Positions 1 to 64,000 are shown, numbered from the stretch's first letter. The stretch is 64,000 nt of DNA from Reichenbachiella faecimaris (GCF_900176375.1 NZ_FWYF01000001.1:1062449-1126448); one strand, 5' to 3'. Numbers and translations are program-made. Notes: a model not told the origin generated them from the letters alone.

Positions 1-1482
1 GGTGCGGAAAATTATGGCACACTCAGTTATGTAGTGGAGTCTCCTCATGAGCATGGAGTGATCTGGACAGGTAGTGATGATGGATATGTGCAACTGACCA
101 AAAATGGTGGTACCAGTTGGGCGAATGTCACTCCTAAAAAACTACAAGAATGTTTGATCAATACCATTGATGTATCATCTCACCATCCAGCCAGTGCTTA
201 CATAGCTACCACCAGATATAAGTTCAATGACCACAGTCCCGGGCTCTATAAAACCAAAGATTATGGTAAGACGTGGACTAATATTTCTAATGGCATTCCC
301 AACGGAGCCTACACCCGAGTCGTACGCGAAGACCCTGTAATCAAGGGATTGTTGTATGCTGGGACAGAACTGGGCATTTATGTCTCTTGGGACGATGGCT
401 CCACATGGCAATCCTTGCAATTGAATATGCCCGTGGTTCCTATTAATGATTTGACGGTAAAAGGTAACGATTTGGTAGTTGCTACTTCTGGACGTTCATT
501 TTGGATATTAGATGATTTGGGCTTGATCCGTCAATGGAAAAATCAAGAGAAAAATAAACTCTTCAAGCCATCAAATGCCATTATAGGTGAATGGTACAGT
601 AGCCTAAATAGCAGTGGGCCAGAAGTAAAAGGTACTGACGCAACCGCTGGAGTTAACCCTGCCAATGGTGTAACCATTTACTACCACTTGGCTGATACAG
701 CAGATGTGATGCTAACGATAAAAGATGAAAAGGGAAATGTGCTACGAAAATTCAGCTCTATCGGTGACGACTCCTTTCTAAGCTATCCAGGCGGCCCTTC
801 AGCAGCGCCTACTTTATCAGCGGAAAAAGGCTTAAACAGATTTGTTTGGGATATGCACGTGGCCACAATGAAGGGTGCCCCAACTGCTTATATTGAAGGT
901 GGTTATCAAGGGCATAAAGTCCCGCCTTCCAATTATAATCTGGTGCTGTCTGCCGGGAGTTTTAAGGACAGTGTGGAGTGCACCATTGAACCTAACCCTC
1001 TCTATAAGGTAACAGCAGAAGAATATGCAAGCTATCACAGCTATATGATTGAAATGGAGGCTACATTCAATGATATGCATGAAAAAGTGAATACTATCAT
1101 GACCATGCGCAATCAGCTTGATGAGGTACTTGTTTTTTTGACTAATGACACTTCAAAAATGGAGATAAAAATTAAAGGCGACTTGCTAAGAAAACGAATG
1201 AAGGACTGGGACGATCTAATGATCCAAAGAAAAGCGAAAGCCTATGATGACGTAGAGAATTATGAAAACAAATTTACGGCAGAGTATCTTTTTCTGATCA
1301 ATCAAACCTATGGCCCTCAGGCTAAAATCACAAGCAGTTCAAAAACCAGACGAAAAGAACTAGAGGAGCAATGGAAAAAACTAAATGAAACAGCAGTTTC
1401 AATTATTGAAGAAGAAATTCCGGCATTTAATCAAATACTTTGGGAAGCAGGTATAGGGGCAGTCAGGGTGAAGAAGAAGTAA
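1..1482 (+). CDS. BNR/Asp-box repeat protein (sortilin/Ycf48-like glycoside-hydrolase-like beta-propeller), C-terminal portion; the 5-prime end lies upstream of the window
   Basis: The reading frame is open from base 1. There are repeated S-x-D-x-G-x-T-W Asp-box motifs ([31 protein letters not shown]). Confidence 0.6.
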
Positions 1483-1484
1483 TT

Positions 1485-2012
1485 TCATTTGCTTCTCATC
1501 TCCTGCAATAGCCCTTTAATATCACGAAGTAAGGAAACTACCTCAGAAGATTCTTTCGTAAGATCTTCTGACGACTTTCTGTTAGACAGCTTTTCCCTTT
1601 GAGCAAGCACTGCGTCTTTGAAGGCACCAGCCTCAATGATCCCCACAAGTTGCATATCGCTTTTCATGGGATGACCTTGGCTGGCAGTTTCTATTTTGAG
1701 AATTTTAAGTTGAAGCATTTTGAGCAGAGGATTTTCAATAAACGTCAGATCTTGAATATTTTCTAAAGGAATCGTTTTCTCTACTTTGAACATCACACCT
1801 TTTTTAAATTGGAGATGATGGGACGTCAGTGAACAACTTAAACTTTCATAATACCTTCTACTGATATATTGGCCTAAGCCCAAAAACCAAATGGGTAATA
1901 ATACAATTCCAAAAACAGATAAGGTAATGAAAAAGGAAACTATCAATAAAGTGTAAAGTTTGATATTGGGGCTAAATGCTGCTATAAGTAATGGTTGTGT
2001 AGATTTTGACAT
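1485..2012 (-). CDS. bPH_2 (YdbS/DUF304-like) membrane protein
   Basis: Two predicted TM helices precede a bacterial PH-like segment (FKVEKTIPLENIQDLTFIENPLLKMLQLKILKIETAS). The track ORF begins with TTG at 2117. The likely ATG start (MSKSTQ) is at 2012. Confidence 0.45.
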   Translation of the reverse strand: MSKSTQPLLIAAFSPNIKLYTLLIVSFFITLSVFGIVLLPIWFLGLGQYISRRYYESLSCSLTSHHLQFKKGVMFKVEKTIPLENIQDLTFIENPLLKMLQLKILKIETASQGHPMKSDMQLVGIIEAGAFKDAVLAQREKLSNRKSSEDLTKESSEVVSLLRDIKGLLQEMRSK

Positions 2013-2138
2013 ATACGATCCAGATTTTGAGTTTTCGAAAGATATAAAACATTCGTCAATCACCCTACCCTGTGCCGAGCTTGTATAATTTTGAAAGACA
2101 CACTTTAATTGATCCAAAAGAACGTCTATTATTGTACT

Positions 2139-3860
2139 ATGCTGTTCAATCGACTCAATATTGGCAATAAATTGGCGCTCATTATAATTGGGTTGTCACT
2201 AGCTGTATCAGCCTTCTTATCTTATTTGTTTTATGTACAGTTTGATGCTGCCCTGAAGGAAAGGGTACTACTTCAGCTCTCTTCAGTGAAGCAGCTCAAG
2301 ATTGTGAAAATTAGAAAAGAGCTCAATGAAAGATACGACGCCTTCAGCATGCGTTCTAAAAGCCCCAATGATACAGAACCATCAGCACTTTTTTTTCACG
2401 AAGGCATCTATGCATCACTTCCAGATTCACTTCTTGGCTACCCCATAGCCAGTATGCTCAGTGAAGTGGGGCGTAGCATCACCATGTTTGACCTGACACA
2501 TCACAACCCATCCCATGAAATCACCATTGGGCTGGTCACTCAAATTAATGGTGGTTTTTTGATTGCATTGGCCGAAGAGCCTGAAATTCAAGGCATTCTC
2601 TTGGAGCGAACTGGGCTTGGACAAACTGGGGAATCCTATATTGTGGGGAGCGATTATAAACTAAGAACCAAATCTAGATTTCTGAAAGACAGCCCAAAGA
2701 ATGTCACAGTAAAATCAGATGGTGTCATCCGCGCATTCGAGAATCAACCTGGTGAAGATTTGATTTATGATTACCGAGGCACGCAGGTATTTAGTAGTTA
2801 CGAAAAAATAGAATTGAGTGGCCTCAAATGGGTTATCCTAACAGAAATCAACCATCAGGAGGCTCTATTCCCTTTGGAGGAATTAAAAAACAAACTGATG
2901 ATCATGCTTCTGGTGATCATCCTAATTGTACCAATTGGCTCCTATTATTTATCAAATAAAATGGTTCGCCCAATTGTGGAAATGGAACAAAAACTGATCG
3001 ACATGTCAAAGGGCATCCTAGACCCCATCAAATCAACTCAAACCAGACACGATGAGATTGGACACATGTTTGAAGCACTTAATAAATTGGTAAATGCATT
3101 GAACGAAACGATTGTCTTTGCAGGGAAAATCGGAGCAGGTAATTTTCATGCTTCATACCAACTACTTAGTGAAGACGACAAACTCGGTCAGGCCCTGATG
3201 CAGATGAAAGAAAAGTTACAAGAGTACCAGAAAAATGAGCAACATCTACTACTTGAAAATCAAAGATCCATTCTAAATGGAGAAGAAGGAGAGCGCTCAC
3301 GCTTGTCTAAAGAAATGCACGACGGCCTAGGCCCCATGCTCACCACTATGAAAATGAGTATTCAGTCTGCAGAGCTTTCCCCTTCTACCAAAAAAAGTTT
3401 ATTGAACCAAACAGATGAGACGATCAGAGAAGTTCGACGCATGTCGAATAACCTGATGCCAAGCGTGTTGGCGGATTTTGGTGCAGGTGAAGCCATTGGC
3501 AATTTGGTGGATCAGATCAATGAAAGTTCTAACATTAGAATTCGCTACAAAAATGACATGCCTAGCGAAGCCAAGATTGATGATTCAATACAAATCACCT
3601 TGTACCGCATTGCTCAAGAGTCTCTAAACAATGCCATCAAGCATTCTAAAGCCAAGGAGATCAAACTATCTATAACAGCTTTCGACAATCGCGTAAGTTT
3701 CTATGTTTCAGATAATGGTGTAGGCTTTGACCCAGAAAAAAACACCAAAGGCAATGGACTTCGCAATATGAAGGAACGTGTTAAATTAGCCAATGGTACA
3801 CTAGAAATTGAAAGCCAATCTAATGGCACCACTTTAGAAATCGAAATTCCAATCGAATGA
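2139..3860 (+). CDS. Sensor histidine kinase, NarL-type (periplasmic Cache-like domain, HAMP, HisKA_3, HATPase_c)
   Basis: There is an N-terminal TM, a ~250-aa extracytoplasmic segment and a second TM. The HisKA_3 H-box is EERSRLSKEMHDGLGP and the C-terminus has an N/G-box (NAIKHS...DNGVGF...GNGLRNM). The track start at 2109 is TTG. ATG at 2139 (MLFNRL) is the more likely start. Confidence 0.8.
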   Translation: MLFNRLNIGNKLALIIIGLSLAVSAFLSYLFYVQFDAALKERVLLQLSSVKQLKIVKIRKELNERYDAFSMRSKSPNDTEPSALFFHEGIYASLPDSLLGYPIASMLSEVGRSITMFDLTHHNPSHEITIGLVTQINGGFLIALAEEPEIQGILLERTGLGQTGESYIVGSDYKLRTKSRFLKDSPKNVTVKSDGVIRAFENQPGEDLIYDYRGTQVFSSYEKIELSGLKWVILTEINHQEALFPLEELKNKLMIMLLVIILIVPIGSYYLSNKMVRPIVEMEQKLIDMSKGILDPIKSTQTRHDEIGHMFEALNKLVNALNETIVFAGKIGAGNFHASYQLLSEDDKLGQALMQMKEKLQEYQKNEQHLLLENQRSILNGEEGERSRLSKEMHDGLGPMLTTMKMSIQSAELSPSTKKSLLNQTDETIREVRRMSNNLMPSVLADFGAGEAIGNLVDQINESSNIRIRYKNDMPSEAKIDDSIQITLYRIAQESLNNAIKHSKAKEIKLSITAFDNRVSFYVSDNGVGFDPEKNTKGNGLRNMKERVKLANGTLEIESQSNGTTLEIEIPIE

Positions 3861-4486
3861 GTAAGATTAAAATCATAGTAGCAGACGATCATCAGTTATT
3901 TCGGGAAGGCATTATTGCTTTGCTCGCAAAAAACGACTCGCTGGACATTATTGGCGAAGCTGCATCTGCCAATGAGTTATTTGAATTGATGGACAAAAGC
4001 GTGCCGCACGTCGTACTGATGGATATTTCCATGCCAGAAACCAATGGATTGGATGCCATCAAAGTAGCCAAAGACAAATATCCAGAATGCAAATTTATCG
4101 TGCTCACTATGCATGCAGAAGGTCAGTATGTGGTGAAAGCCGTACGCAATGGTGCTTTTGGCTATCTGATCAAAAACGCAGACGAGAACGAATTGATAGC
4201 TGCCATTGAAGCTGTGGCATTGGGTAAAAAATACTTCAATAGTGAAATCTCACAACTCATGATAGGTAATATGGCTCTGGAGGGGGAATCGCACAAAAAA
4301 CTTTCTGATCGTGAAATGGAAGTACTGGAATTGGTATCAGAAGGACGAACCACCAAAGAAATCGCAGATCAATTGTTTGTAAGTGCCAGGACTGTGGACA
4401 CACATCGGGTGAATATGATGAAAAAGCTAAGTGTACAAAACACAGCCGAATTGATCAAAAAAGCTGCTCACCTCAAGCTCATCTAG
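3857..4486 (+). CDS. Response regulator, NarL/LuxR family (REC + LuxR-type HTH)
   Basis: The REC domain has IVADDH...D...LMDISMPETNG and the C-terminal HTH is LSDREMEVLELVSEGRTTKEIADQLFVSARTVDTHR. The start overlaps the kinase stop (ATGA), so the two genes are translationally coupled. Confidence 0.85.
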   Translation: MSKIKIIVADDHQLFREGIIALLAKNDSLDIIGEAASANELFELMDKSVPHVVLMDISMPETNGLDAIKVAKDKYPECKFIVLTMHAEGQYVVKAVRNGAFGYLIKNADENELIAAIEAVALGKKYFNSEISQLMIGNMALEGESHKKLSDREMEVLELVSEGRTTKEIADQLFVSARTVDTHRVNMMKKLSVQNTAELIKKAAHLKLI

Positions 4487-4609
4487 CCCTCCGTATTTAT
4501 ACTGACTGAAGAATACAAATATTTGCAGAGATAGGCATATCCGACAAAAAACTAACTTAGTAGCTTGAAATCAGGCATTATATCGCTAATTTCAACTAAA
4601 GTTTGAACT

Positions 4610-5860
4610 ATGCACATATTCGACATCATAGCTGTACTAATCTTTTTTTCTGGATTATTCATTTTCGTTAATACTTTCTACCTCAAACTACCCTCCTCTA
4701 TTGGATTGAGTATTTTGGCACTATTGCTTTCTTTTATAGTCCTCATTTTCGGCAAGGTATTTCCTGAATTTCATCTGGCAGAGCAAGTAAAGGCCTATGA
4801 CATGGAAGATGTGCTGGTGCGATTCGTGCTGAGTGTGATGTTATTTGCTGGTGCTTTAAATATTGATTTTGGGAAATTGGGAGATCAACTTGTCCCAGTT
4901 ATTGTACTAGCGTTTCTCGGCGTTCTCATATCAACTTTTGTTATCGGGACATTGGTCTACTACTTGCTGGATTTTATGAACATAGAGTTAGGCTACATTG
5001 GCTGCCTCATTTTTGGTGCACTCATTTCATCAACCGACCCCGTGGCCATTACCAAAATCATTCATAGGCACAAACTTTCAGTAGAATTAGAAAACAAAAT
5101 ATCAGGAGAAGCTCTGCTTAATGGTGGCATTGCGATTGTGCTGGCGTTGGTTCTTGTAAGTTTATTTAGAGAACAAGCCGTAGTGGGTACACTTAGTATT
5201 GGTAGCTCCATTTGGGTATTTTTAAGAGAATTAGGAGGTGGTTTAATCGTTGGACTTTTCTTTGGATGGCTTGGATATCAAGCTTTAAAATATATTGACA
5301 ATGACGAAGCACAGGTCGAAGTACTGATTACCATGGCCTTGGTGATGGTAGGCTCTTATATCGCCAACTATCTCAATGTATCGTCCATGCTTGTGGCTGT
5401 CATGTCTGGTTTGGTGATTCGCAACTCTGAAAAATCTGCTGATGGAGAAAGTGCGGTAGGTTATTATGTATTCAAATTCTGGCAACTGATGGAGGAATCT
5501 TTGGCAGCTATGTTATTTGTTCTCATAGGGTTCGAAATGCTTGTTATTCCTTTGAGACTCGATTACTTCGCAGCTGGATTCTTTGCTCTGAACATCGTAT
5601 TATTTGCCCGTTGGGTGAGTGTCTTCCTCCCGATCAAAATGATGTCTTCCAGTCATGCATTTGACAAAGGCACTATATCCGTACTTTCATGGGGCGCGTT
5701 GCGGGGAGGATTGCCCGTTGCGGTGTCATTGGCTCTCTCTGATTTTCCTGGACAGGAAATCATTGTCACCATGACCTATGTGGTGGTGGTATGTTCTGTG
5801 ATTTATCAAGGATTTACCCTTGGTCATGTAGTCAGATCTTACCAGTCTCAGCAGTTATAA
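4610..5860 (+). CDS. Na+/H+ (cation:proton) antiporter, CPA1/NhaP-like
   Basis: The protein has about 11-12 TM helices and conserved NhaP-type segments (FGALISSTDPVA, GEALLNGGIAIVLA). Confidence 0.7.
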   Translation: MHIFDIIAVLIFFSGLFIFVNTFYLKLPSSIGLSILALLLSFIVLIFGKVFPEFHLAEQVKAYDMEDVLVRFVLSVMLFAGALNIDFGKLGDQLVPVIVLAFLGVLISTFVIGTLVYYLLDFMNIELGYIGCLIFGALISSTDPVAITKIIHRHKLSVELENKISGEALLNGGIAIVLALVLVSLFREQAVVGTLSIGSSIWVFLRELGGGLIVGLFFGWLGYQALKYIDNDEAQVEVLITMALVMVGSYIANYLNVSSMLVAVMSGLVIRNSEKSADGESAVGYYVFKFWQLMEESLAAMLFVLIGFEMLVIPLRLDYFAAGFFALNIVLFARWVSVFLPIKMMSSSHAFDKGTISVLSWGALRGGLPVAVSLALSDFPGQEIIVTMTYVVVVCSVIYQGFTLGHVVRSYQSQQL

Positions 5861-6061
5861 ATCTGACCATTATATTTCAAAATATTCATTTCTCAATAAG
5901 GCCATGACCCAATGCCTAAAGATGTTTCATCATCAAATTCGAAATTTTGTCCCATTCGGATAAAATCCTATTAGCAGTCGCCAATTTATTACTTGATAGT
6001 ACTTCTTAAAGCATAGAATTTACGGTTTGTAAAAATTATTTTTTCATTAACCAACAAATCT

Positions 6062-9000
6062 ATGAGAGGTATTTTATCTATTATGATGACCATCTTGTTG
6101 TCATTTATTATCAACCAGCAAAGTCTTTTGGCACAAACCAGCGGCATCAGCTGTGGAACTTCCCAAGCGATGGAAGAGCTATACAAAGCGAGGCCTGAAG
6201 CAGCAAAAAAGGCTCAGGAGTTCAATCAATTTACCAAAACATTTGAGGTACAGCAGTCGGCACAACGCAAGGCCGCTTCTGGCTATACCATACCCGTAGT
6301 TTTCCATGTATTTGGTTCGGATTTTCAAGGTGCTTCTGTGACACAGTCCATCATTGAAGATGCGCTACAAAAAACAAATGAAGATTTCAATGGACTTAAC
6401 CCTGATTACGGCGACGTGTCAGCCTATTTCAGTGGCAGAAAATCAACATTGGATATTGATTTTGCTTTAGCCAAAATTGACCCTAATGGAAACGCAACTA
6501 CTGGCATCACTTTCAACTCAGCCAGATCTGGGTTTGGAAATGGAGGAGGGTATGACAGTCAAATCCAGCAATATGCCTGGGACAACAACAAGTATATGAA
6601 CATCTACATCATGTTGGACTTGTACGATGATGGTGCCACTAACAACTCTGGTGTAGCCTGGTATCCAGATCAGTGGATGACAGACAATAATCTCGCTCGT
6701 GTGGTGTACAATGGTCGCTATCTGGGAACAAACACTAGTGAAAATTTCAGAAGAGTGCTAACTCATGAATTTGGACACTACTTGAATCTGGCGCATACCT
6801 TTGACAATGGCTGTTCCGCTCCTGGAGACCATGTGAGCGATACGCCATCTACCACTTCCAACTCTGGAACTTGTAACTATACAGTAGAAACCTGTAGTGG
6901 TGCCGGACCCGCCAATGGCGAAAATTTCATGGATTACTCTGAGTGCTATCGGATGTTTACCCAAGGTCAAGTAGCACGTATGGAAGCTGCCTTAAATCAT
7001 TCGGCCAGACAGCCACTCTGGCAAGCTTCGAACTTAGTCGCAACAGGAGTGGATGGTATAGGTGCGCACGTGCTATTGGCCTCTTCTTCTTTTTCAGAAG
7101 ATCAAACCAATGATGGCACGATAAACGGTCAAACCAGTATCACAGCCGAAAATGGAGCTTCGTTCGCAGCTTCTGGAACCCTGACTGAGGGCATACACTA
7201 CACGACAACAAACTTACCCAATGGCCTGAATATTTCTATTACAGTCACCAATAGCACAACAGCTACTTTCAATATCTCCGGTGCGGCAAATAATCACAGC
7301 CAGTCCAATAGTCTGAATGATCTCTCTGTCACTTTTCTTGATCCAACTATTACAGGAGGTGCAAATAGTCTATTCAGCCCTACGCTCACCATGTCCATCG
7401 AATTTATTGATCCCTATCAAATTGTGTACGAAGACATGACAGATGTATCTGCCAGTGCCTCTGCCACTTGGACGTATTTTACAATCAATACAGGTGGGCA
7501 TGCTTATGGCGCCTGGTATGATAATGGGAAATTAAGATTAGAAACCTACACCAAATCAATGATTTGTGAAGGCTCTTCGAGAAATCTTACCAAGCTAGAT
7601 TTCGGAGACCCTATCAATGCTACGTCTAATTGGGTGGCCGGTGGCGCATATCCTGATGAACATGATATACGATCCAATCAATACACGGTCTGGGATGGCT
7701 CTTCTGGGTATCTAGGGTTTCAAGTAACCAATAATCAGGGTTTGAATATCAATGGATGGTTCAGCATAACAGTGGCGGCCAATGGCAACTCATTCACCAT
7801 TCATGACTATGCCTACAATGAAGATCCTAACGGTACCATTACTGCGGGCCAAACTACAGCAAATACAGGAAACCCTCCTGTGGCAGCCTTTTCAGCTTCT
7901 TCCACCATAATCATTGAAGGGGAATCAATTTCTTTTACAGACGAATCCACCCACACACCTACGAGTTGGAGTTGGGCATTTGAGGGAGGTACGCCTGCGA
8001 CAAGCACTAATCAAAATCCAGAAGTAACTTATACTACAGCTGGAGTCTATGAAGTGACCCTGAATGCATCAAATTCGAGTGGAAATGACAGCATCACAAT
8101 GACTGACTACATCACTGTAAACGAAGCTACTGGTTCAGCGTATTGTGAATCTGCCGGAAGTCGTGTCTCTTATGAATGGATTGCGAATGTGACCCTGAAT
8201 AATTTCTCCAATCCTTCGGACGCACAACTCTATTCAGATTTTACGAATCAAACTATATCAATTACCAAAGGACAAAGTCATGCAGTTGCACTGACCCCAG
8301 GATTCTCTGGATCAGCGTACAACGAGTACTTCAAGATCTGGATTGATTACAACCAAGATGGTGACTTTGAAGATGCAGGTGAAGTGGCCTTTGATGCAGG
8401 GGCCGCTTCCAACACCACAGTCAATGGATCCATTATACCTCCAACTTCAGCATTATTAGGTAGCACAAGAATGCGAGTCTCCATGAAGTATAATTCCGCC
8501 CCTACCTACTGTGGCAATCTGGGTGATGGTGAGGTAGAGGATTATACAGTCAATATAAGCAATGACACCACTCCACCTGCCGAATACTGTGAAGTCACCA
8601 ATGGTGCACCTAATGGTCAGTATATCAAAAGATTTCAATTCGGGAATATAGATAACAGCTCCAACTATGAAAATGGAGGGTATTCAGATTTCACCTCCCA
8701 AACGACTACTATTCAAGCTGGCTCACCCACTTCTATGACGATCACACCACACAACACTTGGGGAGCTACAGGAGCAAAAGCATGGATAGACTGGAACAGA
8801 GATGGTGACTTTAATGATGCGAATGAAGAAGTGCTGTCTGGGTCAGGAAGTGGCGGAAGCTACAGTGCCACTGTAAGTGTGCCAGCTGGTGCAGTTGATG
8901 GAATAACCAGACTCCGTATTCGTGCGCTTTATAGTGGCACAGCTACTCCTTGTGACGATGAATACTTCAGCGAGGTGGAGGATTATTCTATAGATGTGAA

Positions 9001-9286
9001 TACTGGAGTCACAGGGCCTACTGACAACATAGGTGTATATGGCAATGTAAAGCTCTATCCAAACCCATTTAAGGATTTCATTCAATTGGATCTGACGGAT
9101 TTTTCTGCTGAAGAAGTTGAGATTACTTTATTTGATCTCACTGGTGCAATAAAATATCAACAGAGGATATCTTCTACAGAAAGTCATTTAAGAATTGGGA
9201 CAAATTTGGAAGATGGGTTCTATGTCCTCCATGTAAAAACTGACCAATTACGCGAAGTACATCACATAGTTAAATCAGATCAATAA
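6062..9286 (+). CDS. Secreted M43B (ulilysin/cytophagalysin-type) zinc metalloprotease with PKD domain, two GEVED domains and a T9SS C-terminal sorting domain
   Basis: It has a signal peptide. The HEFGHYLNLAHTF motif (HExxHxxxxxH) is followed by CSAPGDHVSDTP, as in ulilysin. A PKD-like domain follows (PVAAF...YEVTLNASN). GEVEDYTVNI and SEVEDYSIDV are two GEVED domains. The C-terminus (KLYPNPFKDFIQLDL...FYVLHVKTD) matches a T9SS CTD. Confidence 0.8.
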   Translation: MRGILSIMMTILLSFIINQQSLLAQTSGISCGTSQAMEELYKARPEAAKKAQEFNQFTKTFEVQQSAQRKAASGYTIPVVFHVFGSDFQGASVTQSIIEDALQKTNEDFNGLNPDYGDVSAYFSGRKSTLDIDFALAKIDPNGNATTGITFNSARSGFGNGGGYDSQIQQYAWDNNKYMNIYIMLDLYDDGATNNSGVAWYPDQWMTDNNLARVVYNGRYLGTNTSENFRRVLTHEFGHYLNLAHTFDNGCSAPGDHVSDTPSTTSNSGTCNYTVETCSGAGPANGENFMDYSECYRMFTQGQVARMEAALNHSARQPLWQASNLVATGVDGIGAHVLLASSSFSEDQTNDGTINGQTSITAENGASFAASGTLTEGIHYTTTNLPNGLNISITVTNSTTATFNISGAANNHSQSNSLNDLSVTFLDPTITGGANSLFSPTLTMSIEFIDPYQIVYEDMTDVSASASATWTYFTINTGGHAYGAWYDNGKLRLETYTKSMICEGSSRNLTKLDFGDPINATSNWVAGGAYPDEHDIRSNQYTVWDGSSGYLGFQVTNNQGLNINGWFSITVAANGNSFTIHDYAYNEDPNGTITAGQTTANTGNPPVAAFSASSTIIIEGESISFTDESTHTPTSWSWAFEGGTPATSTNQNPEVTYTTAGVYEVTLNASNSSGNDSITMTDYITVNEATGSAYCESAGSRVSYEWIANVTLNNFSNPSDAQLYSDFTNQTISITKGQSHAVALTPGFSGSAYNEYFKIWIDYNQDGDFEDAGEVAFDAGAASNTTVNGSIIPPTSALLGSTRMRVSMKYNSAPTYCGNLGDGEVEDYTVNISNDTTPPAEYCEVTNGAPNGQYIKRFQFGNIDNSSNYENGGYSDFTSQTTTIQAGSPTSMTITPHNTWGATGAKAWIDWNRDGDFNDANEEVLSGSGSGGSYSATVSVPAGAVDGITRLRIRALYSGTATPCDDEYFSEVEDYSIDVNTGVTGPTDNIGVYGNVKLYPNPFKDFIQLDLTDFSAEEVEITLFDLTGAIKYQQRISSTESHLRIGTNLEDGFYVLHVKTDQLREVHHIVKSDQ

Positions 9287-9290
9287 TTAA

Positions 9291-9323
9291 AGAGAGAAAG
9301 CTGGTGATCCCAGCTTTCTCTCT
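9291..9323. terminator. Bidirectional rho-independent terminator between convergent genes
   Basis: A perfect 14-bp stem (agagagaaagctgg / ccagctttctctct) with a 5-nt loop sits between the protease stop (9286) and the manA stop (9337). There is an AT-rich tract on the minus-strand side. Confidence 0.55.
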
Positions 9324-9336
9324 TCTAAAATTCGTT

Positions 9337-10533
9337 TCAAGGTGTCGTAGCTTTATAGATAACCGCAGATGATGAAGAGTTTATTTCATAAGTACTCTCT
9401 GACTCCAAAAAGCAGGATTCACCTCTTTTTAATTTCAAAGCCAATGTACGTTCTGTAATTTCAATTTCACCGTCAATGACCATCAGAACCTCAGCAGTCT
9501 TCGCCTCAGATTTATAAGTAGTGCCTGCAGTCAGTTCAATTTTACTCAATTGAAAGTCTGGTGCTGGGCTTTTATAAATTCTTTCCAGTCCATCTGGTTG
9601 TAACTCACCTTTCATGATATGAGGGTGGGTTTTCTCAAAGGCTACATGTTTGAGTAATTCTGGCACGTCCACATGTTTTGGTGTAAGCCCTCCCCTGATC
9701 ACATTGTCTGAGTTTGCCATCAGTTCCATATTTTGGCCTTGCATGTAAGCATGCGGGATGCCAGCGTCTTGAAAGACTGCTTGTCCAGGCATCATCTTTA
9801 CAACGTTGAAAAAGTAGATGGAATAGAGTCCCTTGTCTATTTTATCATCTGAGCAAAAAGTCTTGTAGGCCTTTGCTGCCCAATAATCAGCAGAAGCCTT
9901 GTTCAATTCTCCGTCTTCGAACCTTTTTAAAACCCTGTTAATCAAAGGCTGAAGCACTTGATTAGTGGTCTCATCAGGTTCTTCCATCACATGTTGATAC
10001 AATCCTCTGTATCCAGCCTCTTCGAAAATCGAAACCAAGGGGGTCAATTCTTGCGTCGTTTGTAGCGTCTTCTTTAGCTCAGCTTCAGGCAAAAAACCAT
10101 GCAACAACCAAAACTCGCTCAAGGCCACCATGATTTCTGGCTTGTGGTTGTTGTCTTTATAATTTCTATTTGGGGCATCAAGTGCAATCCCCAATTCATT
10201 TTCATTGGCAAATCCCTTTTCAGCTTCTGCCTTGGTTGGATGCACCTGAATAGACAACATATCATTCACATCTAAGACTTTGAACAGAAAAGGTAATCGG
10301 CCAAATTTGGATTCAGTGATCTCACCCAACACCTCCTTGGCATTGGCTTCAATAAATGAGTCAAGGTTAGTCCCTGTGTCTGTTAAAACTGAAGGAGCAT
10401 TCACATGTGCCCCCAACCAATATTCTGCACAGGGCCTTCCCTCAGCTCGAATACCAAGCAAATTTGGAATGTAACTCTTCCCTCCCCAAGCGTAGTTTTG
10501 AACTTTCCCCTTAAGTGAATGTAATTTTGACAT
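9337..10533 (-). CDS. manA: Mannose-6-phosphate isomerase, class I
   Basis: It aligns along its length with type I PMI. Matching segments are VQNYAWGGKS, ELPFLFKVL-type (RLPFLFKVLDV), SIQVHP zinc ligands, NYKDNNHKPE, and ANSDNVIRGGLTPK. Confidence 0.85.
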   Translation of the reverse strand: MSKLHSLKGKVQNYAWGGKSYIPNLLGIRAEGRPCAEYWLGAHVNAPSVLTDTGTNLDSFIEANAKEVLGEITESKFGRLPFLFKVLDVNDMLSIQVHPTKAEAEKGFANENELGIALDAPNRNYKDNNHKPEIMVALSEFWLLHGFLPEAELKKTLQTTQELTPLVSIFEEAGYRGLYQHVMEEPDETTNQVLQPLINRVLKRFEDGELNKASADYWAAKAYKTFCSDDKIDKGLYSIYFFNVVKMMPGQAVFQDAGIPHAYMQGQNMELMANSDNVIRGGLTPKHVDVPELLKHVAFEKTHPHIMKGELQPDGLERIYKSPAPDFQLSKIELTAGTTYKSEAKTAEVLMVIDGEIEITERTLALKLKRGESCFLESESTYEINSSSSAVIYKATTP

Positions 10534-10692
10534 TAAATACCAATGTATGAATTTGTAGGTTTGGCGTGCAATTTAATAATGATTTAAGAAGGGTTTTGAA
10601 ATTATGGAAACTTAATAATTGTTCTTGTCAGAAATCGAATGGCACGAGCTCCACACCAGATCTAAAGTTAGAACTAATCCGAGCTGAAACGT

Positions 10693-10710
10693 TTGTGGCC
10701 CCTCCAGGAA
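10693..10710. repeat. Distal att direct repeat of the integrative element (ttgtggcccctccaggaa), a copy of the tRNA-Arg 3-prime end
   Basis: It is an exact 18-bp match to 25194..25211, which overlaps the 3-prime acceptor arm of the tRNA at 25197..25268. Confidence 0.7.
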
Positions 10711-10852
10711 ACCGTAAATATTTGAAACTCAGCTTAAAACCAGAATTTAGAAAAAAAATAATCAAACATTTCCATTAATTAGGTTATTCTCATTGTGGGA
10801 AGAAACGTTCTCTTAGACAATAAAACTCCAAAAACTTAATCAAGAACAACTT

Positions 10853-10889
10853 ATTAAACTAAATTACGTACAACATATTAAACTAAATT
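10853..10889 (+). promoter_or_regulatory. Pair of 13-bp direct repeats (attaaactaaatt) upstream of the Fic gene, a candidate operator or promoter element
   Basis: Copies are at 10853..10865 and 10877..10889, about 40 bp upstream of the ATG at 10931. Confidence 0.25.
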
Positions 10890-10930
10890 TAACGCATCAA
10901 TAAATACTTAAATAAACACAAACCTTATCA

Positions 10931-12466
10931 ATGGCACTACCATCCGAAAAATTAGCACAATCTCTGGAAGTTCTGAAAGAAATACAAAGCAATGGTTCGA
11001 AAACAATCAAAGCTAAAAACCTCACCAGAACACATAGAGAAAGGTTACTAAAACATGGCTTCATCAAAGAAGTAATGAAAGGATGGTATATATCTTCAAG
11101 ACCAGATGAAGTTCCAGGAGACAGCACAAGTTGGTACACCTCATTTTGGGACTTTTGTTCTAACTATCTAAATGATCGATTTGGAAATGAATGGTGCTTA
11201 TATCCTGAGCAATCTTTACTATTACACAGTGGCAACTGGACTATACCAAATCAATTATTGGTAAAAGCCACAAAAGGCCAAAATAATCAGACCACTCTCC
11301 TTTATGGAACTTCTATCTTTGACACAAGGCTTTCTTTGCCAGCCCATGACTCAATTATTGAAATTGACGGGCTTAAACTTAACACTCTGCCGTCAGCCCT
11401 AATCTCAATTTCTGAAAATTTCTATCGTCTACATCCGATAGATAGCCGAACCGCACTGAGCTTGATTAAAGATTCATCAGATATTTTAACGCTATTATTA
11501 GATGGGGGGCATTCGACAATTGCCGGCCGGCTAGCTGGTGCATTTAGAAATATAGGTAACGATCGTGTGGCAAACGACATAATCAAAACCATGAGGGCAG
11601 CTGACTATGACGTAAGGGAGACCGACCCATTTGAAGAAAAATTACAACATTCGATCAATACTAGAGAAGTATCTCCTTATGTACAACGTATAAAATTGCT
11701 CTGGCAGCAAATGAGAGATGAAATCATAGACATTTTCCCAAAAGCTCCTGATGTAAAGAACAAAGAAAGTTACCTGAAATTAGTTGAGGAACTTTATACA
11801 ACTGACGCTTATCACTCCCTATCCATAGAAGGATATCAAGTCACTTCAGAGCTTATAGAAAGGGTCAGATCCGGTAGTTGGAATCCCGATAGTAACGTAG
11901 AAGATCAGGATCAAAAAAATGCCTTGGCCGCAAGAGGCTACTGGCTAGCCTTTCAGTCCGTGAAAACAAGTATTGAAAAAATATTTGATGGTCAACCCCC
12001 AGGAGGAGTAGCTGATTTGGATCATGGAGATTGGTATCGGGCACTTTTTCAACCGAGTGTTGCTGCAGGTATCATAAAACCTTCAGATCTGGCAGGGTAT
12101 CGCAATAGCCCTGTTTATATCAAAAATTCTAAGCATGTACCATTGAACCGGGATGCCGTCCGAGATTGCATGCCAGTCTTATTCGAACTACTGTCGAATG
12201 AATCAGAAGCTTCGGTACGAGCCATTTTAGGACATTTTATTTTCACTTTCATTCACCCCTATATTGACGGAAATGGTCGAATTGGCCGCTTCTTGATGAA
12301 CGTAATGTTGGCCTCTGGGGGGTATCCATGGACAATTATTCCTGTAGAGAAAAGAAATGAATATATGAATGCTCTAGAAAAAGCCAGTATCAATCAAGAC
12401 ATTCAACCCTTTGCTCATTTTGTTTCTCAACAAGTAAAACTTATTAATTCATCAAATAAGCGTTAA
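10931..12466 (+). CDS. Fic family protein (class II, AMPylase-type Fic core with cis inhibitory helix) with an N-terminal ~260-aa AbiEi-like wHTH extension
   Basis: The canonical Fic motif HPYIDGNGRIGR is at 12254..12289. An (S/T)xxxE(G/N) inhibitory motif (SLSIEG) is at 11816..11833, upstream of the core. The N-terminal segment (LTRTHRERLLKHGFIKEVMKGWYISSRPDE) resembles AbiEi-type wHTH. Confidence 0.85.
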   Translation: MALPSEKLAQSLEVLKEIQSNGSKTIKAKNLTRTHRERLLKHGFIKEVMKGWYISSRPDEVPGDSTSWYTSFWDFCSNYLNDRFGNEWCLYPEQSLLLHSGNWTIPNQLLVKATKGQNNQTTLLYGTSIFDTRLSLPAHDSIIEIDGLKLNTLPSALISISENFYRLHPIDSRTALSLIKDSSDILTLLLDGGHSTIAGRLAGAFRNIGNDRVANDIIKTMRAADYDVRETDPFEEKLQHSINTREVSPYVQRIKLLWQQMRDEIIDIFPKAPDVKNKESYLKLVEELYTTDAYHSLSIEGYQVTSELIERVRSGSWNPDSNVEDQDQKNALAARGYWLAFQSVKTSIEKIFDGQPPGGVADLDHGDWYRALFQPSVAAGIIKPSDLAGYRNSPVYIKNSKHVPLNRDAVRDCMPVLFELLSNESEASVRAILGHFIFTFIHPYIDGNGRIGRFLMNVMLASGGYPWTIIPVEKRNEYMNALEKASINQDIQPFAHFVSQQVKLINSSNKR

Positions 12467-12554
12467 ATTTTACCCTAGATCTTATTAACTCTAATTATAT
12501 AGATCTTTACTTGAAGTATTAAATAATTTAGATGTACATAGACGAAAACCCAAC

Positions 12555-15500
12555 TTGATCAAATCAATTTTCTCCTTTCGAAACTTTAGTATAGCTTGTT
12601 ATACACTGTCGATAGTATTAGCTCTTATCTGGCACTTTTATTTTGATGGTGGTTTCGAGCCATTCACAGTACTCCCTTTGTTCGTTCTATCTTTAGCTGG
12701 ATATCTACTCAATAAGCACGCTAACAATATAAATCATGAACTTTTTTCAAATTTTCAGAACGAAATTAATGAAGCTGAAAATTTGTTCATTTCATATTTC
12801 ACCAGATCATGCATAAAAAGACTCGATGAAATCCAAAAGAGAATTGATACGTCTACCTTAACAGGGACACTTGGTACAACATTAAAAGCTAGGGCATTCT
12901 ATCTTAAAGGCCAATGCTATAGTCATATTGGAGACAATGACAATGGCTTTCCTTGTTTCCTTCAAGCAGCATCACTGAAAACGGACATAAAATATCTAGA
13001 AAGAAAATGCACCATCACATATCATGCTGGCGAAGAAAATAATGCACTTGAAATAGCCAATGACATTCTTGAACAAGACCCCTTAAATCCACGCGCAAAT
13101 GCAATAAAACTAATTATTGATAAAAACTTTGACATAGAAAGTATACATCCTTTCCTAAAAACGGATAAAACATTTAATCAAATATTCGGCAATATAGTAT
13201 CGAAACAATATCAGATAAATATTGACAAAAAACTTATCGATCTGGAATCTATAATAGTGCCAGATACCTTAAGTTCAGAAGACTATCACTATTGGGTATT
13301 TATCCTTTCGCATAGTTATTCAAAATTCTTACAAGAAAATCCGCTGGTATATTCAAAGCCAAATCCTGATAAATTAAACTCCTCAACTTCCCTTATTTCA
13401 AATATTAGTTCAATTTCAGAAATCATTCTTAATGCCACGAAAAATTCTGAACTAATTGAACAAAGTCAAACACTCAAATCTATTGAGTTTATTAGCCTTC
13501 ATATAAAATATTTACTTTATCAAGATTCAAATATCCCCAACAAAATGGTTAAAGTTATAACTCAAGAAGGCTATGTAATTAGTGAAAATGAGTTTATAAC
13601 AACAATTGCTCTATTGGGAAAGGTCAAGCTTCCAGAAATGATACTGAATTTTAAAAATCATGATTACGTCAAAAAATTAAATCTAGAAGTAATTTTCGCT
13701 CTGGCCTGTGTTGAAACGGAAGCAAAAGATGAGGCTATCAGTTTCTTTAAAGGATACATTCAAGGTTTAAACTTAGTTCAACGCTTTGCGGTTAAAAATA
13801 TCACATTGGCCATTGAATATTTTAGGCTTAACGATATTAATACAAGCGATTTATTTGACAATCAGCTAGCAACTAAAAAATATGAATATGAAGTAGATAA
13901 GCTTCTAATTAATATTGCTTGCAAGAAAGACCATATTCCAAATGAAGAATTAAAAAAACTAATTCTTTCCCCAAACCTTGAGCATAAATTACTCAGTATA
14001 GAAAACAAAGAATATTTATGTCTATGCTTAAATCAAATCGGTGAATTCGATGAGAGTAATAAACTTCTCATGGATGACTTAGACATTTCAAAAGAATCAT
14101 TAATGAGCTATCTATATTTAGATAATCTCTATAAAAATAGGAGCCAGTACGATGATTTGATAAAAGGGCTTGAATACTGGAGGTTAAATCATGCCCCCGT
14201 TTTTATATTGATGACCTATGAAATCGAACTTCAGCATACCCTTAGAAACTATGAGAAACTGGAAGAAGTATGTAATTACGGATTAGTACACTACCAAAGC
14301 TACAAAACAACCCTAATATACTATTTAATAATTGCATTAAATGGTGAATCACACAAGATTGATACCCTGAAAAAACTCCTAAACGAGGACGCATTGAGTT
14401 GTGATTTCAGTTGGCAAATGGCGTTTCATGTAGCACGCATTTGCTTAAATCATGAGTTTTACGAAATTGGATTTGAACTAGCTTACAGGAAAACTAAGAG
14501 CCGACCAGACAATATTCAAATAAAACAACATTATTTCGCATTAGTTGCGCAATTTTTAGACTCTTCTAAAATCACTGATCCCGGCAAAGTAGAGCTCGAT
14601 TCATCAGTAATTCTAATAGGAGAAAAAAGTAAACATATTATCCATATTAATGCCGACACTATATCTGGAAATAAAATTGTTCGTGAAATTCTAAACCAGA
14701 AAGCTGGCTTTTCCTTTATTAATAAGGACGAAGCCACGAATCAAAGTCGTGAATTGACCATTGAAAAGGTGGTAAATAAATATTCAGGTTTAATGACAGA
14801 AATCATGAATGAAATTTCATCTACGAGCAAGTCATTAGGGTATGACATAATATCTGTAACATACAAACAAGATGATATTGATTCAATTAATAGAGTCCTT
14901 TCCAATAGTTTCGGTAAAATGGGTGATAAAAGACAGATCATTCAAGGAAACGCCTTTAGCAGTTTCAATTCGGGAAAAATTAGTTTCACAAAATTGGTAC
15001 TAAATGTGAATTCATCAAGTTCAATAGAGATTTATCGTTCCTTGATAAGCGACTCTACTGCCAGTATTCATATTGTACCGAAGTCGTTATTTAATCAAGC
15101 AGATTTTTCTAAAGTAACTGAATATGTCCTTGATATCACCTCTTTGTTGATCCTTTCAAAATTAAAACCCAAAATCGACAGCGAAAATATAACTCTACTG
15201 GTGTCTCAAATATTGATAGATTATTTAGAATTCAAGACACAAGAGGTAAGACATATGCCCGATGAGGCTATGAATCTAAATATTACCTCTCTGGGCGTTC
15301 AACCATTCTTCTACCCTGAAAACTATAGAGCAGAATTGCTAAAGCAACTTTCAAATTTGACAAGTTGGATATCTGAAAATTGTAAAATTGAGTTTGCACC
15401 TGACAAGCTGGACTTACTTATGAAAGACCCTACATTGCTTGATAGAGAAGATTGGCATTTTCAACTTTGTTTGGATAATCTGCTAATAGCAAATAGACCA

Positions 15501-16031
15501 AATAGGTCTATTATCTCAGATGATCTAATGTACTTTCAAGAAAAACGGCCTTTCACTAACCCTCTTAGTGTCGAACACTTTCTCAGGATTCATAAACCAG
15601 ACCAATTAAGAGAGTACCAGCTCAGCTTACTCGAATTTAACCAGGTAGGATTGACATTAGATTCTAAGGTAATAACGCAGTGTTTCGAAGAAAACCCGAT
15701 GATTGAATCATCAAATAACCTCTTCAGAAAAGCAGTTAACAACTTATCATTTCATAAACATGGTGATCCAAACCTAATTTATGAGGTAATAGTTACCGTA
15801 AAAAACATTTACTTACTCGAATTGGAAAGGGGTTTCAAGCAGAGATTAGCTCAAACCTTGTTTACTGAAGCTTTAAAAGGTTACCCAATTACACTTAACT
15901 CTGGCACTAAATTTAGTGAATTTATCAAAAAGGAATTTTGCCTAATGGGAGACATTGGTCTCGACGTTATCGATGCGCTAACCAAGTCATTAGAAATTCT
16001 AAACAAATCAAGAAATCTTGCAGCAGACTAA
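12555..16031 (+). CDS. Large (1158 aa) membrane-anchored alpha-helical repeat (TPR-like) protein of unknown function, co-oriented downstream of Fic
   Basis: The ORF is long and uninterrupted with a TTG start and no in-frame ATG for >300 codons. Two N-terminal hydrophobic helices are present. The remainder is helical, Leu/Ile/Lys/Asn-rich, without a Walker A or other recognisable catalytic motif. It lies 88 bp after the Fic stop. Confidence 0.55.
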   Translation: MIKSIFSFRNFSIACYTLSIVLALIWHFYFDGGFEPFTVLPLFVLSLAGYLLNKHANNINHELFSNFQNEINEAENLFISYFTRSCIKRLDEIQKRIDTSTLTGTLGTTLKARAFYLKGQCYSHIGDNDNGFPCFLQAASLKTDIKYLERKCTITYHAGEENNALEIANDILEQDPLNPRANAIKLIIDKNFDIESIHPFLKTDKTFNQIFGNIVSKQYQINIDKKLIDLESIIVPDTLSSEDYHYWVFILSHSYSKFLQENPLVYSKPNPDKLNSSTSLISNISSISEIILNATKNSELIEQSQTLKSIEFISLHIKYLLYQDSNIPNKMVKVITQEGYVISENEFITTIALLGKVKLPEMILNFKNHDYVKKLNLEVIFALACVETEAKDEAISFFKGYIQGLNLVQRFAVKNITLAIEYFRLNDINTSDLFDNQLATKKYEYEVDKLLINIACKKDHIPNEELKKLILSPNLEHKLLSIENKEYLCLCLNQIGEFDESNKLLMDDLDISKESLMSYLYLDNLYKNRSQYDDLIKGLEYWRLNHAPVFILMTYEIELQHTLRNYEKLEEVCNYGLVHYQSYKTTLIYYLIIALNGESHKIDTLKKLLNEDALSCDFSWQMAFHVARICLNHEFYEIGFELAYRKTKSRPDNIQIKQHYFALVAQFLDSSKITDPGKVELDSSVILIGEKSKHIIHINADTISGNKIVREILNQKAGFSFINKDEATNQSRELTIEKVVNKYSGLMTEIMNEISSTSKSLGYDIISVTYKQDDIDSINRVLSNSFGKMGDKRQIIQGNAFSSFNSGKISFTKLVLNVNSSSSIEIYRSLISDSTASIHIVPKSLFNQADFSKVTEYVLDITSLLILSKLKPKIDSENITLLVSQILIDYLEFKTQEVRHMPDEAMNLNITSLGVQPFFYPENYRAELLKQLSNLTSWISENCKIEFAPDKLDLLMKDPTLLDREDWHFQLCLDNLLIANRPNRSIISDDLMYFQEKRPFTNPLSVEHFLRIHKPDQLREYQLSLLEFNQVGLTLDSKVITQCFEENPMIESSNNLFRKAVNNLSFHKHGDPNLIYEVIVTVKNIYLLELERGFKQRLAQTLFTEALKGYPITLNSGTKFSEFIKKEFCLMGDIGLDVIDALTKSLEILNKSRNLAAD

Positions 16032-16079
16032 CAGACTCAGGAAGTTCTAATTGTCACCCATTTCTGATACTGTTAGCAA

Positions 16080-17252
16080 TTACAATAATGAATTACTCGT
16101 ATGAACTAACGTTCTCAAAAAGTGAATTTGAAAAAACCACAAGCAAACGCTATTAAAATGAGATAATTCGAGGTTTCTAATATTCTCAATTTCATTCTCA
16201 GGGCTAACACAATTACCATTAAACAGTAGGTTTTTAGCCAATTTTTCAGACAGAGCCCAATAATCATCCTGACGCAATAACACCCGGCCGGCAAACCTAT
16301 TTTTTAGTTTTTCAAAATCATTTTTAGAAATACCTTTGGTCAACCTATTCATTTCAGATTTTATCAATGCTATAGCTCTTTTGGTCTTTGATTTCTCTAC
16401 ATCAAATTCGAGGTAAAGAAGTCCACAATCGGAAAAACGGGGAGCATTCAGATCGATATCATAAATCAATTGATTTTCGACTCTCAGTCTTTGATAAACC
16501 CGATCCTCGAACATGCAAATGGCCAGCTGAATGTACAAATCATCTTCATGATCATATTTAGGTATTGGAAAACCTAAAATTACATGATCTGGATCTTCTG
16601 GCAGATTCGTTTTATCCCAAATTTCAAAGCTGTCGCAATAGTAAAATGCTTTTCTCACTCGGTGATTTGCCTCTAGTGATACTGTACCAAATGCATCATT
16701 AAACATGGCCTCTACTTCTGCATCTGGCAAATCCGAAATAATTGAGATTACCGCCCTCGATGTACTAAAGATCCTGGAATAAAATGCTGACATCTTATCA
16801 ACGCCAATCTTTTGAATACTGGCCTTTGTGCCAAGTATACTTCTCCCAAGGTCATGATTGCGAAAAAACAATTCGTAATACTCATCAATCATCTCATCTG
16901 ATTCGTCAATCTCACACAAAACGATCTCTTTTTCTCTTGAGACCATATCACTATCAATAGACAAGTCAAAAACCTCCTTTTTTAAAGAATCTAAACTTTG
17001 AGATAAGAATTGCTTAGGTACAACAAATTGGAAAGTCATTTCCTCATGACCGGTTCCTGCATCTAATTGTCCACCTCTCGCTTCAACTACTTCGCTGAGC
17101 TTTTGATTGGACATTATCAAATGCTCCAGAAAGTGGGCATAACCCTGTTCATCGCTTCTTTCATCCCTGCTACCAAACCCAAGAGTAAAGCAAACATAAA
17201 CACCCTGTATACCTGGGTTTCTTTGATAATATGCTTTTATCTCATTGGACAT
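16080..17252 (-). CDS. M16 family (pitrilysin/insulinase-type) zinc peptidase-like protein
   Basis: The inverted zinc motif HFLEH is at 17121..17135. The surrounding sequence, GSRDERSDEQGYAHFLEHL...EVVEARGGQLDAGTGHEEMTFQF, matches the M16 N-terminal signature (GSRhE..G.AHFLEHm...GG.lNA.T..d.T.Y). The track ORF starts with TTG at 17297. The likely ATG (MSNEIK) is at 17252. Confidence 0.7.
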   Translation of the reverse strand: MSNEIKAYYQRNPGIQGVYVCFTLGFGSRDERSDEQGYAHFLEHLIMSNQKLSEVVEARGGQLDAGTGHEEMTFQFVVPKQFLSQSLDSLKKEVFDLSIDSDMVSREKEIVLCEIDESDEMIDEYYELFFRNHDLGRSILGTKASIQKIGVDKMSAFYSRIFSTSRAVISIISDLPDAEVEAMFNDAFGTVSLEANHRVRKAFYYCDSFEIWDKTNLPEDPDHVILGFPIPKYDHEDDLYIQLAICMFEDRVYQRLRVENQLIYDIDLNAPRFSDCGLLYLEFDVEKSKTKRAIALIKSEMNRLTKGISKNDFEKLKNRFAGRVLLRQDDYWALSEKLAKNLLFNGNCVSPENEIENIRNLELSHFNSVCLWFFQIHFLRTLVHTSNSLL

Positions 17253-17312
17253 TGAAACCAACTTCTTATTACATATTATGAGATATAAACTATACAATGA
17301 TCAGTACTAGGT

Positions 17313-17978
17313 TTATTGTAAGTATTCATGCATCAATCGAGTTGTCTTATTAATAAGGCCAGCTAAATTATCCTCCAAGAATCCATTATAATTTGAAACT
17401 GGTCTTTGAATCATGACATTAGCCATTTCTTCTACATTTAAATTGTGCTCTGGCAAGAATTTGGAAATCAGAATTGAACTTTCCAAGGGATGATTTATCA
17501 AATCTTCAAAATTGATTATTAAGATTGGCATCTTATAATCTTTTAAACTTTGAAGTGTGGAAAAAGTCATTCTTTCTATATCGGACACATCAACCAATTG
17601 AGACTTCAATTTTAATAAATCAACTTTCGGGTCATTAGTCTTTTCTTTATCCTTAAGAAGACCGAATAGTAAGTTCGAGACTTTTTTTATACTCTTAGAT
17701 TGTTCTTTTGAGTTTCTCAATACCCAAATAAATTTATAAGAATATCCCTTTGGCAAGTTCAAACAAAACGGAAATAATACCTTGACAGCTGCACCTTTGC
17801 ATTCATTTAGCCAAGAGGATTTTTCGGGCAATGCCATCTGTAAAGGAGATTCAAAAAAGGGATGAAACTTAGGATCAACAAAAACAGGAAGTCCTCCTTG
17901 ATTCAGCATTTTCATTAATAAAGAAGATCCACATCTTCCCATTCCCGTAACTACAGTAATAGAATTTTTAACTTTCAT
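17313..17978 (-). CDS. Small P-loop protein, sulfotransferase-family-like
   Basis: An N-terminal P-loop-like VVTGMGRCGSSLLMKML is at 17922..17945, resembling the 5-prime-PSB motif of bacterial sulfotransferases. A possible 3-prime-PB-like WVLRNSKEQ follows. The gene ends 15 bp before the M16 gene start, so the two form an operon. Confidence 0.4.
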   Translation of the reverse strand: MKVKNSITVVTGMGRCGSSLLMKMLNQGGLPVFVDPKFHPFFESPLQMALPEKSSWLNECKGAAVKVLFPFCLNLPKGYSYKFIWVLRNSKEQSKSIKKVSNLLFGLLKDKEKTNDPKVDLLKLKSQLVDVSDIERMTFSTLQSLKDYKMPILIINFEDLINHPLESSILISKFLPEHNLNVEEMANVMIQRPVSNYNGFLEDNLAGLINKTTRLMHEYLQ

Positions 17979-18100
17979 GATTTTGAGATTATATTTTTTA
18001 TTAATTACAATTTCAGGTTAGATCAACCAACTATTAAAAACCTGAATTCTTTCTTCTTCAATATCTGCCAACACAGAATTGGCATTAGAATGTCTTAAAT

Positions 18101-19117
18101 TTATTCCTGAGACAGAATATTTGACGCTAAAATTGATTTGCCGAGGGAATACTCAAGGCTATCCTTAAGATCCAGATCTAAGCACAGACGTTTATGGTCT
18201 GACCACCAATCATTTTTCACATGTTCCTGGATTGATTCAACTGTTAATCTCAACCTTTCTAATAGCTCATTTTCTTCTGGAATATCATCATATAAATCGT
18301 TGAATTCTCCTAACGCTGACACTGCATTGATTTTATTAAGTAGGGAGTCGCAAGCTTCAACTGTTAATTTTTGATCTTGTAAACTGAGTATTTCAACAAT
18401 TAGAGATTTAAAATCTCCGGTAAATTGAAGATTGGCATTGCCTTTTTCATCGAAGTCCTCTTTCTCTAAAATAACCTCAATTTGAAACTGGTCTGATAAT
18501 GTAATAACATCAGAGTGAAGATTGGTTTCCAAGCGTTTAATCTTCATATTCTCAAACCTTTCGATAAATCTGGTAGCCTGGTTCCAAATTAGATTCTCTG
18601 TGTATTGATCAGCATCATAATCATAAATGTCCTCAACAGCATCTTGGATATCTTCAAGACTATTTATGTAATGATCGGTTTCCTCCAGTTTATGCGCATA
18701 CTCAGGAGGTAGCTCTATCAATCGTCTCAAAACTTTCTTAAAGCCTTTCAAGGCAATTCTTTTTTTCTTGCGCAACTCTATTGCCGCAGAATTTAGTAAG
18801 TCATTTGAAGCTGAATTAGCGTCAAATTTAATGAGCTCCTTTTGTTCTTCTTGTGGTTCACTGTGAACTTGTTTGGGTTCATTTTCGACTTCCGTTGGTT
18901 CACTTTGGGATTCTACTAGTTCATTTTCCAATTGAGTCAGGGCTTCAATTTCATCATCCGAACTGAACTGATTGATCCATCTGTATATTGTGGCCTTCGA
19001 TACTTGTCCTTCTAGCTGGCGTTCAATTTCATTTGCGTTACGTCCTTCTTCAAATAACTTTCTGGCCTCTTCTCTTAATTCTTTATTTCCTTTCATGATT
19101 TCAGGTTTATAAAACAT
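18101..19117 (-). CDS. HTH-domain protein (N-terminal terminase-small-subunit-like or transposase-like HTH, acidic linker, C-terminal domain of unknown function)
   Basis: The N-terminus reads EGRNANEIERQLEGQVSKATIYRWINQ. An acidic E/Q-rich tract follows. The rest has no recognisable motifs. Confidence 0.45.
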   Translation of the reverse strand: MFYKPEIMKGNKELREEARKLFEEGRNANEIERQLEGQVSKATIYRWINQFSSDDEIEALTQLENELVESQSEPTEVENEPKQVHSEPQEEQKELIKFDANSASNDLLNSAAIELRKKKRIALKGFKKVLRRLIELPPEYAHKLEETDHYINSLEDIQDAVEDIYDYDADQYTENLIWNQATRFIERFENMKIKRLETNLHSDVITLSDQFQIEVILEKEDFDEKGNANLQFTGDFKSLIVEILSLQDQKLTVEACDSLLNKINAVSALGEFNDLYDDIPEENELLERLRLTVESIQEHVKNDWWSDHKRLCLDLDLKDSLEYSLGKSILASNILSQE

Positions 19118-19181
19118 GAAACAAATGAATAATATCGGATCTGATTTGGTTTTTAGAATTTTTGCATTCTTGCATTAATTT

Positions 19182-19406
19182 TCATTCCCTTTCCATCTTT
19201 TTCTCATATTCCCATTCAATATCCAGGTGTTTGAGCAGTTTTATCATCTGGCCGCTGGAAATCAACCCCCTTTTCTTTATGTTAATTTCAGACCTAGAAT
19301 TGACAGCACTCTCAATCGATTTTCTCAATGTGGGTTGTGATACACCTAACATATCAGCCAATTCTTTACGGTTGAAAAAGTTTTTATTGTTTGGAAGTAT
19401 AACCAT
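19182..19406 (-). CDS. Small HTH DNA-binding protein (AlpA/excisionase or regulator-like)
   Basis: It is 74 aa with FNRKELADMLGVSQPTLRKSIE as the HTH. It sits immediately downstream of the iteron region. Confidence 0.5.
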   Translation of the reverse strand: MVILPNNKNFFNRKELADMLGVSQPTLRKSIESAVNSRSEINIKKRGLISSGQMIKLLKHLDIEWEYEKKMERE

Positions 19407-19494
19407 AATTCAGTGCTGGAGCTGAGATATTATTTTGTGGCCTTGTTTAGCTGACGAAAACTGATTTGCGTCTCATGTAGCAATTTTAAAAAAT

Positions 19495-19750
19495 GCGTAG
19501 TTTTTGTAGTTTTCGTCGTTTCGAGAAATAACAAATTGATTATCAAATAATTAGGCAAGTTAAAAAAACTACAAAGCAAAAATATGTGTGTAGTTTTTTG
19601 TAGTAATGGATTCCAATTATATTGGATAAAAACTACGTATACTACATTTTTAAAATAGGAATGTAGTTTTGTAGTACACCCAAATACATCATTATTGAAT
19701 GTATAGGGCTTATTTTTAGGAAAAACTACAAAAACTACAAAAACTACGTT
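19495..19750. repeat. Iteron array (at least 9 copies of AAAACTAC / GTAGTTTT in both orientations, including 3 tandem AAAAACTAC at 19721..19748), a candidate replication or transfer origin
   Basis: Examples are cgtagtttttgtagttttcg (19497-), aaaaaactacaaagc (19563-), gtgtagttttttgtag (19588-), aaaactacgtatactac (19629-), atgtagttttgtagtac (19661-) and aaaaactacaaaaactacaaaaactacg (19721-). The array is non-coding and lies directly upstream of the primase-helicase gene. Confidence 0.65.
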
Positions 19751-19803
19751 ATTTACAATCATGATATTAATAATCTAAAATTGCTTTGATTTCATATTCA
19801 GTC

Positions 19804-22134
19804 TTAAAATGGTAAATCAGTACTTTCGTCGGTATCATCGGATTCCTTTCTATTAAACTCTTCCAGTTCTTCTTCATTGAGCCATTCTTGTACGATAAAA
19901 TGGTAAGCTCTAGCCTTTTCATCTTTGTAGTATATCGTTGGAGCTACTCCAGGAATCGTTGAATCAACATTATTCCATCCAATGGGAATTTTTATATCTC
20001 TAGGATCGTTTGGCTTTAATTTTCTTTTGTCTTTGAGGTATGTTTTCAACTCAATAGTATCAACCTTATATTTTGACATTTTAGGATCGTTCAATACTTC
20101 CACTAAATGACTGATTGAATACTTTAGAACAGGTAATTTGAAAGTAAGAAACTGGTCTTTAATCCAATCTTCAAAAACTCTATCCAATCGGTTTTTGGTG
20201 GTTTCTACGATGATGCGAAATTGCTCAGTTTCGAACTGGTCAGGGCTAAACCAAAGCCTATCAGTTTTGTCGTGCGCCACTGATCTATTGGCGATGAAAT
20301 GAAGGAAAGCAGGAATTTCCTTTTTCAGCTTCATTTCCAGATCCGGGTCTTTGTCTTCTTTGGGTATCACTGGCACCCGTACCACAAACCAGCGGCTTTC
20401 GCCGTCCTCGATCTTCATCACACGGTCGGCATCGTTCGAGCAAATGATTAGCTTTCCATAATAGGCCGTTTTTTTCACGTCCATGCCTTTGATTTCCATA
20501 TAGGAGGTATCGGCCGTGGCGAGCTGCTTTAGTCGCTCTTTTTCCGCTTTCTTGTCTACTTCGAGAAAACCTTCGTCTATCGCAATGATGAATTTATTTA
20601 TATAATGGGCGTTGAATTTCATTTTGAATTGATCATTGCCCAGGATAGCCATGTTCGACCCGTAGATGGCCTGTAGCCATTTGAGGAAAGTACTTTTGCC
20701 TGTGCCGTTCTCAGGACTTACTAGAATAGGTACAGGAAGCATTTGTTTGGGTCGCTGAAACTGTAAAGTCAGGTAATCCAATGCCACAGTAAACTGATCG
20801 CCAATGATATTGTTTTCTATAGTGCCTTCGCCCTGGAAGATATGCCTTAGAAATTTGGCCGTATTAGGAAACTCCCCTTCTACAAGGTCATGGGTGAGCG
20901 GACTATAAAGGTTGTAGCAATCGTAATGCACTCGTTTATAGTTCTCATTCCAACACGGTTCACTACAGAAAGCATCGTATTTAGGCACGTTGTCCAGGAA
21001 GTCAGGAAAAAACTTGTAGTCACGCTGTATTTCTCCAATTTTCCATCGTATCAAATCTTCTTCAGGTTCACCGTATTTGTTTGGCGTGGTAATCACTTTT
21101 ACCCAATCAGGGCCTATACGCATATATTTTTCGGTGTCTTCGTGTCGGACATACTTCACAGCTTCACCGTTGAACTCATACCTTCGTTTTTTGAAGAGAA
21201 ATTCCCGTGATCCTATAAATGCCTTGTAGGTAGTGTAAAATTCGGTTTCGTTGCGCAGACCGAAGTAGGCATACATGCGCTGGAGCTTGCCATCGGTGAG
21301 AATGTGACCCGTGAAATACTTCTGTGCAAACTGAAATTTGAGCAGATCATTTTTGATTTCTTCTCGTGGCTTTCCGGCGGTGTATTTGCCCAGCAGATCG
21401 TCCAGCCCTTTGGCATCTTCCTGAATGTAGCGGCTGCGAATGTGCATAAAATACACATTGGTCAAAGCCACCTGGTCGTCGTCTAGTAGCAGCTCCACCG
21501 ATTCACGCAAGTACTTGACAGCACTATAAAAAGACTGCGGCCGCTGGCTTAGGTCTTTGTCTTTCTTCCAGTTGACTGTGAGGGTGTCGGCATCGGTGAG
21601 GTAGACCAGTTTTTCGACCTTGCAGACGGTAATGAGTTCGATTAGTTCGTGGTGTAATTCGCCTGGCATATCGCCGCTGTAGAATCCGTGTATAGATGGT
21701 AACCCTACGATATCAAATCCGCACGTATCGCCCATCCAGGCTTTAAATTCACCTTCGGTGAGTACCAAAGTATCAATGTTTTCTTTCTTGGCGTATTTAG
21801 CCAATATACCAGGAGGAAAAAACGGGTGATGTCCTGATCCTTTGGGCTGCCAGTACTTCATATCACCTTCAGGATTTTTCAATCGCTTTCTGCTGAAGGG
21901 TTCCGCCCATTTGTTGCCTGGCTTGGTGTATTTGACCCGTGACTTATTGAGCTTGAAATAATTGATTACAATATTGTCTTCGTCGTCGGTTTCGAAGTAT
22001 CGGTTTGATACCTCGATATCTTCATTCGAAATATGGCCTTTTCGTTTGAGGTTTACGACATTGTTTTGGTCGGTCACACCCAGCGCCTTCATGCGCTGCT
22101 CAAAATAGCTCTGATTATTTTTCAAAGACTCCAT
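19804..22134 (-). CDS. DNA primase-helicase (N-terminal Toprim, C-terminal P-loop NTPase of the VirE/D5-like type)
   Basis: Toprim motifs are LTEGEFKAW and YLTDADT (DxD). The Walker A is SPENGTGKST and the Walker B-like motif is IIAIDEGF. Size and architecture are typical of Bacteroidetes and phage-satellite pri-rep proteins. Confidence 0.75.
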   Translation of the reverse strand: MESLKNNQSYFEQRMKALGVTDQNNVVNLKRKGHISNEDIEVSNRYFETDDEDNIVINYFKLNKSRVKYTKPGNKWAEPFSRKRLKNPEGDMKYWQPKGSGHHPFFPPGILAKYAKKENIDTLVLTEGEFKAWMGDTCGFDIVGLPSIHGFYSGDMPGELHHELIELITVCKVEKLVYLTDADTLTVNWKKDKDLSQRPQSFYSAVKYLRESVELLLDDDQVALTNVYFMHIRSRYIQEDAKGLDDLLGKYTAGKPREEIKNDLLKFQFAQKYFTGHILTDGKLQRMYAYFGLRNETEFYTTYKAFIGSREFLFKKRRYEFNGEAVKYVRHEDTEKYMRIGPDWVKVITTPNKYGEPEEDLIRWKIGEIQRDYKFFPDFLDNVPKYDAFCSEPCWNENYKRVHYDCYNLYSPLTHDLVEGEFPNTAKFLRHIFQGEGTIENNIIGDQFTVALDYLTLQFQRPKQMLPVPILVSPENGTGKSTFLKWLQAIYGSNMAILGNDQFKMKFNAHYINKFIIAIDEGFLEVDKKAEKERLKQLATADTSYMEIKGMDVKKTAYYGKLIICSNDADRVMKIEDGESRWFVVRVPVIPKEDKDPDLEMKLKKEIPAFLHFIANRSVAHDKTDRLWFSPDQFETEQFRIIVETTKNRLDRVFEDWIKDQFLTFKLPVLKYSISHLVEVLNDPKMSKYKVDTIELKTYLKDKRKLKPNDPRDIKIPIGWNNVDSTIPGVAPTIYYKDEKARAYHFIVQEWLNEEELEEFNRKESDDTDESTDLPF

Positions 22135-22149
22135 CTATACATCTTTTCT

Positions 22150-22178
22150 AAAAAAAAAGCTGCCTTGAATAGGCAGCT
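22150..22178 (-). terminator. Rho-independent terminator (minus strand) after the 142-aa gene
   Basis: Read on the minus strand, the hairpin AGCTGCC-tattcaa-GGCAGCT is followed by a run of 9 T. Confidence 0.55.
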
Positions 22179-22185
22179 GTTATTA

Positions 22186-22614
22186 TCAACCAACATGTTC
22201 TAAGATCATCTTTTCAAGACTCGATGGTCGGCAGGATTGAGCGATCCTGGCAATGACATTAATCGCATCAAAACATTTTAATGGATCATCGCAATTGTCT
22301 GCAAAGTTCGAAGAAAGAATACTCATACTTTCTATCATATACTCATGAAACTCCAGCAACATGGGAGCTGTATCAAATTCATCAAAGTGAATTTCTATAG
22401 TGTCTTCCTTGCTATTAAGTGTCCTGAATATTGACCTGGCCAGCATCGAAAGAAAGGCGACTTTATCCAGTGTTTCTCTAGGTGAAATCTCGCTACCGTG
22501 AGCAGTAATTGTCTCTATGGCTTGAATTAATTGACTGTAGAACTCTTTCAGATCTGATCTGCTTTCTACACCGGGCATTTTTAATACCCAAGGATTTTTA
22601 GTAGGTTTACCCAT
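22186..22614 (-). CDS. Hypothetical protein (island backbone)
   Basis: It is a 142-aa ORF with an ATG start, good length and a terminator downstream. No motifs were recognised. Confidence 0.45.
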   Translation of the reverse strand: MGKPTKNPWVLKMPGVESRSDLKEFYSQLIQAIETITAHGSEISPRETLDKVAFLSMLARSIFRTLNSKEDTIEIHFDEFDTAPMLLEFHEYMIESMSILSSNFADNCDDPLKCFDAINVIARIAQSCRPSSLEKMILEHVG

Positions 22615-22696
22615 GGTTTATAAAATTTAGTAATGATTATTATATTCCAGTATGCGATAAAAAAATTAGCCCTTGTGTTACGCGCACAAGGGTTTC

Positions 22697-22978
22697 TTAT
22701 TCATCCTCTTCCAGAAAGTATCGATTGACTTCGCTCTCGGGGACATAGAGCTTTTTACCTCTCCGAATGACTTTAATCCTATTTTGATCTCTGAGTTGAT
22801 CAAACTTCCATCGACCAATTTTAGCTTGAAACATGAACTCAGATGCCGTTAAAAATTCTGGACGTGGCACCATTTTTAGATTTTCAAGTGCTCCTAAAAT
22901 CTTATTCTGATTTTCAATGAATTCTTCGAACCTTTCTGAAGGTAATTCAATTATTTGCTTGACTGATGAGCCTTCCAT
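22697..22978 (-). CDS. Excisionase-family HTH (HTH_17-like) DNA-binding protein
   Basis: The protein is 93 aa. LTASEFMFQAKIGRWKFDQL...IKVIRRGKKLYVPESEV matches the MerR-like excisionase HTH common in Bacteroidetes mobile elements. Confidence 0.55.
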   Translation of the reverse strand: MEGSSVKQIIELPSERFEEFIENQNKILGALENLKMVPRPEFLTASEFMFQAKIGRWKFDQLRDQNRIKVIRRGKKLYVPESEVNRYFLEEDE

Positions 22979-23066
22979 TTTCGTTTTATTATGAATGTTA
23001 CAGTTATTTCATAATTCAAACATAATGAGAATATATTGAAATGTGAATATTATCGTGAAATGTTTT

Positions 23067-23843
23067 TTATTTTTTCACGATTTCAAAAGTTCTTAGATAA
23101 TATTCACAAGTCTGCTGAAGTAACTCTATCTCTTCAGTTCTATAATCGGTACTCAAGAAATTTACAGACTCAATGGCATCCACTTGACACATTTCGTATG
23201 TTGTAATAATATTACCACTCCTTTGTGTTTCAAGCATTCTTTCTAACAAGGCAAAACCAACTTCAAACGGCTTAAGGATTTCTAGGTAAAAAGCAGTCTG
23301 TCCATTACTATCCGAAGAGATACTTCGAAGAGGTGTGAAAAATTCTGAAAACTTATTTGGTGTAGACAGAAGCTTGTATTTTACATCTGAGTAGCCACTT
23401 GAGACTAATTTGTCCTTCAATATAGCACCTAAGAAAAAGTCTACAGATAGAAAAATAGGATTCAAATAAATATCAAGTATACCCTTTACATTTAAGTCTA
23501 GTAGGTTTTCCCCCTTATCATAGAAATTTCTAAATATCTTTTGACAAAGCTCTACCTCCTTTTCAAGAGTATTACGAAGCATTTCTGATGGGTTTGAAAA
23601 TTGCTGCTCCGTTAAATATCCAAAATCCCAAAATTCAACGCTGCTAGAAAATTCTTGAATTGAATACTCATCGCGCTCTACATGTTCGGAGTATGACGCT
23701 AGGTGGCTTCTTATTTCAACTGGTTTATTATTATATCTCAGTCTAATATATAGCGGATACCTTGGATTATTATTTACGTCAACTTCCGGAGGGAGACGTT
23801 TATTCAAAAAATGTCTTACTGTAAACTTCTTTTCTCGAGCCAT
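23067..23843 (-). CDS. Hypothetical protein (island backbone, adjacent to the integrase)
   Basis: It is a 258-aa ORF ending 2 bp before the integrase start. No motifs were recognised. Confidence 0.45.
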   Translation of the reverse strand: MAREKKFTVRHFLNKRLPPEVDVNNNPRYPLYIRLRYNNKPVEIRSHLASYSEHVERDEYSIQEFSSSVEFWDFGYLTEQQFSNPSEMLRNTLEKEVELCQKIFRNFYDKGENLLDLNVKGILDIYLNPIFLSVDFFLGAILKDKLVSSGYSDVKYKLLSTPNKFSEFFTPLRSISSDSNGQTAFYLEILKPFEVGFALLERMLETQRSGNIITTYEMCQVDAIESVNFLSTDYRTEEIELLQQTCEYYLRTFEIVKK

Positions 23844-23845
23844 AA

Positions 23846-25036
23846 TTACAAACCTAAACTACTGATATCAATTTTATCCACTCTCTCCCCCATTTCTCTA
23901 AGAGACAGTTCATAGTAGCTCTTCGTAGTACTTTCCTTAGTATGCCCTACAATCTTTGCCGTAAATTGTGTTTCCAGGCCTTGAGCTTCCCAGAACTGAA
24001 CAGCTGAATGTCTGGCCATTTTATTGCTTAGCTTTTTATTGATCCCAGCTGCAGCTGCTATCTCTTTTAGTTTTCCATTATACTTCGGTTCTGATATCAG
24101 ACTAGGAAATATAAACTTGCTGTGTTTTCCTTTTTGTTCAGATACCAAAGCAATAGCATGCGGAAATTTGTATATGGGCGCCAGGTAGCTTTGATTGTTT
24201 TTATAGCGGTCGGCTCGAATAAAATAGCCCTGGTCACTCGCCACCAAATCAGGCCACTCTAATTTTTTTAGATCCGAATAATAAAAGGCCGCATAAAAAC
24301 AAAATAACCAGTGATTTCTTGTGTCTTCTAGATCCTGTCTATCCAGTGGCAACCTACAGTTCTTTAGTTGTAGAATCTCATCAGTTTCAAGGTATGATCT
24401 CCTGGGCTTTGAGAGCTTAATGCCTAAGTCCACCAAATAAAACGGATCTCGATCTAGGTGTCCCTGCTTCACTGCCTTTCTAGTGATTTTTTTGAAGGCA
24501 TCAAAATACTTCTTCACCGTGGCCCCGGTATGTCCTTTACCCTTTAAGAATTCAACAAACCTCAGGAATAAATCTTCGCATAAATCACAAAATAGAATTT
24601 CCTTGTTAAAAGAATTAAGATGTTTTTGAAACGTCTTATATTTCTTGATTGTATTAAGATTGTTGAATTTTTCAGTTCGAAGATAGTTCTCGATGTAATC
24701 GTTGAATAGCTGCTTGTTTCCAGTCATCCGCATGAAATCATCAATAGAAGAAAGATGAATAGAATGTCCAAAAGCTTTAAGACGATATATATGCGAATTA
24801 ATCGCAGCCACCTGATCTTGGATGAGCCTGTTTATTTCAAAGCTATTCGGATGAGATTCTTTAACCCACTTATCCGGTTTACCACTCCAAAATTTAGGAT
24901 TGATTCTTTGGTCTAAACTATAATACTTGGATTTCCGATTGATTGTAACCCTAACCTGGATCTGGTGTAACCCTGACTTTGTTTTGCGATTATTCCGATT
25001 AATTAATGGTGTAACTGAGAATCCCATTTTTTTCAT
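23846..25036 (-). CDS. Tyrosine-type site-specific integrase (Bacteroidetes type with N-terminal Arm DNA-binding domain)
   Basis: The N-terminus (KSGLHQIQVRVTINRKSKYYSLDQRINPKFW) is Arm-DNA-bind-like. The C-terminal catalytic region has ...MARHSAVQFWEAQG...IVGHTKESTTKSYY (R, H-x-x-R, H, Y). The gene is adjacent to the tRNA. Confidence 0.85.
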   Translation of the reverse strand: MKKMGFSVTPLINRNNRKTKSGLHQIQVRVTINRKSKYYSLDQRINPKFWSGKPDKWVKESHPNSFEINRLIQDQVAAINSHIYRLKAFGHSIHLSSIDDFMRMTGNKQLFNDYIENYLRTEKFNNLNTIKKYKTFQKHLNSFNKEILFCDLCEDLFLRFVEFLKGKGHTGATVKKYFDAFKKITRKAVKQGHLDRDPFYLVDLGIKLSKPRRSYLETDEILQLKNCRLPLDRQDLEDTRNHWLFCFYAAFYYSDLKKLEWPDLVASDQGYFIRADRYKNNQSYLAPIYKFPHAIALVSEQKGKHSKFIFPSLISEPKYNGKLKEIAAAAGINKKLSNKMARHSAVQFWEAQGLETQFTAKIVGHTKESTTKSYYELSLREMGERVDKIDISSLGL

Positions 25037-25193
25037 GGTTTATTCAAACCTATGACAAAAAAATGTGAAAACAAATGCGCAAACAAATACCAAAAACAAG
25101 CAACAATAAACAATTGAACAAACATCAAAAAACCTTGATTATTTACTAACAATCAAGGTTTTAGCTTTTGTTTGTATTTGCTAGATGTTGTTA

Positions 25194-25211
25194 TTGTGGC
25201 CCCTCCAGGAA
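25194..25211. repeat. Proximal att direct repeat (ttgtggcccctccaggaa) overlapping the tRNA-Arg 3-prime end
   Basis: It is an exact match to 10693..10710. Confidence 0.7.
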
Positions 25212-25268
25212 TCGAACCTGGATCTAAAGTTTAGGAAACTTCTATTCTATCCATTGAACTAAGGGGCC
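25197..25268 (-). tRNA. tRNA-Arg (anticodon CCT)
   Basis: The reverse complement folds as a cloverleaf. The acceptor is GGCCCCT/AGGGGCC, the D-arm GTTC...GAAT, the anticodon stem GAAGT/ACTTT with loop TTCCTAA (CCT), and the T-arm CCAGG-TTCGATT-CCTGG. CCA is not encoded. Confidence 0.8.
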
Positions 25269-25325
25269 ATATCAGCAAATCTATAAATTTTATTGGAATG
25301 AGAAACTTCACAAGCTCATTGGTCA

Positions 25326-25622
25326 TTAAGTCATCAGCTCTGCCACTCTTTCTTCAAGAGAAGTCATATTGTCTCCCAAGGCGTCAATAAGGTCTACCTC
25401 TTTCTTATGTTTTTTATAAAATTCTTGGTAGGCCTCTTTTGACGTCCAATAATCTATGGTTATAAACATTTGATTGGTCTCTGTTTCGCAAAAAAGCTCT
25501 GTTTTAACATAATCTGGTGATTTGGAGAATAGTTGAACCCAATCCCCTTTCGAATCATATACTTTCAAAAAATCCTTGATACGTTCTGATTCAACACGAT
25601 ATCGCCAGATGACCCTGTACAC
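25326..25622 (-). CDS. Small ABM (antibiotic-biosynthesis-monooxygenase-like) domain protein
   Basis: The ORF is 98 aa. It has a ferredoxin-like fold signature that is only weakly recognisable. It abuts the rhodanese gene. Confidence 0.3.
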   Translation of the reverse strand: MYRVIWRYRVESERIKDFLKVYDSKGDWVQLFSKSPDYVKTELFCETETNQMFITIDYWTSKEAYQEFYKKHKKEVDLIDALGDNMTSLEERVAELMT

Positions 25623-26116
25623 TAGTAAACTGTTTCAGCATCATTCAACCATACGCCCCAGGTACGACCATAGCCATGTACCTTCTTAGTCGTATTGCCC
25701 AAACTATCCACCACTGGTTGGCCTGAATTGTACCAATCAAAAATACCTCCATAGAGATTTTTTACATTGGTGTAGCCAGCCCTCTCCAGTTTTTCTGCCA
25801 CTTTTTCGCTTCTGTACCCGATCGAGCAATAAACAATAATTTCAGCATCCTTATCAATGTCTTTTATTGATTTGATTTTAAAATCATCATAACCTACAAA
25901 TTGAGCACCTGCTATCCTACTTATATCATACTCCTCCTGCGCACGAGCATCCAGCCAAACCACATCTGTCTTTTTAATTTCATCTGCTTTCACTTCAGTT
26001 ACAGAATGGCTAATCAAGGAATTGATTAAAGCATAAAAAGCTTTCTTTTTCATATCGTCTTGGGGATAGAATAGTAATGAAGGCAGAATAAAAAAAGTAA
26101 GTGCTAAACTTTTCAT
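25622..26116 (-). CDS. Rhodanese-domain sulfurtransferase (secreted)
   Basis: It has a signal peptide and the active-site CSIGYRS (Cys-X5-Arg loop). Confidence 0.7.
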   Translation of the reverse strand: MKSLALTFFILPSLLFYPQDDMKKKAFYALINSLISHSVTEVKADEIKKTDVVWLDARAQEEYDISRIAGAQFVGYDDFKIKSIKDIDKDAEIIVYCSIGYRSEKVAEKLERAGYTNVKNLYGGIFDWYNSGQPVVDSLGNTTKKVHGYGRTWGVWLNDAETVY

Positions 26117-26409
26117 AGATGCGATTCAATGACTGATTTGAGCTGCTGCTTAGTGGAAGTCCCTGAGTGTCTCCAAAGGATTTGCCCTTTCTTGAATAAA
26201 ATCATGGTAGGTATAGATCTAATCTGATATACTTGAGAGGCCTTTTGATTTTTGTCTACATCTACTTTGATCACTTGTGCTTTGCCCTTCACCTCGCTTT
26301 TGAGTTCAGAAAGCACAGGAGCCATCTGCTGACAAGGCCCACACCAGTCGGCATAAAAATCGACCAGCACAGGCTGATCGGAATTTATGATATCTGAAAA
26401 TGTCGCCAT
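26113..26409 (-). CDS. trxA: Thioredoxin
   Basis: It contains the WCGPC active site and is 98 aa. Confidence 0.85.
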   Translation of the reverse strand: MATFSDIINSDQPVLVDFYADWCGPCQQMAPVLSELKSEVKGKAQVIKVDVDKNQKASQVYQIRSIPTMILFKKGQILWRHSGTSTKQQLKSVIESHL

Positions 26410-26505
26410 ATTATGTTAAAAATGAAAAACAATAAGGCCGTCTCAAAAGTTCGGCAACTTGACCCACTCCCCTCTTGGGAGAGGGGAATTTATTTGATTT
26501 ATATT

Positions 26506-27099
26506 CTAGAATTCTACCTTAGGCGCATTCTCGCTACCTTCTTGTGCGGCAAAGGCTGTTTTCTTTTCGAAATCAAACCATCCAGCGAATATTGTATTAG
26601 GGAATTTTCTAATGTAAGTATTATACCCTTGCACGGTTTCATTGAATCTTCTTCGTTCTACAGCGATTCGGTTTTCAGTGCCCTCTAGTTGGGCTTGAAG
26701 CTCAAGAAAGTTTTGATTAGCCTTTAAGTCAGGATACTTTTCGACAGTCACCAGCAAGCGAGACAGGGCAGAAGAAAGTCCACTTTGCGCTTCTTGAAAC
26801 TTTTGAATAGAAGCCGCATTTAAGTTGCCTGCGTCAATGGTTGTGCTGGTGGCTTTTGCTCTGGCTTGTACCACAGCTTCCAAGGTTTCCTTTTCGTGTG
26901 CGGCATACCCTTTTACGGTACTTACTAGATTAGGGATCAAATCCGCTCGTCTTTGGTATTGTGTTTCTACATTGGCCCACTGTGCGGTCACTCCTTCGTC
27001 CATGGCTACCATATTGTTGTATTTTCCAGTTACGGAACTATACATCCAAATCACTACTAAGGCTAGTGCGCCTAATATTATTAATGTCTTTTTGTTCAT
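26506..27099 (-). CDS. LemA family protein
   Basis: It has an N-terminal TM and the conserved LemA core (QWANVETQYQRRADLIPNLV). Confidence 0.8.
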   Translation of the reverse strand: MNKKTLIILGALALVVIWMYSSVTGKYNNMVAMDEGVTAQWANVETQYQRRADLIPNLVSTVKGYAAHEKETLEAVVQARAKATSTTIDAGNLNAASIQKFQEAQSGLSSALSRLLVTVEKYPDLKANQNFLELQAQLEGTENRIAVERRRFNETVQGYNTYIRKFPNTIFAGWFDFEKKTAFAAQEGSENAPKVEF

Positions 27100-27141
27100 C
27101 TTCTTACTTGGTTAAAAATCAAATGTACTACTTTAGCTGGA

Positions 27142-28017
27142 ATGAAAATTAAGAATACTCCAACTCTTTTTGTCCTTATTTGTTTCATTTTTCTGAGCAA
27201 TATTACAATCGCTCAAGACTATGTGACTATACCCGAACTCAAACAACGGGTAACGGACCTGACTCAGACCATTTCTAGTAATGATCTGGATTATTTGGAA
27301 GACAAATTGGCACGATTTGAAGAAACCAAAGGTAGTCAAATTGCCGTATTGATCCTGTCCTCTACTAAACCCGAAGAAATCGAACAATTCAGTATTCGTG
27401 TAGCCGAAAAATGGAAAATTGGGCGCGGAGGAGTGGATGATGGTGTATTGATGGTGGTGGCCATGAATGATCGCAAACTCAGAATTGACGTGGGGTATGG
27501 GCTAGAGGGGGCCATTCCCGATATTTATGCCAAGCGAATTATCGAAAATATTATCACACCCGAGTTTAGGCACGGACAGTTTTCTACAGGAATCAATAAG
27601 GGATTAGATGCTATTATGGATTTGATCAATGGAGAGGACTTACCAGTGGTAACAAAAACCAATTATAGCACCCAAAAATCGGGTAAGAAGTTTTCCATAT
27701 TCCTTATTGTATTTGGGTTGATTGCATTGAGTGTCATTAAATCCATGATAAAGAATTCGCCAATGAAAATAGTAGTAGCCATTGTAATCGCTATTTTGTT
27801 GGGCTTTCTTTTTGCCAACATAGTGATGGGTATCATTTCTCTCATATTTTCTCTGGTTGTACTATTCGGTAACTCTTCGGGCAGAGGTGGTGGTGGATAC
27901 TATGGCGGGGGCTATTATGGTGGCTCTGGTGGAGGCTTTTCTTCTGGAGGAGGTTTTGGAGGATTCTCAGGTGGAGGTGGTGGCTTTGGTGGAGGTGGTG
28001 CATCAGGTGGCTGGTAG
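27142..28017 (+). CDS. TPM-domain protein (YgcG-like) with a Gly/Tyr-rich low-complexity C-terminal tail
   Basis: It has a signal peptide, a TPM domain (GSQIAVLILSS...GVLMVVAMNDRKLRIDVGYG), TM helices and a GGGYYGGGYYGGSGGGF... tail. It follows the LemA gene, as in the conserved LemA-TPM arrangement. Confidence 0.7.
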   Translation: MKIKNTPTLFVLICFIFLSNITIAQDYVTIPELKQRVTDLTQTISSNDLDYLEDKLARFEETKGSQIAVLILSSTKPEEIEQFSIRVAEKWKIGRGGVDDGVLMVVAMNDRKLRIDVGYGLEGAIPDIYAKRIIENIITPEFRHGQFSTGINKGLDAIMDLINGEDLPVVTKTNYSTQKSGKKFSIFLIVFGLIALSVIKSMIKNSPMKIVVAIVIAILLGFLFANIVMGIISLIFSLVVLFGNSSGRGGGGYYGGGYYGGSGGGFSSGGGFGGFSGGGGGFGGGGASGGW

Positions 28018-28036
28018 TATGATTGAATAATTATTA

Positions 28037-28720
28037 ATGAATAATTGGCACTGTGCCATGAGAGATATGAGAAAGAAATTTGAATTTTCGGCAGCGGATA
28101 AAAAGCTTGTAAAAGAAGCCGTCCAGGAGCTGGAACAAAAAACGGCTGGTGAGATGGTTGTGTATTTTGCGCGTGACAGCGACAGCTATTTGATGGCCTG
28201 TTGGAAGCTAGCTGGTATATTTGGCGTACTCTTTTTAGCACTCATTGCCACGCTTTCTTATCTGTGGTTGTTACCTGCTTCCATTGGCATCTTATTCACT
28301 TGCCTCATAGGCATTGGCACTACGACTTTGGGGTTTGCCATCCCCTATTTTATCCATACACTTAGAGTCTCTTTTACACCTGACTCTGTTGTTTCACATC
28401 GTGTGCTGACCAAAGCCAGGGACATTTTTCTACAAGAAGAAATCTTTAATACTTCAGATCGAATAGGTATTCTTATCTATATCAGTGAATTGGAACATCA
28501 AGTGCAGGTCTTGGGAGATTCGGGGATCAATGCCAAAATCCAACAAGAAGACTGGAATGAAGTTTTGGGACTTGTGATCCAAGGTATCAAAGCCAATCAT
28601 CCCGCGAAGGGCATTGCTAGCGCCATCAAAAAGTGCGAAGAGCTGTTGTTAGCCAATGACTTTGTGAATGTGGTGAAGCCAGACAATGAATTGTCTGATG
28701 ATATGAGGATAGAGGAGTAA
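28037..28720 (+). CDS. TPM-domain membrane protein (second member of the LemA-TPM cluster)
   Basis: It has a TPM-like N-terminal region (EQKTAGEMVVYF) and two TM helices. Confidence 0.5.
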   Translation: MNNWHCAMRDMRKKFEFSAADKKLVKEAVQELEQKTAGEMVVYFARDSDSYLMACWKLAGIFGVLFLALIATLSYLWLLPASIGILFTCLIGIGTTTLGFAIPYFIHTLRVSFTPDSVVSHRVLTKARDIFLQEEIFNTSDRIGILIYISELEHQVQVLGDSGINAKIQQEDWNEVLGLVIQGIKANHPAKGIASAIKKCEELLLANDFVNVVKPDNELSDDMRIEE

Positions 28721-28812
28721 AACTCGATGAAGACAAGATTTCTCCCTTCACCCTCCTATCGTCTGGTTTGGTCGAAATGACACATGCCTTGATTGCAACT
28801 TATTTGTGGAGC

Positions 28813-29706
28813 TCACTTTAAAAACTCAGGATCTTTAAAAGCTGGATTGGGATAATTATAAAAACCACCTTTGGTTTTTATACCTAATTTTCCTTTGTCA
28901 AGATAATTGGTTTTCAGATATTCTGCATTCGCTAATTTTTGCTTGTCTTTGTTGGTCTCACCCCAGTGTATCATCACGTTGTACATGGTTTCCAATCCAA
29001 TCATATCCATAATCATAAAAGGTCCACGGGGATTGCCAGAGATCATCCAAGTGCGATCTACTTCTTGAAAATCCACCACACCTTGTTCTACCAGATCAAG
29101 TGCTGCTGTCAGCATTGGGCCTAAAATAGAATTGAGTACATAGCCATTTTGTTCTTTGTTGAGCACGATAGGCACCATACCAATAGATTTAGCGAAAGCA
29201 ATAGTTTCCTCTTTCACTTTAGGATCAGTCCCAGGATGCGTCATGACTTCAGCTACATTGAAGGTCCAAATCATATTAGCAAAATGCAAGGCTAAAAAGC
29301 GCTCAGGCTGCACCACAGAATCTACAAAATCGCTTGGCAACAGTGTAGAAGAATTGGAAGTAATGATCGTTTCTGGGGATACCACTTGGGATAGTTTTTT
29401 ATAGAATTCACTCTTAATCTTGTGGTTTTCTGGAACGGACTCGCTAATCAAATCAGCTGACTCAACAGCCTCAGCTAAGTTCGTCGTGTAAGTTAGTCTC
29501 TCCTTTGCAGCTTCTACTTCTTCCCTGGTAGCTCCCAACGATTTTTGGAAAATGGTTGCAAACTGCTCATGAAATTTTTTACTCGCTTCCAATCCTTCAG
29601 GAAACGCATCATAAACAACTACATGAAAACCCTTGAAAGCTGTTTGCCAGGCCACTTGTGAGCCTAATGTCCCTCCACCTGCAATGGTCACGTTTTTGAT
29701 TTTCAT
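28813..29706 (-). CDS. 3-hydroxyacyl-CoA dehydrogenase (NAD-binding), 3-hydroxybutyryl-CoA dehydrogenase-like
   Basis: It has a Rossmann motif, VTIAGGGTLGSQVA, and a C-terminal 3HCDH domain. Confidence 0.75.
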   Translation of the reverse strand: MKIKNVTIAGGGTLGSQVAWQTAFKGFHVVVYDAFPEGLEASKKFHEQFATIFQKSLGATREEVEAAKERLTYTTNLAEAVESADLISESVPENHKIKSEFYKKLSQVVSPETIITSNSSTLLPSDFVDSVVQPERFLALHFANMIWTFNVAEVMTHPGTDPKVKEETIAFAKSIGMVPIVLNKEQNGYVLNSILGPMLTAALDLVEQGVVDFQEVDRTWMISGNPRGPFMIMDMIGLETMYNVMIHWGETNKDKQKLANAEYLKTNYLDKGKLGIKTKGGFYNYPNPAFKDPEFLK

Positions 29707-29709
29707 AGA

Positions 29710-30537
29710 TTAAAACTTCGTGTTTTTGATAATGTCGTAAGTGGATGTGGTGGAAACGGGTTTGGTGAAAAAATCATCCAATACCTTAAAAAAAAGATCA
29801 GACTTTTCGTATGAACCAAAGTGCGTAGCCCCAGGCATCACAAAAAGGTTGGATTGCTTAATGTTATAAAATATTTCTAAGGAGTGCTCCAATTTGATCA
29901 CGTCCCTATCTCCAGTCATCACCAAAACTGGGGCAGCGATTTTAGCCAAGTCTTTGATAGGTATTTGTGGTTGATAAATAAGCAGCCCAAAAAGCCTCAA
30001 TTTATAATCATCCGTTTCATTGGCTACCATGTTCTTTACAAATTCTGCATTATCAGCATCGACTGCAGTGGAATCTGGTCGCAGGTTAGCTCCGAAAACA
30101 GCCAACCTTTTTACTTTATCAGGATAATCTATAGCCAATTTCAGACCAATGATTCCACCGTCACTTTGCCCCATGATATAACAGGAATCAATATTCAGTT
30201 GGTCCAATACCGCATTGATGTCACTTGTCATATTTTCATAAGTCAGGCTGTCTCCAATGTCTTTGGTTTTGCCATGTGCTCGGCTATCCATTGCGATCAC
30301 CTGATACTTATCCTTGTAGTACTCTATTTTAGGTGTACTCGACCTAATCGAGCCACCATTACCATGAATGAGTAGCAGTGGTTCTCCGTCCCCATAGATT
30401 TCATAATAGACTTTGATTCCATTTACAGATGCGTATTTTCCTACCTCTGGGTTGTTGCCATAAGGAATCTCCTTGCTCTGAGCACAACCCATGGTAGAAA
30501 ACAGAATTGTATGGAAGAGAAAAAACAGGGGTTTCAT
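29710..30537 (-). CDS. Alpha/beta hydrolase (lipoprotein)
   Basis: It has the GQSDGG nucleophile elbow (GxSxG) and a lipoprotein signal, MKPLFFLF...MGCAQ. The track ORF extends to 30591. Confidence 0.65.
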   Translation of the reverse strand: MKPLFFLFHTILFSTMGCAQSKEIPYGNNPEVGKYASVNGIKVYYEIYGDGEPLLLIHGNGGSIRSSTPKIEYYKDKYQVIAMDSRAHGKTKDIGDSLTYENMTSDINAVLDQLNIDSCYIMGQSDGGIIGLKLAIDYPDKVKRLAVFGANLRPDSTAVDADNAEFVKNMVANETDDYKLRLFGLLIYQPQIPIKDLAKIAAPVLVMTGDRDVIKLEHSLEIFYNIKQSNLFVMPGATHFGSYEKSDLFFKVLDDFFTKPVSTTSTYDIIKNTKF

Positions 30538-30687
30538 TGAATGGTGTTTGATGTGAATCCATAATGATACTTTAATAACCAGAGAATTCAAAAATGTACC
30601 TAAGAATAAAAGAATGCTAACATCTCATAATTAATTTTTTTCTCTCAAATAAAACCTCTATTTTCAACCGCATTTTACACTAGCCAC

Positions 30688-31275
30688 ATGTCATACAATT
30701 TTACCGAATGGTGGGAGTCTCTGGATACACTACTTAGAATTTATTGGGGTATTGCCATTCCATTCACCATATTCTTTTTGCTTCAATTAATTATGACTTT
30801 TTTCTTCGGGGATATTCCTGATGATGGAAGTGCTGATGCGGATGTAGAAGCTGATGATGGTATGGGTTTTCAGTTTTTCACCTTGAAGAATTTGGTTGCC
30901 TTCTTTACCATTTTTTCTTGGACTGGTATAGCCTGTCTAGACTCAGGTTTGTCAAACAATTGGTCCATTTTTATTTCAATGATTTCTGGGCTCGTGATGA
31001 TGCTGGTTATGGGAGGAATTTTATACCTTCTTGGTAAAGCCAATGCGAGCGGAACTATCAAGATGAAAAATGCCATTGGAGCCGTCGGAGAAGTGTACAT
31101 GGAAATTCGTGCTAAGCGGGATAACATAGGACAGGTACAAATCCAGGTTCAGGGAACTCTTCGCACGCTTGAAGCAATTACGGATGATGAAGAAACTTTA
31201 CGTCCTGGAGCAGTAATAACCGTAAAAGAAATAGCCACCAACAATATTTTAATCGTTACAAAAAGCCAATCATAA
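30688..31275 (+). CDS. NfeD-like membrane protein (partner of the flotillin/SPFH protein)
   Basis: It has TM helices and a C-terminal beta-rich OB-like region. It lies immediately upstream of the flotillin gene and abuts it. Confidence 0.5.
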   Translation: MSYNFTEWWESLDTLLRIYWGIAIPFTIFFLLQLIMTFFFGDIPDDGSADADVEADDGMGFQFFTLKNLVAFFTIFSWTGIACLDSGLSNNWSIFISMISGLVMMLVMGGILYLLGKANASGTIKMKNAIGAVGEVYMEIRAKRDNIGQVQIQVQGTLRTLEAITDDEETLRPGAVITVKEIATNNILIVTKSQS

Positions 31276-32726
31276 TGAGCATATTCGCATTACCTGTATT
31301 AGCCCTTTCGGCGCTATTCGTTTTTGTAGTCCTTGTTACCTTTTTCAGAAGGTATAAACGTTGTCCCTCGGACAGGATTTTAGTTGTTTATGGCAAAGTA
31401 GGAGATGGTTCCGCCAAGTGTATTCATGGTGGAGCAGCTTTTGTTTGGCCTGTTTTTCAGGACTATGAGTTTCTAGACCTTACTCCTATTTCGATTGAAG
31501 TAATGCTTACCAACGCACTGAGTAGACAAAACATTCGAGTAGACGTACCATCTCGATTTACAGTTGGTATCTCCACAGAACTTGGTATAATGAACAATGC
31601 AGCTGAACGTCTTTTGGGCCTTTCTCAAGAAAATATCCATGACCTTGCCAAAGACATCATCTTTGGTCAGTTGAGACTGGTAGTTGCCACCATGGATATT
31701 GAAGAAATCAATAGTAACAGAGATAAATTTCTGGAAAACGTAGCCTCAAACGTTGGTCAAGAGTTGAAGAAAATTGGACTTAAGTTGATCAATGTAAACG
31801 TAACGGATATCAAAGACGAATCTGGCTATATTGAAGCATTAGGAAAAGAAGCCGCCGCAAAAGCTATTAACGACGCTAAGAAGTCAGTAGCCGAAAAAGA
31901 CAGAGACGGAGCGATTGGAGAAGCCAACGCTCATCAGGATCAAAGGGTTCAGGTATCTGATGCGAATGCCAGAGCGGTAGAAGGTGAAAACACTGCCAAA
32001 ATCAAAGTAGCTCAATCTGATGCTTTGAGAGTGGAAAAAGAGGCCGAGGCATTAAAAATATCTACAGCAGCAGAGAAAGTTCAACATGCTAAAGCACTAG
32101 AAGAAGCCTACGCAGCAGAGCAATCCGCAGAAAAAGCAAGAGCTACCAGAGATAAGGCCGCTCAAACCGCTGATATTGTAATTCCTGCACAAATCGACAA
32201 AGAAAAGGTAGAAATTGCTGCTGAGGCTGAAGCAGAAATGATCAGAAGAAAGGCCAGAGGAGAGGCCGATGCCATACTATTCAAAAAGCAAGCTGAAGCA
32301 CAAGGTTTATATGAAATATTGACCAAGCAAGCCGAAGGTTTAAAACAAATCGTAAGTGCTGCCGGAGACAACTCGAAGGATGCTGTTCTTCTTTTAGTAG
32401 CAGACAAACTTCCTGAATTGGTTAAAACTCAGGCAGAGGCAATTAAGAATATTAAGATTGATAAAATCACTGTCTGGGACGGTGGAAATAACGGGTCAGA
32501 TAAAAGTTCGACTGCGAATTTTATTTCTGGACTTTATAAGTCAGTCCCTCCTCTGCAGGAAATGTTTAACATGGCTGGTATGGAATTACCAGAATATTTA
32601 AAAGGCAAGTCGCCTGAAGAGGTTCAAGCGATAATTGAATCGAAGAAAGCAAAAGCTACAGCACCTAAAAAGTCAAAGAAAAATGATAAGAATGAGGGAG
32701 ATGCTCCAGTAGATATTGTAGAATAA
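31275..32726 (+). CDS. Flotillin-like SPFH/Band 7 family protein
   Basis: It has an N-terminal TM, an SPFH domain and a long Ala/Glu-rich coiled coil (EAEALKISTAAEKVQHAKALEEAYAAEQSAEKARA...). Confidence 0.8.
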   Translation: MSIFALPVLALSALFVFVVLVTFFRRYKRCPSDRILVVYGKVGDGSAKCIHGGAAFVWPVFQDYEFLDLTPISIEVMLTNALSRQNIRVDVPSRFTVGISTELGIMNNAAERLLGLSQENIHDLAKDIIFGQLRLVVATMDIEEINSNRDKFLENVASNVGQELKKIGLKLINVNVTDIKDESGYIEALGKEAAAKAINDAKKSVAEKDRDGAIGEANAHQDQRVQVSDANARAVEGENTAKIKVAQSDALRVEKEAEALKISTAAEKVQHAKALEEAYAAEQSAEKARATRDKAAQTADIVIPAQIDKEKVEIAAEAEAEMIRRKARGEADAILFKKQAEAQGLYEILTKQAEGLKQIVSAAGDNSKDAVLLLVADKLPELVKTQAEAIKNIKIDKITVWDGGNNGSDKSSTANFISGLYKSVPPLQEMFNMAGMELPEYLKGKSPEEVQAIIESKKAKATAPKKSKKNDKNEGDAPVDIVE

Positions 32727-32746
32727 GATATTCAAAACAAAAAAAA

Positions 32747-32785
32747 AGTGCCTGTTCCATATAAAAATGAAACAGGCACTTTTTT
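32747..32785. terminator. Bidirectional rho-independent terminator between convergent flotillin and AKR genes
   Basis: The stem agtgcctgtt / aacaggcact has a 14-nt loop. It is followed by TTTTT (plus) and preceded by an A9 run (minus). Confidence 0.6.
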
Positions 32786-33776
32786 ACCCTTTCAAAATAC
32801 TTTCAATATCAGCCAACTCCTGGCTAGTAAACTCGATGTTATCAATACTAGTCAAGTTCTGTTTTAGCTGTTCCACACTACTGGCTCCAATGAGTACTGA
32901 AGTCACTACGTCATTGCGTAGCAACCAAGCAATGGCCAACTGAGAAATTTCCTGTCCTCTTGACTTTGCGATTTTCTCTAAAGCCAATACTTTGTTGATT
33001 TTCTCTTCAGTTACGTGATCACTTTTCAAGAAGCCCCAGTCTTTAGCTGCTCGCGAATCCTTTGGAATACCTTTCAAATACTTATCAGTCAAAAGGCCTT
33101 GCGCCAAAGGAGAGAAAACAATGCTTCCAATTCCATTGGATTCCAGTGTATCCAGCAAGCCATCTTCCACCCATCTGTCAAACATAGAATAGCGTGGCTG
33201 ATGAATGATAAATGGAGTACGCAACTCTTTGAAAATCTTAGCAATTTCTGCTGTTTGCTCTGGCTGATAGTTCGACACGCCAACATATAAAGACTTTCCT
33301 TGCTTCACTGCATGATCTAATGCCAGAGCAGATTCTTCGATTGGCGTATTTGGATCTGGTCTGTGATGATAGAAAATATCCACGTAGTCCAATCCCATTC
33401 TTTTCAGTGATTGATCCAGACTAGACAAGATGTATTTTCTACTCCCCCATTCGCCATACGGGCCTTCCCACATGTGGTAACCAGCCTTGGTAGAAATAAT
33501 CATTTCATCTCGAAATAGCATCAAATCCTGCTTCAGCATTTTCCCGAAATTCTCCTCGGCCGACCCTGGAGGCGGACCATAGTTGTTTGCCAAATCAAAG
33601 TGAGTAATACCTCGATCAAAAGCGTACTGGATCATTTTACATCCATTTTCATACTCGTCGACATGACCAAAGTTGTGCCATAACCCTAATGAAATAGCAG
33701 GCAACAACAACCCTGATGTCCCACATCTGCGATATTTCATCGTGTCATATCGATCTGCTGCTGGTTCGTAAGCCAT
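32784..33776 (-). CDS. Aldo/keto reductase (YghZ/AKR14-like)
   Basis: The sequence is AKR-like throughout (YRRCGTSGLLLPAISLGLWHNFG...). The track ORF extends to 33884. ATG at 33776 (MAYEPAADRY) is the more likely start. Confidence 0.8.
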   Translation of the reverse strand: MAYEPAADRYDTMKYRRCGTSGLLLPAISLGLWHNFGHVDEYENGCKMIQYAFDRGITHFDLANNYGPPPGSAEENFGKMLKQDLMLFRDEMIISTKAGYHMWEGPYGEWGSRKYILSSLDQSLKRMGLDYVDIFYHHRPDPNTPIEESALALDHAVKQGKSLYVGVSNYQPEQTAEIAKIFKELRTPFIIHQPRYSMFDRWVEDGLLDTLESNGIGSIVFSPLAQGLLTDKYLKGIPKDSRAAKDWGFLKSDHVTEEKINKVLALEKIAKSRGQEISQLAIAWLLRNDVVTSVLIGASSVEQLKQNLTSIDNIEFTSQELADIESILKG

Positions 33777-33891
33777 AAATTCTTTTTTTGTGTTAGAAAT
33801 ACAATTCGCGCGATAGCTTTCAAGCAACCTCCCAGTAGAGACTGTATAAGCATAATTCACATTTAGTTTTGGGAATGGAAGCACCTACGTG

Positions 33892-34398
33892 CTAAAGGGT
33901 AGGTAAATCTAGCCCTTTCGGATAATAATAAAAAAGCTTTTTGGCTCGACATTGGTTTATTTGTTTCCAATCGTCTGTTTCCAACTGGATACCAACAACA
34001 CCACTGGTCGGGATATTAAAAATATCTTCATTGGTTAGTTCATTGGCATAATCAGTAATACCTGGGTTATGAATGAAAAGTACGGCAGATTGATGGTCAT
34101 TGCTTAGAGAATGAATAACACTTTCAATGTCTCGTTCATCACCATGAAACAAACCCTCCTCCAATTTCAGGTCACTCTTCAAAAGACCAAATGCATGCAA
34201 AAAATTGACGGCTGTATCTTGTGTTCTTCTGGATGGGCTACTTATAAATGTATCAGGACAAGCCATTTTTTCTTTTAAAAATTCTGCCATTCTTGGCGCA
34301 TCTCTTTTGCCTCGTTTGTTCAATGGCCGATCCCTATCCCGCAAGCTGGTGTCTTTCCAACTCGACTTGGCATGACGGACAAGGTATAGGGTTTTCAT
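33892..34398 (-). CDS. Histidine phosphatase family protein (SixA-like phosphohistidine phosphatase)
   Basis: It has the LYLVRHAKS (RHG-type) motif and is 168 aa. Confidence 0.7.
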   Translation of the reverse strand: MKTLYLVRHAKSSWKDTSLRDRDRPLNKRGKRDAPRMAEFLKEKMACPDTFISSPSRRTQDTAVNFLHAFGLLKSDLKLEEGLFHGDERDIESVIHSLSNDHQSAVLFIHNPGITDYANELTNEDIFNIPTSGVVGIQLETDDWKQINQCRAKKLFYYYPKGLDLPTL

Positions 34399-34502
34399 TT
34401 CAGATTCATAATTAGTTTGTCATCTCGACGATAGGAGAGATCTTGTTTGCGGTAACTGGTCTTGTTAAGATTTCCCTATGTCGAAATGCAACATTGATTT
34501 AA

Positions 34503-36200
34503 TCAACGTTTCCTCCTTCCTTCAAAATATTTTGCTATCTCCTCCAGAGTCATTGCATTCAAGCACATCTCTTTCGTCAATCCGCCTTTACGTCCTGCAA
34601 GCAGTCCATAGTACATATCCTTGTACCCTTCCATTTTATGCGCATCAGGATTGATACTAAGCATAACTCCCTTTTCGAGTGCATAATGCACCCATCGCCA
34701 ATCCATATCCAAGCGGTACGGGCTGGCATTGATTTCGATAATCACACCTTTTTCCGCACAAGCATCTATGATGGCTTTGTGATCCACAGGATACCCTTCT
34801 CTTTCAAGAATCAATCGTCCAGTCATGTGACCTAGAATAGTGGTATGTGGGTTATTGATGGCCGTTAGCAATCTATGGGTTGCTTTGGTGATATCCATAG
34901 TGAGACCTGAATGCACAGAGGCCACGATAAAATCAAAACTTGCCAGCACATCATCCGAATAATCGAGTGAGCCATCCGCCAATATATCTGATTCTATACC
35001 TGAAAATATCTTAAAAGGTGCCAACTCTTCATTGAGTTTTTCAATTTCCTCCTGCTGTTTTTTGACTCTGAAGTCCTGCAGCCCGTTTGCATATACAGCC
35101 GTCTGGCTATGATCAGAAATCCCGAGATATTCATAGCCCAGCTCACGACAGTGCTCTGCCATTTGGCGCAATGTGTGCTTTCCATCACTATAGGTAGAGT
35201 GGTTATGCAGAATTCCCTTCAGGTCATCCATCTCCACCAGCTTTGGCAATTTGTTTTGCTTAGCCCATTCTATTTCAAACTCCCCTTCTCTCAACTCAGG
35301 CACCATAGGAGATAACCCAGCTGCTTCATAAACTGCTGATTCAGAAGCATAAGCCTTTTCTCTGACGATCTTTTTCAGATTCTTGTCCCCGTCAATCGGC
35401 ATATTCAAATGTTTAGGATTGGCTGTGGTTTCCACCAAAATATTGTAAAACTGATCAGTCGCAGAAAATCTTATTTTAACAGGAATATCGCATTTGTCAT
35501 ACATTCCACTCCAAGAGTAGGGCCCTGAGAGTTTTTCATTTTCAGTAAACCCTTCTATAGCATTAATTACAGTTCGTGTGGTTTCAAATTCATCTGAAGC
35601 CACAAGGAACTCCAAACAACCAATGACTTCCATTCTACGACGAAGATCACCTGTTTCTGAAAATAATGTGATAGATGGATGCTTTTCAAAGGCAGCTAAA
35701 ATATTGATCATGAAAGGCTCCACATTGGCATATCGCTCAAACCCTCTGCAACTGATCGCAAACTGCACAGCATTCGTTAACGTCTCTTGAGATTTTTCTG
35801 CAAAACCCTTGAGCTTAGCCACTTTCCCCTGCTGGCACAGCTGCAACAAATCATCTAACGTTTCTGCTCCTCCTTCTCTCCAGAGTACAGCAATTTTTTT
35901 GGCTCCAAAGCCAGAGATCTTGAACATCTCGACCACCCCTTCTGGCGTATCCATCATCAACTGATCCATACCATCAAATGATCCACGCTCCAATAACTGT
36001 GTAATATTGGCAGCCATGCCCTTCCCTATTCCGTCTATTTTTGGAATGTCATCTACTGACATGGTGACCATCTCTACATCCAAGTCACTGATGGTGTCTG
36101 CAGCAGTTTGGTATCCGCGTATCTTGAAAGGATTATCGCCATGAAGTTCCATCAATTTGGAGGCTAGCTTGAGTTTGGATTTTATTTCAGTGTTCGTCAC
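34503..36200 (-). CDS. DNA polymerase X family protein with C-terminal PHP phosphoesterase domain
   Basis: It has N-terminal HhH/Pol-beta-like domains and a C-terminal PHP domain (HNHSTYSDGKHT...HMTGR...). The start codon is GTG. Confidence 0.8.
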   Translation of the reverse strand: MTNTEIKSKLKLASKLMELHGDNPFKIRGYQTAADTISDLDVEMVTMSVDDIPKIDGIGKGMAANITQLLERGSFDGMDQLMMDTPEGVVEMFKISGFGAKKIAVLWREGGAETLDDLLQLCQQGKVAKLKGFAEKSQETLTNAVQFAISCRGFERYANVEPFMINILAAFEKHPSITLFSETGDLRRRMEVIGCLEFLVASDEFETTRTVINAIEGFTENEKLSGPYSWSGMYDKCDIPVKIRFSATDQFYNILVETTANPKHLNMPIDGDKNLKKIVREKAYASESAVYEAAGLSPMVPELREGEFEIEWAKQNKLPKLVEMDDLKGILHNHSTYSDGKHTLRQMAEHCRELGYEYLGISDHSQTAVYANGLQDFRVKKQQEEIEKLNEELAPFKIFSGIESDILADGSLDYSDDVLASFDFIVASVHSGLTMDITKATHRLLTAINNPHTTILGHMTGRLILEREGYPVDHKAIIDACAEKGVIIEINASPYRLDMDWRWVHYALEKGVMLSINPDAHKMEGYKDMYYGLLAGRKGGLTKEMCLNAMTLEEIAKYFEGRRKR

Positions 36201-36218
36201 GTCAGTCGTCTTTTAGAA

Positions 36219-37796
36219 TTGAAATATAAACTTACAAATTGCAAAAGAATTAAATACCAAATTACCGTTTATAAGTTATCATTGCGCGAACCAAAGCTCA
36301 TAAAACGGTTGGGAGTAGTTATCAAACAAAGTAGTATTTCGGCCTTTTTCACCTATCTAGGTGCAGGTATAGGCTTTGTGAACACGATCATTCTATTTCC
36401 ACTTTTTTTATCAACTGAGCAGATTGGTTTATTGAGAGTGATCCCCTCCTCAGCTTTTTTAATTGTCTCTTTTTCACAGCTTGGCATAGGGAGTACACTA
36501 CTCAAATTTGCGCCAGAGTTCAACAAAAAACCAGAGGGTCTCAGCCAACTGATCACGTTTTGTGTATGGGTTGTTTTAGCTGGATTCATTCTGGCCTGTG
36601 GCATACTATTCATCTTTGAGGCTCAGATCACAGCCTACTTCAGTACCCATTCTGCACTGCTTTCTGACTATTTTCTTGTCGTCGTGGCTTTGGTACTTAT
36701 ACTTTCCCTCTATAGCTTGTTTGAAATATACGGGCGCTTATTCTTGAAGATTATAGTCCAAAATATTATCAAAGAGGTGGCTCTAAGGCTCATGCTTACG
36801 ATTGGGGTTTCTCTTTATTTTTTACAGTTTATTTCCTTTCACCAACTTGTTTATAGTCTCATTATCATGTACGGATCCATGCTGATGATGATGTTGGCTT
36901 ACCTTTTCAAACTGGGTCAGCTCAAATTCAGTGCTAAGCTAGATGTCATGGACAAGCCATTGCTTAAGCGAATTGGAATGTATTCACTTTTTGTAATGAT
37001 AGGTGCTGGCAGTAATAATATTGTTCTCAACATTGATCAGCTGATGATCTCTTCTGAACTCGGTTTGAGCGCAAATGGCATTTATTCTACCGTCTTCTAC
37101 TTTGCAGTTATGATCGAATTGTCGCGTCGAGTAATTGCACAAATCACCACGCCACTCGTCTCCGATTCTTTAGAAAATCAAGACCTAGCCGCAGTGGAAA
37201 AAATTTATAAGCAGACCTCAATTAATCAAATGATAGTGGGTGGTTTGTTTTTCATTGGGTTAGTCTGCAATCTGGACAACCTATTTTCGCTTATGTCCAA
37301 TGGTGAGACGTTTGCGGATGGCAGATATGTTGTTTATTTCATTGGTCTGTCCAAAGTCATGGAAATGACTTTCGCCAATAGTAGCCCAATCATATCCATG
37401 TCCAAATACTACAAATTCAATGTCATCACCATTGCCATTCTAGCCATTTTGATGATCTGTCTCAATCTGGTTCTAATTCCAGCTTATGGTATATCTGGGG
37501 CTGCATTTGCCTCATTTTTGGCACTATTCGTTTTTGGAATTATTAAAATGATATTCATCAAGGTGAAATTGGGATTTACCCCATTTACATGGGCAAATGG
37601 AAAATTATTGGTCATTGGCGTGATTGTATTAGTCATAGGTTTTGTCATTCCTATTTTTGAAAATACGATACTGGACTTGGTTGTTCGATCCATTGTTATT
37701 GGTTTGATCTATTGCTGCGCCATTTATTTCTTTAAAATCTCAAAAGAAATCAATGGAGGATTGACCCATCTTGCGGAGAAGTTTAGAGGTCGATAA
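36219..37796 (+). CDS. Polysaccharide biosynthesis protein / Wzx-like oligosaccharide flippase (MOP superfamily)
   Basis: It has about 12-14 TM helices and is typical of polysaccharide_biosynth family proteins. The true start is probably downstream of 36219 because only 18 bp separate it from the divergent PolX start. Confidence 0.55.
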   Translation: MKYKLTNCKRIKYQITVYKLSLREPKLIKRLGVVIKQSSISAFFTYLGAGIGFVNTIILFPLFLSTEQIGLLRVIPSSAFLIVSFSQLGIGSTLLKFAPEFNKKPEGLSQLITFCVWVVLAGFILACGILFIFEAQITAYFSTHSALLSDYFLVVVALVLILSLYSLFEIYGRLFLKIIVQNIIKEVALRLMLTIGVSLYFLQFISFHQLVYSLIIMYGSMLMMMLAYLFKLGQLKFSAKLDVMDKPLLKRIGMYSLFVMIGAGSNNIVLNIDQLMISSELGLSANGIYSTVFYFAVMIELSRRVIAQITTPLVSDSLENQDLAAVEKIYKQTSINQMIVGGLFFIGLVCNLDNLFSLMSNGETFADGRYVVYFIGLSKVMEMTFANSSPIISMSKYYKFNVITIAILAILMICLNLVLIPAYGISGAAFASFLALFVFGIIKMIFIKVKLGFTPFTWANGKLLVIGVIVLVIGFVIPIFENTILDLVVRSIVIGLIYCCAIYFFKISKEINGGLTHLAEKFRGR

Positions 37797-37864
37797 TTCA
37801 AAATCATTCATCGAAAACTAAGATCATTATTAAATTCAACAGCAAAAAGTAACGTTTCAACAGT

Positions 37865-38650
37865 ATGAAAAAAATTAACCCACTCTTAATGCTCATCCTT
37901 CTTTCGTTTGTATTCGCTTGTAGCAGTGACGACCCAGCACCCAATAATAATTCTGACACTGACGATGAAACAACAGATTCGGATCCATTAGCTGATAGCT
38001 TTGAAGGCGACGGAGCACTTATAGACTATATTACCAACAATGAATCTGCTCTACCTGATGTGTCGAGAAAGGATGGACGCTACCATGCAAACCTTACCAC
38101 CAATTTAGACAATATCACTTTGCACTACCATGAAGATCAAGGCAGACTTGATGCAAAAAAACTGAGTTTTCCTTTTGAATTTATAGCTAGAAATATCGGG
38201 ATTGGAACCCAAGAAGATTCTCAAACAGCACCTCCCTCAGTCAATGATCCATACAATTTTTGTGGGGTGCAGGTACATGTACCTGACTTGGCCACAGCTA
38301 GTTCTAGTCATGTAGTGGTCGGTCACCGTGGGTCAACTGGGTTTACTATCGAAGGAAAAAACACCAATAATGGCAGTTCCAATGTCAACGACATTGGTGC
38401 CAACACCGTCCCTGATGGTCGCGCTGATATCAGAATAGTGGGAAACGAAGACCAGACCATCACAGTTTATTGGCAAGTGCCAAATCTGACTTCGGGAAGT
38501 GATGATTGGACGTTGTACAATGGAACTGGGGAATTGCCAGGAGTTGCACCTACTTATGACACTGAGGTATATGTAGGTTTGATCACCTATGCTTTTGAAC
38601 AGACAGGTGTTCCTTTTGTGGGTACTTGTGATGCGATTGAGATTAGGTAA
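37865..38650 (+). CDS. Lipoprotein of unknown function
   Basis: It has a lipoprotein signal, LLSFVFACSSDD. No motifs were recognised. Confidence 0.45.
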   Translation: MKKINPLLMLILLSFVFACSSDDPAPNNNSDTDDETTDSDPLADSFEGDGALIDYITNNESALPDVSRKDGRYHANLTTNLDNITLHYHEDQGRLDAKKLSFPFEFIARNIGIGTQEDSQTAPPSVNDPYNFCGVQVHVPDLATASSSHVVVGHRGSTGFTIEGKNTNNGSSNVNDIGANTVPDGRADIRIVGNEDQTITVYWQVPNLTSGSDDWTLYNGTGELPGVAPTYDTEVYVGLITYAFEQTGVPFVGTCDAIEIR

Positions 38651-39827
38651 CTAGCCGACTTTTCTCTTTAGACGGGTTGGTCTTGGCGTGATTTACCTTC
38701 AGCTCCAAGCTGAATATTGTCTTCTTATTAGGCGTGCTTTCAATATGAATTTGACCTCCATTGAGCTTAGCAAACTCAAAACACAACTTGAGTCCCATGC
38801 CTGTTCCTTTTTCTCCAGCAGTACCTATTGTACTTTCCTTCTCCATCTGGGTCAGCAAATCTGATATGGCCTCCTTCGTCAATCCCACGCCATTGTCTAC
38901 CACATGAATAGCAATCTTTTCATTTTTAATCTTCGAAATCTCCATTTGCACCTCCCCTCCTTTTGGGGTGAATTTTATGGCATTGTTCACTAGATTTCTA
39001 ATAATGAATGTGATTTGATTTTTGTCTCCAATCACTAAATTATTTTGGCCTGCTGAATACTTCAGTGTGATGTTTTTCTTTTCAGCTTGATCCTTATACA
39101 AATGCCAGACAGTGTTTATAATTTGATCTAGATCAACTTTCTCCTTTCGCGTTTCAAACTCTTGTATCTGTATCCTTGCCCACTCGATCAAGTTATCCGT
39201 CAGATTGATCGTATTATCTACAGTGGTTTGCAAACCCAGGCTTAACGTCTTTACATCCTCTGCTGCTAAATGATCTATTCCCTCTATCATTATTGACGCG
39301 AGTCCTTTGAGTGAGGTAAGCGGACTTCTGAGATCGTGAGCTATGATATTAAAGAATTTATCCTTGGCCTTGTTGAGGTCTCTCAAATACTCAGTCTGGG
39401 CTTCAATCAAAATTTTCTGATCTAAAATTTCCTTTGTCCTAACCTCTACTAATTTCTCCAACTGCTCATTAGACTTTCTAATAATTTCATCTGCTCGCTT
39501 CTGTGCTGTGATATCAAACGATAGAATTAATAATCCATCTTCAATTGGACGTATTCTCAACTCGAAATAACCTTTTGATTTGTCTGGAAAGTCAAATTCA
39601 TTAAGCCATGTATCTGACTGCTTGTTCTGCATGCATTTCCCCAATAGCCTAAAAAGAGGCGTTTTTTCAATACCAGGAAATTTTTCCATCATGGTGGCTC
39701 CTACCAAATCGCCCTTGGATAATTTGGCGTGTTTGGCCACTGCGTCATTGGCATACACATAGCGCCAATCCTGATCAATGACTTGGACGCCTTCAATCAT
39801 TTCATCAAAAATCTCATATTTCCCCAT
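38643..39827 (-). CDS. PAS-domain sensor histidine kinase
   Basis: It has an N-terminal PAS, the HisKA H-box IIAHDLRSPLTSLKG and a HATPase_c domain (NLVNNAIKFT...DNGVGL...GTGMGL). Confidence 0.75.
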   Translation of the reverse strand: MGKYEIFDEMIEGVQVIDQDWRYVYANDAVAKHAKLSKGDLVGATMMEKFPGIEKTPLFRLLGKCMQNKQSDTWLNEFDFPDKSKGYFELRIRPIEDGLLILSFDITAQKRADEIIRKSNEQLEKLVEVRTKEILDQKILIEAQTEYLRDLNKAKDKFFNIIAHDLRSPLTSLKGLASIMIEGIDHLAAEDVKTLSLGLQTTVDNTINLTDNLIEWARIQIQEFETRKEKVDLDQIINTVWHLYKDQAEKKNITLKYSAGQNNLVIGDKNQITFIIRNLVNNAIKFTPKGGEVQMEISKIKNEKIAIHVVDNGVGLTKEAISDLLTQMEKESTIGTAGEKGTGMGLKLCFEFAKLNGGQIHIESTPNKKTIFSLELKVNHAKTNPSKEKSRLVT

Positions 39828-40023
39828 ATCACTAATTTTTCTCTATGAGGTTAGGCAAATAATACCTTTAAGGGTGCTGCTGTAATGAAGGTTAGACTGG
39901 AGATTCAATCATATAGCTGGAAGTGAGACAATAAGTAAACGTCTTGAAAAGATGATATCCACTGTCTGTTTTTAAGTTAACACATTATTTGATCAAATAC
40001 AATGTCTCCATGCTCACATGAAG

Positions 40024-40914
40024 CTATAGCGCTGGCTCTTTCTTTTTTTGGCGAATGGCTAGAACATTTCCAATCAAGATAAGAACTACACCTAGGGCTG
40101 CATACAAGGTCATTTGATAGCTTTCAAAAATTGACGAAATACCAATGGCGATCACAGGAATGATGACCAACGCATAGGCGGCTTTATCTGCACCCACTCG
40201 ACTGATCAGAGTAAGATAGGTGCCGAACGCTATAATAGATCCGAAAACTGTCAAGTATAACAAGGAGATGATATAAGAAGTTGATGGATCAAAACTAAAT
40301 GGTCTATCCAATATCAGAGCTAAAAGTCCCATCCAAATACCTCCATACAACATGCCGTAGGCATTGGCTTGAATGACAGGAATATTATTAGCTGAATTTC
40401 TTGCAGACGTGATATTTCCAAGTGAAGCTATGACAACTGAAAGAACAGTAATAGTGGTACCAACAATAGTCTCCTGTGAAAAGGTCAATCCCAAAAATTC
40501 ATTACTGAAAATGAGAATGGTACCTGACAAACCAAATAAGGCAGCCATCAGTATGCTTTTATTTATTGGACGCTTTAAGAATATGGCACCAAAACCAGAA
40601 TTCAAAAATACTAGGGTTGAATAAGCCACAGCAATTAGTCCACTAGCCAGATAGACTTCTGCTTCATAAACCAACCAATAGTTAACTCCAAACAGCAGAA
40701 AGCCCTGCAAGGCCATAAACCCATGATCTCTAAAAGAAAAGCTCATTTTCTTTTTAGTCAAAAAACAAAAGGAAAGCATAAGCGTACCTGCTAGCAAATA
40801 GCGATAAACCACAGACACTAAAGGATCCACAATGCCCAATTGAAATTTGATAGTAAACCAGGTAGATCCCCAGATCAGCGCTGGAATGATAAATAGCCAA
40901 AGATTCTTATTCAT
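40024..40914 (-). CDS. EamA/DMT family transporter
   Basis: It has 10 TM helices in two EamA repeats. The track ORF starts with TTG at 40920. The likely ATG is at 40914. Confidence 0.7.
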   Translation of the reverse strand: MNKNLWLFIIPALIWGSTWFTIKFQLGIVDPLVSVVYRYLLAGTLMLSFCFLTKKKMSFSFRDHGFMALQGFLLFGVNYWLVYEAEVYLASGLIAVAYSTLVFLNSGFGAIFLKRPINKSILMAALFGLSGTILIFSNEFLGLTFSQETIVGTTITVLSVVIASLGNITSARNSANNIPVIQANAYGMLYGGIWMGLLALILDRPFSFDPSTSYIISLLYLTVFGSIIAFGTYLTLISRVGADKAAYALVIIPVIAIGISSIFESYQMTLYAALGVVLILIGNVLAIRQKKKEPAL

Positions 40915-41020
40915 GATCAATGTTCTGCAATTAGCGTAAGCTAAACAAAACTACTTGATGAATAATGCTAATCTCAGTGATGAGAAAATGTGATAGATTT
41001 GATTCGTTAGGAAATTAGGT

Positions 41021-43054
41021 TTGTACCTCTCTATGTCTTCGCCTATATTTAAACGGCTTAACCCAATACCAGCTGAGAAAATGAATCTCCAAGAGCAAAT
41101 ACTTGATGGATATGATACACTGATAGTCATAGCATTAGACACATCATACAAAATTCTCACTATCAATAAAAGTGGTGTCAAGTTGCTCAAACAGATGTAT
41201 GGACAGGAGGCAAAAAAAGGTGATTGCATATTGGATTTGTTTAAAGCACCATCTTCTAAATCCCTCGCAAAATCGCATTTTGATCGTGCACTAGCCGGAG
41301 AAAGTTTCACAGTCACTCGTCCATTTGAATCTGGTAAAATCATCAGATATTACGACATCATGTATGCGCCACTTTTGAAGAACGAAGAGATTTATGGTTT
41401 CTCTGCATTGGTCGTGGACATAACTGAAAAAACCAAACACGAAGAAGAACGTGTAGAGGCCAATGAAATGTACAGACGCCTATTCGTCACTTCAAAAGAT
41501 GCGATAATGACTTTGGAGCCTCCTTCTTGGAAATTTACCACTGGCAATGAGCGCATTCTCGAAATGTTCAAGGTTCGGGATATGGCCGAATGGACTTCAA
41601 TGGGGCCCTGGCAAGTTTCCCCTGAAGTCCAACCAGATGGTGAACTCTCTTCAGAAAAAGCTAAACGCATGATCCAAACGGCTATGACAAATGGGTCCCA
41701 CTATTTCGAATGGACACACCAGCGCATGAACGGAGAAAGCTTCCCAGCTACTGTATTGTTGACTCGGGTGAATTTTAGTGAAAGACAGTTTTTACAAGCG
41801 ACTGTCAGAGACATCACCAAAGAAAAACAAGTGGAACATGCCTTGCATGCACAGGCAGACTTGCAAAAGCTTTTGATGAAAATTTCAACTCAATACATCA
41901 ATGCCCCTCTGGATCAAGTTGAATCCATTATCCAAAAATCACTCGAAGAGTTAGGTGATTTTGTTGATGCGGATCGAGCCTATATTTTTGACTATAATCC
42001 AGAAGAACAAACCATAGATAACACCTTCGAGTGGTGTTCAGAAGAAGTCACACCTTTTATAGACAAACTTCAAGGATTACCACTTCATACAATCCCTGAG
42101 CTAACTTATCCAGACAGCAGACACGTCTATATCCCAGACACCTCACTCATGCCAGAAGGTCCCTCTAAGGATATCACGATAGAACAAGAGATAAAGAGCA
42201 TTTTAACTGTGCCCTTGATACAAGATGGCAAGTATGTGGGGCTCGTAGGGTTCGATTCTGTGAAGAATCATCATACCTACACAGAAAAAGAAATAGCCTT
42301 GCTGAGGATATTCTCAAATATGCTGGTGAATATTAAAATAAGAAGTGAAAAAGAAACAGAATTGGCCAAGTTGCTCTCCAGGACAAAAGACCAAAACAAA
42401 CGCTTGAAAGAATTTTCATATATCACTTCTCACAATATGAGAGCCTCAGTGGCTAATATGATCGGCCTTTCGCAGATGATTCAAGTAGTTCCAGACAATG
42501 AAGACTATCTAGACATGCTGAAGACAACCACACAAAAGCTGGACAACTCGATTACCAATATCAACCAATTGATCAACTTCGAAAATGGAAATGATGTACT
42601 TGAAAAAGTAGATTGCAACTTGTCTGAAGCTGTACAAAGGGTGCTAAAACTTACAAATCAAATCATCAAAAAGAAAGAAGTAGATCTGCATGTCAATATT
42701 GACGATTTTCATGTGATCAAAGCGTTTCCTGCTTATCTAGATAGCATTTTTCACAACCTGATCACTAATGCACTGAAATACGGGATAACAGATCAATCAA
42801 AAAAACTGGACATCTACGCTAGTCAAGAAAGTGCAGGCACTACCGTTTTTATCAAGGATCAAGGGCTCGGAATAGATCTGAATAAGTATCATGAAAAGAT
42901 GTTTAAGTTAGGCACACGTCTACACGACACATCAGACGGTCAGGGTCTGGGTCTATTCATGACCAAAAGACATCTTGAAGCCATGGGTGGACAAATAGAG
43001 GTCGAAAGTAAGGTGAATCAAGGAACGACTTTCAAGCTGCATTTTCAAAATTGA
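41021..43054 (+). CDS. Multi-PAS/GAF sensor histidine kinase
   Basis: It has PAS-like repeats, a GAF-like region, an H-box YITSHNMRASVANMIG and a HATPase_c domain (NLITNALKYG...DQGLGI...GQGLGL). Confidence 0.75.
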   Translation: MYLSMSSPIFKRLNPIPAEKMNLQEQILDGYDTLIVIALDTSYKILTINKSGVKLLKQMYGQEAKKGDCILDLFKAPSSKSLAKSHFDRALAGESFTVTRPFESGKIIRYYDIMYAPLLKNEEIYGFSALVVDITEKTKHEEERVEANEMYRRLFVTSKDAIMTLEPPSWKFTTGNERILEMFKVRDMAEWTSMGPWQVSPEVQPDGELSSEKAKRMIQTAMTNGSHYFEWTHQRMNGESFPATVLLTRVNFSERQFLQATVRDITKEKQVEHALHAQADLQKLLMKISTQYINAPLDQVESIIQKSLEELGDFVDADRAYIFDYNPEEQTIDNTFEWCSEEVTPFIDKLQGLPLHTIPELTYPDSRHVYIPDTSLMPEGPSKDITIEQEIKSILTVPLIQDGKYVGLVGFDSVKNHHTYTEKEIALLRIFSNMLVNIKIRSEKETELAKLLSRTKDQNKRLKEFSYITSHNMRASVANMIGLSQMIQVVPDNEDYLDMLKTTTQKLDNSITNINQLINFENGNDVLEKVDCNLSEAVQRVLKLTNQIIKKKEVDLHVNIDDFHVIKAFPAYLDSIFHNLITNALKYGITDQSKKLDIYASQESAGTTVFIKDQGLGIDLNKYHEKMFKLGTRLHDTSDGQGLGLFMTKRHLEAMGGQIEVESKVNQGTTFKLHFQN

Positions 43055-43057
43055 TCT

Positions 43058-43408
43058 ATGCATCCAGATTTATCTTCATTTTATTTAGAAAAGTCCGAAC
43101 CCGTTAAAAGTTGCCTTTTGGCTCTCAGAACAATCGTACTGAAATTCGACGTGGAAATTAAAGAGACCAAGAAGTATGGCATGCCCTGCTACCTCTACAA
43201 AAACAAAGCCTTTTGTTATATCTGGACTGACAAGAAATCTGGACACCCCTACTTGTTGATAGTAGAAGGTCGACAAATTGATCACCCCGCACTACAACAA
43301 GGCGACAGAAGCAAAATGAAAATATTGCCTGTTGATCCAAATGCTGACTTGGAGATTGAAATCATTCAAGAAGTGCTCTTACTGGCAGTAGCATTGTATA
43401 CAGGCTAA
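43058..43408 (+). CDS. DUF1801 (YdhG-like) domain protein
   Basis: It is 116 aa with a YdhG-like motif region. It lies immediately downstream of the kinase. Confidence 0.4.
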   Translation: MHPDLSSFYLEKSEPVKSCLLALRTIVLKFDVEIKETKKYGMPCYLYKNKAFCYIWTDKKSGHPYLLIVEGRQIDHPALQQGDRSKMKILPVDPNADLEIEIIQEVLLLAVALYTG

Positions 43409-43563
43409 GTATCATTTTTCACAAAAGCTGTACACCTCCATTACAAACTGTACATAATCGTACACCACTAAACAATAAAATTAACGTCACACAGCCTTAA
43501 TAGCTAATTTGTAGTTTTAGCACAATAATTGCAACTCTTCTTAAAATCAAAAAAAAGACTCAA

Positions 43564-44814
43564 ATGACTCAATGGATTTCAACCCTCACAGTAACCTTAT
43601 TTTTATCTACAGTTGCATGGGCACAGCAACATCAGCCCACATTAGAAGATTGCAAACTCATGTTTCAGGATTATTACTATCTGAAAGACTGGAAAAAGGC
43701 TGAAACCAATTTAGAATTTATCATCAAAAACAGCCCCGAAGAAGAGGAGAAATATTACATCAAAGGGGTGAAGGTTTATGAATATCTGATGAAGGAAACT
43801 GATGACAAGGAAGCTATCAGAGCCTATCAGCAGAAAGCACTTGGTTTATATGCGAAGCGACTGTCAATTTTCGGCAATGACGATCAGGTACAAAATCAAT
43901 ACCTCTCTTCTATTTACCGTTATTGGATCAGTCAACCCGCCAAATACGACAGCTTAGCTTCTCTATTTCAAGCTCGCTTTGATGAGAAGATTACAGGTGT
44001 CTCCCAATCCAACATGCTCGCCTACTTTGATGTGATGCGTCGGGCAAAAAAGTATAAACAAGCATTCGACGAATCATTGGTCCTTTCGAATTACGATAAT
44101 ATTTCCAGGGAAATAAATGCCCAAGGTGATGAAAAAGGCTATATGGAAAAAATAGACCAAATGCTGCTGGAAGCTATAGATTTGGATTGCACCAAAGTGG
44201 AAGAAATATATGGCAAAGATGTAAGCGGTCTGGACAATGCCAAACGCTACTTGAATATGGTCTTCAAGATGGACTGTGAAGTAAACAGCAAAGCGCAGCA
44301 AGCATTGTCCGTCGTTTTGGAAAAAGATCCTGAATACAAATTAGCCATATACGCTGCCAAAAAGTCCATCATTGACAAGCGGTTAGGTGATGCCAAAAAG
44401 TATTTGGGCATTGCGCTTCAGCAAGCCAAAAACCCTACTGAAGAAGGAGATGTTTATTTGGAATTGGCTAAGACCATGACACTAGATCAAAAGAAACAGG
44501 AAGCTCATAAATATGCCAAACAGTCCATTGCTAAATCGAACAACAGGGAGGCTTACAAGCTGATTGGCAATCTCTACATGTCCAGCTTTAATGAGTGCGT
44601 AGGCGAAAAAGATATTGTGGCTCGCCGGGCCGTATTTATTGCGGCTTATGACAAATTCAAAATGGCTAGTGATGAAAAAAATATGGCTCTGGCTGAAGCC
44701 CAGTTTCCTACTATGGAAGAAATTCATTTCAATAGCTATGAAGTGGGGCAATCCGTGATTGTGGATTGCTGGTTTAAAGAAGAAGTGGCGATTGCGAGAC
44801 GGCCAGCAGAATAA
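43564..44814 (+). CDS. Secreted TPR-like helical protein of unknown function
   Basis: It has a signal peptide followed by an all-helical repeat architecture. Confidence 0.45.
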   Translation: MTQWISTLTVTLFLSTVAWAQQHQPTLEDCKLMFQDYYYLKDWKKAETNLEFIIKNSPEEEEKYYIKGVKVYEYLMKETDDKEAIRAYQQKALGLYAKRLSIFGNDDQVQNQYLSSIYRYWISQPAKYDSLASLFQARFDEKITGVSQSNMLAYFDVMRRAKKYKQAFDESLVLSNYDNISREINAQGDEKGYMEKIDQMLLEAIDLDCTKVEEIYGKDVSGLDNAKRYLNMVFKMDCEVNSKAQQALSVVLEKDPEYKLAIYAAKKSIIDKRLGDAKKYLGIALQQAKNPTEEGDVYLELAKTMTLDQKKQEAHKYAKQSIAKSNNREAYKLIGNLYMSSFNECVGEKDIVARRAVFIAAYDKFKMASDEKNMALAEAQFPTMEEIHFNSYEVGQSVIVDCWFKEEVAIARRPAE

Positions 44815-44875
44815 AACAAAAAAATCCCGACGGCTGCGCCGTTGGGATTCAAAACCAACTCAAACTACTTGATGC

Positions 44876-45625
44876 TTAGCCAATATACTTGGCAAACTCT
44901 TTTTCTATTGTTTTTGGGCTTGTGCCATAGCCAGCGCCCAATTGCTCAGACATTACATCTGGATAGATGTCTTCCAGTCCAGCAATCAATCCATCTACCA
45001 CTGCCTTAGCCACATTCTCTGGTGTATCCTTGCCCATTTCCATATCCTTAGTCATATCCGTATCAATTGCTCCAGGATAGACACCTGATACCAGAACATT
45101 GGTTTCAGCTAATTCTGCTCGGTAACCCTGCGTAATACTATGAACAGCCGCTTTAGTAACGGAGTAAGTTCCAATCACTGGCATATTGGCTAGCCCGGCC
45201 AAAGATGATACATTAGCAATAGCTGCTACTTCTCTTTGCTTCAATTCATTAACGAATGCATTGGTTAAGCTGATTACACCTTGCACGTTCACTGATATCT
45301 GAAAAGCTAAATTTTCGCCAGCATCTTTTCCTAATATGCTATCGAATTTTAGCACACCAGCATTATTGATCAAAATATCCACGTCACTAGCAGTTTTCAC
45401 AGCTTCTGCCACTGAGTCTTTATCCGTGACATCTAATTTTAATGGCACCAAACGGTCTCCATACTTTTCTTTCAGCACCACCAAGGTTTCCGGATTTCTA
45501 GCACCTGCATACACTTTGCTCGCTCCTCTTTCGAGTAATTCTACCACGATTGCTTTGCCAATCCCTCTATTACCTCCACTTACCAATGCTACTTTTCCTT
45601 CAGGGTTAATTTTTACTTCTGACAT
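44876..45625 (-). CDS. SDR family NAD(P)-dependent oxidoreductase
   Basis: It has the VSGGNRGIGKA glycine motif, NNAG, and the YxxxK catalytic motif (YSVTKAA). Confidence 0.8.
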   Translation of the reverse strand: MSEVKINPEGKVALVSGGNRGIGKAIVVELLERGASKVYAGARNPETLVVLKEKYGDRLVPLKLDVTDKDSVAEAVKTASDVDILINNAGVLKFDSILGKDAGENLAFQISVNVQGVISLTNAFVNELKQREVAAIANVSSLAGLANMPVIGTYSVTKAAVHSITQGYRAELAETNVLVSGVYPGAIDTDMTKDMEMGKDTPENVAKAVVDGLIAGLEDIYPDVMSEQLGAGYGTSPKTIEKEFAKYIG

Positions 45626-45739
45626 TTGATTATTGTTTTAGTTTTTTTAAAAGTTGAAGTGTAGAAAACGGAAGCAAAAAAAAAGTAGCTATAAATATTT
45701 ATCGTAAATTTGAATCTGTGATATTAAAATATTTATAGC

Positions 45740-46645
45740 ATGATTAATCTGGAATGGCTTAGAACTTTTCGTGCCGTCTATAAAACTAAGTCCCTGAGTC
45801 AGGCAGCAGAAATGCTCAGCGTAAGTCAACCAACTGTAAGCCAGCAGATTTCGGCCTTGGAATCCAGAATGGGCAAAAAACTCTTTGAACGCAAGTCTAA
45901 AGGAGTGATAGAAACTGATGTAGGACGCATGCTCAACACCATGATATCAGGGTCAATTGAAGCACTTGAGGGCGTTGAGCACAACATCATCAAATCCGAC
46001 GCTAGCCTTAAAAATATTTTAACCATTGGAGTATCCCCTCATTTGTACAAAACTGCCTTTTGCCAAAGAATATTAGAGTTGGGCGAATATGTCCATCTTA
46101 CTTTTGGCACCAGGCAACAGCTCATTCGTGACGTAGAAGAAGGCAATTTGCTCTATGCTATTGTACCAGAGGAGCAAAATACATTCGATACCTATTGTCA
46201 TCACCTAACAGCTCAAAATGTGGTACTGGTAGGCACGCCAGAAATTGATTTTAGTGAATTAGAAAAATTATACAAAAAGAGTCATCAAATGGCTCAGGAT
46301 TGGCTGGCACAGTATAAATGGTATGCACATGATCACAATTCGAGTTTTATCAAAGTCTATTGGCTCAATGTATTTGACAAGAAAAGACCTGCTATCGTCC
46401 CCAACTATGTCATCCCCAACGAATTCGAAACCTTGTTTCAGCAAACCAGAGGTTCTGGCCTATCTATTGCATTTGATACTGTAGTAGAACATTTTGTAAA
46501 TGAAGGAACGTTACAAACATGCCAGCTGAAAAAAATACCCTACAGGGAGCTGTATCTCATTGCCAACAAGAAAAAAACCAAATCAAAAGTGACTGAGGAG
46601 GTATTAAAAATTTTGAAGAAAATTAATCAACATACGCCTGCTTAG
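45740..46645 (+). CDS. LysR family transcriptional regulator (divergent from the SDR gene)
   Basis: It has an N-terminal HTH (LEWLRTFRAVYKTKSLSQAAEMLSVSQPTVSQQISALE) and a LysR substrate-binding domain. Confidence 0.8.
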   Translation: MINLEWLRTFRAVYKTKSLSQAAEMLSVSQPTVSQQISALESRMGKKLFERKSKGVIETDVGRMLNTMISGSIEALEGVEHNIIKSDASLKNILTIGVSPHLYKTAFCQRILELGEYVHLTFGTRQQLIRDVEEGNLLYAIVPEEQNTFDTYCHHLTAQNVVLVGTPEIDFSELEKLYKKSHQMAQDWLAQYKWYAHDHNSSFIKVYWLNVFDKKRPAIVPNYVIPNEFETLFQQTRGSGLSIAFDTVVEHFVNEGTLQTCQLKKIPYRELYLIANKKKTKSKVTEEVLKILKKINQHTPA

Positions 46646-46755
46646 ACGCTTTCCCTTTACCCTTAGGTACAGTTAGATACAAGCACGGTTACTTTTATTG
46701 ATTGACTGTGCTGTCTTTTGGGGCATCTATCATTCTGCGTCATCTTCTTCCGCTA

Positions 46756-47319
46756 TTATAACACAAACTTCACATGAGGGATCATTGCTCTTTTCAGCAT
46801 CAACTTGAAAGTTTCGTCAGTTACCTCTAGCCAGTTGACCGTCATGGCCAACAACAGCTTCTCACCCATTTTGTAATTTGTGAACCCATAGTAGTTAGCC
46901 ACCTTTTTAAGCACCTCCTTATCTTTCACTCTTTTAGCTCTTGTCAATCTTTGAATATCAGCCAGCACCTTTTTTGCAGAACCCAAAATCAATAGTTTGC
47001 CCGTAGAGGAAGAGACAACATACACACCTGACAAATCATTAAGCCGTCCAGTTTTTTCCATTACAGTTTTAGTACCATTACCTCTTTTTTGAAAGAGGCT
47101 CAGCTCAAAACCTCTCAAGAGTTTCCTTTTGAATAATTCCATCTTAGAAATTATCTTCTTCGAACGATTGAGCTGCTTCGTAGAATAGGTCGGGGCCACT
47201 AGATCTAGTTTGTTTATTATTGAATGTTTCATGACGTAAGGGTTTGGCTCATGGGTTGCCAAATTCATTCCAAAACGGAAAGCATGTGCAACATGTGCAT
47301 AAGAGCATCTTGAATCCAC
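46756..47319 (-). CDS. Hypothetical protein with GIY-YIG-like nuclease motif
   Basis: SGVYVVSSSTGKLLILGSAKKVLADIQRLTR resembles GIY...YIG...R. The true start is likely internal (MKHSII or MELFKRK). Confidence 0.35.
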   Translation of the reverse strand: MDSRCSYAHVAHAFRFGMNLATHEPNPYVMKHSIINKLDLVAPTYSTKQLNRSKKIISKMELFKRKLLRGFELSLFQKRGNGTKTVMEKTGRLNDLSGVYVVSSSTGKLLILGSAKKVLADIQRLTRAKRVKDKEVLKKVANYYGFTNYKMGEKLLLAMTVNWLEVTDETFKLMLKRAMIPHVKFVL

Positions 47320-47460
47320 ACACCCGACTTAAAATGAGAAATAAATTCCCCAAACGGGAAATTAAATTAAGGCGGATTTCTCAGTGTTGCAGGATTTTGC
47401 ACCTCTATTTTCAGCGTTGAAAGAAAATCAGCTAACTTCGCGGATTAAACAGCAGGTAAG

Positions 47461-47817
47461 ATGGTTATTTACAAAAAGTTCGCATTTGATTCAGCTCATT
47501 TTCTTCCGAATGTACCGGAAGGGCATAAGTGCAAAAATATGCATGGTCACACCTACAATCTTACGGTTTATCTAGAAGGTGATTTGGATACCGAACTCCA
47601 ATGGGTGATGGATTTCAAAGAACTAAAGGACGTAGTAAAACCAGTAATCGAACGCATCGACCATCAGTTACTGAATAGTATCAAGGGATTGGAGAATCCT
47701 ACGGCCGAACGCATAGTTGTTTGGATTTGGGAACAAATACAACCTAAACTCCCTCTTTTGAGTAAGTTAGAGTTGAATGAAACTCCTACCTCAGGAGCCA
47801 TCTACGAAGGAAAATAA
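47461..47817 (+). CDS. queD: 6-carboxy-5,6,7,8-tetrahydropterin synthase
   Basis: The protein is 118 aa. FAFDSAHFLPNVPEGHKCKNMHGHTY has the Cx5HxH-type zinc and catalytic motif of the QueD/PTPS family. Confidence 0.8.
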   Translation: MVIYKKFAFDSAHFLPNVPEGHKCKNMHGHTYNLTVYLEGDLDTELQWVMDFKELKDVVKPVIERIDHQLLNSIKGLENPTAERIVVWIWEQIQPKLPLLSKLELNETPTSGAIYEGK

Positions 47818-47825
47818 AGACGACA

Positions 47826-49067
47826 ATGGAAGCAAAAAGACACGATATCGAAATTATGGCACCAGCAGGCTCTTACGAAAGCTTGCATGCAGCCATCAAG
47901 GGTGGAGCCAACTCCATCTACTTTGGAGTAGAGCAACTCAACATGCGTGCTCGGTCTTCAAACAATTTTACACTCGAAGACCTTAGAAAAATAGCTGACA
48001 TCTGTTCGGAAAACAATATGAAGTCATACATCACACTCAACACCGTGATGTACGATCATGACATGAGTCTCATGCGTTCGATTGTAGATGCAGCCAAAGA
48101 GAGTGGTATATCAGCTATCATTGCCGCTGACCATTCAGTTATGAACTATGCCAAGAAAATTGGTTTTCCTGTTCACATCTCTACTCAAGCCAATATCAGC
48201 AACATCGAAACCGTAGAATTCTACGCCATGTATGCGGACGTGATGGTGATGGCTCGTGAGCTGAGCTTGATGCAAGTGGCAGACATTACTAGGGAAATTA
48301 AGAAAAGAAACATCACTGGTCCAGCTGGTGAATTAGTGAGAATTGAGGTTTTTGCTCATGGCGCACTATGCATGGCAGTTTCTGGCAAATGCTATTTGAG
48401 CCTTCACTCTGATATGGCTTCTGCCAACAGGGGAGCTTGTGTACAAAATTGCAGAAGAGAATACACCGTCAAAGATGAGCAAGGCAACGAACTCAAAATT
48501 GACAACGAATATATCATGAGTGCTGCTGACTTGTGTACCATAGACTTTATGGACAAAGTAGTAGACGCAGGTGTGTCTGTATTTAAGATTGAAGGACGAG
48601 GACGGGCCGCTGACTACGTTTACACCACCACCAAGTGCTATAGAGATGCAGGAGATGCTATCAACGAAGGCACATATACTCAAGATAAGTTTGATCACTG
48701 GAAAACTGAGCTAGAAAGAGTCTATAACCGTGGCTTCTGGGATGGATACTATCTGGGCAGAAAAATGGGTGAATGGAGTGAAGTCCATGGATCTAAAGCC
48801 ACCACTAAAAAAATCTTTCTTGGGAAAGGCGTGAAATACTTCAACAAGTTGGGTGTTGGCGAGTTCCTTATGGAAACCCACGCACTGGAAAAAGGCGATG
48901 AAATTATGATCACTGGCCCTACTACTGGTATTGTAAAAGCCAAGATTGAAGAAATGAGAGTCGCTGATCAATCTGTAGACCAAGTGAAAAAGGGAGACAG
49001 TTTCTCTATCAAAATAGATGAAATGATTCGCCCCTCGGACAAACTTTACAAAGTAGTACCGGCCTGA
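47826..49067 (+). CDS. Peptidase U32 family protein (RlhA/TrhP-type O2-independent hydroxylase candidate)
   Basis: DIEIMAPAGSYESLHAAIKGGANSIYFG matches the U32 N-terminus. A conserved Cys cluster (CMAVSGKCYLS...CVQNC) and a C-terminal beta-barrel domain are also present. Confidence 0.8.
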   Translation: MEAKRHDIEIMAPAGSYESLHAAIKGGANSIYFGVEQLNMRARSSNNFTLEDLRKIADICSENNMKSYITLNTVMYDHDMSLMRSIVDAAKESGISAIIAADHSVMNYAKKIGFPVHISTQANISNIETVEFYAMYADVMVMARELSLMQVADITREIKKRNITGPAGELVRIEVFAHGALCMAVSGKCYLSLHSDMASANRGACVQNCRREYTVKDEQGNELKIDNEYIMSAADLCTIDFMDKVVDAGVSVFKIEGRGRAADYVYTTTKCYRDAGDAINEGTYTQDKFDHWKTELERVYNRGFWDGYYLGRKMGEWSEVHGSKATTKKIFLGKGVKYFNKLGVGEFLMETHALEKGDEIMITGPTTGIVKAKIEEMRVADQSVDQVKKGDSFSIKIDEMIRPSDKLYKVVPA

Positions 49068-49069
49068 TC

Positions 49070-49297
49070 ATGCACAAGATCACTCAATATCGTGATCGCT
49101 GCATTGGCTGCAACGCCTGTGTAGAAATAGCACCTGACCGCTGGAGAATTTCCAAAAAAGACGGCAGGTGTACTTTGGTTGGTGGCAAGGAGAAAAAAGG
49201 GATCTACCAGGTAGACATCCACGAACATGAACTAGAAGCAAATAAAAGAGCAGCTGTTAGTTGCCCTGTCAACATCATCAAGATAGACGGTAAGTAG
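49070..49297 (+). CDS. Small ferredoxin ([4Fe-4S]/[3Fe-4S], CxxCxxC...CP)
   Basis: The protein is 75 aa with CIGCNAC...SCP. It starts 3 bp after the U32 gene stop. Confidence 0.65.
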   Translation: MHKITQYRDRCIGCNACVEIAPDRWRISKKDGRCTLVGGKEKKGIYQVDIHEHELEANKRAAVSCPVNIIKIDGK

Positions 49298-49328
49298 TTC
49301 TTCAAATCACCTTCTAATCATCACAATT

Positions 49329-49406
49329 GCCTTTTCGCAGATAAATATCTGTCATGCTATTTTGAATTTTACGTAGTTTGCATATATTTGTACGTAGTAT
49401 TACGTA
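49329..49406 (+). promoter_or_regulatory. Candidate operator region upstream of the FNR-like regulator (TTTTCGCAGATAAATA box plus three TACGTA palindromes)
   Basis: The sequence is ccttttcgcagataaatatct...ttttacgtagtttgcatatatttgtacgtagtattacgta. Related boxes recur at 50827-50843, 50867-50885 and 50958-50979, upstream of the porin gene. Confidence 0.3.
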
Positions 49407-49417
49407 TTTTATCAATT

Positions 49418-50125
49418 ATGGAAGGAGCAATTTGTATCACTTGTAAGAATCAAGACTGTATCATTAAGAAGAATAGTCATGACAAAGATGTTGAGCAGTA
49501 CTTAAGCAAGAAACACACGATACAATGTAAAAAAGGCCAACAATTCATCTTAGAGGGGGCGCCAGTTCATGGCCTATACTTCGTAAATAAAGGAAAAGCG
49601 AAAGTAGCCAAAACAGGCTTCCAGGGTAGAGAGCAGATCGTAAGATTCGCTAAAGATGGAGAAATCATTGGTCATCGCGGATTTGGCATGGGCGAATCCT
49701 ATCAAATCAATGCAGTAGCACTGGAAGATACGATATTATGCAATTTTCCGAATGAATTGATGCAAGACATGCTACATCACGCACCTAATCTGACTTATGA
49801 TTTTATGCTGTTTTATGCAGATGAACTCAATAGAAGTGAAACCAAGGTCAAGAAATTTGCACAGATGACCGTGCGCGAAAAAGTAATAGACGCCATTCTC
49901 TATATCTACCGAAAATTTGGACAAAGCAATGATTTTCTAAACATCCAACTGTCCAGAAAAGAGATCGCTGATTTTGCTGGAACCACAGACGAGCAAGTCA
50001 TTCGCGTAATATCTGCTTTGAAAAAAGAGAACTTACTACGCGCATCAGGCAAGAAGATTGGCATCGTAGATATCGACTTACTCAAAAAAGAAATTTCTGA
50101 GCATAATTTCTTCTTAGACAGTTAA
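49418..50125 (+). CDS. Crp/Fnr family transcriptional regulator, FNR-like with N-terminal Cys cluster
   Basis: The N-terminus has Cx2Cx4C (ICITCKNQDC). It has a cNMP-binding-like beta-roll and a C-terminal HTH (SRKEIADFAGTTDEQVIRVISALKKENLL). The track start at 49388 is TTG. ATG at 49418 (MEGAIC) is preferred. Confidence 0.75.
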   Translation: MEGAICITCKNQDCIIKKNSHDKDVEQYLSKKHTIQCKKGQQFILEGAPVHGLYFVNKGKAKVAKTGFQGREQIVRFAKDGEIIGHRGFGMGESYQINAVALEDTILCNFPNELMQDMLHHAPNLTYDFMLFYADELNRSETKVKKFAQMTVREKVIDAILYIYRKFGQSNDFLNIQLSRKEIADFAGTTDEQVIRVISALKKENLLRASGKKIGIVDIDLLKKEISEHNFFLDS

Positions 50126-51028
50126 TTAAATTCTGAGAGAGAAGCCAAAACATTCAAATTAGAAAACGCCGAAGATGAATTCCACTTCTGGCCACTCAAA
50201 GAAATCTGGCAGGAGCCCATAGTAGCTATCACAGATCAGGTCGCAAAAAAACAGCTATTAGCTGAAGGGGCGACGCATATTTATTACCAAGCCAATCCTT
50301 GGGTATTCTCCAGGCTGGCAATTCTGCTGGGCTCTAATTAGGGTATTTGAAAAGTGGCCGTGTACAAGTACATCTCAGACTACTTCCCAAACAAAGTCGA
50401 AGCAGTAGATGGCATGCCAGGGACTCGAAAGACTCCGCTGTTTCATTTTGCTCAATCATCTTTGACCACCTATTGTCAGGCATTGGGCTCGTGGTCTAGC
50501 TACTGGCTGCTCATGTTGGTATTATCTGTAGTTCGGCTAGGATGGATGCACAGCTTGGTTCAGAAAATGAGTGACGAAGCCTCTCCTAACATGAAGCAAA
50601 ATTTTGATGTCGCTAAAAATTGATTTTTAATGTTGTAGATCAACTCAACATTTAACTTCGTCAAGACCAAATCTTTCAGTCCAACTAAGTAATTAATTTT
50701 TCACAACTCAGTAGATGCCATCTTCCTTCTAACACCAAAGGGAGGTTATGCCTACTTTTTTGTTTTATGTGCAAACCACTCGTAAATACGTGAATACAGC
50801 TATTCAACTACTTAGTTTACAATTCTTAATTACGTATTTTTCAAAAATAGTCTATTACAACCCTGCGTTTTCGCAGAAATAAAAGCCGAATAAAAAAGAT
50901 TCTAAGACTGTCATTTACCATTTCATCACTCACGGCGCCCGACTAGGTTTGCCATACAATTACGTAATAGTACGCAAACATTGTTAACCCAGCCAAAACA
51001 ATCATTTAAGTACTAAACTATAAGAATC

Positions 51029-52309
51029 ATGAAAAAACTAATGCTGGCTTTATCCACCATTATCATAACCATCACCTCAGCTCAAGCTCAATTTTCTATG
51101 AGCGGAGAGGTCAATGCCAGATCTGAATTCAGAAATGGATTTAAAAAACCGATGACAGAAAGCCTTGACCCAGCGTTCTTCACAGAACAAAGAACCAGAC
51201 TATATGCCAACTACAAAGCGGACGAATATGAAGTGAACATAGCACTACAAGACATCAGAATGTGGGGAGCAGACGGAATAGTAGACAAAACCTACGGCGG
51301 CTCATTTGGTATCTCAGAAGCCTGGGCCAGATACTACATGACAAACAAAGTTTCTGTGAAATTTGGTCGTCAGATCATTTCGTATGACAACCAAAGAATG
51401 TTCGGCGGACTAGAATGGGCCATGCAAGGTCTCAGACACGACGCCGCGCTATTCATGTATGAAGATTCACTTGGACTCAAAGTACATGCGGGAATAGCCT
51501 ACAATCAAAACCCTGTGACAGGTGCAGAGCCAGTGAGGCTTACTGGCACCTACTATCCATCATTTACTGGAAACGGCCCATACCACGCCACAGGCAACTA
51601 CAAACACATGGAATTCGCTTACCTCAATAAAAAATATGAAAAAGGCAGCTTATCTGCTTATCTGATTAATGATGCCAGACAATATGGCTTAGAAGATTCA
51701 GTTGCTAATAGACAGACTTATGGCTTGATGACCATGAGAAAGGTAGGTGACATCAAACTTAATGGCGAATTTTTCTACCAAGGAGGTAAAATTGCCCTGA
51801 GCGACTTGAGTGCCTACATGTTTTCCGTATCAGCTACCCTCACAACCAGCGCTACGCCACTGACTATAGGATATGATCATCTTTCTGGTCAGGATGTAGA
51901 AAGCGGCAAAAACACAACCTTTGCTCCCCTGTTCGGGACAAACCATGCCTTTTATGGTTTTATGGACTACTTCTATGTAGGTAATGGCAATAGCAATTCA
52001 GGATTGCAAGACTTGTACTTGAAGACAAAATTCAAAATTGGGAAAGGAGCCATTCTTGGACACTTTCACCATTTTTTAACGGCCAGCACCATCTATGAAG
52101 CAGATGGGATCACGGAAGCTAGCGCTTCTCTGGGCACTGAACTGGACATAGTCTATGTTACTCCTTTAGGTAAAGTAGGCACCTTCAAATTGGGTTATTC
52201 ACAAATGTTCGCTTCAGACAGCATGGATATCATCAAGAACACAGCAGAGTCCAACTCTCTTAACAACTGGGCATGGGCTCAACTGATCATCAAACCTAAG
52301 TTTCTATAA
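51029..52309 (+). CDS. Outer-membrane beta-barrel porin-like protein
   Basis: It has a signal peptide (AQAQ cleavage), alternating amphipathic beta strands and a C-terminal aromatic residue (KF). Confidence 0.5.
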   Translation: MKKLMLALSTIIITITSAQAQFSMSGEVNARSEFRNGFKKPMTESLDPAFFTEQRTRLYANYKADEYEVNIALQDIRMWGADGIVDKTYGGSFGISEAWARYYMTNKVSVKFGRQIISYDNQRMFGGLEWAMQGLRHDAALFMYEDSLGLKVHAGIAYNQNPVTGAEPVRLTGTYYPSFTGNGPYHATGNYKHMEFAYLNKKYEKGSLSAYLINDARQYGLEDSVANRQTYGLMTMRKVGDIKLNGEFFYQGGKIALSDLSAYMFSVSATLTTSATPLTIGYDHLSGQDVESGKNTTFAPLFGTNHAFYGFMDYFYVGNGNSNSGLQDLYLKTKFKIGKGAILGHFHHFLTASTIYEADGITEASASLGTELDIVYVTPLGKVGTFKLGYSQMFASDSMDIIKNTAESNSLNNWAWAQLIIKPKFL

Positions 52310-52437
52310 TCCACCAGCAATTAAAATCTAAATCAACATGAATAAGTTAACTACACTCTTTACGCAAATCATAGCTTTCTTCGGTCTAACGACAGTAGAA
52401 GCTTCATGAATTTAATATTTCTTTTTAAACCATTGAT

Positions 52438-53382
52438 ATGAAAAAACTAACGATTCAATATTTGATGTTTTTGGGTGTGCTGACCCTGGCCATCGTGGCA
52501 AGTCAAATTCTCATCCAACGTACCATTTCTGACAGTAAAACGGATTCAAGAATTATCAACATCTCAGGCCGACAGCGAATGCTCAGTCAGAAAATCAGCA
52601 AAGCTGCTTTGAAGCTTCCATTGAGTAAAACCAAAGAAGAATTCAACAGAACTAAATCTGAACTGACAGATGCAGCCAGACTTTGGACTGATTCTCATAA
52701 GGAGCTCAAATTCGGTAATGAGCGTTTAGATGTCAGCGAAATGAACGAATCTGTATTTCTAGAGCGGTTATTCACACAAATACAGCCCTATTTTTTATCG
52801 ATCAATGAAGCGGTTTCCGATCTTGACTTGTACAATTACAATCAGGTAAGCGAGGGCGATATTCCTGCAAAAATGGAAGAAGCCATTCAGGTGATTGCTG
52901 ACCAAGAAAAAGACTTCCTCAAACTGATGAATGACATCACGTTCGAATATGATCGGATTGCTACAGCCAAAGTGGAAAAATTGTCCACATCGGAATATTA
53001 CTTGCTGGCTGGCACATTGCTCTTGATCTTATTAGAAGCCATTTTCATCTTTCGTCCTATGGTGAAAACATCCAAACGCAAGGACCATGTCATTTCAGAG
53101 TTCAACGATTACGTGCAACAGTCCATTTCAGCCTTGGGACAGACTCATCAAGAGAAAGAATTAGCTGACGATATCATAGCTGAAGCCAATGAGAAAATTG
53201 ACGCACTTTCAACAGTGAACAACAACCTGCGTAAACGTATCAAACAAACTAAGAATGAATATGAAAAGAAGCTCAGTGAAGAGATCATTAACTATACTGA
53301 AATTAGTGAACTGAACAATACCTATGAAAGCAGAATTGAAAGATTAGAAAAAGAACTCAAGAGAATAAAGAAAATCGCATGA
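52438..53382 (+). CDS. Membrane protein with PilJ/NarX-type N-terminal sensing domain (nitrate/nitrite P-box-like) and C-terminal coiled coil; no kinase or MCP output domain
   Basis: NISGRQRMLSQKISKAAL matches the P-box of NarX/NarQ and the PilJ N-terminal domain. A second TM and a coiled-coil C-terminus follow. Confidence 0.5.
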   Translation: MKKLTIQYLMFLGVLTLAIVASQILIQRTISDSKTDSRIINISGRQRMLSQKISKAALKLPLSKTKEEFNRTKSELTDAARLWTDSHKELKFGNERLDVSEMNESVFLERLFTQIQPYFLSINEAVSDLDLYNYNQVSEGDIPAKMEEAIQVIADQEKDFLKLMNDITFEYDRIATAKVEKLSTSEYYLLAGTLLLILLEAIFIFRPMVKTSKRKDHVISEFNDYVQQSISALGQTHQEKELADDIIAEANEKIDALSTVNNNLRKRIKQTKNEYEKKLSEEIINYTEISELNNTYESRIERLEKELKRIKKIA

Positions 53383-53445
53383 TTGAACCAGCCGTGGTTA
53401 GTGAAGGTGAGGTATACCATAGACTTATAGCCTCACTTTATTTCT

Positions 53446-53772
53446 TTATTTAGGTGGCAATGAAAGCACGAATTCATAGCTCTTCTGAAGGAATTTAGCC
53501 GCAAGAGCCGTATTGTCCAGCATCGAATCCGGTAGGACCACATAACCCCTCATCACAGCACCATAAGATTTAAAAAGTGATGATTGATACGTTTTGATAA
53601 ATTCTTCACCGTCTTCTTTTGACAATCGGATTCCTAACTCACCAGCTTTATTCAGTTGAGAAAACATATAGCCATTGACAGAGGTGAATAGCATATTTTT
53701 CCCCTTTAGTTCAAAATTTGAATTGGAAGCAACCAATCGTTCGTACCGTGCTATTCTATCTGGATCAATCAT
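53446..53772 (-). CDS. Hypothetical protein
   Basis: It is a 108-aa ORF. No motifs were recognised. Confidence 0.3.
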   Translation of the reverse strand: MIDPDRIARYERLVASNSNFELKGKNMLFTSVNGYMFSQLNKAGELGIRLSKEDGEEFIKTYQSSLFKSYGAVMRGYVVLPDSMLDNTALAAKFLQKSYEFVLSLPPK

Positions 53773-53796
53773 TGATATTAAGATAGTTAATATTCC

Positions 53797-54261
53797 CTAC
53801 ATTTTCGATTTCAAAAAATCGGCTAACCTATTGAATACAGACCCCCAACCATTGTAAAAGCCCATTTCTTCTTGCTGCTTACAATACGCTTCAGTTTCAT
53901 GTACACACTTGAATGTAAATTTGGTTTGCTCTCCCTTTGCTTCAAAATAGGCCTGAATTTCAACCCCTTCCGTCATGGGTTTGAAATTAGCTGTTGAACA
54001 AATTTTTTCGAATTCTACAATTTCTGTGTACACACCTTCAGCCATAAACACCTGACCATCGGGCATAGTCATCGCGTATTCCCACTCCCCTCCAACTCGA
54101 AAATCGTGTTTATTAACCTTGGTCTCCATGCCTTCTGGCCCCCACCATTGCGCCAGATGCTCAGGGTTGGTCCAGGCCTCCCATGCCAAGGATATAGGTG
54201 CATTAAATACTCTTTCCAACGTAAGTGTGCGACTATCCGCATCATTTGTTTTGCTCATCAT
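53797..54261 (-). CDS. SRPBCC (AHSA1/Aha1-like) domain protein
   Basis: It has an AHSA1-like signature (WEAWTNPEHLAQWWGP) and is 154 aa. It overlaps the ArsR gene by 20 bp, so the two form an operon. Confidence 0.65.
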   Translation of the reverse strand: MMSKTNDADSRTLTLERVFNAPISLAWEAWTNPEHLAQWWGPEGMETKVNKHDFRVGGEWEYAMTMPDGQVFMAEGVYTEIVEFEKICSTANFKPMTEGVEIQAYFEAKGEQTKFTFKCVHETEAYCKQQEEMGFYNGWGSVFNRLADFLKSKM

Positions 54262-54583
54262 CTAGATTTTTAGTTTGAAGTTTATTAAGATACTTTTCGA
54301 AAGAATCGAGTTTCTCATCCCATAGATTACGGTATTGTTCCATCCAAAGAAAGGCTGGAATCAATGTCTTGGGCTGAATCATACAAAAACGCTCCCGCCC
54401 TTTTTGCTCAAAATCAATGACTCCACATTCTTTGAGAATCTTCAGATGCTTGGAAATCGCTGGTCGGCTCACTTCGAATTTTTCCGCTACAGCATTTACC
54501 GTCAACGAATCCTCAGCGAGTAACTCTATAATATCCCTTCTTACAGGATCAGCAATCGCTTGAAATATGTCTCGTCTAGTCAT
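54242..54583 (-). CDS. ArsR/SmtB family transcriptional regulator
   Basis: The HTH is FQAIADPVRRDIIELLAEDSLTVNAVAEKFEVSRPAISKHLKILKECGV. Confidence 0.75.
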   Translation of the reverse strand: MTRRDIFQAIADPVRRDIIELLAEDSLTVNAVAEKFEVSRPAISKHLKILKECGVIDFEQKGRERFCMIQPKTLIPAFLWMEQYRNLWDEKLDSFEKYLNKLQTKNLDDEQNK

Positions 54584-54595
54584 TAAAGTAACCGT

Positions 54596-55567
54596 TTGGT
54601 TACAAATATATATGTAACTAATTGGTTACACAAATATTATTTTCAGAAAAACGAAAAATTGACCTATCATAGCTGTATGAATCGCTCGATCACACTACTA
54701 CTGCTTATACTGACCATGCTTTTTTGGGCGGTCAATTTCCACATAACCAAAATCGCTTTGGTACATTATTCTCCCATGGCCGTGGCCTTTTGGCGGTTTC
54801 TTTTTGGTGTGATCATACTTATAGGGGTGCTCGTAGTTCAGTATGGCAAGGGACTATCCAATATTAGAATTTCTCTCAAAACTTTTGGGCTGATTTGCCT
54901 GGTTTCATTCTTTGGTATATTCCTAACCATTTACTTTTTCAATAAAGGACTACAGACTGCAAGTGCCGTAAGTGGATCATTGATACTTGCCACAAGCCCA
55001 ATCATGACAGCTATCTTGGCTTTCTTTTTTCTGAACAGACGATTCTCTCCTATCCAGTTGTTCGCCATGACCATAAGCATCACAGGAGTGATCATTCTAC
55101 TGGTGAAAGGTGATTTCACCAGACTGATAGCCATGAAATTAGAAACGGGAGACTTGTATATCTTGGGCATGGCACTGGTCTTTTCGCTTTCGCAAATCCT
55201 TGTAGACAAATACTTGTCGGGCATCAATAGTATCTTGATGACAACCATCAGTGTAATCATAGGTTTATTGATGTTTGCAGCTGTGTCTACACCAGAACTG
55301 CTATCCAGCCCTGTCCCAGACGAATGGCCGTTTTGGGCAAGTGTGGGCTTTATGGGCATATTAGGTACGGGTGTGGGCTATGTGGCTTTTTATCATGCCG
55401 TAGTCAAACTGGGAGCAACTACCACAGCACTTTATGGCAATTTGATCCCGTTATTTACAGTGCTATTAGCCGTACCCTTCAAAGAAGAAGTTCATGCATC
55501 GCAGCTGATTGGTGGATTGGTGATTGTTTTAGGGTTATTACTGTTTGGGCAATCGAAAAAGAGGTAG
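54596..55567 (+). CDS. EamA/DMT family transporter
   Basis: It has 10 TM helices in two EamA repeats. The likely start is internal (MNRSITLLL). Confidence 0.65.
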   Translation: MVTNIYVTNWLHKYYFQKNEKLTYHSCMNRSITLLLLILTMLFWAVNFHITKIALVHYSPMAVAFWRFLFGVIILIGVLVVQYGKGLSNIRISLKTFGLICLVSFFGIFLTIYFFNKGLQTASAVSGSLILATSPIMTAILAFFFLNRRFSPIQLFAMTISITGVIILLVKGDFTRLIAMKLETGDLYILGMALVFSLSQILVDKYLSGINSILMTTISVIIGLLMFAAVSTPELLSSPVPDEWPFWASVGFMGILGTGVGYVAFYHAVVKLGATTTALYGNLIPLFTVLLAVPFKEEVHASQLIGGLVIVLGLLLFGQSKKR

Positions 55568-55689
55568 GGCGTATCCAACGAATGGGTATAGCCAAGGACT
55601 AAAACTATTATCTCAAGCTAAATAGTTAGATCAATCTTAGAAAAAAATTTTGACATCGGATTTGGAAAATACACTTTCCCATATTGCGG

Positions 55690-56256
55690 TTAATCTTGGC
55701 TCTTTGATTTTGTCACATTCGACACTTCTATCAAGCTATCATTTTTTATGATTTGCAATTTTTCGTTTCCAAGATAAATAATTGAATCATTTCCTATTTC
55801 ATCAATATTGAAGTAATGCAGTTTAGGTCTTTCTGATTCTTTTTTGAAAAAAAAGAATCCTACCACCCCTATAAAAATAAGGCCAACTGCAATAACATAT
55901 CTGACCCGACCACTTTCGCGACTATTAATTGGGTCATCCACAACTACTAAACGATATCCTTTTTTGGGAATGGTTTCTAAAGCAACATTTTCAATTTTGT
56001 TAGTCTTTAGGATATTCCGTATTTTGAAAATATTTTTTGTTAATGCCTTCTCACCACTTAATTTATTGCCGTCCCAAATTTCCCGAATAAAAGTTCCCTT
56101 CTCAACAAGTTTTCCATCATATTCAATTAAAAGCAGCAAAATCTTCATTACTTGATTTTCAACTTTTATCACATTTTTTATTCCTTCTTCTTTGATTATC
56201 AGCTCATCGGTAGAGCCATTTATCTCAAGATGTGAGTTCAGTTTAACAATGTTCAT
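55690..56256 (-). CDS. CadC/ToxR-like membrane-anchored winged-helix (OmpR/PhoB-type trans_reg_C) regulator
   Basis: A wHTH is visible (LSGEKALTKNIFKIRNILK...IETIPKKGYRLVV), followed by a single TM. Confidence 0.5.
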   Translation of the reverse strand: MNIVKLNSHLEINGSTDELIIKEEGIKNVIKVENQVMKILLLLIEYDGKLVEKGTFIREIWDGNKLSGEKALTKNIFKIRNILKTNKIENVALETIPKKGYRLVVVDDPINSRESGRVRYVIAVGLIFIGVVGFFFFKKESERPKLHYFNIDEIGNDSIIYLGNEKLQIIKNDSLIEVSNVTKSKSQD

Positions 56257-56359
56257 GGCCTAAAATTTAAAGGAATATAAAAAGGACTTTTATAGGATAG
56301 TCAATTGCATCATTCAAATATTTCTTCCCATAAATTTATTTGAAACTTTTAAAACTTCC

Positions 56360-57457
56360 ATGATGAAATCTGTTCACCTATCATTACTGTCATTGTTAAT
56401 CCTGTTAATATTTGAGATACATAGCTCTTATGCACAAAAAACACTTACAGAAGAATTTACACTAGAAACATCAGACGGAATACAACTAGCAGGACAAATT
56501 GACTACCCGAATAAATCCGGACGATTTCCTTCGGCTATTTTAATTTGGGGTAATGGACCACATACCCGAGACATGGAAATCTCCGGGTCGCCAATCTTTA
56601 AGCAAATAGCAGACTCTTTATTGAAATTGGATATGGTTGTTTTAAGAATGGATAAGCGTGGTTTTGGCAAATCCAAAGGAGATATATCGAAATCTGAAGG
56701 GAATTACACGACACATGATCTGGTAAATGACTTCAAATTGGCGTACAACTATTTGAACCATCATCACGCAGTTGATACAGGTAATGTAGGGTTAATTGGT
56801 CATAGTGAGGGAAGTATAATTGCACCTATATTAGCTACTGAAGTATCGGGTGTTGATTGGATCATTACTTTTGGATCCGTTGGAGTTTCAGGAGCTGATA
56901 TTACCAGAGCGCAAAATAGATTAAATAGAAAAAGGTTGGGGATATCTGAAGAAATTTCAGAAGCTATTGAAATTGTTTGGGAAGACTACATAACCATGAT
57001 AAAAGATGGTACCGTTAAAAATGATTCTATTTATTATGATTTGGGGACAAGGTTTTTAGTAGCACATGGTTTAAATAAGGATGACAAACGAATTACATAT
57101 AAATTTATAGATCAGCTTTTGGATGAGTATAGAGGCAAATGGTATCAGTATTTTTATAATACGAATGTGACGGATTTTATACGAAAAATAGAAAAGCCTT
57201 ATCTGGTTGTTTTTGGCGAAAATGATATACAAACTAGCGTAGAACTAAATCTTATTCCTATAAATCAAGCACTGTCAGAAGCCGGAAACAAACATTATAA
57301 AATTGTTGTTCTTTCTGATGAAGATCATTTTTTTCTACGCTCCAACAATAAACGAATGGAAAAACATGAATTCGGCAAAATGAAAATATCTGACAGACTC
57401 ATGACAACAATTAGAAACTGGCTATTGTTTGAAGGTATTTGTAAGGTATACCAATGA
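56360..57457 (+). CDS. Alpha/beta hydrolase (secreted)
   Basis: It has a signal peptide and the GHSEGS nucleophile elbow. Confidence 0.6.
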   Translation: MMKSVHLSLLSLLILLIFEIHSSYAQKTLTEEFTLETSDGIQLAGQIDYPNKSGRFPSAILIWGNGPHTRDMEISGSPIFKQIADSLLKLDMVVLRMDKRGFGKSKGDISKSEGNYTTHDLVNDFKLAYNYLNHHHAVDTGNVGLIGHSEGSIIAPILATEVSGVDWIITFGSVGVSGADITRAQNRLNRKRLGISEEISEAIEIVWEDYITMIKDGTVKNDSIYYDLGTRFLVAHGLNKDDKRITYKFIDQLLDEYRGKWYQYFYNTNVTDFIRKIEKPYLVVFGENDIQTSVELNLIPINQALSEAGNKHYKIVVLSDEDHFFLRSNNKRMEKHEFGKMKISDRLMTTIRNWLLFEGICKVYQ

Positions 57458-57587
57458 ATAAATTTTACTGAAAAAGATATATTATTCCATTAGTATCCTA
57501 CAGAGCTAGTGTACCTTCTTATCAAGTTTTGTTTTATCCTTACAGGGCAGGAGAGTAAAGTTTTCAAAATGGATCCTAATTGAATCT

Positions 57588-58880
57588 TTATTCTTTGATC
57601 AATTTCACATAATTGAGCCCTTCATTCGTATGTAGAGCCACGTAGTATAAACCTGGCGCTAAGTCCTCAACCGAAAACGAAATCTGGTGGAGTCCCTCTC
57701 CAAGTATGGCAGTCCGAATTTCCTTCAAATGTTTACCTTCAGTATCAAATAGGTTGAGATGAGTTCGGGTGTATTGCCCAATATTGAGCTCAATGTTAAT
57801 CTGATTTCTCGTGGGATTGGGATAAACTGACAGCTGATGTATTTCCTTCTCGATGTTTAGCAGTATCTCATCATTCGCATCGTTTTCATATTTATACACC
57901 TGTCTGCCAGTTAAGAAAAGGGTAGAACCATCAATCATGAAAAATCTATTAAATCCAGACTGGTCTTCTACAGATACATCCTCCCAACTATCACCTCCAT
58001 CATGCGTTTCGAAAAGAACTGTTCTTTCTTGAGACGATCCTCCGGTCCATCCAGTTTGAGCATCTTTAAATCCTATGGCCTGTATATGATCCCAGCCCGA
58101 CCGAACAATTTTGGATGTCCACGTAAGTCCTTTATCCGTGGATTTAGCAAAAGTTATATTTGGTGTTCCCGGGTTTGACGCCACAGCACCAAAGAAATTT
58201 ACTGTATCAGGTGTTTGGATTTTCCAAACATAATCTCCCTCATTTTTTGTTTCATGGACGTTTTCCCAGCTTTCACCACCATCAGTAGTATGAAGGATGA
58301 TGCCCCCATTTTTCGCAGACTCACGATCATCACATCCGGTGACGAAACCTTCCATATCATCTATGAAAAAAATGTCTACCAGACACGTGGCGTAGGCACT
58401 CATGTCATAAGTAGTCCAGGTTTCACCCGCATCGTAGGATTTTGACACAAACGGAGGAGCCTCCGAAGAATAAATACCGCACATATATATGGTATTAGCC
58501 GAAGGAGCGGATAAACCACAGGCACCTGGCACACCACCTTCTGCGAAATCAAATGGTATGCGGTCTGAAATGTCCTGCCAAGTCTCACCACCATCAATAG
58601 TTCGATAAATACTCGTAAATAGAGAACCAAGATATCCGATTTGCTCTGTTGAAAATTCTATACTTCGTAAGTAGCTATTAGCTTTAAAATTCAGCGACCA
58701 TGTCGCTCCGCCATCTGTGGTTTTGTAGACTTCTTTTATCGAGTTGACAGCCCATCCGTTGGTTTTGTCCAGAAAGAATACATCGTCATATCTAGACGCC
58801 AGTGGAATATCTGTTGTCTTCCACTGAGCCAAGCTGAAGTAAGGGAATGCGAGAATGGCGATAAGAAAGTACTTGTACAT
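57588..58880 (-). CDS. Secreted BNR/Ycf48-like beta-propeller protein with T9SS C-terminal sorting domain
   Basis: It has a signal peptide and repeated T(D/T)DGGxTW Asp-box motifs (TTDGGATWS, TIDGGETWQ, YDAGETWT, TTDGGESWE, THDGGDSWE). The C-terminus (LSVYPNPTRNQINIEL...YYVALHT) is a T9SS CTD. Confidence 0.6.
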   Translation of the reverse strand: MYKYFLIAILAFPYFSLAQWKTTDIPLASRYDDVFFLDKTNGWAVNSIKEVYKTTDGGATWSLNFKANSYLRSIEFSTEQIGYLGSLFTSIYRTIDGGETWQDISDRIPFDFAEGGVPGACGLSAPSANTIYMCGIYSSEAPPFVSKSYDAGETWTTYDMSAYATCLVDIFFIDDMEGFVTGCDDRESAKNGGIILHTTDGGESWENVHETKNEGDYVWKIQTPDTVNFFGAVASNPGTPNITFAKSTDKGLTWTSKIVRSGWDHIQAIGFKDAQTGWTGGSSQERTVLFETHDGGDSWEDVSVEDQSGFNRFFMIDGSTLFLTGRQVYKYENDANDEILLNIEKEIHQLSVYPNPTRNQINIELNIGQYTRTHLNLFDTEGKHLKEIRTAILGEGLHQISFSVEDLAPGLYYVALHTNEGLNYVKLIKE

Positions 58881-59028
58881 GATATGACGTAAAAAAGAAA
58901 TGTGAAGTTAAATCTAGCCAATTCTATCAGAATAAAGGAATCAGCTGGGTTTTATTAAAAGTTTTATGCATGTCCAGTCTTACAAAAGCTTGAGGTCATC
59001 CAATTACAACAACTAATTCTTTCACTGA

Positions 59029-60078
59029 CTAAGGTTCATGATTATTCTTTCTCAGGATTTTCATCAAGCGATTATTTATAATTTCTGACACATTCCACAA
59101 GTACAATTTAGGATCTGTTGTGCTGTAGAACTGAATCATCACAGCATCAATTTCTTCGTGATAATTGGCAAAGCTCTGGTAACCAGGCACCCAGCCGCCA
59201 TGTTCATATTCATAAATGGAGGAATAGATTTTTTTTTCTTCCCCTTCAAACAATGATCCATCGTTTAATGCCCTTAGGAAAATCCCTACATCTTCTGCAG
59301 TGGCCAACATACCACGTTCGTCAGACTTTAAATCATAAGGATGTCCCAGATGATAGCCACTCATGACACGATCTAAATTCACTTCAGATAGTGAGCTGAA
59401 TGTGTTTTTTAGATTTAGAGGAATTAAAATTTCTTCTTGTATGAACTGGAAGTTGTCGTAACCCAATTCTTGATCCATGATCTTGTTGAGCAACAAGTAA
59501 TTCGTGTTACAATATTCATAATCCTCTCCAGGCTTAAAGTTAGCTGGTATATCCAAAATCAATGCGAGGTTTTCCTCATAAGACGCTGGTGGGGCCGACC
59601 AATAGTTTGGAGCGTTCGTAAAATTGGGCATTCCGCTTCGATGCTGAATCATCAATCGCAAGGTGATTTGGTCAGCGTTTTCAATTCTCCCTTCTAGCTC
59701 TGGTAAGTAGTCAGCTACCGTTTTGTCCAAAGACAGACGGCCCTCGCTTACCAATTTGGTTATAGCCACGGCATCGTAGAGCTTACTGATACTCGCAATT
59801 TTGAACAAAGCGTGTGGATCTGCCGAAATTCCCTTTTCTCTGTCGTGCCAACCTGCTGCATAAAACCCAGGGGCTTCGCCCGTCTGATCTACATAGACAA
59901 CCATCCCTTCAAACCTATGATCAATCGCCTCTTCAAGTTGTGCTTCTATGGTATCTGGCAGTGGTAGAATCCAAGCCCAAACCAAGATCCATGGCACATA
60001 AAACAGGGAGACAGGCGTACCAATGGCGAGTATGATTCTGAGTATTTGTTTTTTAGTCAATCTCATTGAGGGTAGCAA
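59029..60078 (-). CDS. Serine hydrolase, beta-lactamase/transpeptidase-like family
   Basis: It has the SxxK motif (FKIASISKLYDAV) and a YxN-like motif, with an N-terminal TM or signal. Confidence 0.7.
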   Translation of the reverse strand: MLPSMRLTKKQILRIILAIGTPVSLFYVPWILVWAWILPLPDTIEAQLEEAIDHRFEGMVVYVDQTGEAPGFYAAGWHDREKGISADPHALFKIASISKLYDAVAITKLVSEGRLSLDKTVADYLPELEGRIENADQITLRLMIQHRSGMPNFTNAPNYWSAPPASYEENLALILDIPANFKPGEDYEYCNTNYLLLNKIMDQELGYDNFQFIQEEILIPLNLKNTFSSLSEVNLDRVMSGYHLGHPYDLKSDERGMLATAEDVGIFLRALNDGSLFEGEEKKIYSSIYEYEHGGWVPGYQSFANYHEEIDAVMIQFYSTTDPKLYLWNVSEIINNRLMKILRKNNHEP

Positions 60079-60108
60079 TATAGTAAAGGATTGTATAGGT
60101 TTTTAATC

Positions 60109-60519
60109 TTATTGAAATACTTCACGAGCATCCGAAAACGCTTTGAATTCTAAAGGGTTCCCGCTAAAATCAAACACAAACATAGTAAGTTGCTCACCAG
60201 TTTTTCCCTGATATCGTGTTTGAGGTTTGACTACAAATTCTATTTGTTCGATTTCGAATTTTTGACGGATGAACTGGAATTCTTCTACACCAATCAAACA
60301 GCCAAAATGAGGAATAGGCACACTGACACCATCAACTTTCCCACAATAATCCAACACTGGAAAATTATCACTTACATGCGCTGACAATTGATTTCCAAAA
60401 AAATCAAAGTCAACCCATGATGCAGTGGATCGTCCTTCTTTGCAACCTAGAATCTCCACATAAAACTTCCGTGTGGATTCAAGGTCTTTTACTTTAAATG
60501 CGTAATGAAATGGGTTCAT
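60109..60519 (-). CDS. VOC (glyoxalase/bleomycin-resistance/dioxygenase) family protein
   Basis: The N-terminus reads HYAFKVKDLESTRKFYVEILG, as in the VOC family. It is 136 aa. Confidence 0.5.
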   Translation of the reverse strand: MNPFHYAFKVKDLESTRKFYVEILGCKEGRSTASWVDFDFFGNQLSAHVSDNFPVLDYCGKVDGVSVPIPHFGCLIGVEEFQFIRQKFEIEQIEFVVKPQTRYQGKTGEQLTMFVFDFSGNPLEFKAFSDAREVFQ

Positions 60520-60551
60520 TTTTTTGATCTTTTATTTGAAATAGCAATAGT

Positions 60552-61295
60552 TCACCACCCCAACAGTTCCTTCAACTTGGTATAACCAGTGGCGCTTACC
60601 ACCACTTCATCTCCATTTTTGAGTTGGGCGAGGTGGGTCTCTTTGCCGTATTTATCGATCTTTCCGATTTGTGATACTTGCACTATGGATGAACGATGTA
60701 CCCTTACAAACTTCTTGGGATCCAGCACCTGTTCCAGATGTTTCATGGTTTGTTTTTTGAGGTGCTTGCCTTTAGCAGTGATGATCTCTGAATAGTCGTC
60801 CTGTGCGGCAATTCGGATAATTTCGTCTGTGGGGATGATGTCGATTTTTGTACCATCTTTCACTACCAGTCGATGTGCGGGTTCTTGCAAGTACTCTCGC
60901 ACCAGTGATTCTGTAGCTAAAGGAGCAGTAGTTTGGCTGATCAAAGTTTTGGCTTTGGCCAAACCATCTTCAAACCGCTCCCTATTATAGGGCTTGAGTA
61001 AGTAATCTGCTGCATGCAGTTCAAAGGCCTTTAAGGCATACTGATCGTAGGCTGTGGAGAAAATAATTGTAGGTGGCTGATCTATGAGTTCCAGCAACTC
61101 AAATCCCGTCAATTTAGGCATTTGAATGTCCAGAAAGATCAAATCTGGATTTTGAGCTTGAATGAGTTTGAGGCCGTCAAAACCATTCTCTGCTTCACCT
61201 GCCAATTCAAAATCTTCATGATCTTTGAGAAAATGTTTGATCACTTCTCTAGCTGGAGGTTCGTCGTCTATAATAATTACTTTATAAGCACTCAT
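60552..61295 (-). CDS. LytTR family response regulator (REC + LytTR DNA-binding domain)
   Basis: It has a REC domain (IIIDDEPPAR...DLIFLDIQMPKLTGFE) and a C-terminal LytTR domain (VKDGTKIDIIPTDEIIRIAAQDDYSEI). Confidence 0.85.
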   Translation of the reverse strand: MSAYKVIIIDDEPPAREVIKHFLKDHEDFELAGEAENGFDGLKLIQAQNPDLIFLDIQMPKLTGFELLELIDQPPTIIFSTAYDQYALKAFELHAADYLLKPYNRERFEDGLAKAKTLISQTTAPLATESLVREYLQEPAHRLVVKDGTKIDIIPTDEIIRIAAQDDYSEIITAKGKHLKKQTMKHLEQVLDPKKFVRVHRSSIVQVSQIGKIDKYGKETHLAQLKNGDEVVVSATGYTKLKELLGW

Positions 61296-61301
61296 GGTTT
61301 A

Positions 61302-62360
61302 CTATTGGTCTAGTTGAGGAATGGTCAGTTGTACTTTGAATTCATTTTCTTTCTTATGTGTCTGCAGCAAATCTGCGCTTTCATAGATCAATTGCAGCCT
61401 GCCTCGCACGTTTTTCAAACCTATGCCTTTACCCTTGTGAGCGACCGAATCGTCTTCCGTGCTGTTAGTGATTTCTATTTGCAAATGCCTATCACTATAG
61501 GCAATATGAACTTCAATGGTACTGGCAGAGGTACTTTCATAAACACCATACTTGATGGCATTTTCTATGAGCGGCTGTAGAATTAAGTTGGGCAATTTGG
61601 CTGATTCAGGAATGACGTCAGCACCTTCAAAGTTCACCTCTAGTTTTTTCCCAAACCTCAATTTCTCTATTTCTAAATAAAGTTGAATCGTCTCTATTTC
61701 CTGGCTAAGTGATACCAGTTCTGTCTCAGAATGTCCAATCGTATATCGCAGAAAGGAAGACAGTTTTACAATCATTTCGTGTGCATCTTCTGGTCTGGTG
61801 AGCGTCAATGAGCTGATGGAGTTGAGACTATTGAATATAAAATGGGGATTGATTTGCGCTTTGAGCATGCTGAGCTCAGTTTCCTTTAATGTGGATTCCA
61901 TCTCAATCTCACGGATCTGTTTTTCTTTATAATTTTGATAAAAAATCAGAAGATAATAGATCAAAGCAACCAAGAGGTAATAGATGGCACCTAAAGCCAC
62001 GCGCCACCAAACATCAACAATAGATGCCTGCCGAATAGAAGTTGGATATTCCAATAAATAGCCTGTGATAAAATAGCTTGTAGCCAGCCATATAAAAATA
62101 AGCAGGCCTCCGGCCGCCAGATGACTCATGATAGCATTCCATAGATTTCCGTCAGTGAGTCCCGTGAACCTTACGACAAACCAGATACTCAATCCAACCA
62201 AAGCAAAACCACAACCATAAACAATAGCTTCTACAAGCGCAGGAGACCAAATCACTTGCTGTCCCCAATGCAAAAGCATGGTGTGGATAATGATAAGTAA
62301 GAGCCAAAACAGTCCGTATACGAGTATGTGCTCTCTGTTTTTTAGAATAGGGTTGATCAT
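61302..62360 (-). CDS. LytS/YehU-type sensor histidine kinase (5TM + His_kinase + HATPase_c)
   Basis: It has multiple TM helices, the H-box AQINPHFIFNSLNSISSL and a HATPase region (LILQPLIENAIKYG...GKGIGLKNV). Confidence 0.8.
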   Translation of the reverse strand: MINPILKNREHILVYGLFWLLLIIIHTMLLHWGQQVIWSPALVEAIVYGCGFALVGLSIWFVVRFTGLTDGNLWNAIMSHLAAGGLLIFIWLATSYFITGYLLEYPTSIRQASIVDVWWRVALGAIYYLLVALIYYLLIFYQNYKEKQIREIEMESTLKETELSMLKAQINPHFIFNSLNSISSLTLTRPEDAHEMIVKLSSFLRYTIGHSETELVSLSQEIETIQLYLEIEKLRFGKKLEVNFEGADVIPESAKLPNLILQPLIENAIKYGVYESTSASTIEVHIAYSDRHLQIEITNSTEDDSVAHKGKGIGLKNVRGRLQLIYESADLLQTHKKENEFKVQLTIPQLDQ

Positions 62361-62368
62361 GGGTTGGC

Positions 62369-63079
62369 TCAGTAGTTTTTAATCTCTCCTCCTCCAAACA
62401 AAACAAACCCTTTGATTCGTAGTCGCTTGTTAGTTCCAGATTCGGGAGGTTTTACGAATTTCCGTTTGTCTGCCAAAGCCCCAAATATAGCTGTGACATC
62501 CAATTGAATTTCCCAGTCCGATGGGACGATAAATGTGAACCCTCCGAAAACTGCCAATACTTCCAGAGTGTGATTGCCCTCAGCCAATTTGGAGCCTGTC
62601 ATATCATAACTAGCTCCTCCAAATACAGCACTGGTTTGACCACCTTTGAATTGTTCAGACCTGACTTTCACTTCTCCACCACCCATGATGTTCGAGTCAT
62701 TCAGATAATCAAAAGACTGACCAGATACTTTTCGCTTGAATTCAATTTTCCTTTTATTCAACAATAAAATACCCGCAGCAATCATAAGACCAGGCCAAAA
62801 GATCCTACTCAAACCAATGTTGATGTGGTACTCCTGCCAAACGTAGGTAGCTATGATGAAATACATGGCCCCAATAATCATAAACAAACCTGGTAGTTTG
62901 TTTGATTTAGTGGCGTATAAAACAATTCCAACGACCAAGACAATCCCTTTCCAATTGAACGCTAAGTTTTCAACAACTACGGGCAGAATATCAAAATTGA
63001 CCAATAGGAATATTCCGCCAATAATGACCAGAGCTAAGCCTATAAGGTTGGATCTATCTTCGAGTTTATAATGTCTCAT
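62369..63079 (-). CDS. LiaF-like (DUF2154-type cell-wall-stress-associated) membrane protein
   Basis: It has 4 N-terminal TM helices and a C-terminal Gly-rich beta region (MGGGEVKVRSEQFKGG...FGGASYDMT...FGGFTFIVPSDWEIQL). The track start is TTG at 63145. ATG at 63079 is preferred. Confidence 0.5.
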   Translation of the reverse strand: MRHYKLEDRSNLIGLALVIIGGIFLLVNFDILPVVVENLAFNWKGIVLVVGIVLYATKSNKLPGLFMIIGAMYFIIATYVWQEYHINIGLSRIFWPGLMIAAGILLLNKRKIEFKRKVSGQSFDYLNDSNIMGGGEVKVRSEQFKGGQTSAVFGGASYDMTGSKLAEGNHTLEVLAVFGGFTFIVPSDWEIQLDVTAIFGALADKRKFVKPPESGTNKRLRIKGFVLFGGGEIKNY

Positions 63080-63191
63080 GTGTTTGAATTCTGATCTACA
63101 AGATACGGCGAGTTGTTCGATTTTTAAAAAACACCCAGCGTGCAATGAGCACCTGGGTGATTGAGTGTTTGGTTATTCTGAGTTTATATTT

Positions 63192-63959
63192 TTAGACGAA
63201 GTTTTTGACTTCTCCACCACCAAATAGCACGGTTCCTTTGATAAGTAATTCCTTGGTTGCATCCGTCTTTACTTCGGCCGACAATTTTCTACTGTCGCTA
63301 TAGCCTCCAAAAATGGAGGTAACCTCCAGGCGAACATTCCAATCTGAGGGAACGATAAAATTAGCTCCACCCATCAATATCAGCACATCTATTTCTTGCG
63401 TACCTTCTGCCAAGCCACATTTACTTAAATCATAAGTACCTCCGCCCATGACAGTGGTTACTTTACCTCCTCGAAATTTGTCTGAAGTGATCGCCATATC
63501 ACCACCACCAAGCACAGCTGTCACATTGATATGGTCTGAGTCATTGGGCACTTCTTTATCATTGCTATCTGCAGTAAAAACATGCGCGGAAACTAACGGG
63601 CTTTTGCTTTTTCTGCTGAGAATAACCAGACCAATTACTATGAGAAGAACTGGCCAAAAAAGCTTTCGTGTATCATACCAATGCCAATTGAATTCATAAG
63701 ATAAGACATCAGACATGATGAAGAAGCCCCCGACAGCCATCAGGATAATGCCTGGGCTTTTGTTTTCTTTTGTAGAAAGAAATACTGCGCCTATCATGAT
63801 CATGATGCCTTTCCAATTGAATAAGTAATAAGAGATTTCGTAAGGAATCAGATCCAAATTGTCGAGTAGAAATAAGGAACCCAATGCGATGAGAATAAGA
63901 CCAAGTATCCCTGACCGAGAACTGCTAGCTGGTGATTTTTGTGATGTGCGTCGTGACAT
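63192..63959 (-). CDS. LiaF-like membrane protein, paralog of the upstream-adjacent gene
   Basis: It has the same architecture and conserved C-terminal blocks (LGGGDMAITSDKFRGG...MGGGTYDL...MGGANFIVPSDWNVRLEV). Confidence 0.5.
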   Translation of the reverse strand: MSRRTSQKSPASSSRSGILGLILIALGSLFLLDNLDLIPYEISYYLFNWKGIMIMIGAVFLSTKENKSPGIILMAVGGFFIMSDVLSYEFNWHWYDTRKLFWPVLLIVIGLVILSRKSKSPLVSAHVFTADSNDKEVPNDSDHINVTAVLGGGDMAITSDKFRGGKVTTVMGGGTYDLSKCGLAEGTQEIDVLILMGGANFIVPSDWNVRLEVTSIFGGYSDSRKLSAEVKTDATKELLIKGTVLFGGGEVKNFV

Positions 63960-64000
63960 GGTATATGAGTTATTGATTATGACACAATTTTACGTCGCAT

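Follow-up and report, generated by a model that had tools for sequence, protein, structure and literature searches.

The window (the whole 64,000-nucleotide stretch of Reichenbachiella faecimaris DNA analysed here) contains a 14.5-kb element, at 10693-25211, that is very probably (roughly 0.85) an integrative, self-replicating mobile island, inserted at a tRNA-Arg(CCT) gene. Our proposal for its full life cycle, including dependence on a phage, is more tentative, with somewhat less than an even chance of being correct; a satellite lifestyle, held with the same reserve, is the leading hypothesis and not a finding.

The island limits were defined by a search for att repeats: both fall at an exactly repeated 18-nt sequence, in direct orientation, that corresponds to the 3' end of tRNA-Arg(CCT) (Table 1), and in a sister island, L009, from another Reichenbachiella, the equivalent repeat is 17 nt. 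A tRNA-targeting tyrosine recombinase and a partial copy of the tRNA at the distal end, two features of tycheposons, are both present. The sequence-only reading had placed the element at 18101-25036. The gene order and iteron array that it described were all recovered there by gene calls, profile searches and a repeat count, but that span is too small, because the att repeats lie further out and the conserved backbone continues to the M16 gene. It had correctly recognized the host as a marine member of the Bacteroidetes (Cytophagales). Most of the island has a G+C content of 30-36%, compared with about 40% in the flanks. The backbone genes all point away from the tRNA gene; their ORFs are intact, and the att repeats are perfect. 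The tandem repeat CAAACAAATGCG may possibly provide arm-type binding sites.

Table 1. Features of the island, in window coordinates
Feature	Position	Strand	Basis or remarks
Distal att site	10693..10710		exact 18-nt copy TTGTGGCCCCTCCAGGAA of tRNA-Arg 3' end + 2 nt
Cargo: 511-aa Fic-domain protein, SoFic-like	10931..12466	+	Pfam Fic 1.4e-10; PADLOC SoFic 6.6e-22
Cargo: 1158-aa protein, PIN domain of TPR-GreAB-C-PIN conflict system	12555..16031	+	Pfam PF20698
M16 metallopeptidase, 390 aa from ATG, semi-conserved backbone	16080..17252	-	Peptidase_M16 + M16_C
221-aa ORF, variable slot between p338 and M16	17313..17978	-	weak Sulfotransfer_3 match
p338, family hallmark, 338 aa	18101..19117	-	N-terminal HTH, acidic linker, KKKR patch, all-helical C-terminal domain
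74-aa HTH protein, CI-repressor-like	19182..19406	-	Phage_CI_repr; conserved in 5 islands
Iteron array, putative replication origin	19490..19750		GTAGTTTT(T), both orientations, AT-rich DNA
776-aa primase-helicase	19804..22134	-	Toprim-like N-terminus, SF3/D5-type P-loop helicase, C-terminal domain
p142, conserved 142-aa protein	22186..22614	-	homologs in 4 islands
93-aa Xis/AlpA-like protein	22697..22978	-	sub-threshold HTH_17; conserved in 5 islands
p258, 258 aa, adjoins int	23067..23843	-	homologs in 6 islands
Tyrosine integrase, Bacteroidota type	23846..25036	-	Arm-DNA-bind_5, SAM_5, Phage_integrase; PHROG match too
12-nt tandem repeat CAAACAAATGCG, 2.8 copies	25056..25088		between int and tRNA
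Proximal att core	25194-25211	-	inside tRNA-Arg(CCT), 25196-25268; joint entry 25194..25268

The integrase domains were matched in Pfam with E values from 1e-11 to 6e-17, and R240, R342, H365 and Y374/375 are invariant across the island family. The neighbouring p258 gave a weak match to Arm-DNA-bind_5 (Pfam, E = 0.0093), which profile-profile comparison did not confirm. Where an excisionase-family HTH had been proposed there is indeed a small protein, but its C-terminus gave only a sub-threshold match to HTH_17 (E = 0.0031; 18 bits, with a Pfam cut-off of 27 bits). An HTH_17 match was seen in three of the five Xis-like proteins of the family, and Phage_AlpA matched none of the island ORFs. No family was assigned to p142 using Pfam, PHROGs, NCBIfam or PADLOC.

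The primase-helicase matched DUF5906 (1e-16), a VapE-like family (4e-5), the PHROG "DNA primase" (5e-17) and, in a PDB profile search, the helicase domain of 6k9c (7e-10); its score with the P4-family primase model TIGR01613 was 27 bits (NCBIfam cut-off, 108.7). The Toprim assignment made earlier was not returned by Pfam, but E127-G-E129 and D181-A-D183 are invariant in nine homologs, with a weak match to DUF3854. The primase-helicase motifs are also invariant in homologs. Outside the island family its nearest relatives are found in true prophages, which carry genes for a head protease, head decoration and tail fibres and whose primases show 45-57% overall identity to it, rising to as much as 79% within the helicase domain. 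IMG/VR contigs with related primases are 31-41 kb long, compared with 11-14.5 kb for the family islands. The island replicon probably derives from phages that infect the same bacterial class.

Directly downstream of this gene, GTAGTTTT occurs nine times within 250 bp (19497-19747), in both orientations, and six times in the other 63.7 kb, the expectation for the whole window being 3.0 copies. In each relative, be it a phage or an island, a separate iteron set follows Rep directly; L009 keeps the iterons of this island, and different ones occupy the same position in other family members. A 110-aa ORF at 19430-19762 was rejected as a gene, being the iteron array read as protein.

In family islands p338, whose size ranges from 300 to 360 aa, always lies downstream of Rep and the origin. 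Its N-terminus had been described as a TerS-like or transposase-like HTH. Profile searches identified a generic HTH of the IS3/resolvase type, and there was no terminase match in Pfam, PHROGs or NCBIfam. Its predicted fold (pLDDT 81) resembled nothing in the PDB or in a viral structure library, and a search of 50,697 phage genomes gave no match. With only a generic HTH and a fold lacking any viral match, its identification as TerS is not supported. The 74-aa protein next to it matched Phage_CI_repr just above the Pfam cut-off (1.1e-4; 23 bits against 22).

The island continues beyond p338 with the M16 gene, which is 89.6% identical to that of L009 at the nucleotide level. All four island copies keep the HxxEH motif and the Glu downstream of it unchanged, so that the zinc site is intact and the peptidase looks active. 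Outside the islands its nearest relatives are M16 genes on Bacteroidota chromosomes, from which it looks to have been recruited. In sister islands the slot between p338 and M16 holds unrelated ORFs of 184 or 135 aa, or is empty. At the distal end, the anti-phage-type accessory cargo foreseen from the sequence was present as the Fic/SoFic gene and the PIN-TPR-GreAB-C protein, the latter scoring 28.4 bits with PF20698 (cut-off 27.8). L009 has no Fic/SoFic gene, and in place of the 1158-aa protein it has an unrelated protein of 1258 aa together with HTH/HipA. Across the family the distal genes encode SoFic, PD-Lambda-4-like, HipA, YoeB and HigB proteins and an MmeI-type restriction-modification enzyme, and look like defence or toxin genes.

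Comparison of eight related loci defined a small Bacteroidota island family with the order int, p258, Xis-like, p142, a swappable Rep (in one member a DUF3987 helicase), iterons, small HTH and p338, often followed by M16, and then variable defence or toxin cargo. This compact order is kept where protein identity falls to 28-33%. The Reichenbachiella island L009 shares 85-90% DNA identity over the backbone, whereas the figure for the PMI gene in the flank is 72% (69.7% in protein); because the island DNA is closer than the host flank, the comparison points to recent movement of the island between species. Backbone homologs are thus not confined to non-mobile contexts, the family islands adjoining tRNA-Arg, -Glu, -Met and -Leu genes. 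Island-specific profiles had no match in the phage loci with related primases, and a search of public contigs for an attP junction gave none. Scans that detect close relatives only returned none for the window-clade p338 profile, P0008 or P0012 among 2.9 M IMG/VR contigs, and none for that p338 profile among JGI metagenome contigs.

The earlier statement that relaxase, coupling protein and capsid genes are missing was upheld, as no island ORF matched relaxase, coupling protein, terminase or capsid families in Pfam, PHROGs or NCBIfam. No relaxase, Mob, coupling protein or T4SS was found in nine family contexts, nor did a relaxase emerge from the unassigned ORFs. No coding capacity in the 14.5 kb is left unaccounted for, and none of it matches the T4SS or coupling protein of an ICE; no capsid, portal, protease or terminase genes such as a cfPICI or prophage would carry were found. 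Similar negative results were obtained for Psu, Delta, Sid and Ash/epsilon (PHROGs and Pfam, all island ORFs). No TerS, Ppi, capsid-morphogenesis or capsid-redirecting model passed threshold (Pfam and PHROGs; TerS also NCBIfam), and the homologs of TerS, Ppi or capsid-redirecting proteins sought among p338, p258 and p142 were absent from Pfam, PHROGs and NCBIfam. With no such homolog and no close IMG/VR relative found, the satellite lifestyle gained no positive support from these searches. SatelliteFinder defines a PICI by an integrase, an AlpA/MerR/Stl regulator, a primase-replicase, a small terminase subunit and a capsid-morphogenesis gene (PMC10085698). The island has the integrase and the primase-replicase, the latter with a putative origin; its candidate regulators are the 93-aa protein, with a sub-threshold HTH_17 match, and the 74-aa protein, which just passes Phage_CI_repr. 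Neither a small terminase nor a capsid-morphogenesis gene was detected, and by these published criteria it would be at most an ambiguous "Type C" element.

Several satellites nevertheless resemble it. Gram-negative PICIs of the EcCICFT073 type share an integrase beside att, a small AlpA/Xis-type HTH protein, pri-rep followed by an iteron origin, co-directional genes, accessory or defence cargo and a similar length (10-15 kb), but the island differs in host phylum, in having no detected terS or ppi/cpm-type gene and only a sub-threshold regulator match, and it has no hallmark gene in common with them. In domain layout its replication protein, one large polypeptide in which an SF3 helicase and a C-terminal domain follow a Toprim-type primase, fits P4 alpha, with a TIGR01613 score well below the cut-off, and P4-like satellites also integrate at tRNA genes and carry defence genes in a variable region; the island, however, lacks psu, sid, delta and epsilon/ash, and its iterons, downstream of the primase gene, are unrelated in sequence to those of these enterobacterial elements. 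The resemblance to PICMI of Vibrionaceae is functional only: a marine host, a core of integrase, AlpA-type regulator (a sub-threshold match in the island) and primase, defence cargo, and no recognizable packaging or capsid-remodelling genes. PICMI lies beside fis, has a reduced gene content and has been shown experimentally to be packaged, whereas the island lies at tRNA-Arg in Cytophagales and has p258, p142, p338 and M16 as extra conserved genes. PICMI is a precedent for a real satellite without terS, sid or ppi. VEIMEs from marine viromes are small, with an integrase, AlpA/excisionase and primase/helicase, and some have Flavobacteria hosts, but they are defined by recovery from virus particles, whereas the island family was not found in IMG/VR contigs. 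The sequence-only reading had thought a satellite in a marine member of this phylum noteworthy; because Flavobacteria-hosted marine satellites have already been reported, it would not be the first in Bacteroidota.

A rather unlikely alternative is that the island is a phage-independent integrative-replicative cargo island, like a cargo-type tycheposon, which excises and replicates alone and, having no functions dedicated to hijacking, spreads by generalized transduction, vesicles or transformation, p338 and M16 serving in regulation, maintenance or host benefit. Tycheposons of Prochlorococcus and other marine bacteria do share its tRNA-targeting tyrosine recombinase, distal partial copy of the tRNA, replication genes exchanged among elements and modular cargo, and the majority class has no packaging genes; the failure to find close relatives in IMG/VR and the apparently chromosomal source of M16 also fit. 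Yet their hallmark genes and hosts differ, the replicon appears to have come from phages that infect the same bacterial class as the host, and the cargo consists of conflict or defence genes, not nutrient-acquisition or other metabolic genes.

It is unlikely that the island is a mobilizable element without a relaxase of its own, moved through an island oriT by a co-resident Bacteroidota conjugative element, with p338 (HTH, basic patch, helical domain) as a relaxosome accessory protein. NBU1-type Bacteroides elements come from the same phylum, have the same type of integrase, with an arm-binding N-terminal domain, and int is followed in them by small accessory ORFs and a primase-like gene. Because Bacteroidota NBU-type mobilizable elements share these genes, the gene order of the island is not satellite-specific. 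DUF3987, found at the Rep position in one family member, often occurs in mobilizable and conjugative elements of Bacteroidota, and p338 sits where such elements carry mob genes. NBU1, however, encodes the relaxase MobN1 and an oriT, whereas relaxase, Mob and coupling-protein matches were absent from the family contexts, the p338 alignment contains no invariant Tyr or His fit for a relaxase active site, and mobilization needs no full phage-type primase-helicase with an iteron origin. Although true prophages share its primase-helicase and iteron layout, an immobile, decayed prophage remnant keeping only lysogeny and replication genes is highly improbable, given the perfect att repeats, intact ORFs with invariant catalytic motifs, a compact order recurring at four tRNA genes, an island more conserved than its flank, and island-specific genes without counterparts in phage loci.

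We return to the satellite hypothesis, with a life cycle pieced together from gene content. The tyrosine integrase would insert the island into the 3' end of tRNA-Arg(CCT), and Int with the 93-aa Xis/AlpA-like protein, possibly aided by p258, would excise it. The excised circle would replicate from the GTAGTTTT iteron origin using the apparently phage-derived Toprim/SF3 primase-helicase, with the 74-aa CI-like protein and p338 as candidate DNA-binding control or recognition factors, and the M16 peptidase and the variable distal block (Fic/SoFic, PIN-TPR-GreAB-C) as likely accessory conflict genes. Because the island encodes no machinery for its own transfer, it must borrow some, and we infer that its most likely route between hosts would be packaging in helper-phage capsids, the way PICI, P4 and PICMI satellites travel.

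The sole tRNA gene in the window is tRNA-Arg(CCT), on the minus strand at 25196-25268; Rfam agreed on this gene and its scan found nothing else. An exact 18-nt copy of the tRNA 3' end, TTGTGGCCCCTCCAGGAA, is present both at 10693-10710 and at 25194-25211, and this repeat pair delimits an island of 14.5 kb in the chromosome of Reichenbachiella faecimaris (order Cytophagales, Bacteroidota). The predicted attP junction is GCTAGATGTTGTTA-TTGTGGCCCCTCCAGGAA-ACCGTAAATATTTG, and the predicted empty attB is CCGAGCTGAAACGT-TTGTGGCCCCTCCAGGAA-TCGAACCTGGATCT. The G+C content is 30-36% over most of the island, compared with about 40% in the flanks. We judge, with a probability of about 85%, that this is an intact, horizontally mobile integrative element with its own replicon, belonging to a small family marked by hallmark genes, with a swappable replicon and distal defence/toxin cargo.

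Read outward from the 3' end of the tRNA, the ORFs are exactly those listed in the sequence-only reading of 18101-25036, i.e., from the integrase to p338, all on the minus strand; two cargo genes, the M16 peptidase and a 221-aa ORF lie beyond that span.

Features of the island, in order from the tRNA gene
Feature	Position	Strand	Length	Remark
Integrase	23846-25036	minus	396 aa	
p258	23067-23843	minus	258 aa	
Xis-like protein	22697-22978	minus	93 aa	
p142	22186-22614	minus	142 aa	
Primase-helicase	19804-22134	minus	776 aa	
AT-rich repeat region	about 19430-19800			
Small HTH protein	19182-19406	minus	74 aa	
p338	18101-19117	minus	338 aa	
221-aa ORF	17313-17978		221 aa	beyond 18101-25036, inside island
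M16 metallopeptidase	16080-17252			beyond 18101-25036, inside island
PIN domain protein of TPR-GreAB-C-PIN conflict system	12555-16031		1158 aa	distal cargo
Fic protein	10931-12466		511 aa	distal cargo; PADLOC SoFic 6.6e-22

The integrase is a Bacteroidota-type tyrosine integrase with Arm-DNA-bind_5, SAM_5 and Phage_integrase domains (Pfam), matching phrog_1 at 1e-25 in PHROGs. In Pfam, the match of the Xis-like protein to HTH_17 was below threshold, and that of the 74-aa protein to Phage_CI_repr barely passed. No relaxase, coupling protein or capsid family was matched by any element ORF in Pfam, PHROGs or NCBIfam, which bears out what had been read from the sequence, nor was any terminase or portal family. 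A weak Pfam match (E = 0.0093) raised the idea that p258 is an arm-binding paralogue of the integrase; it was left unsupported by a profile-profile probability of 0.2% against integrases, and there was no match in the PDB.

Several smaller features were seen at the island ends and between its genes. Immediately outside the distal att site, 10617-10675 appears to be a degenerate partial copy of the 3' half of tRNA-Arg, in which AATCGAA (10633-10639) corresponds to tRNA positions 25210-25216 and GATCTAAAGTT (10659-10669) to 25221-25231, with a spacer of 19 nt between them versus 4 nt in the tRNA; an earlier integration at this site may have left it as a scar. A 12-nt tandem unit, CAAACAAATGCG, is repeated 2.8 times between the integrase gene and the tRNA (25056-25088), and a 24-nt unit 2.4 times near the distal end (10832-10889); both are candidate arm-type sites for the integrase or p258. 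G+C-rich hairpins with T-runs lie in the gaps after p142 (22158-22178) and the xis-like gene (22670-22692), suggesting separate transcription units, although the terminator count over the island is at chance level. Sigma-70 promoter counts were also at chance, with a promoter model unsuited to Bacteroidota.

The primase-helicase carries a DUF5906/VapE-type P-loop helicase (Pfam) and is annotated as "DNA primase" in PHROGs. It matched the P4-family primase model weakly, and its PDB profile match to the "Primase" entries 6k9c/6k9e (7e-10) falls on the P-loop helicase part of the protein. The Toprim domain ascribed to it earlier was not called by Pfam, but nine homologs share without exception both its signature residues, E127-G-E129 and D181-A-D183, and the Walker A and B motifs, and DUF3854 matched weakly. 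The proposed iteron array held up: within 19497-19747 there are nine copies of GTAGTTTT, in both orientations, against six in the remaining 63.7 kb and 3.0 expected for the whole window. A 110-aa ORF from Logan gene calls (19430-19762; 12373-12705 in locus L008) is the iteron array in translation (VVFVVFVVF...), and is almost certainly no gene.

Proteins related to p338 and p258 are very rare, with three of each among 5.8 billion, and about twenty full-length relatives of p338 were recovered when 1.84 billion cluster representatives were searched with a profile. We read nine family contexts, including that in the window (paired locus numbers are duplicate copies of one context; plain numbers in gene orders are protein lengths in aa). 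In another Reichenbachiella (L009) the gene order of the window is kept through M16 and the same PMI gene flanks the island, with a different cargo, i.e., a 1258-aa PD-Lambda-4-like protein and HTH/HipA. A Cyclobacteriaceae MAG (L010/L011) has an island adjoining tRNA-Arg(CCT), with the order int, 263, 96, 137, 91, primase 793, 199, HTH 67, 350, 135, M16, Fic. In Reichenbachiella sp. MALMAid0571 (L012) the same order adjoins tRNA-Glu, with a DUF3987 helicase replacing the primase and an MmeI-type restriction-modification enzyme as cargo. On a TARA Oceans scaffold (L013/L014), 17-nt att repeats delimit an 11.3-kb island adjoining tRNA-Met, with the order int, 255, 95, 134, DnaG/Toprim-type primase 1105, 73, 301, M16, short cargo. 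An 8.2-kb contig (L015), adjoining tRNA-Leu, carries int, a divergent HTH_3 repressor-like gene, 90, DUF5906 helicase 427, 71, HTH_17 72, 315 and cargo. The remainder (L017/L018, L019, L020), from metagenome contigs and MAGs, are partial or variant, some with YoeB, HigB or RadC. By phmmer clustering, p338 is present at nine loci, int at seven, p258 at six, the small HTH protein and xis at five each, and p142 and M16 at four each. None of the nine contexts contains a relaxase, terminase or capsid gene.

In place of Fic and PIN proteins, sister islands carry HipA with an HTH protein, a PD-Lambda-4-like protein, MmeI-type restriction-modification, YoeB/HigB or an M78-HTH protein. The interval between p338 and M16 also varies, encoding 221 aa in the window (with a weak sulfotransferase-like P-loop), 184 aa in L009 and 135 aa in L010, and being empty in L013; this slot is a second variable hotspot, within the backbone.

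The Rep slot is filled by four unrelated types, i.e., a D5-type primase-helicase, a DnaG-type primase, a DUF3987 protein and a DUF5906 helicase, several of which are also present in local phages. Directly after the Rep gene, every locus has a short-repeat set of its own: GTAGTTTT in the window and L009, whose arrays align with the iterons conserved; a TGTTAC core in L010 (8770-9040); TGTCTCA in L012; ATGTTGGA, in eight copies, in L013; CCTACAAA in L015; GTTACAAA in L017; and ATGTAGGA in L020. This strongly supports an origin of the initiator-plus-iteron type and shows that Rep and origin are swapped as one unit. Whether iteron specificity tracks the C-terminal domain of the primase was considered, and per-domain identities gave no clear co-variation.

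DNA identity between the window island and that of L009 is 84.9% across the 7.16 kb from int to p338 and 89.6% across M16. For the PMI gene, which lies in the chromosome immediately beyond the att site, identity is only 72% at the DNA level and 69.7% at the protein level. In both, each bounding repeat matches the tRNA of its own host, and the cores differ by one nucleotide. With the islands far more similar than the host flank, compared at this one gene, the sequences indicate that two different species recently acquired the island horizontally, both at this tRNA-Arg site.

The M16 peptidase is also found at 7722-8957 in L009, 11583-12815 in L010 and 10928-12106 in L013, and its zinc site (HxxEH plus a downstream Glu) is intact in all four island copies. 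It was rejected as a known defence or phage gene, having no match in PADLOC or PHROG; its nearest non-island relatives lie in ordinary chromosomal neighbourhoods, in metagenome contigs. It appears to be a host gene that was recruited and is now carried along with the backbone.

An alignment of the p338 family has four parts: an N-terminal HTH (...SxATVYRWI...), resembling those of IS3 transposases and resolvases, an acidic low-complexity linker, a KKKR patch, and a C-terminal domain, helical throughout, of about 220 aa. Since the alignment has no invariant His, Tyr, Asp or Glu, p338 is neither a relaxase nor any other obvious enzyme. The fold in the AlphaFold model (18 sequences, mean pLDDT 81) had no specific match in the PDB or the BFVD viral library, so that support for the earlier label "TerS-like" stops at the presence of an HTH.

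Outside the family, the primase has its closest relatives on IMG/VR contigs of 31-41 kb and in genomes of Cyclobacteriaceae and Hymenobacter; full-length identity is 45-57%, rising to as much as 79% within the helicase domain. Four of these phage or prophage loci (L001, L002, L005 and L007) also carry head-maturation protease, head-decoration or tail-fibre genes, and in L002, L003 and L007 a repeated 8-mer, TGTTACAA/TGTAACAA, lies immediately downstream of the primase gene. Primase relatives in loci with phage structural genes, together with these downstream repeats, show the replicon to be phage-derived. A TGTTAC-type core is common to the iterons of island L010 and the repeats just downstream of the L002, L003 and L007 primase genes, and may reflect an origin specificity shared by an island and phages; the L010 primase is about 40-50% identical to theirs, and its C-terminal domain is no closer.

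In isolated phage genomes, p338 is absent and the primase has only distant relatives, 24-30% identical across a portion of its length. No counterpart of p338, p258, xis or p142 was present in the phage loci with related primases, and p338-family queries found nothing in IMG/VR or JGI metagenome contigs, in scans that detect close relatives only. No attP junction was found for the window island in metagenome contigs, or for the L013 island in viral contigs.

How an element with no transfer apparatus of its own moves admits several readings. That it is a phage satellite is a tentative proposal, to which we give somewhat less than an even chance. It is favoured by the phage origin of the pri-rep and ori module, by the small size of the island (roughly a third of that of the related phages), by defence genes as cargo, by the lack of a relaxase, and by the precedent of PICMI, a marine element proven to be a satellite, which has Int, AlpA and a primase only and lacks packaging genes. 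However, satellite markers are wholly absent, and the family was not found in viral collections, where only close relatives were detectable. Most tycheposons, which are built along the same lines, likewise have no packaging genes and may spread in other ways; a replicative island independent of phages is doubtful. The order int, small ORFs, primase is also that of mobilizable elements of Bacteroidota of the NBU1 type, and an IME mobilized in trans is an unlikely reading. A decayed prophage remnant, as opposed to an intact element, was rejected as extremely improbable: the att repeats are perfect, the backbone ORFs are intact with invariant catalytic motifs, one compact gene order recurs at four different tRNA genes in islands with protein identities down to 28-33%, conservation is higher in the island than in the flank, and the phage loci lack the island-specific genes.

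A more specific form of the satellite reading, which we consider quite improbable, is an undescribed satellite family of Bacteroidota (Cytophagia) with a hijacking module unlike any known. Here p338, with its HTH and novel helical fold, would confer packaging specificity or sense the helper, the cytoplasmic M16 transferred with it would process or destroy morphogenetic proteins of the helper phage, and such protease-based interference would replace TerS, Sid or Ppi.

The island resembles PICI, P4-like satellites, cfPICI, IME/ICE and PICMI in integration and replication. However, it lacks the terS and capsid-morphogenesis gene of PICI, the psu, sid, delta and ash of P4-like satellites, the structural genes of cfPICI, and the relaxase and T4SS of IME/ICE, and differs from PICMI in integration site and host. 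By the criteria of SatelliteFinder (PMC10085698), it would rank only as "Type C", a class ambiguous by that paper's own account. We found no validated Bacteroidota members of the satellite families compared, and the text of that survey does not mention the phylum (PMC10085698); marine satellite-like elements have already been reported, some in Flavobacteria. The family thus has hallmark genes of its own, unshared with these elements, but is no new category.

What emerges is a compact, comparably organised family marked by p338, p258, p142 and often M16, with clean att sites and evidence of recent interspecies transfer. As the host can be grown in culture and the family has clear limits, the satellite question is directly testable; if not a satellite, the island would be an ordinary tRNA-integrated defence island. 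The wholesale swaps of Rep and iterons within the family are natural material for studying initiator-origin specificity, and the variable distal block and the p338-M16 slot are places to seek new anti-phage genes of Bacteroidota.
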